Shown here: positions 1-19,290 of the stretch, piece by piece | Layout: every line of letters begins with the position of its first letter | Position numbering within the stretch: position 1 is the first letter of the stretch | Origin: Candidatus Altarchaeum sp. | Lineage (GTDB): Archaea > Altiarchaeota > Altiarchaeia > Altiarchaeales > Altiarchaeaceae | Direction of reading: 5' to 3' | NCBI GenBank assembly: GCA_018260615.1 | Contig: JAGWDQ010000079.1 | Location: 1-19,290 of the forward strand | DNA length: 19,290 nt | Made by a program: the position numbers and the translations under genes | Notes under the pieces: generated by a model | What the model saw: only the letters and a program-made list of their open reading frames with translations | Told to the model about the DNA's origin: nothing | Database searches by the model: none

Positions 1-91
1 TAATTATAAATTAACATTTATTTAAAAAACGCAATTTATGTGGTTGGGCAGTATAATTAAATTTTGGATATTAAATAAATGAAAATAAAAA

Positions 92-1120
92 TCACAACTT
101 TAAATCATCTAAAGGACTTTTAATTTTCCTCAGATTTTTATTGCTTACATGAGTGTATATTTCAGTTGTCTTTGAACTTGCGTGTCCAAGTAATTCCTGA
201 ATATATCTTAAGTCAACTCCGCTTTCAAGTAAATGAGTTGCAAAACTATGCCTCAGGCAATGAACAGAAACATCTTTTTTAATATCTGCTAAATTTACGG
301 CACTTTCAAAAATTGCCTGAACCGTTCTTGTGGAGATACGCCCTTCTGATTTTGATCCCGAAAATAACCATTTTTGTATTTTGTATCTTTCAAAATATTG
401 ATTGAGAACTGAAAGAGCAACATCAGAAAGTATTGTATATCTGTCTTTTCTCCCTTTCGCGCCTTTAACATGGATTAATTTCCTCTCATCGTCAATATCC
501 CCTTTCTCTAATTTCACAACTTCACTGACTCCCAATCCGGCGGAATAGATAAGCATTAAAATTGCCTTGTGCTTAATGTTGGAAACAGATGAAAGAATCA
601 TCGTAACCTCTTCCTGGCTTAAAACAACCGGTAGTTTTTTATCTTTTCTCGGGCGTTTTATTTCATAAACAAAATCTCTCTTTAGAATTTTCCCATAGTA
701 GAAATTCAGGGCGTTCACTACGATATTGAGGGTGGAAGCAGCAGAATCTTTCTTTTCAACAAGATGAAAAAGATAATCTTTTATGTTGGATTCATTTATC
801 TCCGGCGGACTTTTGCCTGCGAATTTAACGAGTTCCCTGTTGTAGTGAAGGTATGATTTAACCGTTTTTGGACTGTACTTTCTTGAAACAAGCTCTCTTT
901 CAAGAATGTGAAATTCCTGTAACGCAGGATCAATATTTATATCTTCTCTTGAGAATACGGATAAAATTTTATTCACAACGCCGTCGGTATCAGGGAAATA
1001 CCAGTATTTCTCCTGAATGTTCCACCGGTATCCGTCAATAAATTTAATCTTCTCTATGTATTCTTTGTTGTACTGGAATTTAACCGCTATTTTATCACCA
1101 ATTTTTTCAATAGTAATCAT
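92..1120 (-). CDS. Tyrosine recombinase/integrase (XerC/D-like, integron-integrase-related clade lacking the IntI insertion); first catalytic Arg replaced by Gly (G197), probably inactive
   Basis: Motifs KGAKGRKDR (K222), HCLRHSFATHLL (H287, R290), LLGH (H313), TTEIYTH (Y322) and C-terminal KSPLD; N-terminal SAM-like region. Box I reads YSAGLGVSE instead of YSAGLRVSE. Confidence 0.9.
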   Translation of the reverse strand: MITIEKIGDKIAVKFQYNKEYIEKIKFIDGYRWNIQEKYWYFPDTDGVVNKILSVFSREDINIDPALQEFHILERELVSRKYSPKTVKSYLHYNRELVKFAGKSPPEINESNIKDYLFHLVEKKDSAASTLNIVVNALNFYYGKILKRDFVYEIKRPRKDKKLPVVLSQEEVTMILSSVSNIKHKAILMLIYSAGLGVSEVVKLEKGDIDDERKLIHVKGAKGRKDRYTILSDVALSVLNQYFERYKIQKWLFSGSKSEGRISTRTVQAIFESAVNLADIKKDVSVHCLRHSFATHLLESGVDLRYIQELLGHASSKTTEIYTHVSNKNLRKIKSPLDDLKL

Positions 1121-1326
1121 TTTATATCACTTGATATCACAGTACATCCTCGCTTCTAAGTTTTAGAGACACCTTAGGCAGGCTTTTTATTAACGATGGA
1201 GGGAATGCCCGAGTATTCTCCACCGGCAGTGCATGTGATTTCTTGGTGCACATATTAAATAAAATAAAAATACAAATAAAAATTCAAATTTTGTAAATAA
1301 ATATGAATGCAAATAATTAAATAAAT

Positions 1327-2730
1327 TTAATTTTTACTTTCCTTTTCCAACTCCCAAATATGCTTCATCTTTTCAATAAAAAATTTACTTATCTTCGTCA
1401 GTTCGCAAATTTCATCAACGCTCATAAATTCAAAAGCACTATAAATATAAAACATCCTGTCATCTGTCGGCTCAATTAAATTTTTCCGTATTTCCTCAAC
1501 ATTGCTACTTATATTTTCAAGCCCGTATTTCTTTATATCTAAACCTCTTATTGCCTTCTGAAACGCCTCTTCAAAATTTCTTCCGATTGCCATAACCTCT
1601 CCCGTGCTTTTCATCTGCGTTCCGATATGTTTATCTGCAGTCCTAAATTTATCAAACGGCCATCTCGGAATCTTCACAACGACATAATCAAGTGCCGGCT
1701 CAAAGAATGCCATCGTTTTCTTCGTGATTGCGTTCGGAATTTCGTCTAAATTTTTTCCTATTGCAATTTTTGTGGCAACCCTTGCTATCGGATAACCGGT
1801 TGCTTTGGATGCTAATGCGGAAGACCTTGACATTCTCGGATTTACCTCAATAACGATATGTTCCATCGTTTCCGGATGGACTCCGAACTGAACATTACAA
1901 CCGCCCCTGACATCCAATGCCCTTACTATCCGGACAGATGCCTCTTTAAGGACTCTGTTATCATTATCGCTTAATGTCTGTGCAGGTGCTACGACAATAC
2001 TTTCTCCGGTATGAATTCCGACAGGATCTATATTTTCCATGCTGCAAATAATAACGCAATTATCTCTGTTATCCCTGACAACTTCGTATTCATATTCATA
2101 CCAGCCGTAAATACTCTTTTCTATTAAAACCTGATGATTTAAACTGTGATAAAGTCCTCTTTTGGCAATTTCTTCAAGTTCTTCCTCATTATGTGCAATT
2201 CCTCCGCCTGTTCCCCCGAGCGTAAATCCGGGCCGGACAATAACCGGATAGGAAATTTCTTCTGCAAAATTTTTTGCCTCTTCAACAGACAAGACAGCTT
2301 TACTTGCGGGAATCTTTTCACCTATTTTTTTCATTAAATTTGCAAATCTTTCTCTGTCTTCCCCGTTTCTAATCGCTTCAACAGGTGTTCCCAAAACCTT
2401 TACATCATACTTGTCCAAAATTCCTGCATCCTGCAATCCCATAGCTAAATTTAATCCCGTCTGGCCGCCCATTGTAGGTAAAATCCCGTCTATCTTTTCT
2501 CTTTCAATAATCTTCTCTAAAATTTCAACCGTCAGCGGCTCAATATAAACACGGTCGGCAATATCCGTATCAGTCATTATTGTGGCAGGATTCGGATTAA
2601 TAAGTATTACTTTGATGCCTTCTTCTTTTAATGTCAGGCATGCCTGTGTTCCGCTGTAATCAAATTCTGCCGCCTGTCCGATTAGTATTGGTCCCGAACC
2701 AATGATTAATACATTTTTTGGCTTTTCCAT
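1327..2730 (-). CDS. carB: Carbamoyl-phosphate synthase large subunit, N-terminal half (split CarB1)
   Basis: [97 protein letters not shown]. The ORF ends at 467 aa, versus about 1070 aa for full-length CarB. Confidence 0.93.
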
Positions 2731-2769
2731 TTTTCTATAATTTTAAATTTTTTCAATAAATTTCTTTAA

Positions 2770-2863
2770 ATTTTCGTCAGACGCCTATTATTCATCACAA
2801 AATATATATCTTAATTATGTCTGTAAGGCATTTCAGAATAGGTCAATATCATCATCCGAAAAT
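2770..2863 (-). ncRNA. Box C/D sRNA (double kink-turn RNA), copy 1
   Basis: Minus strand reads ATTTTCG-g-ATGATGA (C, 2849-2855), 12 nt, CTGA (D', 2833-2836), 34 nt, GTGATGA (C', 2792-2798), 11 nt, CTGA (D, 2777-2780), CGAAAAT. This gives a perfect 7-bp terminal stem and the canonical 3-nt k-turn bulge. Confidence 0.78.
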
Positions 2864-2864
2864 G

Positions 2865-2896
2865 TAATTAAATTTAGAGATAATTAAATTTAGAGA
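2865..2896. repeat. Exact 16-bp tandem duplication TAATTAAATTTAGAGA x2, just upstream of the C/D RNA (also at 7107-7138)
   Basis: Read directly from the sequence. Confidence 0.9.
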
Positions 2897-3166
2897 ATGA
2901 AATTTTTAGAAGTGTGTTTTAACACTTTGAAATTTTTAAAATTTGTCCGAACATATTTGCGTTGATTTTTAAAGATCATCTAAGAATTGAATATGTTTAT
3001 CTTACATTCCGCACATCCAATAAAATTTTTTAATTTAATCATGGAGAAAATCACCTTACCTTCGTTCAGAGATTTACTCTGTTAGTTCGTAAATAGTATT
3101 AATGAATTTAGTATGCTTAAAAGGGATGATGATATTTTGTAATCAAAAAGTTATTTTATTTATTTT

Positions 3167-3217
3167 TATGCAATTATAATTATTTTATGCAATTATAATT
3201 ATTTTTATAATTGCATA
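3167..3217. promoter_or_regulatory. Operator-like triple site TATGCAATTATAA: direct copies at 3167-3179 and 3186-3198, inverted copy at 3205-3217
   Basis: Three exact 13-mers; the last two form a palindrome with a 6-nt spacer, upstream of the HD operon. The regulatory role is inferred. Confidence 0.45.
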
Positions 3218-3245
3218 CTATCTTTGCTCTCATTTAAAATCTTAC

Positions 3246-3326
3246 AGAGGGCTGTCTAATAATTCAATTTTCACGCATAATTTACTCTCAAAATAGGGGC
3301 AAAAAACTAATTGTTGGGCATCCTCT
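3246..3326. mobile_element. 81-bp MITE-like element with imperfect terminal inverted repeats
   Basis: Left end AGAGGGCTGTCTAATAATT vs reverse complement of right end AGAGG-ATGCCCAACAATT (14/19). No target-site duplication seen. Confidence 0.4.
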
Positions 3327-3459
3327 TCGGATTTTTAAAATGCAAAAATCAAAATATCGGGGAAAAATAAAATTTTTAATTTGAAAGTGCGGAATGTAGA
3401 TCATATTACTAAAAAATTAATTAATCAAAAAAAATAAAAGTGGTTTGATTTAATCTAAG

Positions 3460-4731
3460 ATGTTTAAACCTATTCGTGATCCAATTTGGGGGGATATAAA
3501 TCTTCAAGATGGTGTCAAAAAGATAATTGACACCAGATCCATACAAAGATTAAGACATATTCGGCAGGAAGGATTTACATTTCTATCTGTTCCATCAGCA
3601 AACCACACAAGATTTGAACATATTCTGGGCACTTTTCATTTGCTACATTGTTGGAGGGAGTCAAGAGAAGAAATAACTGATTTAGACCAATTGGCACTTT
3701 TGCATCACATAGATGATACACCTTTTACTTACGCCACTCGTGAAATAATAGAAATGATCCAGAATGAAACTTGGAAGGGAGATGCAGAAAAAAGAAAGCA
3801 ATTTATTAAAGGACTGATCAGTACGGAAATATCCGATAACAATAAACGTAGCGAACTTACCGACAGTATTATCAAGTTTGGAGGAAGAGAACTCGAAGTT
3901 AACATATTATTTGCTGCAAATAATATAGATACGATATGTAGAAATGCATATTATCTTGGATTAGGGCGACCCACAGTAATTGATGCAATAACAAAAATTA
4001 AACCTAAAAAGGAAGATAGGATAACTTTTGATAAAAATATCTTTACGTCTGTCATTTTAGAAGAACTAAAAAATGAGGCATTAACAAATATAGTGGCACA
4101 TATCTCCATGAGTAACAGCAGAATGTTTGCGAGGATAGTTACACGACTTTTATACTTTCTTTACAAGGATGAGATACAATTAGATATGCCATTGAACGCC
4201 CTTTTAAAAGATGTTGTGACCGATACAGAAAAATTTTTAGAGTTTAATGATGATTCTTTGTTATATGTATTAGATAAGTTAAAAGAAAGAGGAGAAGTAA
4301 GTAAAGAAATAAATGAGTACTTAGATATCTATTCCGGAAAGATAAAGTACCCACAACCCCCTCTTGAATATGATATTTCTAATATCCATCTTAACAGCGA
4401 TGATTATACTAATAAAAAATATGATCAGATGATGTTTCAAAATAAAATAGGAAACATGAATATGGAGAAGCAAATTAATCTCGAGAGGGACATACGGGAT
4501 CAATATTCTTTGAAACATCCTGTAATAATTGATATACCTTACAAATCTATAAAATCAAGATTCTTGTCATGTTTGGCTTTGAATTACGGGGAGGGGAGCG
4601 ATATAAAACTCTCCCCATCCGACAGCATTCCTGAAAGTACCAAAAAGATAAGAATTTTTTTACACAAGGACGACTACAACAAAATCAATAAGGACAAACT
4701 TTTTAAATTAATAAAATCAAAAATTGAATGA
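3460..4731 (+). CDS. SAMHD1/YwfO-like HD-domain protein, catalytically degenerate (pseudoenzyme)
   Basis: RDPIWGDI, IDTRSIQRLRHIRQ and HTRFEH are present. The HD motif reads LLHHIDDTPFTY instead of LLHDIGHGPFSH, and AANNIDTICRN replaces DxDxxDYxxRD. Confidence 0.85.
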   Translation: MFKPIRDPIWGDINLQDGVKKIIDTRSIQRLRHIRQEGFTFLSVPSANHTRFEHILGTFHLLHCWRESREEITDLDQLALLHHIDDTPFTYATREIIEMIQNETWKGDAEKRKQFIKGLISTEISDNNKRSELTDSIIKFGGRELEVNILFAANNIDTICRNAYYLGLGRPTVIDAITKIKPKKEDRITFDKNIFTSVILEELKNEALTNIVAHISMSNSRMFARIVTRLLYFLYKDEIQLDMPLNALLKDVVTDTEKFLEFNDDSLLYVLDKLKERGEVSKEINEYLDIYSGKIKYPQPPLEYDISNIHLNSDDYTNKKYDQMMFQNKIGNMNMEKQINLERDIRDQYSLKHPVIIDIPYKSIKSRFLSCLALNYGEGSDIKLSPSDSIPESTKKIRIFLHKDDYNKINKDKLFKLIKSKIE

Positions 4732-4743
4732 AAAATAAATAAA

Positions 4744-5157
4744 ATGGCAGCAAGAGAATTGGCATACATGTTGGGCAAAATGTTTAACGAGGAAAATCAG
4801 AACAAAGGAATTGTACATGACCTTGCAGTAAATTGGTGTGTATTCAAATGTCAAGAGAATGGGGCTATAAAAGATTATAAAAGATCTCTGTTAACTATTA
4901 ATGGACCAATAAATGAAGATGTGTTTTTTGATATTTCGCTTTTGCAAGATACTGGAATTATCGAGGTTAAAGGAAGATATGTGAAAGGAAATGGTATAGA
5001 TTGGCAGATGTTTATCAAAAGGATAGAAAAAGATGGATCGAAAGAGGAATTAGAAAAGATAAAAACTTCTGTAAATGACCTGAAAGCCGAAGTAGAAGAT
5101 TTCAAAGATGGAGAAAAATTGCTAAAAGGATGGATGGGATTAATGAAGAGAAAATAA
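4744..5157 (+). CDS. Small protein, probable divergent YwgA / Panacea (DUF4065, SocA-like) winged-helix family
   Basis: 137 aa, 12 nt after the HD1 stop. NGPINEDVFFDISLLQDTGII resembles the YGPYSxEL...L...G.(I/L) signature, and YwgA is known to sit next to the HD protein YwfO in Bacillus. The ORF itself is solid; the family call is moderate. Confidence 0.6.
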   Translation: MAARELAYMLGKMFNEENQNKGIVHDLAVNWCVFKCQENGAIKDYKRSLLTINGPINEDVFFDISLLQDTGIIEVKGRYVKGNGIDWQMFIKRIEKDGSKEELEKIKTSVNDLKAEVEDFKDGEKLLKGWMGLMKRK

Positions 5158-6746
5158 GACCTAATAGTACAAACATAAAAATTATAGGTATGACAATCTC
5201 TGATATTCTTGGGGACCCTGTATTGGGGGGAATAGAAATTGATAAAGATGAAAAAGGTTTAATTGAGTTGCCTGAAATGTATAGGCTCAGGCACATCAAA
5301 CAGAACAGTTTTTTATATTTAGTTTATCCTGGAGCATTACATACGCGATTTGAACATTCACTTGGTGTTTTTTATATAGCATCAAAGATATTTGATAGAG
5401 TAACAGAAGATGAACATTATAAAGGAATAAAAAATAAAACAGAGTGGAGAAAACGATTAAGAATTGCTGCGTTGTTACACGATATTGGTCATGGTCCATT
5501 AGCACATTTGTATGAAACTATGTTGGAACGCAATGGAATAACTGTAGAAGAGTTATTCAAGAATATTTTAATGGATAAAAAAATCAAACCGCCAAAAAAT
5601 AAAAAAATACATGAGGCCTTAACATATTATAAAATTCTAACATCAAAGTATATACGAGAATATATTGCCGATGTTTTCGACAAAGATCAGGAAAATGAAC
5701 TGAACAAAGAAGTTGAACGAATTGCACATTTATCGATAGGCGATTCTTCTTATGAGACGAAAGATACGGATTTTTGTTTTGCTTACGAAATTATAGCAAG
5801 TGAGTTTGATGCAGATAGAATAGAATATCTTGTAAGGGATTCATATTTTACGGGCGCAAAGTATGGAACATTAGATTATGAAAGATTAGTAAATTCAGGG
5901 TTTGCTATAAGAAAGGTTGGAAAAGACAAAGATTCTATGAGGAAGTTATGTATAGACGAAGAGAAGGGATTGACTCCTGCGGAATCTATAGTGGTGGCAA
6001 GAGCACAAATGTATCCCTATGTGTATCTTCATTCAACTGCAAGAGCAATTACAGCTATGTTTGTTAGAGCGTTTGATAGGATTTACGAAAATTACAAAAA
6101 TGAGGAAGATAAAAAAAATTTTATAAAAAAGACATTGGAAATGAAAGATTATGAATTTATATACGAAATGAAAGATAAAGATGAAACAGGACTCATACAA
6201 AACATTATGGACCGAAAACTTCATAAAAAGATAAAGATTGAGGGATGGAAATATAAATATGTGAAATGGCAAGAATTACATCCCGAGGTTAGAGAAGTTA
6301 TAGAGAACATAGCAAATAGAAAGGATAAATACAATATTTTAAAAAAATGTGAATACAAACTTGAAGAAGAACTTAAAAACAACATAGGCAAAGATATTAA
6401 AAATGAAAAGTATGGGAAGTATCCAGTAATTATAGATATACCTTCATTCCCTCGTTTGGAGGAATTAAAAGCTAAAGTTAAGAGCAATAATGAAACAAGA
6501 TCATTAGAAGATGTGTCAAAGATAGCGTGGATTTCGAAAGATGTGATGAGATCTAACTGGAAAATGTTTTTATTTGTTGATCCGTCTTTAAAAGAGATGA
6601 TAGGAGGAAACTCAGAGGATGCAAAAAAGCTACGGAATAAAATAGAGGAATATGTTAAAAACTTTTTTTCATTTGAAGGATATGGAGAGGCGGCAACTGT
6701 GATGAGGGAGGCAATAAAAGAGGCAGAAAAGAAAATGAAGAACTAA
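5130..6746 (+). CDS. SAMHD1/YwfO-like HD-domain dNTP triphosphohydrolase, catalytic residues intact (start may be ATG 5190)
   Basis: RLRHIKQ, YPGALHTRFEHSLGV (H76), LLHDIGHGPLAH (H117, D118, H121, H126), HE (H161), DADRIEYLVRDSYFTG (D229, Y233, D237). Confidence 0.9.
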   Translation: MDGINEEKIRPNSTNIKIIGMTISDILGDPVLGGIEIDKDEKGLIELPEMYRLRHIKQNSFLYLVYPGALHTRFEHSLGVFYIASKIFDRVTEDEHYKGIKNKTEWRKRLRIAALLHDIGHGPLAHLYETMLERNGITVEELFKNILMDKKIKPPKNKKIHEALTYYKILTSKYIREYIADVFDKDQENELNKEVERIAHLSIGDSSYETKDTDFCFAYEIIASEFDADRIEYLVRDSYFTGAKYGTLDYERLVNSGFAIRKVGKDKDSMRKLCIDEEKGLTPAESIVVARAQMYPYVYLHSTARAITAMFVRAFDRIYENYKNEEDKKNFIKKTLEMKDYEFIYEMKDKDETGLIQNIMDRKLHKKIKIEGWKYKYVKWQELHPEVREVIENIANRKDKYNILKKCEYKLEEELKNNIGKDIKNEKYGKYPVIIDIPSFPRLEELKAKVKSNNETRSLEDVSKIAWISKDVMRSNWKMFLFVDPSLKEMIGGNSEDAKKLRNKIEEYVKNFFSFEGYGEAATVMREAIKEAEKKMKN

Positions 6747-6989
6747 AGAAAATCAGAGAATAAATAATTCTGTATTTAATTAAAAGGCAACCATTAAAGA
6801 CATAAAAAATTTGAGAAATTTACTAAAAAATCAGGTTTTGCGATTTAATTTTTAGAATCATGTTTTTGAATCTGTGATAATAGCAACTTTCAAAATAACC
6901 CCATTGCCGTTTAGAGAGTTTGAAATAGCAATCTCACGACATTAAAAATAAGAGCCATTTGGTTTTTCCTTTTTTGTGCATTTCTTTCT

Positions 6990-7159
6990 TTTTTTCAATA
7001 AATTTCTTTAAATTTTCGTCAGACGCCTATTTTTCATCACAAAATATATATCTTAATTATGTCTGTAAGGCATTTCAGAATAGGTCAATATCATCATCCG
7101 AAAATGTAATTAAATTTAGAGATAATTAAATTTAGAGAATGAAATTTTTAGAAGTGTGT
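6990..7159. repeat. 170-bp direct repeat, copy 2 (right island boundary)
   Basis: 169/170 identical to 2748-2917. Confidence 0.97.
7012..7105 (-). ncRNA. Box C/D sRNA, copy 2
   Basis: C 7091-7097, D' 7075-7078, C' 7034-7040, D 7019-7022, same 7-bp terminal stem. Differs from copy 1 only at position 2 of the D guide. Confidence 0.75.
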
Positions 7160-7162
7160 CTT

Positions 7163-7521
7163 AAAGATTTCTAAATCACCTCGCTGTCACCTCACTTACG
7201 CTCACTTCGTTCGTGTATTTTAAATACTCTTCGTATTTAAAATCGTTCGGAGATTTAAAATTTCTATGAGAAATTTAAAATCGTTCGGAGATTTAAAAAT
7301 TTGTGAAATTTTTAAATAACCTCGCTGTCGCAAAAATCTACAAGATTTTTGGGATATTCAAAAATTACCTCGCTGTCGCTCGGAGATTTTCAAATCTCTA
7401 CGATTTGAAAATGCTTGAAGCATTTTTGATATTGCTCGGATATTTCAAAATCCTTTGAAGATTTCTAAATCACCTCGCTCTTGCTCGGACATTTCAAAAT
7501 CTTTGAGATTTTTAAATAACC
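7163..7521. repeat. Array of short palindromes interleaved with a CCTCGCTGTCGCTCGG-type motif (REP/BIME-like)
   Basis: Perfect stems at 7217-7243, 7258-7276, 7291-7317, 7331-7351, 7386-7412, 7408-7426 and 7496-7512. CCTCGCTGTC occurs at 7179, 7320 and 7368, with a variant at 7473. Exact 26-bp repeat at 7235-7260 and 7273-7298. Confidence 0.85.
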
Positions 7522-7546
7522 CCATAATTCTATCCCATTATTTAAA

Positions 7547-8389
7547 ATGGGGGATAAATTTTTATTTGCCAATTCGGAAAAAGAAGACGCAGATGTATGT
7601 ATATTCGGAATGCCGTTTGATTCAACAACCAGTTTTAAACCCGGAACACGACTTGGGCCAAGAGCAATAAGAGACGCATCGTACAATCTGGAATTTTACA
7701 GCATGGCACTTGAAAGAAACATCAGGGATATTAAAATTTTTGATGCTGGAGATACTGGCTTTTATACAAATCCGCAGCACGCCATCTCCGAAATTTCCGA
7801 ACAGACAAGAGAGTTATTAAAATCGGATAAATTTATAGTCGGACTTGGCGGAGAGCATACTGTAAGTTATGGAATTGCACATGCAATGAAAGAAATTTAC
7901 AAAGATGTTGCAGTAATACAGTTTGATGCTCATGCCGATTTAAGAACTGTCTATGATTTTGAAAAATTTTCCCACGCGTGCGTTATGAATTTAATCGGAA
8001 ATGATATTGGCTTTGAAAATATATACCAGTTCGGGATAAGGTCAGGGGAAGAAGAAGAACTGAAATTTGCAGAAAAGACAAATTTTTTTCCGCTTCATAA
8101 ATACGACACGGCCCAGATTTTAGAAATTTTAGACGAATTGAACATAGACAAAAAGGTTTATCTGACGATTGACATAGATGTGCTTGACCCCGCTTATGCA
8201 CCGGGCGTCGGAACACCTGAACCGGGAGGAATAACTTCAAACGAGATGTTTAAAATTTTAAATTCACTGAAAAAATTTGATATTGTTGGCTTTGATGTTG
8301 TTGAGGTAAATCCGATGGTTGATATGAGCGGAATTACAGCAATGCTCGCTGCAAAGATTATCAGAGAAGGTATCTTAAATTTCAGATGA
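7547..8389 (+). CDS. speB: Agmatinase (ureohydrolase family)
   Basis: PFDSTTSFKPGTRLGP, GGEH, DAHAD, SHA, GIRS, DIDVLDP, PGVGTPEPGG, DVVEVNP. Confidence 0.93.
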   Translation: MGDKFLFANSEKEDADVCIFGMPFDSTTSFKPGTRLGPRAIRDASYNLEFYSMALERNIRDIKIFDAGDTGFYTNPQHAISEISEQTRELLKSDKFIVGLGGEHTVSYGIAHAMKEIYKDVAVIQFDAHADLRTVYDFEKFSHACVMNLIGNDIGFENIYQFGIRSGEEEELKFAEKTNFFPLHKYDTAQILEILDELNIDKKVYLTIDIDVLDPAYAPGVGTPEPGGITSNEMFKILNSLKKFDIVGFDVVEVNPMVDMSGITAMLAAKIIREGILNFR

Positions 8390-8410
8390 AATAAATTAAA
8401 TTTTTTTAGG

Positions 8411-8707
8411 ATGGAAATTTCCAAATTTCAGAGGCATATAAAGGAAATTTATTTTGACAATGATTCAAAGCGGGGAAAGGAAAAAACATTTATCTGGCTG
8501 ATAGAAGAAATCGGAGAATTAGCAGAAGAAATCAGAAAGAGTGATAAGAAAAACGAAGCAATGGAGGCGGAATTTGCAGATGTGTTTGCATGGTTGTGCT
8601 CGGAGGCAAATTTATACGGGATTGATATTGAAAAGTGTGTAATAAACAAGTATGGAAATGGCTGCCCGAAATGCGGGAAAAATCCGTGTAAATGTAATAT
8701 GGAGTGA
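8411..8707 (+). CDS. MazG-like nucleotide pyrophosphohydrolase, archaeal type with C-terminal CxxC-x4-CxC
   Basis: WLIEEIGELAEEIRK and EAEFADVFAWL match the EExxE...ExxD motif; C-terminus CPKCGKNPCKC. Confidence 0.85.
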   Translation: MEISKFQRHIKEIYFDNDSKRGKEKTFIWLIEEIGELAEEIRKSDKKNEAMEAEFADVFAWLCSEANLYGIDIEKCVINKYGNGCPKCGKNPCKCNME

Positions 8708-8767
8708 AATAAACCAGTCAACGATTAAATTTATATTTTATCGTACAGGAAAGTTCGTTTTATTATC

Positions 8768-8884
8768 CTCACACGGAGACACAAGGACACAAAGGAGAAA
8801 TATACTGAAAATTCTTTGAGAATTTTCAATCTTTAAAAATCTGCTGATTTTTAAATACTCTCTGACTTTGTGGCTTTGTGTGAG
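8768..8884. repeat. 117-bp fold-back element: imperfect outer arms enclosing two perfect 10-bp hairpins
   Basis: Arms CTCACACGGAGACACAAGGACA vs reverse complement CTCACACAAAGCCACAAAGTCA (17/22; 20/22 allowing G-U on the + strand). Inner hairpins at 8806-8828 and 8832-8855. Confidence 0.75.
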
Positions 8885-8890
8885 CATTTT

Positions 8891-8916
8891 TTAAAAAGCA
8901 CCAACTCTATTGTAAA
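8891..8916. repeat. Solo copy of the MITE end found at 18788-18813
   Basis: TTAAAAAGCACCAACTCTATTGTAAA vs TTAAAAAGCAACAACTCTATTATAAA, 24/26 identical. Confidence 0.75.
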
Positions 8917-8998
8917 CAAATTAAAATTTAATTCGCAACTACGCCAATGTAATAAAGTTATTATTTTCAATTACTTTTCTGACTTTCTTATTATCTTC

Positions 8999-9097
8999 TT
9001 ATATCCCAAATGCGACCATTAAAAACCACATTACAAGTATTACCCACACAACAGTTATAACTCCTCCAACTGTAAGAGATACAAGGTCCTCATCCAT
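8999..9097 (-). CDS. Unannotated 32-aa single-pass membrane protein MDEDLVSLTVGGVITVVWVILVMWFLMVAFGI
   Basis: Hand-translated. ATG at 9097 preceded by AAA, as in rpoA', rpoB and carB; TAA at 8999-9001. Acidic N-terminus followed by an uncharged hydrophobic stretch of about 28 aa; co-oriented 81 nt after nusA. Confidence 0.6.
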   Translation of the reverse strand: MDEDLVSLTVGGVITVVWVILVMWFLMVAFGI

Positions 9098-9178
9098 TTT
9101 AAGATAAATTTATTGTTTGTTAAATTTATGTTTTTTATGTTTGTTAAATTTTAAATATTCAGGCATAAGCGAACTTAT

Positions 9179-9745
9179 TTATCTGTTAAATTTCCTGTCA
9201 TCTCGGTCTTTTCTGTCTCTCCTGTCAAACGATCGTTCTTTTCTGAAACTGTCATCTCTTTTGACATTGTCCGGGCGAAATGAAACATCTCTACGCTGAT
9301 GAGGCATCCCGGACATATCCGCTTTTATAATAATGTCCGCTATGTCAAACATTCTCCTGGCAAACAACTTTGCTATTGCAATCTTTTTATTGCTCTCGCC
9401 TACTGCTTTTCTATAGTCCTCTTTGGATATATCTGCGGAAGCAATTTTTCCTTTTGTCGTATCTGAAATTCGGACACTCCTGACATAAGCAGGATGTAAT
9501 GCGTACATTATAAATTTTTGCATATCCTGAGAATGCTGCATTAAAAATACCTGCTTTCCCAATTTATCCCTGACTTTATTGATGCTCTCACCATTCTTGC
9601 CAATTGCCATTCCCATATCTTTTTCATCAACTAAAAATCCTACCGCATCATCAATGCTGACGCAATCCATGGCGGACACACCTGTAAGTATTTCAAACAA
9701 AGTCATGTTCTTTATTTCGTCCGCGCCCCACTTTATAGTGCTCAC
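9179..9745 (-). CDS. nusA: Archaeal transcription elongation factor NusA with an extra R/D-rich C-terminal tail
   Basis: LFEILTGVSAMDCV, DMGMAIGKNGESI (KH1); conserved position after rpl30e; GTG start overlapping the rpl30e stop (GTGA). Confidence 0.9.
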   Translation of the reverse strand: MSTIKWGADEIKNMTLFEILTGVSAMDCVSIDDAVGFLVDEKDMGMAIGKNGESINKVRDKLGKQVFLMQHSQDMQKFIMYALHPAYVRSVRISDTTKGKIASADISKEDYRKAVGESNKKIAIAKLFARRMFDIADIIIKADMSGMPHQRRDVSFRPDNVKRDDSFRKERSFDRRDRKDRDDRKFNR

Positions 9746-10038
9746 TCTTTTATCTCTAATATATTTGAATCTCCCGGATTAATTATTGTTAATGAAGAAA
9801 TAGGAAACGGCTTTCCGCAATATTCTCCTAATGTCAAACTACTCAAATTAACCGTCGCATAGTCCGTACCCGAAATCTTGCAGTAATATTCTATCCTGTC
9901 TTTATCCTTGCAGTCCTTACTTATAATTATTTTCTTCGGATTGCCCATCAATAATGCGCGCATTGTTTCTTTTAGCCCCGAATATGTTTTTCCCGTTTTA
10001 ACACAAACACTTAATGCTGTTTTCAAGTCCATTTCCAA
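9742..10038 (-). CDS. rpl30e: 50S ribosomal protein L30e (start TTG 10038 or ATG 10032)
   Basis: VKTGKTYSG, SSLTLGEYCGKPFPISSLTIINPGDSNI; conserved position after rpoA''. Confidence 0.92.
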   Translation of the reverse strand: MEMDLKTALSVCVKTGKTYSGLKETMRALLMGNPKKIIISKDCKDKDRIEYYCKISGTDYATVNLSSLTLGEYCGKPFPISSLTIINPGDSNILEIKE

Positions 10039-10113
10039 ATAGTCAGTATTTTTATTTATTATATATTAATTATGACTTTAATAAATTAAATTTAAAGTAA
10101 ATAAATATAAAAT

Positions 10114-11196
<1,083 letters not shown>

Positions 11197-11231
11197 TTAC
11201 AATTATTCTAAAATTTATAAATTTTAAATTT

Positions 11232-13751
11232 TTATGAAAACCATTCAAATTTTTCTTCCTGTTTTTTATACACTAATGTTTTTCGTGAAGGATATATCCC
11301 GTCTTCACCATACAAAAACTGGATAATATTTCCTCCGCTGTCCCGCACAGCTCTGTTTTCATCAACCTTAAGGTCAAGTAAAGAGTTTATAAGTCGTCTT
11401 TGCAGATATCCGCTTCTTCCTGTCCTGATTGCCGTATCAACTAATGTTTCCCTGCCACCCATTGCATGGAAAAAATATTCTGTCGGAGTTATTCCATCCT
11501 TAAATGACGACCTGACGAAACCGCATGCCGAAGGTGAAAAGTCATTTCGTTTAAATGGGGATAATGTTCTGTCTATATAGCCCCTTTTTATTCTTTTTCC
11601 TCTTACTGCCTGTTGTCCGACTGTTGCCGACATTTGTGTGACATTAAGCATACTGCCTCTTGCACCCGTCTTTGCCATGATTATCGGAACATTATCAACA
11701 AGTGATGATGCCGCAATTTCTCCACATTCATTTCTTGCTTTACCCAGTTCTATCATAATGTAATCTTCCAGGGTGTCTTCCAGCGATTTTCCGACTATTG
11801 GCTTTAGCCCACCTTTCTCCTTTTGGGTTATGTATTCGGCAATTCTTTTTTCTGCATCATCCAGCCGGTTATTTATTTTTACTGTGGCGTCATTAGTTGT
11901 ATCTGTGGCATCAATACCCAAAGTAAATCCGTATATAGCGGTTGCTCTGATTGCCATCTTTGTTGATTTGTTTATAAAATCAGCTGCAGCATCCGGGCCA
12001 TAGTTATTAAATATTTCCTGTACTAATTCTCCCGACATACCTTCTGCATCAATGCTGCCCTCCGTTAATTTTCCGTTTTCTATGAGCACATTCTCTTTAA
12101 ATTTATTCACATAATTGGTCTTTAGATCTTTCGGTAACAATAACGAAAATATATCCTTTCCGGTAAAGTCCGTTTTTTCTTCGGGAAGTTTCAGTATTCC
12201 ACCTGTTATTTGTAGTGCAACTTCTCTTGAAATTTTTTCTTTGTTAGTTAAAATATACATTCCGGAAACATGATCATGTCTCCCTCCGATGATTGGTCCG
12301 CCATATCTTGGCGACATAATATGTTGATTAATTCCCATTAAGACCTCCTCTTCTACAACCGCTTCCTCGCTTTGACATACATGCATATTCATTTCATCTC
12401 CGTCAAAATCAGCATTGTATGGAGCACAAACAGCAGTATTTATCCTGAATGTTCTTCCGTCCATAACCCTGACTTTGTGGCACATCATAGATCCTATATG
12501 GAGTGATGGCTGCCTGTTAAATATTACAATATCTCCGTCCATCAGATGTCTCTCCACAACATCCCCTATAGTTAATGTTTCTGCTATATCTTCTTTATTA
12601 TTATCAAGGATTCTCTTGTTTTTTCCGTCTTTTGTAACAATTCTGGACGCACCCGGATAATTACTTCCGTTTAATATATATTTTCTTAATCGTTCAATAT
12701 TATAGTCCGTTACTCTTTCGGGAACAGACATGTCCTTTGCAATAAGCTTTGGAACACCTAGTTCATTAATATCTATGTTCGGGTCCGGACTTATTACTGT
12801 TCTTGCCGAAAAATTTACTCTCTTTCCTGAAAGATTATTCCGGAATCTTCCTTCTTTTCCCTTTAATCGCTGGCAGATTGTTTTTAAAGGCCTTCCGCTT
12901 CTGTGTCTTGCAGGTGGTACTCCTCCTAATTCATTATCAAAATATGTGGCCACATGGTATTGTAATAAACTCCATAAGTCCTCAATTATAATTTGCGGTG
13001 CCCCGGAATCAATTGTTGCTTTTATTCTTTCATTTATTCTTAATATATCTACTAATTTGTGCGTCAAATCATCTTCGCTCCTTGTAGATGATTCTAATGT
13101 TATAGAGGGTCTTGAAATTATTGAAAGAACCGGAAGAACCCTTAAAATCATGTTTTCCGGTCTGACATTTATCCTTAAATATTTCAGGTCATCATCCCTG
13201 ACCTTCTTAAGCCACTCTTCAATATCAGTTATTAATATGGAATATTCCTCATCTTTTCCTATTACCTGATAATAAGAATAGGGTTTTACAAATTTTATTT
13301 TCATTGGCTCTGCCCCGCAATGTGTACATGGCCCGTCATCTCTCTTTCTTGCATCTTTTTCTGTTTTTGTACATTCCTCTTCATCACCCCTGTTAAGAGC
13401 ATCCTTAAATTTTTTCCTTTCGTCATCCGTAAATTTTAAGCCCCCACATTTTCTGCAACTCAACTCTAAAATTCTAAATATTTCCTTTGCATAGCCAACA
13501 TGAACAACGGGCCTTATAAGTTCAATATGTCCGATGTGCCCGAGACACTCATTCATCCTGCCCCCGCATGTCTTGCATTTTATTCCCGGATCAATAACTC
13601 CCAGACGAGGATCCATCAGGCCCCCTGCCACGGGGTATCCGTCATCGGCATAAGTTGTCGGGTCTTTTATTTCCGCAACAGATAATTTTCTTATAAGGTT
13701 TTCCGATGCCAGTTCAAATTGTATTGACTCAATCTTTTTTTGGAGAGACAT
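11232..13751 (-). CDS. rpoA1: DNA-directed RNA polymerase subunit A' (Rpo1N)
   Basis: Catalytic NADFDGD; CKTC...CLGHIGH zinc site; GKEGRFRNNLSGKRVNFSARTVISPD; FNRQPSLH; bridge helix FFHAMGGRE...SGYLQRRL. Confidence 0.98.
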   Translation of the reverse strand: MSLQKKIESIQFELASENLIRKLSVAEIKDPTTYADDGYPVAGGLMDPRLGVIDPGIKCKTCGGRMNECLGHIGHIELIRPVVHVGYAKEIFRILELSCRKCGGLKFTDDERKKFKDALNRGDEEECTKTEKDARKRDDGPCTHCGAEPMKIKFVKPYSYYQVIGKDEEYSILITDIEEWLKKVRDDDLKYLRINVRPENMILRVLPVLSIISRPSITLESSTRSEDDLTHKLVDILRINERIKATIDSGAPQIIIEDLWSLLQYHVATYFDNELGGVPPARHRSGRPLKTICQRLKGKEGRFRNNLSGKRVNFSARTVISPDPNIDINELGVPKLIAKDMSVPERVTDYNIERLRKYILNGSNYPGASRIVTKDGKNKRILDNNKEDIAETLTIGDVVERHLMDGDIVIFNRQPSLHIGSMMCHKVRVMDGRTFRINTAVCAPYNADFDGDEMNMHVCQSEEAVVEEEVLMGINQHIMSPRYGGPIIGGRHDHVSGMYILTNKEKISREVALQITGGILKLPEEKTDFTGKDIFSLLLPKDLKTNYVNKFKENVLIENGKLTEGSIDAEGMSGELVQEIFNNYGPDAAADFINKSTKMAIRATAIYGFTLGIDATDTTNDATVKINNRLDDAEKRIAEYITQKEKGGLKPIVGKSLEDTLEDYIMIELGKARNECGEIAASSLVDNVPIIMAKTGARGSMLNVTQMSATVGQQAVRGKRIKRGYIDRTLSPFKRNDFSPSACGFVRSSFKDGITPTEYFFHAMGGRETLVDTAIRTGRSGYLQRRLINSLLDLKVDENRAVRDSGGNIIQFLYGEDGIYPSRKTLVYKKQEEKFEWFS

Positions 13752-13960
13752 TTTTAATGTTATTGAATTTTTAAATTTTAATAAATTTATTTGTTATTGA
13801 TTTGTTAGTAAAAAATTTTCTTCACCGGTTTGCTTTTTCTTTTCCTGAATGCTTTTCTTTTTTAAAGAAAAGGTTCTTGTGAGAGACATTTTATTTGGTG
13901 TTTATTTGATATTGATATTTGCTAAATTTATTTATTATTAATTTGTTAGTAAAAAATTTT
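13743..13960. repeat. Tandemly duplicated rpoA' leader and start (about 77-80-bp unit at 13743-13819 and 13881-13960)
   Basis: GAGAGACATTTT at 13743 and 13881. A 38-mer at 13782-13819 matches 13923-13960 at 36/38 positions. Confidence 0.8.
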
Positions 13961-13964
13961 GTTG

Positions 13965-16900
13965 TTAAATTTTATCTTTCAGTTTAAATTTTGTAACTAT
14001 TCCTATGCCTAATAGTTCTGAAATTAAAAGTTTAAATGCGTAGGCAATCTCTATTTCATAGACCTGAGAGTCCCCACAAACAGGACAGGTAAATTTATTT
14101 CTTTCATAATCATGAACCGCCATCACACCACATTTTGAACAAAGAGGGATTTTAACCTTATCGGACTCATCAAGCAACCTGTCTTTTAATACCGCAGATG
14201 CACCGTGTCCAATCAAACAATCTCTCTCCATCTCTCCGAATCTTAAACCACCGTGCTTTGCCCTGCCTTCCGTTGGTTGTCTCGTAAGCATCTGAACCGG
14301 TCCTTTTGCCCGGGTGTGAATTTTATTTGCAACCATGTGATGAAGCCGCTGATAATAAATAACACCGATAAAAATTTCCGCCTCTATTTTTTCTCCTGTT
14401 CTTCCATCATATAAAATTTGCTTCCCGTTGTTCTTAAATCCAAAATTTTCAAGGACTTTTCTTAAATCAGATTCTTTTTCATTTTCAAACGCTGTCCCGT
14501 CAATAAATCTCCCGTCCAGGCATCCTGCTGTACCTCCGAGCATTTCAATAAGATGCCCGACTGTTGTTCTTGAAGGTATGGCATGAGGATTCATAATAAG
14601 GTCGGGAACAATTCCTTCATTAGTAAATGGCATATCTTCTTGTCTTACGGTCATTCCGATAACTCCTTTTTGTCCGTATCTTGATGCCAGTTTATCTCCG
14701 ATTTCAGGTATTCTCGGGCTTCTCGTTTTAATTTTTATCATTGTGTTTCCTTCGTCTGTTTCCGTAAGAACGACACTCTCAATCCACCCGCTTTCCATTT
14801 CATTTGCAGTTACCGAGGCATCTCTTCTCCTCTCGGCAATTCTTCCGAACATACTTATTTCCTCCAAAAATCTCGGGGGCGCGGTTTTTCCTACAAGTAC
14901 ATCTTCACTGTTAAATTCTGTCTCGGGAAGTATTATTCCGTCATTACTTAAATTTTTATACGCGTCTGCCGGCAGGTGCCCTTCAACATCTTCTTTTGGA
15001 ATCTCAAACCTGTCCTGCTGGGCACCGTGATAATGAACTTCTTCCGCAGTATAAGTTCTGTAAAAAGTTGATCTGCCTAATCCCCTTTCAAGGGAACTTT
15101 GATTAATTACTATTGCATCTTCCATATTATATCCATCATAAGATAAAAGTGCTACGACAAAATTTTGTCCTGCGGGCATTTTATCAAAATGAAATATTTC
15201 CGAAACATCTGTTCTGACTACCGGTCTTTGCGGATAATCCATAACATGCATTAAACTATCAAGACGGGATGGAAAAGATGTTGTCGGGATTCCTACTGCC
15301 TGTTTTGCCATTGCCGATGCCATTTCCACTCTTGGTGCGGAATTATAATTTGCGAATGGAATATATCCCTCGGCAATACTTGTTAATATAGAAGGTGTAA
15401 TCTCTGCATGGGTGTGTTCGGTTGTTATCTTGTCACGAGTAATTGCAATGTACGCCTCTTCTTCCTCAGCGGCATCAACATACTCAACAATACCTTTCTT
15501 CACTAAAACCTCAAACTTCAGCCCCTTATTCTTTACATCTTCAATCAGACCATCTCCTTTTTTATTTAAATTTTTCACTACTATTAATGGCCGCAATATT
15601 CTTCCGGCACCGGAATAAACCTGGACTTCATTATTTCTTTCTTCGTAAGCAATAGATACATCATAGTCAATCTTTCCGTTTCTTCTTTCCTCTCTTAAGT
15701 CCTCAACAAGTTTTTTTGGTTCCGGATGACTGCCAATAAGTACCCCGTTAACATATACATCAGTACTGTATGCGCTTTGAGAACATATTTTTTCTAATTT
15801 TTCTCTTACATAAGAATCGTCTCTTTCTTTGCTTATAATTGCTCCCACAGTTAAATTTTTAACTAATCCGCAGTTTTTTCCTTCCGGTGTTTCGTTAGCA
15901 GAAACCCTTCCCCATTGTGTGGCATGAACATCTCTTGCTTCAAAATGAGGTCGTGTTTTTTCCAGTAAAAGAGATATTCTTCTTCTGTGTGAAATTGATG
16001 AAAGAAATGTTGTTCTGTCAAGAACCTGACTTATTCCGCTTCTTCCTCCGGTCCAGTTACCTGTTGCCAGTGCAAATTCTATTCGTTCATCCATTGTCCT
16101 GCTGCGAACAGCGTTGCTTACGGTTACATCCCTCTTTCGTGTATGCTGTTTTTCAAGCTGGTATTTTATGTCCTTAAGAAGCATGCTAAAACTTACCCTG
16201 AACAATTCCTGAAGCAAATCACCTGCAAGCCGAACCCTTTTGTTTTGATAATGATCCTTGTCGTCTTCATTTCTCTTTCCCTGTAATAATCTTATTGCTT
16301 TCTTTGCCATAATTGCCAAAAATCTTGCTTTTGCATTTCTTACATTCTTATTGTTTCCTATATGCGGCAACAGATAATTGTCTATTGTCTGTTCTGTTCG
16401 CAGTTCCTGATATTCTTCGGCATGCCCGAAACTAATCTTCTTGCATAATTTTTTAAAGGCCTCATCGGATGACTCTTCCGTTAATGTTGGCACTATTTCT
16501 GCACGGGTGTCTTCGTCAAACAATTCCATAATTTCGCTATTTGTCAGACCCAGCGCCTTGGATAAAAATCCGAATGGCACATTTGTTGCACCGGGAAATG
16601 AAACATTAATGGACGGAGAATTTTCTATTTTTTCCACAGTCGTTCTTGATCTGAAACCATGTCTTATTGACGAAACCTTTGCCATTGCAGTATTCTTTCC
16701 TAAATTATCCTCAAAAGTAACTATTATTTTATTTGGCGCTACATCTTCAACTCCGATAAGCACTCTTTCGGTTCCATTTACAATAAAATATCCGCCCGGA
16801 TCTTCCTGGTCCTCTCCGTTTGCGATTAATTCATCATCAGACAATCCGTTTAACAAACATATCTTTGATTTTAACATAATAGGAAGATGCCCTATAAACA

Positions 16901-17231
16901 GGTCTACCTCCCGGCTTTCATCTTTTTCATTACCTTCTTTGTCCTTCTTTTTATGTGTTTCTTCAACTGTTAATATCATCCTTGCGTGATATGTGATGTT
17001 TTTAATTCTATACTCCGATACATGTCTGTCTTTTAATCCCCCCTCGGTTTCTTCATTCAAAGGGATTACTTTGATTTTTTTCAGGGTTATAGTATAGTCC
17101 TCAATATTCACAGGCAAAATTTTTCTTTCGTCAATTACCTGTTGAAGTCCTTCGGATATTAACCAGTCATAAGAATCAATCTGGTACTTCATTATTGCAT
17201 CCTTATCAAGAAAATCCGTCATCCGTAACAT
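13965..17231 (-). CDS. rpoB: DNA-directed RNA polymerase subunit B (Rpo2, unsplit)
   Basis: GGYFIVNGTERV, ETPEGKNCGLVKNL, GYNMEDA, GDKLASRYGQKG, PDLIMNPHAIPSR, RQPTEGRAKHGGLRFGEMERD; C-terminal CxxC/CxxC zinc ribbon. Confidence 0.98.
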   Translation of the reverse strand: MLRMTDFLDKDAIMKYQIDSYDWLISEGLQQVIDERKILPVNIEDYTITLKKIKVIPLNEETEGGLKDRHVSEYRIKNITYHARMILTVEETHKKKDKEGNEKDESREVDLFIGHLPIMLKSKICLLNGLSDDELIANGEDQEDPGGYFIVNGTERVLIGVEDVAPNKIIVTFEDNLGKNTAMAKVSSIRHGFRSRTTVEKIENSPSINVSFPGATNVPFGFLSKALGLTNSEIMELFDEDTRAEIVPTLTEESSDEAFKKLCKKISFGHAEEYQELRTEQTIDNYLLPHIGNNKNVRNAKARFLAIMAKKAIRLLQGKRNEDDKDHYQNKRVRLAGDLLQELFRVSFSMLLKDIKYQLEKQHTRKRDVTVSNAVRSRTMDERIEFALATGNWTGGRSGISQVLDRTTFLSSISHRRRISLLLEKTRPHFEARDVHATQWGRVSANETPEGKNCGLVKNLTVGAIISKERDDSYVREKLEKICSQSAYSTDVYVNGVLIGSHPEPKKLVEDLREERRNGKIDYDVSIAYEERNNEVQVYSGAGRILRPLIVVKNLNKKGDGLIEDVKNKGLKFEVLVKKGIVEYVDAAEEEEAYIAITRDKITTEHTHAEITPSILTSIAEGYIPFANYNSAPRVEMASAMAKQAVGIPTTSFPSRLDSLMHVMDYPQRPVVRTDVSEIFHFDKMPAGQNFVVALLSYDGYNMEDAIVINQSSLERGLGRSTFYRTYTAEEVHYHGAQQDRFEIPKEDVEGHLPADAYKNLSNDGIILPETEFNSEDVLVGKTAPPRFLEEISMFGRIAERRRDASVTANEMESGWIESVVLTETDEGNTMIKIKTRSPRIPEIGDKLASRYGQKGVIGMTVRQEDMPFTNEGIVPDLIMNPHAIPSRTTVGHLIEMLGGTAGCLDGRFIDGTAFENEKESDLRKVLENFGFKNNGKQILYDGRTGEKIEAEIFIGVIYYQRLHHMVANKIHTRAKGPVQMLTRQPTEGRAKHGGLRFGEMERDCLIGHGASAVLKDRLLDESDKVKIPLCSKCGVMAVHDYERNKFTCPVCGDSQVYEIEIAYAFKLLISELLGIGIVTKFKLKDKI

Positions 17232-17326
17232 TTTTATTTTGGTTTATTTTTATTTTGTAAAACACTTAAATTTAATTAAAATTTATCTTAAAGCACAATA
17301 AAAAACATAAAAATCAGATTAAATTT

Positions 17327-17647
17327 TTAAATTTCCGATGATTCGTCTTCTTCCTCTCCCACATCGTCAGCATACTCTGCAATTTCCTCTTCGGTACGTT
17401 CAGAAGCACCCTTTCCGTGAATCGTTCCTGAAATAACAACCCTGTAATAGAATGCCGTTCCTGCGGTCGGGCTTTTTCGGGTTATTTTTATTACATCGCC
17501 GGGTTTTGTATGTAATTCGGTTATTGCCGCATCAAATTCATAAATTTTCGGTAGTTTGTCCTTTGTTACATTATACTTATTCAATAGTTCTCCAACTTCT
17601 TTTTTTGTTATCACCTCGTGTTTGGGAATTAAAATGTGAGATACCAA
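17327..17647 (-). CDS. rpoH: RNA polymerase subunit H (Rpo5) with acidic C-terminal extension; TTG start
   Basis: HILIPKHEVI, KLPKI, PGDVIKITRKSPTAG...YYRVV; first gene of the conserved rpo operon. Confidence 0.93.
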   Translation of the reverse strand: MVSHILIPKHEVITKKEVGELLNKYNVTKDKLPKIYEFDAAITELHTKPGDVIKITRKSPTAGTAFYYRVVISGTIHGKGASERTEEEIAEYADDVGEEEDESSEI

Positions 17648-17754
17648 TTTAGAAAATTTTAACTTTTTAAATTTATAACTTTAATTTTTAGGGTTTATTA
17701 ATTAGAAGGAGATATAAATAAAGACCAAAAAATAAATGCCTGCATAAAATTTTT

Positions 17755-18579
17755 CTATCCTCTGAATAAAAAAATTTCACCTTTTCCCTGTTCGGCGAAG
17801 TCGCCGCTAAACCGTTCGTAATTTCCGAAAAACCGGGCATCCGTCTGAATGCCGTAATTTCGCAGTTCGGTTAAAAATAAATTTATGAATGAAAATTTTG
17901 CAATTGCATTTGATTTGAATGTCGGGAGTAAATTTGGTGAACCGGAATCCGGATTATGCATTGCGACTATGGTTCCGTCATGCATCTCGGCTCCCGCCCT
18001 TGCGCCTAAATTTCCAAAGCAAAATATTGTCCCGCCTTTTATATGAACGCCTGCAAAATTTCCGACATTTCCTTTAACAACAATTGTTCCCAAAGCCATA
18101 AATCTTCCGGCTTCATTACCAGCATTTCCTTCAATAATTATTATTCCTCCGTTCATTCCGGCATTGCTTCCGTAATATGCCCCGCCGGCAAAATTTCCCG
18201 CATTTCCGCTAACTTTTATCAGTCCGCTTTTCATTTCCGCTCCGAGCCAGTCGTCAGTATTTCCCTGAACTTCAATCGTTCCGCCTTCCATATATGCGCC
18301 AAGGTGCATTCCGGCATTTCCGTTAATTGTAATTTTTCCTTTTGTCATTCCCTTTCCGATTTCCCTGACCATTGATACATCGCCAACGATTAAAATTTCT
18401 TCATTTTCGTCTCCTTCTGTGTGAATCTCAAACAAATCCGCTAAATTTTTCCTTTGATTTCCGTGAAAAATTTCAATGTTCTTTATTTCGTCAACGGACT
18501 TTCCGGAAAATTTATCCGGGCTTATATTCTCTGCAAATACGGGAATGTTGCCTTCAAATTTCGGAACTAATTTTATCAT
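17755..18579 (-). CDS. fwdC: Formylmethanofuran dehydrogenase subunit C
   Basis: AENISPD, LADLFEI, repeated beta-helix units GxxMxxGxIxIxGNAG, C-terminal GDFAEQGKGEI. Confidence 0.88.
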   Translation of the reverse strand: MIKLVPKFEGNIPVFAENISPDKFSGKSVDEIKNIEIFHGNQRKNLADLFEIHTEGDENEEILIVGDVSMVREIGKGMTKGKITINGNAGMHLGAYMEGGTIEVQGNTDDWLGAEMKSGLIKVSGNAGNFAGGAYYGSNAGMNGGIIIIEGNAGNEAGRFMALGTIVVKGNVGNFAGVHIKGGTIFCFGNLGARAGAEMHDGTIVAMHNPDSGSPNLLPTFKSNAIAKFSFINLFLTELRNYGIQTDARFFGNYERFSGDFAEQGKGEIFLFRG

Positions 18580-18657
18580 TTTAGAGTTGTTAAAAAAATT
18601 ATAAAATTCTTTATGAATTATGATTTGATAATTTTTAAATATTATGTTGTTTGTATT

Positions 18658-18805
18658 AGAGTTGTTGCGAAATAGTTTATACGGGTTATTTTATACCATA
18701 CTAAAAATACTCGGAGTATTTTTAATAGACATGTTGCTTAATAAAATTTTTACCTTCAATTTTTACTAAAATTTACCCTCAAATCTCTTAAAAAGCAACA
18801 ACTCT
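18658..18805. mobile_element. 148-bp MITE with 11-bp perfect TIRs (AGAGTTGTTGC) and apparent ATT target-site duplication
   Basis: TIRs at 18658-18668 and 18795-18805; ATT at 18655-18657 and 18806-18808; internal 10-bp hairpin at 18702-18724. Confidence 0.65.
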
Positions 18806-18864
18806 ATTATAAATATTTCATCATAATCCGGGTTTCCCGCCCAAAAAATTGAAACAATCGTCAT

Positions 18865-19023
18865 CTATCCGTAAAAATTTCTAAACTTTTTCCTGATTTT
18901 TGGGCGTAATTTTTTCTGTTCAGAGTAATTGATATTCCCTGATTTTAAACACCTTTTTTCTGCGAGCTCATCATTTTGGAACAACTTTAAAATCTTCTCC
19001 TGATATGGTTTAAGGAGTATCAA
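18865..19023 (-). pseudogene. 52-codon ORF (TTG start), possible HTH remnant: MILLKPYQEKILKLFQNDELAEKRCLKSGNINYSEQKKLRPKIRKKFRNFYG
   Basis: Hand-translated; frame open from 19065 to 18865. Spacing of LxPxQxxIxxL...RKKFR resembles sigma-70 region 4. Weak support. Confidence 0.3.
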
Positions 19024-19088
19024 TTTTAAGATATCATTACCTGTGTTTTTTGGGAAAGATAGGATTTACTCAGTCCTATTCAATTTTC

Positions 19089-19290
19089 TCAATTATCGCC
19101 CCCCCAAAATTCCATCGGATTTAATCGTTCTGCGAGCTCTATCGCATGCTGTAATTTGTGAGCCGAGGAAGAATACAAGGTGAATAACGATTCATTGCTC
19201 CTTACAAAGTCCCCGACCGAAATTTTTAAATATATCCCTGCTTTTTTATCATAAGGCGCTCCCGCTGCTCTCGCAATCTGGGAAATTTTC
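19089..19290 (-). CDS. deoA: AMP phosphorylase (thymidine/pyrimidine-nucleoside phosphorylase family), 3' end only; runs off the window edge
   Basis: Hand-translated from 19289: KISQIARAAGAPYDKKAGIYLKISVGDFVRSNESLFTLYSSSAHKLQHAIELAERLNPMEFWGGDN*. IARAAGAPxDKxAGIYL is typical of the archaeal AMP phosphorylase C-domain. Confidence 0.82.
   Translation of the reverse strand, partial: KISQIARAAGAPYDKKAGIYLKISVGDFVRSNESLFTLYSSSAHKLQHAIELAERLNPMEFWGGDN

Follow-up and report, generated by a model that had tools for sequence, protein, structure and literature searches.

The divergent intergenic region between carB and speB of an uncultivated groundwater archaeon (Altiarchaeum) has gained a 4,067-bp insert without mobility genes and a second copy of its target, as compared with relatives that carry an empty site; two similar sites are present in the same genome. 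We consider it probable that a foreign cassette was inserted into this region with duplication of about 170–175 bp of target, without an insert-encoded recombinase and with the box C/D sRNA gene as a passenger. The locus lies within a 19,290-nucleotide stretch of contig JAGWDQ010000079.1 (the window), and its features are summarized in Table 1.

The repeat pair and the empty site in relatives

The two repeat copies, R1 and R2, belong to one direct-repeat family with a spacing of exactly 4242 bp. Over 170 nt they differ by one mismatch (A at 2791, T at 7033); when the comparison is stretched to 175 nt, a second mismatch appears (2918/7160) and 173/175 positions are identical. This length and near-identity exclude chance as the cause. 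Each copy contains the C/D sRNA gene, the sRNA promoter and most of the carB upstream region, with 22 nt on the 3′ side of the sRNA and 54–59 nt on its 5′ side. The duplicated block keeps native upstream DNA, so both flanking genes retain upstream sequence, and the sRNA gene is now present twice. In a genome-wide search, the repeat is found twice in the whole 2.2-Mb genome, a metagenome bin of 148 contigs with 33% GC, and is not a high-copy dispersed element. A megablast self-comparison missed the 175-nt pair and a k-mer scan caught it, which indicates that the BLAST repeat list is incomplete.

Seven related Altiarchaeum sequences carry a single R between carB and speB without the interior, which is a clean empty site. 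They comprise three genomes of the same genus (G001, G002 and G003) and four metagenome contigs (CCXY01000163, CCXY01000145, Ga0210009_1002213 and Ga0210050_1000449). Both alleles of the 2791/7033 site occur in the genus, A in G001, G002 and CCXY and T in G003 and Ga0210009. Much of what a first-pass annotation had drawn from this DNA is thereby borne out: its 170-bp direct repeats, one mismatch and 4242 bp apart, are reproduced by the repeat search and by direct comparison; the 94-nt RNA, said to be complete and to have about 54 nt upstream and 22 nt downstream per repeat, is located in both copies; the carB-sRNA-speB order that it obtained by deleting one repeat and the interior is the order of the seven relatives, whose empty site it had proposed to look for; and the dispersed repeat that it had considered is excluded by the count of two. 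From the near-identity it inferred a recent event; this is plausible but insecure, since gene conversion between the two repeats would leave them just as similar.

Table 1. Features of the carB-speB locus in the window, followed by the two other verified inserts of the genome (., no strand)
Feature	Position	Strand	Basis or remarks
XerA-type tyrosine recombinase	92..1120	-	NCBIfam NF040815, 237.9 bits (cut-off 220); outside the repeats
carB N-terminal half, 467 aa, ancestral left flank	1327..2730	-	Pfam CPSase_L_D1/D2/D3; TIGR01369 positions 4-471 of 1052
R1, duplicated target adjoining carB	2748..2922	.	89-94% identity to the single copy of relatives
Box C/D sRNA copy 1	2770..2863	-	C, D′, C′ and D boxes, terminal stem, D guide AATAATAGGCGT
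Non-coding leader of the insert	2923..3459	.	low-copy element and AT-rich tandem
HD1, 423 aa, divergent paralogue of HD2	3460..4731	+	degenerate HD motif, LHHIDD replacing LHDIGH
137-aa ORF between the HD genes	4744..5157	+	none matching in Pfam, NCBIfam, PADLOC
HD2, 538 aa, SAMHD1-like HD-domain phosphohydrolase	5130..6746	+	putative dNTP triphosphohydrolase; Pfam HD and HD_assoc_2
Non-coding tail of the insert	6747..6989	.	shared motif and carB-start-like remnant
R2, duplicated target adjoining speB	6990..7164	.	repeat search and alignment
Box C/D sRNA copy 2	7012..7105	-	same as copy 1 except one D-guide base, AAAAATAGGCGT
Array of genome-wide dispersed hairpin / CACCTCGCTGTCGC units	7165..7546	.	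542 BLAST matches in the genome
speB (agmatinase), ancestral right flank	7547..8389	+	Pfam Arginase; TIGR01230, 310 bits
Verified insert	C79:19391-19598/22558-22765		208-nt duplication, gene 3′ end; 862-aa cargo
Verified insert	C114:3672-3832/6493-6653		161-nt duplication; NACHT-TPR STAND cargo

The carB gene is split identically in the relatives and is collinear in all of them, and speB is 91% identical to the agmatinase of Ca. Altiarchaeum hamiconexum. The speB gene is also 98% identical to that of a strain represented by a 94,153-bp contig. The hairpin / CACCTCGCTGTCGC array abuts R2 outside the duplication; G001, G002 and CCXY01000163 lack it. The XerA orthologue adjoins the N-terminal carB gene in G002, a genome without the insert, and is a conserved chromosomal gene; its first catalytic Arg is replaced by Gly in the window (AGLGVSE, with GLGVSE aligned to GLRVSE of G002). 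We set aside an integron-like cassette beside this recombinase, which scores above the cut-off of the XerA model and below that of the integron integrase and is separated from the cassette by carB. In several other lineages, different small inserts are present in the spacer of about 30 nt that separates the 3′ end of the sRNA from the start of carB; at least one of them, with inverted repeats of its own, is an ordinary MITE, and together they leave some room for a local target preference.

Contents of the insert and of the duplicated block

The 4,067 bp between R1 and R2 consist of HD1, a small ORF, HD2 and the non-coding ends. HD2 is matched by the Pfam families HD (35.3 bits, cut-off 22) and HD_assoc_2 (98.5 bits, cut-off 23.1), its H..HD..D residues are invariant in an alignment with homologues, and its sequence matches in the PDB are 2hek, 2q14, EF1143 (2o6i) and SAMHD1. 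The nearest database homologues are only 45–47% identical. No close relative of HD2 was found in the genomes of 60 relatives, and a scan of species-representative genomes with HD2 alone confirmed none; an alignment-based scan of species-representative genomes returned only HD proteins of 23–35% identity, mostly of housekeeping types of about 400 aa. HD1 has no Pfam match and aligns with HD2 over the full length at 23% identity (BLASTP, E 7e-15). Its best relative (P0123) is 39% identical (E 7.5e-55), and the other 13 matches within E <= 1e-5 are weak, none of them better than E 9e-13. Neither HD1 nor HD2 has a relative among the viral contigs in two scans, and dGTPase defence models cover about 60 residues of the cargo, far below cut-off. 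The cargo probably serves as a nucleotide-depleting module, in defence or in regulation. Searches of Pfam, PADLOC and NCBIfam with the three ORFs returned no integrase, transposase, Rep or other mobility family. A second contig, of 95,414 bp and from another record, also encodes the exact HD1 and HD2 proteins, which places the cassette within a long chromosomal sequence there. The integrated state is read from assemblies.

An element with 34-nt inverted repeats at its ends (3003-3036 / 3365-3398) lies in the leader, as does a palindromic AT-rich tandem (3186-3217). The inverted-repeat ends recur at G000 C60:23581-23724 and on C131, and twice in G002. We rejected these inverted repeats and the tandem as plasmid evidence, since there is no Rep gene and the element is a low-copy chromosomal one of this lineage. 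In the tail, a motif at 6868-6960 is common to three other loci, and an 18-nt sequence at 6958-6975 resembles the carB start at 16/18 positions in register outside R2 (p ~0.0035 against random genomic windows). The region of this remnant is T-rich and of low complexity, and similar short duplications occur there in other lineages; as a real trace of a carB start, the remnant is suggestive only. A search for terminal inverted repeats that join the insert ends at 2923 and 6989 found none. A DNA transposon or MITE as the source of the whole insert was rejected on this ground and on the length of the duplication, which is 175 nt and not short.

On its boxes, stem and conservation, the RNA inside the repeat is a real, conserved box C/D sRNA. 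It is 94 nt long, with a 6-bp terminal stem (TTTTCG/CGAAAA), and reads GGATGATGA, a 12-nt guide, CTGA, GTGATGA, a second 12-nt guide (AATAATAGGCGT) and CTGA; the D′-C′ linker, at 34 nt, is unusually long. In an alignment of eight sequences, the boxes and the stem are invariant and the D′ guide is conserved. The D′ guide pairs at 12/12 positions, including two G-U pairs, with 16S rRNA 1130-1141 (rough chance expectation ~0.04), and the fifth-position rule gives 16S G1134 as the predicted site. Complementarity to rRNA and tRNA revealed no convincing target for the D guide. No Rfam family scores above its cut-off; snoR38 reaches 26.3 bits (cut-off 45) and sR11 20.4 bits (cut-off 39). The two sRNA copies already differ by one guide base.

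Mode of insertion and rival explanations

Insertion with long target duplication is a descriptive class, even in bacteria. Both joints lie at short AT-rich matches, TTAA at one and a T6-7 run at the other; in a genome of 33% GC, such microhomology is weak evidence. The joints would have been made by illegitimate joining at the level of microhomology, for example if a linear fragment bridged two offset breaks on sister chromosomes or on multiple copies of the chromosome, or if a replication template switch re-entered upstream. Long duplications that leave genes and promoters intact may be what selection lets through. Afterwards, host homologous recombination could delete or amplify the unit, as the first-pass annotation had also proposed, with the two repeats as its substrates. 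It could likewise release a 4,242-bp circle, which could re-enter an empty site through the same homology. A first-time illegitimate insertion and the re-insertion of such a repeat-bearing circle lead to the same expected structure here. The carB-start-like remnant, taken at its 16/18 match, does not fit a simple, fresh 175-bp duplication and hints at an older or longer one.

The sRNA gene in the repeats is most likely a passenger and not the target, because the genome has other integrase-free inserts with long target duplications. About 50 other intra-contig direct repeats of at least 100 nt were found by the k-mer scan, and two further cargo inserts were verified against empty sites in relatives, both at protein-gene ends (Table 1). 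Candidate cargo between further repeat pairs includes an AbiEii toxin, a methyltransferase and surface proteins. The repeat pairs on C16, C60 and C105 have no clean empty site in the relatives, which are fragmented or rearranged there, and at the C129 pair the relatives show a larger gap only, not a simple empty site. It is conceivable, and we put it forward tentatively, that Altiarchaeum has a general recombinase-free entry route for accessory cassettes with long, variable target duplications, which in the present case duplicated a working guide-RNA gene with its promoter. If true, the cassette entry that shuffles defence genes is also a source of new C/D sRNA paralogues, and each cassette gains portable homology arms that permit excision and re-entry by host recombination.

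A different origin of the same structure is a Campbell-type event, in which a 4,242-bp circle that already bore R crossed with the chromosomal R by host homologous recombination to give R-X-R (X, the insert). The circle could have come from an earlier R-X-R. Whatever its source, R with its sRNA would be the homology arm, as had been suggested in the first pass. The structure is exactly that of a single-crossover product. The A allele beside carB and the T allele beside the insert end fit a crossover in the 126-nt identical stretch to their right, both alleles are present in the genus, and the carB-start-like remnant outside R2 could be old baggage of the element. However, the genome assembly yields neither a circular form nor a plasmid replication gene nor a second copy, and an earlier event is still needed to place R on the element, which makes this a propagation step and not an origin; with one genome, its outcome is indistinguishable from that of the insertion with target duplication. 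We regard this event as unlikely. Far less probable is an assembly artefact, in which the chromosome has one R, and X with its R is a separate circle or belongs to another strain and was threaded in at a repeat longer than the assembler's k. The scaffold contains a 100-N gap whose sides overlap by 55 nt, which suggests a de Bruijn assembly at k=55; at this k the 126–131-nt exact repeat needs read pairs to be resolved, and the genome, a metagenome bin, is in 148 contigs. Against this, the graph needs both X-R junctions in real reads, so that in any topology R physically adjoins X at both ends; a base that distinguishes the R copies lies 44 nt from the left boundary, so that a single k-mer covers each allele together with its flank; proteins identical to those of the cassette are found on the 95,414-bp contig of another record; and the bin has no alternative contig with the empty site.

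The first-pass annotation had described an island integrated at, and duplicating, a C/D sRNA gene. The insertion relative to the empty site of relatives and the duplication of the target stand; the sRNA as attachment site is not supported. Such site-specific integration would use the C/D sRNA gene as att and a tyrosine recombinase in trans, either XerA or an integrase elsewhere, with the insert as a non-autonomous or decayed element. The reading draws on a structured small-RNA gene in the repeats, like the tRNA genes of archaeal integrative elements, on a tyrosine recombinase gene 1.6 kb away and on the inserts near the sRNA 3′ end in other lineages, but we consider it very improbable. The insert has no integrase; XerA lies outside the repeats, is present in the insert-less G002 and in the window has Gly for its first catalytic Arg; and neither R nor the insert is found again elsewhere in the genome. 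The duplicated block extends beyond the sRNA and includes promoter DNA, and the two other verified inserts duplicate protein-gene ends of varying length (161 and 208 nt). A strict pattern predicts three other C/D RNAs in this genome, all of them outside repeat pairs, and at least one of the spacer inserts of other lineages is the MITE described above.

Comparison with known systems

The tRNA-targeting integrative elements of archaea (SSV-type and pNOB8-type integrases) encode their own integrase, and many genomes have them at the same att. The present locus resembles them in that direct repeats with a small structured-RNA gene flank an accessory island; it differs in that there is no integrase and no recurrence, and the whole RNA gene is duplicated together with promoter DNA. 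The locus cautions against taking every RNA gene that flanking repeats contain for an att site. Homology-facilitated illegitimate recombination during natural transformation is known from Acinetobacter and Streptococcus pneumoniae and can leave local duplications or deletions; it is not known from archaea. It likewise brings in foreign DNA without a dedicated recombinase, there through one homologous and one microhomology joint, whereas here one joint or neither may have been homologous. With regard to the cargo, HD2 is similar to SAMHD1 / EF1143-type dNTP triphosphohydrolases in its HD and HD_assoc_2 domains and its sequence match to SAMHD1-family structures. Unlike bacterial anti-phage dGTPases, it occurs together with a degenerate paralogue and one small ORF, and its matches to dGTPase models are below cut-off.

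The closest parallel is the insertion of bacterial restriction-modification (RM) genes with long target duplication, described by Nobusato et al. (2000; as cited in Furuta, Abe and Kobayashi, 2010, PMC2853133), for which repeats of 46–423 bp were reported (Furuta, Abe and Kobayashi, 2010, PMC2853133). These authors defined such cases by a repeat >30 bp, an insert <20 kb, the absence of mobility genes and a repeat that aligns to a single-copy empty site; the repeats often span gene starts or stops, which leaves the target intact, and no archaeal case survived their screen (PMC2853133). All four of these properties are found here: the 175-bp repeats far exceed transposon target duplications, and the repeat unit is unique in the genome. 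As in the bacterial inserts, the repeat covers functional ends, so that the neighbours are intact, the cargo is accessory and defence-like, and later amplification or loss through the repeats is possible. The cargo departs from the restriction and modification genes of the definition, with paired SAMHD1-like HD genes in their place and an archaeal host, and we accordingly file the locus as a variant of the insertion mode and not as an RM element. The target also differs: an intergenic block of regulatory DNA that includes a non-coding RNA gene stands in place of the start or stop of a protein gene, which makes the locus one way in which a guide-RNA gene gets duplicated. Insertion with long target duplication is a poorly understood form of gene movement without transposase or integrase, documented mainly for RM genes of naturally competent bacteria. 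The many candidate sites in this genome, two of them verified, offer a set of junctions from which the mechanism may be inferred, and this insertion mode would be extended by a clean case in an archaeon that has an intergenic target, cargo other than RM genes and seven related sequences with the empty site for comparison.

Target block and its single copy in relatives

The window is the first part of a scaffold that measures 50.9 kb and belongs to a metagenome bin with 148 contigs and 87% completeness. A repeat search of the whole window revealed a single long direct-repeat family, with one copy (R1) on the carB side and one (R2) on the speB side. As the first-pass annotation had described, the repeats start 4242 nt apart, are identical over 170 nt except at one position, and each hold a complete box C/D RNA with its flanks; a base-by-base comparison places this mismatch at 2791 (A) / 7033 (T) and a second difference at 2918/7160, followed by four further bases in common. 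The internal A/T difference is compatible with a crossover on its right-hand side and equally with a point mutation that arose afterwards; both alleles are present in the genus. A genome-wide search and a k-mer scan found the 175-mer at these two places and no others in the 2.23-Mb genome, so R is neither the dispersed repeat that the annotation had considered nor a chance similarity. R reaches from 18 nt before the carB start codon to a point 59 nt ahead of the sRNA gene and is, judging from this extent, regulatory DNA common to two divergent genes, not the RNA gene alone.

We accept the RNA inside R as a genuine C/D sRNA. An alignment of eight sequences shows little or no variation in the four boxes, the terminal stem (TTTTCG/CGAAAA), the D' guide and the greater part of the long D'-C' linker; the D guide varies from lineage to lineage. 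The D' guide pairs at 12/12 positions (two G-U) with 16S rRNA 1130–1141 of the same genome, for which the chance expectation in the rRNAs is roughly estimated at ~0.04, and the fifth-position rule would point to G1134. Rfam C/D matches are below threshold only. Only the D guide distinguishes the two sRNA copies, by one base that is ten nucleotides away from box D.

All three same-genus genomes compared (G001, G002 and G003) contain one R copy, 89–94% identical, between speB and the N-terminal half of carB, and in G002 speB, the repeat and carB align as one unbroken stretch. When metagenome contigs were scanned with the conserved sRNA core, four further loci were recovered (CCXY01000163, CCXY01000145, Ga0210009_1002213 and Ga0210050_1000449), each with a single R in the same context. 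No part of the insert is present at any of these seven loci, which indicates that the insert is derived and that the target block was duplicated. The relatives thus provide the predicted empty site, with the carB - sRNA - speB arrangement obtained here by removing one repeat and the interior. The agmatinase of Candidatus Altiarchaeum hamiconexum and the speB product share 91% identity, which identifies the organism as a species of Altiarchaeum. The carB N-terminal half is followed by a XerA gene both here and in G002, so that carB seems normally to be split in the genus.

Features of the carB–speB locus and two other repeat-flanked inserts of the same genome
Feature	Position (nt)	Strand	Description
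XerA	92–1120	-	342 aa
carB	1327–2730	-	N-terminal half only, 467 aa; ends in oligomerisation domain
R1	2748–2922		carB side
Box C/D RNA, copy 1	2770–2863	-	94 nt; 22 nt of R on 3' side, 54–59 nt on 5' side
Insert	2923–6989		
IR-bounded element	3003–3398		396 nt, in 537-nt leader; 34-nt inverted repeats (TACATTCCGCACATCC...)
HD1	3460–4731	+	423 aa; without family match
Small ORF	4744–5157	+	137 aa; between HD1 and HD2
HD2	5130–6746	+	538 aa; Pfam HD and HD_assoc_2
Motif downstream of HD2	6868–6960	+	AATCYGTGAT, 30–55 nt, AGCAAYCTCAC, then ATTAAAAATAAGAG
R2	6990–7164		speB side
Box C/D RNA, copy 2	7012–7105	-	94 nt; flanks as in copy 1
Hairpin array	7165–7546		hairpin units alternating with CACCTCGCTGTCGC-like motifs; 542 BLAST matches in genome
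Insert on same scaffold (C79)	19391–19598 / 22558–22765		208-nt duplication (207/208) of gene 3' end; 862-aa cargo gene
Insert on contig C114	3672–3832 / 6493–6653		161-nt duplication; 809-aa NACHT-TPR STAND NTPase gene

Cargo and neighbouring elements

HD1 and HD2 align end to end (23% identity, E 7e-15) and share an N-terminal RLRHI.Q...HTRFEH signature; the metal motif of HD1 is degenerate, and HD2 has sequence matches to SAMHD1-family structures. The closest database homologues of HD2 are 45–47% identical, HD1 has one real relative (39% identity), and viral-contig scans with both proteins found no relatives. HD proteins in the 60 relatives' genomes scanned are only of the housekeeping type (~400 aa). 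The small ORF has no match in family-model searches (Pfam, NCBIfam and PADLOC). The insert's ORFs include no integrase, transposase or replication protein, and the repeat search detected no inverted repeat linking both insert ends. [quoted passage not shown]

The IR-bounded element in the leader is low-copy, and its ends recur in this genome (G000) at C60:23581–23724 (~145 nt), C131:5394–5434 and C114:9625–9658 and in G002 at C34 and C189, which indicates that the insert has resided in an Altiarchaeum-type genome. No clear target duplication was seen around the copies. The motif downstream of HD2, which may represent a small RNA or an element associated with a terminator, is also found at C53:54563–54620, C68:26276–26312 and C81:32071–32119 (minus strand) of G000.

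In three relatives, independent small inserts occupy the spacer of ~30 nt that separates the carB start from the 3' end of the sRNA: G001 has an unrelated one of ~270 nt (L015 ~8840–9128), that of CCXY01000163 measures ~390 nt and lies between the copies of an imperfect direct repeat of 31 nt (L124 7986–8440), and CCXY01000145 contains, in two copies, a MITE with GTAACTATTCAG/CTGAATAGTTAC ends and 188 BLAST matches in G000 (L127 5999–6450). These inserts may reflect no more than a scarcity of sites that tolerate insertion in so short an intergenic region, but they leave some room for a local target preference. The hairpin array next to R2 starts ~17 nt beyond the repeat boundary; G001, G002 and CCXY01000163 lack it at this position, where G003 carries a different array. 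Its location and abundance fit the highest MITE density among archaea, reported for Ca. A. hamiconexum (PMC11602168).

Origin of the duplication

The locus combines an insertion with a target duplication, the insert contains no recombinase gene, and two further sites of this kind were verified in the genome. A k-mer scan detected ~50 other intra-contig direct repeats of at least 100 nt, spaced 0.6–43 kb apart; several pairs were compared with the three congeners, and two gave a clear outcome. The 208-nt duplication lies 12 kb away, just past the window end. Its 862-aa cargo has no Pfam match; G001 contig C47 is collinear without it, and both G001 and G003 carry 80%-identical copies of it on other contigs. 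The C114 insert has empty sites in all three congeners. An AbiEii toxin, a methyltransferase and large surface proteins are among the products encoded at other candidate sites.

On balance, we favor recombinase-free insertion with a long duplication, a process known from bacteria, as the origin of the locus. The joints would have formed by illegitimate joining; the left lies at GTGTGT(T/C)TTAA and the right within a T6–7 run, where microhomology would comprise a few bases at best in this AT-rich genome. A duplication of arbitrary length could arise if two chromosome copies broke at offset positions, or if replication switched template and re-entered upstream, and only duplications that leave the neighbours functional would persist.

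A Campbell-type crossover with a circle already bearing R would yield the same product, and the internal A/T difference, with both alleles in the genus, fits a crossover to its right; we regard this origin as unlikely, and, if true, it would be the route of spread between conspecific cells once the unit had formed. In this sense the 'homology site' of the first-pass annotation may hold for R as a whole. Site-specific integration with the C/D sRNA gene as attachment site is the least credible explanation and most likely wrong. The neighbouring tyrosine recombinase, which matches the XerA model, lies outside the repeats, beyond carB, occupies the same place in G002, a genome without the insert, and reads AGLGVSE where the G002 orthologue has AGLRVSE; the ORF is otherwise intact, and the enzyme thus lacks the first catalytic arginine (Gly instead). 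Moreover, the duplicated block exceeds the RNA gene, the two verified inserts have long duplications of other targets, and none of the three other sRNA candidates matching a strict C/D pattern in this genome lies inside a repeat pair.

It is also very improbable that an assembly artefact or a free circle accounts for the locus. The sequences on the two sides of a 100-N scaffold gap overlap exactly over 55 nt (window 19236–19290 and C79:19391–19445) and could be merged, which is suggestive of a k=55 assembly graph in which read pairs resolved R. However, both insert–R junctions must be present in reads, the internal difference lies close enough to the flank for one k-mer to connect each allele with its own side, and the exact cassette proteins are also recorded on a 95-kb contig elsewhere.

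That near-identity of the repeats implies a recent event, as first proposed, is plausible but insecure. An 18-nt stretch 14 nt outside R2 (6958–6975) matches the carB start region (2717–2734) at 16/18 positions in the same register, with ATG changed to AAG (p ~0.0035 against random genomic windows); the region is T-rich, and we do not rely on the match. If real, it would mean that the duplication formerly extended into carB and that near-identity reflects gene conversion or selection, not recency.

Relation to long-target-duplication inserts

Our literature search found no description of such an insertion in Altiarchaeum. Furuta, Abe and Kobayashi (PMC2853133) defined insertion with long target duplication as a class of inserts of <20 kb without mobility genes, flanked by direct repeats of >30 bp (46–423 bp in their tables) that align with a single copy at the empty site. 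The class was seen for all types of bacterial restriction-modification systems, and no archaeal case survived their screen. In many of their cases the repeat covers the start or the stop of a gene, and the target gene survives as a result. The same logic applies to the intergenic promoter block, with its RNA gene, that was the target here: R1 remains the upstream DNA of carB and R2 that of speB, with duplication of a guide-RNA gene as a side effect. The locus agrees with that class in every defining feature except the type of cargo, and provides a well-polarised example with an unusual cargo and an unusual target.

Follow-up and report, generated by a model that had tools for sequence, protein, structure and literature searches.

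Archaeal dual-guide box C/D sRNAs, as described in the sR families of Pyrococcus, Sulfolobus, and Pyrobaculum, carry RUGAUGA and CUGA boxes in the order C–D'–C'–D, guides of about 12 nt, and a terminal stem that forms a k-turn; they follow the N+5 rule at conserved rRNA sites, and one of the two guides may be an orphan. The linker between boxes D' and C', which forms the k-loop, is a few nucleotides long. One region addressed by such RNAs is helix 34 of 16S rRNA, the 3' strand of which is targeted by the D guides of Pyrobaculum calidifontis sR23 and sR31 at the equivalents of E. coli positions 1195 and 1203 (Dennis et al. 2015, PMC4644070). The eukaryotic snoRNAs U25/SNORD25, snR56, and AtsnoR19 (Rfam RF00054, clan CL00049) guide the formation of 18S Gm1490, Gm1428, and Gm1431 in the homologous helix. 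The locus described here has the box sequences and order, guide lengths, terminal stem, N+5 relationship to a conserved rRNA site, and single orphan guide of the archaeal dual-guide sRNAs, but it differs from them in its D'–C' linker of 34 nt and in its host, a mesophilic Altiarchaeum that seems to possess only about 4–6 C/D sRNA genes.

The locus occupies 94 nt of the minus strand (2770–2863) of the window, the whole 19,290-nt stretch of DNA that was analysed, and adjoins the gene for the N-terminal part of CarB (carB). It is best explained as a genuine and previously unannotated archaeal box C/D sRNA gene of Candidatus Altiarchaeum, present in two copies, with a D' guide that would direct the formation of a 2'-O-methylguanosine in 16S rRNA helix 34; we assign this reading a probability of about 0.8. 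The anatomy, the pattern of conservation, the target complementarity, and the presence of the required protein genes were observed directly, and from these we infer transcription, RNP assembly, and methylation.

Read from 2863 to 2770, the RNA runs ATTTTCG-G-ATGATGA-TATTGACCTATT-CTGA-(34 nt)-GTGATGA-ATAATAGGCGT-CTGA-CGAAAAT. The 5' strand of the terminal stem (ATTTTCG, 2857–2863) forms seven base pairs with the invariant 3' strand (CGAAAAT, 2770–2776), and is followed by a single G (2856), the first nucleotide of the k-turn bulge, and by box C (ATGATGA, 2849–2855), which is invariant in eight homologues. The 12-nt D' guide TATTGACCTATT (2837–2848) precedes box D' (CTGA, 2833–2836), which matches the consensus and is invariant in the homologues, and the 34-nt linker (2799–2832), an enlarged k-loop, separates it from box C' (GTGATGA, 2792–2798), also of consensus sequence and invariant in the genus. 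The 11-nt D guide ATAATAGGCGT (2781–2791), the orphan of the pair, leads into box D (CTGA, 2777–2780), which is identified both in the sequence and in the homologue alignment. The first nucleotide 3' of box D pairs with the second nucleotide 5' of box C, leaving a 3-nt bulge (G-A-U) in the register of a k-turn. The four consensus boxes, the guide lengths, the 7-bp closing stem with its k-turn geometry, and the 34-nt linker, all of which had been described in an earlier note on this DNA, were thus confirmed on the minus strand. C and D boxes, D' and C' boxes, a k-turn terminal stem, and guides of about 10–12 nt are the features by which archaeal box C/D sRNAs are recognized, and all are present, the k-turn having its 3-nt bulge and tandem G·A pairs; among the structural features, the one departure is in the k-loop, for which a short length is typical rather than strictly defining. 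Strong folding is not expected of C/D RNAs, and the 94-mer folds no better than shuffled sequences (z = −0.26).

A second copy of the sRNA gene lies on the same strand at 7012–7105, and is identical to the first except for one base of the D guide, which reads AAAATAGGCGT in the second copy. The difference (2790 versus 7032) falls on the second base of the D guide, ten positions upstream of box D; the earlier statement that the copies differ only outside the guide core holds in that this is the distal and least important end of the guide, but the base nevertheless lies inside it. The two copies are contained in 175-bp direct repeats (2748–2922 and 6990–7164), each comprising the sRNA flanked by about 59 nt of upstream and 22 nt of downstream sequence. 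The duplication is regarded as real because, in a run of source-like DNA, the repeat has a depth of 6146 compared with 3310 and 3144 in its flanks, with contigs breaking at the repeat edges, and because both copies, again distinguished by that one base, recur in a JGI contig of 95 kb and in a MAG contig from NCBI. In the NCBI MAG contig of a near-identical strain (PHDY01000021.1), the part corresponding to window positions 1331–2948 shows small rearrangements on the carB side, with a jump from 1438 to 1550 and 58 bp missing between 2889 and 2948, which may be assembly differences at the repeat.

Between the repeats lies an island of 4067 bp (2923–6989) that encodes two HD-domain proteins and a 137-aa protein, and is absent from three congeneric genomes, the corresponding site in relatives being empty. 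No integrase was found inside the island, and a search of viral contigs with an island HD protein returned nothing; the second HD protein has a weak match to a PADLOC dGTPase model (E = 7.5e-7). In archaea, tRNA genes serve integrative elements as integration sites. Since the 175-bp repeats hold exactly the promoter region and the sRNA, it is conceivable, although doubtful, that the C/D sRNA gene served as a homology or attachment site for the island, through Campbell-style integration of a circular element carrying the sRNA locus. If this were true, C/D sRNA genes would constitute a second class of small-RNA integration targets.

The D' guide matches its own 16S rRNA over its full length. All 12 of its nucleotides pair with 16S positions 1130–1141 (GAUAGGUCAGUA; G000:C136:7055-7066 in the same genome), through 10 Watson–Crick pairs and two G:U pairs, so that the guide–target relationship suggested in the earlier note stands for the D' guide as a full-length match but not as a perfect complement. 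When the guide was shuffled 3000 times, a 12/12 match arose in 5.3% of cases, and one that included 10 or more Watson–Crick pairs in 1.3%; the chance probability of 1–5% is a modest one for a guide taken singly. Counted upstream from box D', the fifth nucleotide of the guide forms a C–G pair with 16S G1134, which by the N+5 rule is the predicted site of modification. Counted in the alignment of Dennis et al. (2015), G1134 is equivalent to E. coli A1197, in the 3' strand of helix 34; our own alignment to a 1544-nt E. coli rrs copy places G1134 in the same column, but its numbering is offset by two, and the E. coli numbering was therefore taken from the published alignment. Two relatives have exactly this target sequence in their 16S genes. 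Most archaea have GGCAGG in this otherwise conserved stretch, and the guide matches AUAGG, the variant specific to the lineage. The D' guide would most likely direct a methyl mark onto the small-subunit rRNA, at a site in helix 34 near the A-site decoding region. A perfect 12-nt complement of the D' guide was also noticed at C31:255; it is antisense to an open reading frame, about one such match is expected by chance, and it was set aside.

The predicted target lies on the same helix 34 3' strand, in the GGCAGGUCAGUAUGCC region, as those of P. calidifontis sR23 and sR31; however, the methylation sites predicted for these two RNAs lie 2 nt to the 5' side and 6 nt to the 3' side of the Altiarchaeum site, and no sequence homology extends beyond the guide. 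With U25, snR56, and AtsnoR19, the Altiarchaeum sRNA shares the methylation, here predicted, of a G within the homologous helix 34 stretch ACAGGUC, beside the A site, although the eukaryotic Gm is probably the neighbouring G (the E. coli 1198 equivalent) rather than the 1197 equivalent. The Rfam comparison gave no hit of the Altiarchaeum sRNA to RF00054, and the resemblance to the eukaryotic snoRNAs is therefore functional at most.

No convincing partner for the D guide turned up in 16S rRNA, 23S rRNA, or the 39 predicted tRNAs, which were the RNAs searched; the best match there pairs only 9–10 of the 11 guide nucleotides, with gaps, and complements of the guide occur genome-wide at or below chance expectation. 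The search for guide complements in rRNA and tRNA that had been proposed as a check thus yielded a target for one guide only. Orphan guides are common, accounting for 28% in Pyrobaculum (PMC6009581). In a more distant homologue (QGLW01000906.1, hereafter L053), the D guide, AAAGAGCGGGGT, forms eight contiguous Watson–Crick pairs and two more with Altiarchaeum 16S 1317–1328 (CCCCGCUCC), shortly before the 1400 region. This stretch may be the ancestral D target, although the match alone is not significant. The two guides of the Altiarchaeum sRNA are complementary to each other over 6 bp, as had been pointed out, and 2.2% of shuffled guide pairs are likewise. The complementarity is real but not conserved, shrinking to 4 bp in the Crystal-Geyser-type relative and to 3 bp in the distant homologue, and it is therefore best read as a coincidence.

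Single-copy homologues are found in three congeneric genomes, and further ones occur in SM1-MSI contigs, Crystal-Geyser-type metagenome contigs, and L053. Every homologue found is flanked by speB (agmatinase) and the 467-aa N-terminal carB gene, and shares its strand with carB. Within the genus alignment, variable columns are absent from the boxes (0/22) and the 3' stem strand (0/7), and are limited to one of eight in the 5' stem strand with the bulge G and to one of 12 in the D' guide, at its distal base only; at least 6 of the 7 bp of the terminal stem are retained in all homologues. The D guide varies in 3 of 11 columns, the linker in 9 of 34 with additional indels, the upstream 60 nt in 24 of 60, and the downstream 60-nt flank in 65 of 76. 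Constant boxes and a constant D' guide, combined with a drifting D guide and linker, form the pattern expected of a C/D guide RNA with a working D' guide. The L053 homologue (1912–1975) is a 64-nt RNA in the same place, next to a carB that is only 80% identical at the DNA level; its stem and boxes match those of the genus, as does its D' guide except at the distal base, but it has a different D guide and a linker of only 3 nt (TTT). A pattern search for the D' guide core across 57 genomes of the class that belong to other genera gave no match, and these genomes are incomplete, so that absence is not implied.

[quoted passage not shown] The pair of motifs is retained in all genus homologues despite the 24 variable columns of the upstream region. 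Judged by its position, the motif probably acts as a TATA box, giving the sRNA gene its own promoter, and the transcript may also read through into carB; co-transcription is usual for archaeal C/D genes (PMC7994747). Assembled contigs of three metatranscriptome runs (Logan) cover the carB of related strains and not the sRNA, and one relative's RNA-library contig ends inside the sRNA, although contigs of this kind cannot show expression.

The proximity of carB raises the possibility, voiced in the earlier note, that the locus is a cis-acting, L7Ae-binding leader, in which the k-turn would recruit L7Ae to regulate the translation of carB or the processing of its mRNA, and the guides would play no part. 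Archaeal mRNA leaders with k-turns bound by L7Ae are known, and the locus lies on the same strand as carB, 39 nt upstream of its start, in a position that is kept upstream of carB in every homologue, including the distant L053; moreover, no strong T-run terminator follows the sRNA. However, the distance between the sRNA and carB reaches 300–450 nt in G001 and in SM1-MSI strains, with MITE-like elements among the inserts, and the second copy of the sRNA remains intact although it has been cut off by the island and lies 4.2 kb from carB. A TATA-like stretch between the sRNA and the carB ATG suggests that carB may have its own promoter. In addition, a regulatory k-turn requires neither a second pair of boxes, nor a 12-nt spacing, nor a conserved guide complementary to 16S rRNA. 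The inserts and the remote second copy in particular leave the leader function unsupported, and it is considered unlikely.

The speB–sRNA–carB intergenic region is a hot spot for short repeats: between its sRNA and carB, about 110–570 nt downstream of the C box, an SM1-MSI contig (CCXY01000145.1) carries two tandem, MITE-like elements, each about 265 bp long, with the terminal inverted repeats GTAACTATTCAG and CTGAATAGTTAC; G001 and a second MSI contig have other inserts of 300–400 bp at the same place, and a hairpin array beside the second sRNA copy (7163–7546) has about 290 BLAST matches across the genome. The carB gene (1327–2730, minus strand) ends after 467 aa, inside the oligomerisation domain, both here and in G002, and in G003 it extends about 476 aa from the shared MEKPKN start (the listed open reading frame being 500 aa). 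A tyrosine recombinase gene (92–1120, minus strand) follows carB both in this genome and in G002, the two being about 75% identical in DNA sequence, and carB looks like a split gene.

The D'–C' linker is the most unusual feature of the sRNA. At 34 nt, and 32–34 nt within the genus, it is far beyond the usual length of an archaeal k-loop; because of this length, and because a search of the linker for a canonical stem that would turn C'/D' into a true k-turn found only 2 bp in register, the function of the internal C'/D' motif is assumed. The linker has no significant fold and no other occurrence in the genome, and its duplexes with rRNA (−14.7 kcal/mol where shuffles average −15.3, and −18.1 where they average −16.3) give no sign of accessory pairing. 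As L053 combines the same stem and D' guide with a 3-nt linker, the 34-nt linker is read as an ancestral k-loop of 3 nt into which about 31 nt were inserted. The same genome holds another C/D sRNA family (G000:C98:124-189), which is kept in G001 and G003. With the sRNA described here it shares the genus, the consensus boxes, one rRNA-matching guide, one orphan guide, and a long linker, in its case of 20–21 nt, so that long k-loops are characteristic of the genus and not peculiar to one gene. The C98 linker differs almost wholly between strains while the boxes and guides are kept, whereas the linker described here is fairly conserved within the genus. Given the 3-nt linker of the distant homologue and the variable linker of the C98 family, the long linker looks like a harmless expansion that has been tolerated in this lineage, and not like a new functional module. 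Less probably, the conserved 5' half of the enlarged k-loop could serve as a functional module peculiar to the lineage. C/D RNPs have been found to assemble on two-piece RNAs without a loop (reviewed in PMC7994747), which fits a loop that is dispensable for assembly, although the loop may influence whether mono- or di-RNPs form.

Linker expansion also bears on a reading in which the locus is a decaying C/D-like relic, with boxes kept through recent descent, a disrupted k-loop, and no methylation activity. The enlarged linker, the orphan and drifting D guide, and the very small number of C/D sRNAs in the organism agree with such a decay. However, boxes, stem, and D' guide stay constant while flanks, linker, and D guide change, even in the comparison with L053, and the D' guide retains its full-length rRNA match, which makes a relic very unlikely.

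The strict four-box pattern occurs five times in the 2.2-Mb genome and not once in five block-shuffled genomes, and the sRNA is conserved and syntenic in at least six independent assemblies, so that a chance assembly of motifs in AT-rich intergenic DNA, which short boxes and a G+C content of 33% might favour, is effectively refuted. A comparison with Rfam models returned generic C/D matches spanning exactly 2770–2863, but none reached its gathering score: at gathering thresholds no family was matched, and in E-value mode the hits were below threshold, with 26.3 bits for snoR38 (RF00213; gathering score 45) and 20.4 bits for sR11 (RF01150; gathering score 39). The sRNA does not belong to the snoPyro_CD (RF00095) or sR11 families, for which scores of 14–20 bits compare with gathering scores of 39–45. 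The protein components of the C/D RNP are encoded in the genome, according to NCBIfam matches to fibrillarin (270 bits), aNOP56/Nop5 (242 bits, a partial piece), and L7Ae (134 bits, a partial piece). The presence of these genes, the conserved boxes and D' guide, and the 12/12 match to 16S rRNA together support the methylation-guide reading advanced in the earlier note.

Other C/D sRNAs of the genome (on contigs C53, C98, and C125) show rRNA matches of 10–11 bp, which indicates that matching guides to targets works in this organism. Two canonical examples are located at G000:C53:6459-6507 and on the minus strand of G000:C125 (15917–15967, counted on the reverse complement), with linkers of 3 and 5 nt, and C88 holds a weaker candidate; the guides of these three match 23S rRNA at about 2240 and 2543, as well as 16S 1335–1344 (the decoding-centre stretch CCGCCCGUCA). 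The D' guide of the C98 sRNA forms 11 Watson–Crick pairs with 23S rRNA at about 824–835.

In the proposed working of the guide RNA, boxes C and D would form a k-turn closed by the 7-bp stem, and boxes C' and D' a k-loop with an enlarged 34-nt loop. L7Ae would bind both motifs, followed by the assembly of Nop5 and fibrillarin, and the D' guide would pair with 16S 1130–1141, placing G1134 for 2'-O-methylation by fibrillarin. The D guide may have lost, or may never have had, an rRNA or tRNA target, and is drifting. The insertion of about 31 nt into the ancestral k-loop is proposed to have been tolerated because the loop would point away from the RNP core.

The sRNA is a fairly ordinary guide RNA, and the known working of C/D RNPs is unchanged by these results. 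No description of C/D guide RNAs in Altiarchaeum was found in the literature searched, and this locus, with three or four others, provides a first small C/D inventory for a mesophilic, uncultivated lineage. The linkers of 3 and 34 nt in sister lineages amount to a natural experiment, in which the k-loop accepts a 31-nt insertion with the conservation of boxes and guide unharmed. The methylation predicted for this sRNA would fall in helix 34 of the decoding centre, a region in which hyperthermophilic archaea and eukaryotes carry modifications as well.

Follow-up and report, generated by a model that had tools for sequence, protein, structure and literature searches.

The textbook example of nucleotide depletion against viruses is provided by enzymes of the SAMHD1 type. 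In SAMHD1, metal is bound by H167, H206, D207 and D311, and (d)GTP is read in allosteric site 1 by D137, Q142 and R145; this guanine-nucleotide pocket governs assembly of the tetramer and switches the enzyme on. Guanine-containing single-stranded nucleic acid can also be bound at site 1. Pseudoenzymes are known as regulatory subunits of paralogous enzymes, as with HisZ and its partner HisG and the trypanosomatid 'prozymes', and the Panacea and DarG antitoxin domains bind and restrain their toxins. How cells hold SAMHD1-type enzymes off until they are needed is an active question, to which the Clover anti-phage system is one recent answer. Clover combines the dGTPase CloA with the nucleotidyltransferase CloB, the regulator being an enzyme that makes the inhibitory nucleotide p3diT, and provides a precedent for a defensive dNTPase restrained by a partner (PMC12265719). 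DUF4065/Panacea proteins have been reported to be homologous to the toxin-binding domain of DarG (PMC13621843).

We analyzed a window of 19,290 nucleotides from the groundwater archaeon Candidatus Altarchaeum sp. (contig JAGWDQ010000079.1), in which HD1, a gene for a small protein and HD2 form a tightly packed, co-oriented operon (Table 1). An earlier reading of the DNA, made from the sequence alone (the sequence-only reading), had delimited the same three open reading frames, and its gene anatomy is retained apart from the start of HD2. Translation from the ATG at 5130 yields 538 amino acids and from the ATG at 5190 (M21) 518 amino acids; the latter is the likelier start because the N-termini of the homologues favor M21.

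Table 1. Coordinates of the cassette features in the window.
Feature	Position	Strand	Description
Left direct-repeat copy	2717..2922		spans the region of the carB start codon plus some 190 nt upstream of it; near-identical core 2748-2922
AT-rich non-coding island leader	2923..3459	+	without open reading frame; missing in relatives and in the sister strain
HD1	3460..4731	+	423 aa; predicted catalytically dead SAMHD1-fold paralogue (residues and model)
Small protein gene	4744..5157	+	137 aa; winged-helix core and C-terminal helices, predicted DarG C-terminal-domain/Panacea-like fold (model)
HD2	5130..6746 (or 5190..6746)	+	predicted active-type SAMHD1/EF1143-like HD + HD_assoc_2 phosphohydrolase (Pfam, PDB sequence matches, residues)
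Island tail, non-coding	6747..6957		without open reading frame; within the segment missing from empty-site alleles
Right direct-repeat copy	6958..7164		equivalent of the carB start codon mutated here

The cassette is a mobile, strain-variable insertion. The three genes are the only ones on an island of about 4.1 kb, which is inserted between direct-repeat copies of 175-207 nt, in agreement with the earlier description of a repeat-bounded island. A repeat search delimited a core of 175 nt with 99% identity (2748-2922 and 6990-7164), and a blastn self-match a longer repeat of 207 nt with 94% identity (2717-2922 and 6958-7164). In relatives this repeat is present in a single copy. The site is empty in three congeners (same-genus genomes) and also in a sister strain co-occurring in the same aquifer, whose contig joins position 2921 to 7458; a search of the phylum's 60 other species genomes did not find the cassette. 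At another locus with the trio (L099) a perfect duplication of 269 nt flanks the cassette. An integrase encoded at 92-1120 was rejected as the recombinase of the island because congeners without the island keep a copy at the same site. The flanks of the cassette and the other visible trio neighborhoods consist of housekeeping genes, and the link to defence islands that had been envisaged was not seen in any of these neighborhoods.

HD1 and HD2 had been taken for highly diverged full-length paralogues, and BLASTP bears this out with 23% identity in an alignment of about 440 columns (E 7e-15); the core of both proteins closes with PVIIDIP. HD1 carries LLHHIDDTPFTY at the place of LLHDIGHGPLAH in HD2, and AANN at the place of DADR. 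Of the four metal ligands, which had been read as lacking in HD1 together with the catalytic residues, the equivalents of H167 and H206 are kept and the other two are lost. Ungapped mapping places D24, Q29 and R32 of HD1 at SAMHD1 D137, Q142 and R145, and together with K3 the site-1 set is present in full. HD2 has E46, Y51 and R54 at these positions and lacks a basic residue where SAMHD1 has K116.

To compare these positions across the family, a residue table was compiled from four HD1-type proteins, six HD2 proteins (HD2 and five relatives) and 60 other homologues. The equivalents of D207, H210, H215, D311, Y315 and D319 do not vary among the other homologues (60/60) or the HD2 proteins (6/6). 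Five of these six catalytic positions are replaced in all four HD1-type proteins, and D319 in three of them. Since the same changes recur in every HD1-type protein found, the substitution pattern is not due to chance. D137, Q142 and R145 have their equivalents in 4/4 HD1 proteins, all of which also have a basic residue at K116; in the HD2 clade, D is found in 0/6, Q in 2/6, R in 3/6 and a basic residue in 0/6. Judged from these alignments, the loss of predicted catalytic residues in HD1 and of predicted allosteric residues in HD2 is a complementary pattern across the whole family, as had been read from the window pair, and neither HD2 nor HD1 unites site-1 residues and active site on one chain. 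D137, Q142 and R145 are widespread in the family (39-56 of the 60 homologues), and their retention in HD1 thus represents the ancestral state and is no proof of a sensing role.

HD2 matches Pfam HD (PF01966; E 1.6e-8, 35.3 bits, cut-off 22) and HD_assoc_2 (PF19276; E 5e-28, 98.5 bits, cut-off 23.1). HD1 matches neither model, and therefore only HD2 is a member of the SAMHD1/EF1143-type family at the sequence level. In a sequence search of the PDB the closest solved relatives of HD2 were dNTPase-family proteins, with matches to 2hek, 2q14, EF1143 (2o6i) and SAMHD1. HD2 and its five relatives have the full H...HD...D set of metal ligands in addition to the equivalents of H210, H215, Y315 and D319. 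By its domains and residues HD2 is a canonical HD + HD_assoc_2 enzyme with predicted activity. With the NCBIfam model antiphage_dGTPase (NF041026) HD2 scores 19.8 bits, far below the cut-off of 400, and the PADLOC dGTPase model aligns only with its HD motif of about 60 residues (E 7.5e-7).

The AlphaFold model of HD1 (pLDDT 83.5) matches SAMHD1 chains with a probability of 1.00 and a TMq of 0.55-0.61 over about 470-480 alignment columns, and over its whole length (positions 2-430) the profile of the HD1 family can be aligned with 9mr6. As modeled, HD1 is a full-length SAMHD1 fold. In a quick tree the HD1 clade and the HD2 clade are each monophyletic and their internal topologies are congruent, the two having co-diverged; a recent duplication of HD2 as the origin of HD1 was not shown by this tree. 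IMG/VR and phage records contained generic SAMHD1-like genes only and no HD1-type protein, and a search of species-representative genomes with HD1 returned only ordinary HD paralogues with about 30% identity in the N-terminus. A metagenome scan with HD1-specific peptide patterns gave no HD1 relative among the at least 600 pattern matches listed.

The trio of dead HD, small protein and active HD noticed in the window holds up as a recurrent unit, being conserved in seven lineages that have diverged from one another: the window, L015, L099/L100, L101/L102, L103/L104, L105 and L129, for which the source gives the name Omnitrophica. The small proteins of L103 and L105 count as equivalents solely on the grounds of position and size, and sequence homology to the small family was not detected for them (hhalign 0.2%). 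The cassette is real, and the module is very rare. The same genome contains a second, independent pair on contig C80, consisting of an HD gene and a gene with a weak SocA_Panacea match. No YwgA neighbors were found in more than 80 loci of ordinary archaeal HD genes, and literature searches on YwgA and on SAMHD1 plus Panacea returned nothing relevant. A protein of 678 aa (P0005) was considered as a fusion of HD and small protein and rejected: it has a C-terminal extension, but the match is not significant.

The model of the small protein (pLDDT 91.3) has its best solved structural match in 7yk3_D, the toxin-binding C-terminal domain of DarG (Z 11.2, rmsd 3.0, 131/137 residues; Foldseek E 0.014, TMq 0.59), and this match is the only one that covers the full length. 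Its structural neighbors in the Atlas include clusters that are 97% PF13274. None of nine members of the small family matches SocA_Panacea (PF13274), even at E <= 10, and the small protein has no match in Pfam, NCBIfam, PADLOC or PHROGs. A comparison of the family HMM with the C80 Panacea-like protein gave a weak hit (E 0.013), and hhalign a probability of 5%. Only 7 representatives of the family were found in 1.84 billion proteins. On the strength of its model the small protein is a DarG toxin-binding-domain fold; its earlier designation as a YwgA/Panacea-like third component is upheld in terms of fold but not as membership of PF13274.

We propose that the cassette encodes one mobile module, a partner-regulated SAMHD1-type (d)NTP triphosphohydrolase whose roles are split over three proteins, and regard the chances of this proposal as even. 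HD2 would be the catalytic subunit. HD1 would be a conserved pseudoenzyme, which has lost catalysis and kept the guanine-nucleotide allosteric pocket and which most likely enters a hetero-oligomer with HD2 as sensing and activating subunit. The most likely role of the small protein is to bind HD2 and keep it restrained or gated, by analogy with the Panacea and DarG antitoxin domains. Since the trio recurs in seven lineages it is a good candidate for a regulated nucleotide-depleting conflict system, probably antiviral or toxin-antitoxin-like. More tentatively, the cassette may be an undescribed three-component immune or addiction module, in which the pseudoenzyme provides allosteric sensing of nucleotides or nucleic acid, its paralogue catalysis and the antitoxin-fold protein a clamp, and which would pass between Archaea and Bacteria without a recombinase of its own. 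Taken together, the interpretation offered by the sequence-only reading, a hetero-oligomeric dNTPase serving in defence or as a toxin-antitoxin module, is strengthened by trio conservation, complementary losses, the DarG-type fold and the strain-variable insertion, but has to do without PF13274 membership and the link to defence islands.

It is unlikely, in our view, that the cassette is instead a classical toxin-antitoxin system, with HD2 as nucleotide-depleting toxin, the small protein as directly binding antitoxin and HD1 as a non-allosteric accessory, for instance a stabilizer or a decoy/guard that soaks up viral dNTPase inhibitors, loosely like the third component of tripartite toxin-antitoxin systems. 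The gene arrangement would fit: the small gene always lies directly before HD2 and often overlaps it, and this order is fixed while HD1 is found on either side. Mobility and strain variability of the cassette and the resemblance to the toxin-binding domain of DarG point in the same direction. However, the HD1-specific retention of allosteric residues that are lost in HD2 would be left unexplained, and members of the small family also occur beside AAA_28 and CYTH genes or alone, without any HD gene.

The resemblance of the small protein model to many winged-helix DNA-binding domains (Z 6-9.7) means that the protein could be a transcription factor, and one of its Atlas neighbor clusters is labeled transcriptional regulator. 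It could then act as operon regulator of HD1 and HD2, a horizontally acquired pair for nucleotide-pool housekeeping or salvage with no conflict function. The promoter or operator of the trio is presumably located in the leader, whose repeats and palindromes (3003-3398) would suit such a regulator; they comprise an inverted repeat (3003-3036 and 3365-3398) and, around 3160-3215, short repeats of tandem or palindromic type. Furthermore, relatives of the small protein are encoded by the leading gene of an AAA_28 + CYTH operon whose chromosomal setting is stable. We nevertheless think this explanation quite improbable: an antitoxin domain that binds protein gives the best and only full-length structural match, a housekeeping HD paralogue shared with relatives is present in the genome already, and the cassette is missing from close kin and from the co-occurring strain.

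A further alternative concerns HD1 only, which might not be inert and might have a remodeled pocket (H...HH, D/E, Y) with a new ligand or activity. One option would be that it binds guanine-containing single-stranded nucleic acid at site 1 and acts on or senses viral nucleic acid. Conservation extends to the substituted residues (H, D/E, Y, N/S, T/A/S and N), with HH and YAT in 4/4 HD1 proteins, HD1 still has the equivalents of R164, H167 and H206, and the top structural matches of the model include oligonucleotide-bound SAMHD1 (6u6z, 8tdv and 8d94). These SAMHD1 matches, however, simply mirror the shared fold, and we know of no HD-superfamily chemistry that uses this residue set; we consider such a role very unlikely. 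That HD1 is a functionless, decaying duplicate, as loss of the catalytic residues and an evolutionary rate roughly two-fold that of HD2 in the quick tree might suggest, is effectively refuted by its conservation, with open reading frames intact and full-length wherever HD1 lies wholly on a contig, fold and motifs preserved at identities of 28-39%, and the same substitutions fixed in all HD1 proteins.

The cassette, a predicted partner-regulated dNTPase module, appears to split the allosteric sensor from the catalytic center and to add an antitoxin-like clamp. With sensor, catalysis and clamp on separate proteins, each regulatory step would be separable by deletion or mutation of a single gene. 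If true, it would show a pseudoenzyme acting as regulator in a prokaryotic conflict system and would give Archaea, in which few defence modules have been characterized, one more candidate, even if the rarity of the module limits its practical reach.

As in HisZ/HisG and the prozymes, a dead paralogue would be kept as allosteric or activating partner of an active enzyme, but the protein families are unrelated and the analogy is mechanistic only. With Clover the cassette would share a defensive dNTPase that is checked by a dedicated partner and controlled via allosteric nucleotide sites. Its dNTPase would be partnered by a pseudoenzyme paralogue and a small binding protein instead of a nucleotidyltransferase; no Pol-beta-type nucleotidyltransferase lies next to HD2 and neither partner has such a domain (Pfam), and the likeness proposed here is one of function. 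The superposition of the small protein model on the DarG domain relates the cassette to DarTG and Panacea (DUF4065, PF13274) systems, but it has no macrodomain, no DarT and no significant PF13274 match, and the target would presumably be an HD hydrolase. The uncharacterized two-gene pair of YwgA-like/Panacea-like small protein plus SAMHD1-like HD, of which C80 carries one example, likewise couples a small DarG-fold protein to an HD_assoc_2 enzyme and is mobile and patchy in its distribution; unlike the cassette it lacks the dead HD1 paralogue, and the small protein of the cassette belongs to a separate, very rare family, in the order small-then-HD. The SAMHD1/EF1143-type dNTP triphosphohydrolases (COG1078) share with HD2 both domains and the complete set of metal and catalytic residues, and with HD1 the fold and the D137/Q142/R145 equivalents, nucleotide depletion being the presumed output. 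In contrast to these homo-oligomers, in which each chain is both catalytic and allosteric, the cassette segregates the two residue sets onto two co-evolving paralogues and adds an obligatorily linked, antitoxin-shaped third protein.

The cassette comes from a groundwater metagenome-assembled genome (148 contigs, 87% complete), and the window has archaeal gene content (RNA polymerase subunits B, A' and A'', a NusA-like KH protein and L30e). The sequence-only reading had described three tightly packed, co-oriented genes, HD1, a small gene and HD2, in a repeat-bounded island, and the ORFs agree, with intergenic gaps of 12 nt and at most 32 nt and a direct repeat on both sides. For HD2 a start at ATG 5190 is favoured by the N-termini of homologues and an AGGT just upstream. 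In the island leader, the two arms of an inverted repeat, ~330 nt apart, share a perfect 11-12-nt core (ACATTCCGCAC / GTGCGGAATGT), and a ATGCAATTATAATTATTTT motif occurs in tandem and has a palindromic counterpart; parts of the leader match other contigs of the genome. These repeats may serve as operator sites or represent a small insertion.

Positions of the cassette genes, neighbouring features and related loci
Feature	Position	Strand	Product or remark
Tyrosine recombinase (integrase) gene	92-1120		
carB, N-terminal half	1327-2730		467 aa
Segments lacking in L016	1439-1549, 2890-2947		
Leader inverted repeat	3003-3036 / 3365-3398		
Leader tandem motif	3160-3215		
HD1	3460-4731	+	423 aa
Small gene	4744-5157	+	137 aa
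HD2	5130-6746	+	538 aa from ATG 5130
Dispersed repeats	7165-7546, ~8736-8800		speB upstream region
Block within these repeats	7180-7457		absent from congeners and sister strain
DUF6338 gene after trio	L101:2699-3283		194 aa; one lineage
AAA_28 + CYTH operons	L106:8001-9585, L109:4536-6118, L110:134-1716		
Second accessory pair	G000:C80:6517-8410 (L118/L119)		444 aa, then 163 aa
Orphan paralogue	G000:C79:33248-33664 (L120)		155 aa

HD2 matched Pfam HD and HD_assoc_2, both above cut-offs, and its sequence matches among solved structures were 2hek, 2q14, EF1143 (2o6i) and SAMHD1. HD1 was matched by no Pfam, NCBIfam or PADLOC model. It was nevertheless placed in the SAMHD1 family, since a full-length alignment with HD2 was obtained (23% identity, E 7e-15), the HD1 family profile could be aligned from end to end with 9mr6, a fungal SAMHD1 structure, and its AlphaFold model (pLDDT 83.5) matched SAMHD1 chains (probability 1.00, TMq 0.55-0.61). 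The two are thus highly diverged full-length paralogues, as had been proposed.

Residues were compared in an alignment of 70 sequences (four HD1-type, six HD2-type and 60 other homologues), HD1 residue i corresponding to residue i+113 of full-length SAMHD1 (ungapped alignment, 7ujn numbering). The equivalents of D207, H210, H215, D311, Y315 and D319 are invariant in the 60 other homologues and kept in all six HD2-type proteins, in line with the claim that HD2 has all catalytic residues. In all four HD1-type proteins the first five are replaced by H, by D or E, by Y, by N or S, and by T, A or S, respectively, and D319 is N in three of the four. That HD1 lacks the metal and catalytic residues was correct for these positions only, the equivalents of H167 and H206, like that of R164, being retained. 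HD1 is therefore predicted to be a conserved pseudoenzyme, and its substitutes are themselves fixed. Allosteric site 1 shows the reverse pattern, with residues retained in HD1-type and eroded in HD2-type proteins: D137 is conserved in 4/4 HD1-type, 0/6 HD2-type and 39/60 other proteins, Q142 in 4/4, 2/6 and 56/60, and R145 in 4/4, 3/6 (K in the other three) and 53/60, while K116 is basic in 4/4 and 0/6 and K in 28/60. Judged from this alignment, the unusual event on the HD2 side is the loss of otherwise common pocket residues, and the proposed complementary losses hold family-wide.

The proteins most closely related to HD2 fall into a clade that is sharply set apart, and the same trio of genes is present on their contigs, showing that it is conserved elsewhere. 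In gene order, locus L015 encodes HD1 (432 aa; 39% identical to its window counterpart), small protein (137 aa; 27%) and HD2 (486 aa; 47%); L099/L100 encode a small protein (141 aa), HD2 (525 aa) and an HD1-type protein (455 aa); L101/L102 an HD1 cut by the contig end, a small protein (141 aa) and HD2 (491 aa); L103/L104 an HD1-type protein (448 aa), a 162-aa gene and HD2 (465 aa). In L105 an HD1 cut by the contig end, whose C-terminus matches L103 HD1 (E 1e-8), is followed by a 176-aa gene and HD2 (539 aa). L129, its HD2 named Omnitrophica by the source, has an HD1-type protein (482 aa, SHH...SYAT; match to L103 HD1-type, E 1e-29), a small-like protein (192 aa; hhalign probability 92% against the small family) and an HD2-type protein (588 aa). 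HD2 is always directly preceded by the small gene, often with overlap, and HD1 is found before or after this pair. A quick maximum-likelihood tree recovers HD1 and HD2 as separate monophyletic groups (SH-aLRT 100 and 90, respectively) whose internal orders are congruent, L103 being basal and window, L099 and L015 crown members; branches of the HD1 clade are ~2x as long as those of HD2, and the tree did not show HD1 as a recent duplicate of HD2.

No model in Pfam, NCBIfam, PADLOC or PHROGs recognises the small protein, and only seven family members came out of an exhaustive profile search covering 1.84 billion representatives. The best solved match of its model (pLDDT 91.3) was 7yk3 chain D of the M. 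tuberculosis DarTG complex (Z 11.2, 131/137 residues), followed by winged-helix domains (~80-97 residues covered, Z up to 9.7). A 2026 paper states homology between DUF4065 (SocA_Panacea) and the toxin-binding C-terminal domain of DarG in 7YK3 (PMC13621843), and Panacea-bearing clusters are among the ESM Atlas structural neighbours. The modelled fold is therefore called Panacea/DarG-C-terminal-domain-like; the suggested Panacea likeness holds for fold and fails for sequence membership in PF13274. In two other archaeal assemblies, a conserved operon in a stable chromosomal setting begins with a relative of the small protein (P0138, P0139) and continues with genes for an AAA_28 P-loop protein and a CYTH-domain protein, so the family also partners other predicted nucleotide-handling proteins; it also occurs alone. 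P0005 (678 aa, 9.7-kb ENA contig) is an active-type HD protein with a ~240-aa C-terminal extension, one stretch of which resembles the family's central motif (hhalign match not significant), possibly an HD-plus-partner fusion. A second accessory pair lies on contig C80 of this genome: an active-type SAMHD1-like HD gene followed by a protein weakly matching PF13274 (22.5 bits, cut-off 25.7) and the small-family HMM (E 0.013). An orphan paralogue of that C80 protein lies between pheT-like and purF-like genes on contig C79; neither the pair nor the orphan turned up in the class's other 60 genomes.

On each side of the island lies one copy of a direct repeat (175 nt, 99% identical; 207 nt at 94%) comprising the carB start region and sequence upstream of carB. 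In three same-genus genomes speB, a single copy of the carB-start segment, carB and the integrase gene follow in direct succession; the integrase gene is thus resident and was ruled out as part of the island. This recombinase, perhaps XerA-like, and the carB N-terminal-half gene adjoin the island in the same order as in congeners, and carB appears to be split. An abundant contig, ~3% diverged, from a second sample taken in the same study joins position 2921 directly to 7458; in the source sample, island and flanks have equal depth. Searches of the phylum's other 60 species genomes gave no member of the small family, and HD1 had no close relative among 40 relatives searched, three of them same-genus. 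A 269-nt duplication of the purB 5' end, its copies 100% identical, brackets the L099 trio. The speB upstream region is built of short dispersed repeats (units such as TCGTTCGGAGATTT... and AAATCACCTCGCT) found at no fewer than 60 sites across this genome, with 20-70x the flanking contig depth. Compared with window 1-2950, L016, an NCBI assembly of the same organism, joins carB to another upstream context with a 1325-aa PQQ-repeat protein, which probably reflects assembly or strain variation at repeats.

For the biochemistry and phenotype of the cassette, all of which we infer, a hetero-oligomeric enzyme best accounts for the joint inheritance and divergence of the trio and for its complementary residue patterns: HD1 would supply regulatory pockets and HD2 catalysis, restrained by the antitoxin-fold small protein. 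Alternatively, the small protein would be a winged-helix transcription factor and HD1/HD2 a nucleotide-pool housekeeping or salvage pair without conflict function; winged-helix matches cover less of the protein than 7yk3 does, and we consider this unlikely. This option, the AAA_28/CYTH and solitary occurrences, and the neighbourhoods examined, where the proposed link to defence islands was not borne out, call for caution about a conflict role. Such a role for the predicted enzyme is plausible given mobility, patchiness, SAMHD1 kinship and the precedent of Clover, a partner-regulated dNTPase (PMC12265719). A literature search found no published description of a YwgA-like and SAMHD1-like pair or of the trio. 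The trio is a candidate variant of partner-regulated dNTPase modules, rare, mechanistically attractive and amenable to direct tests, and its new element is the dead paralogue as third component.
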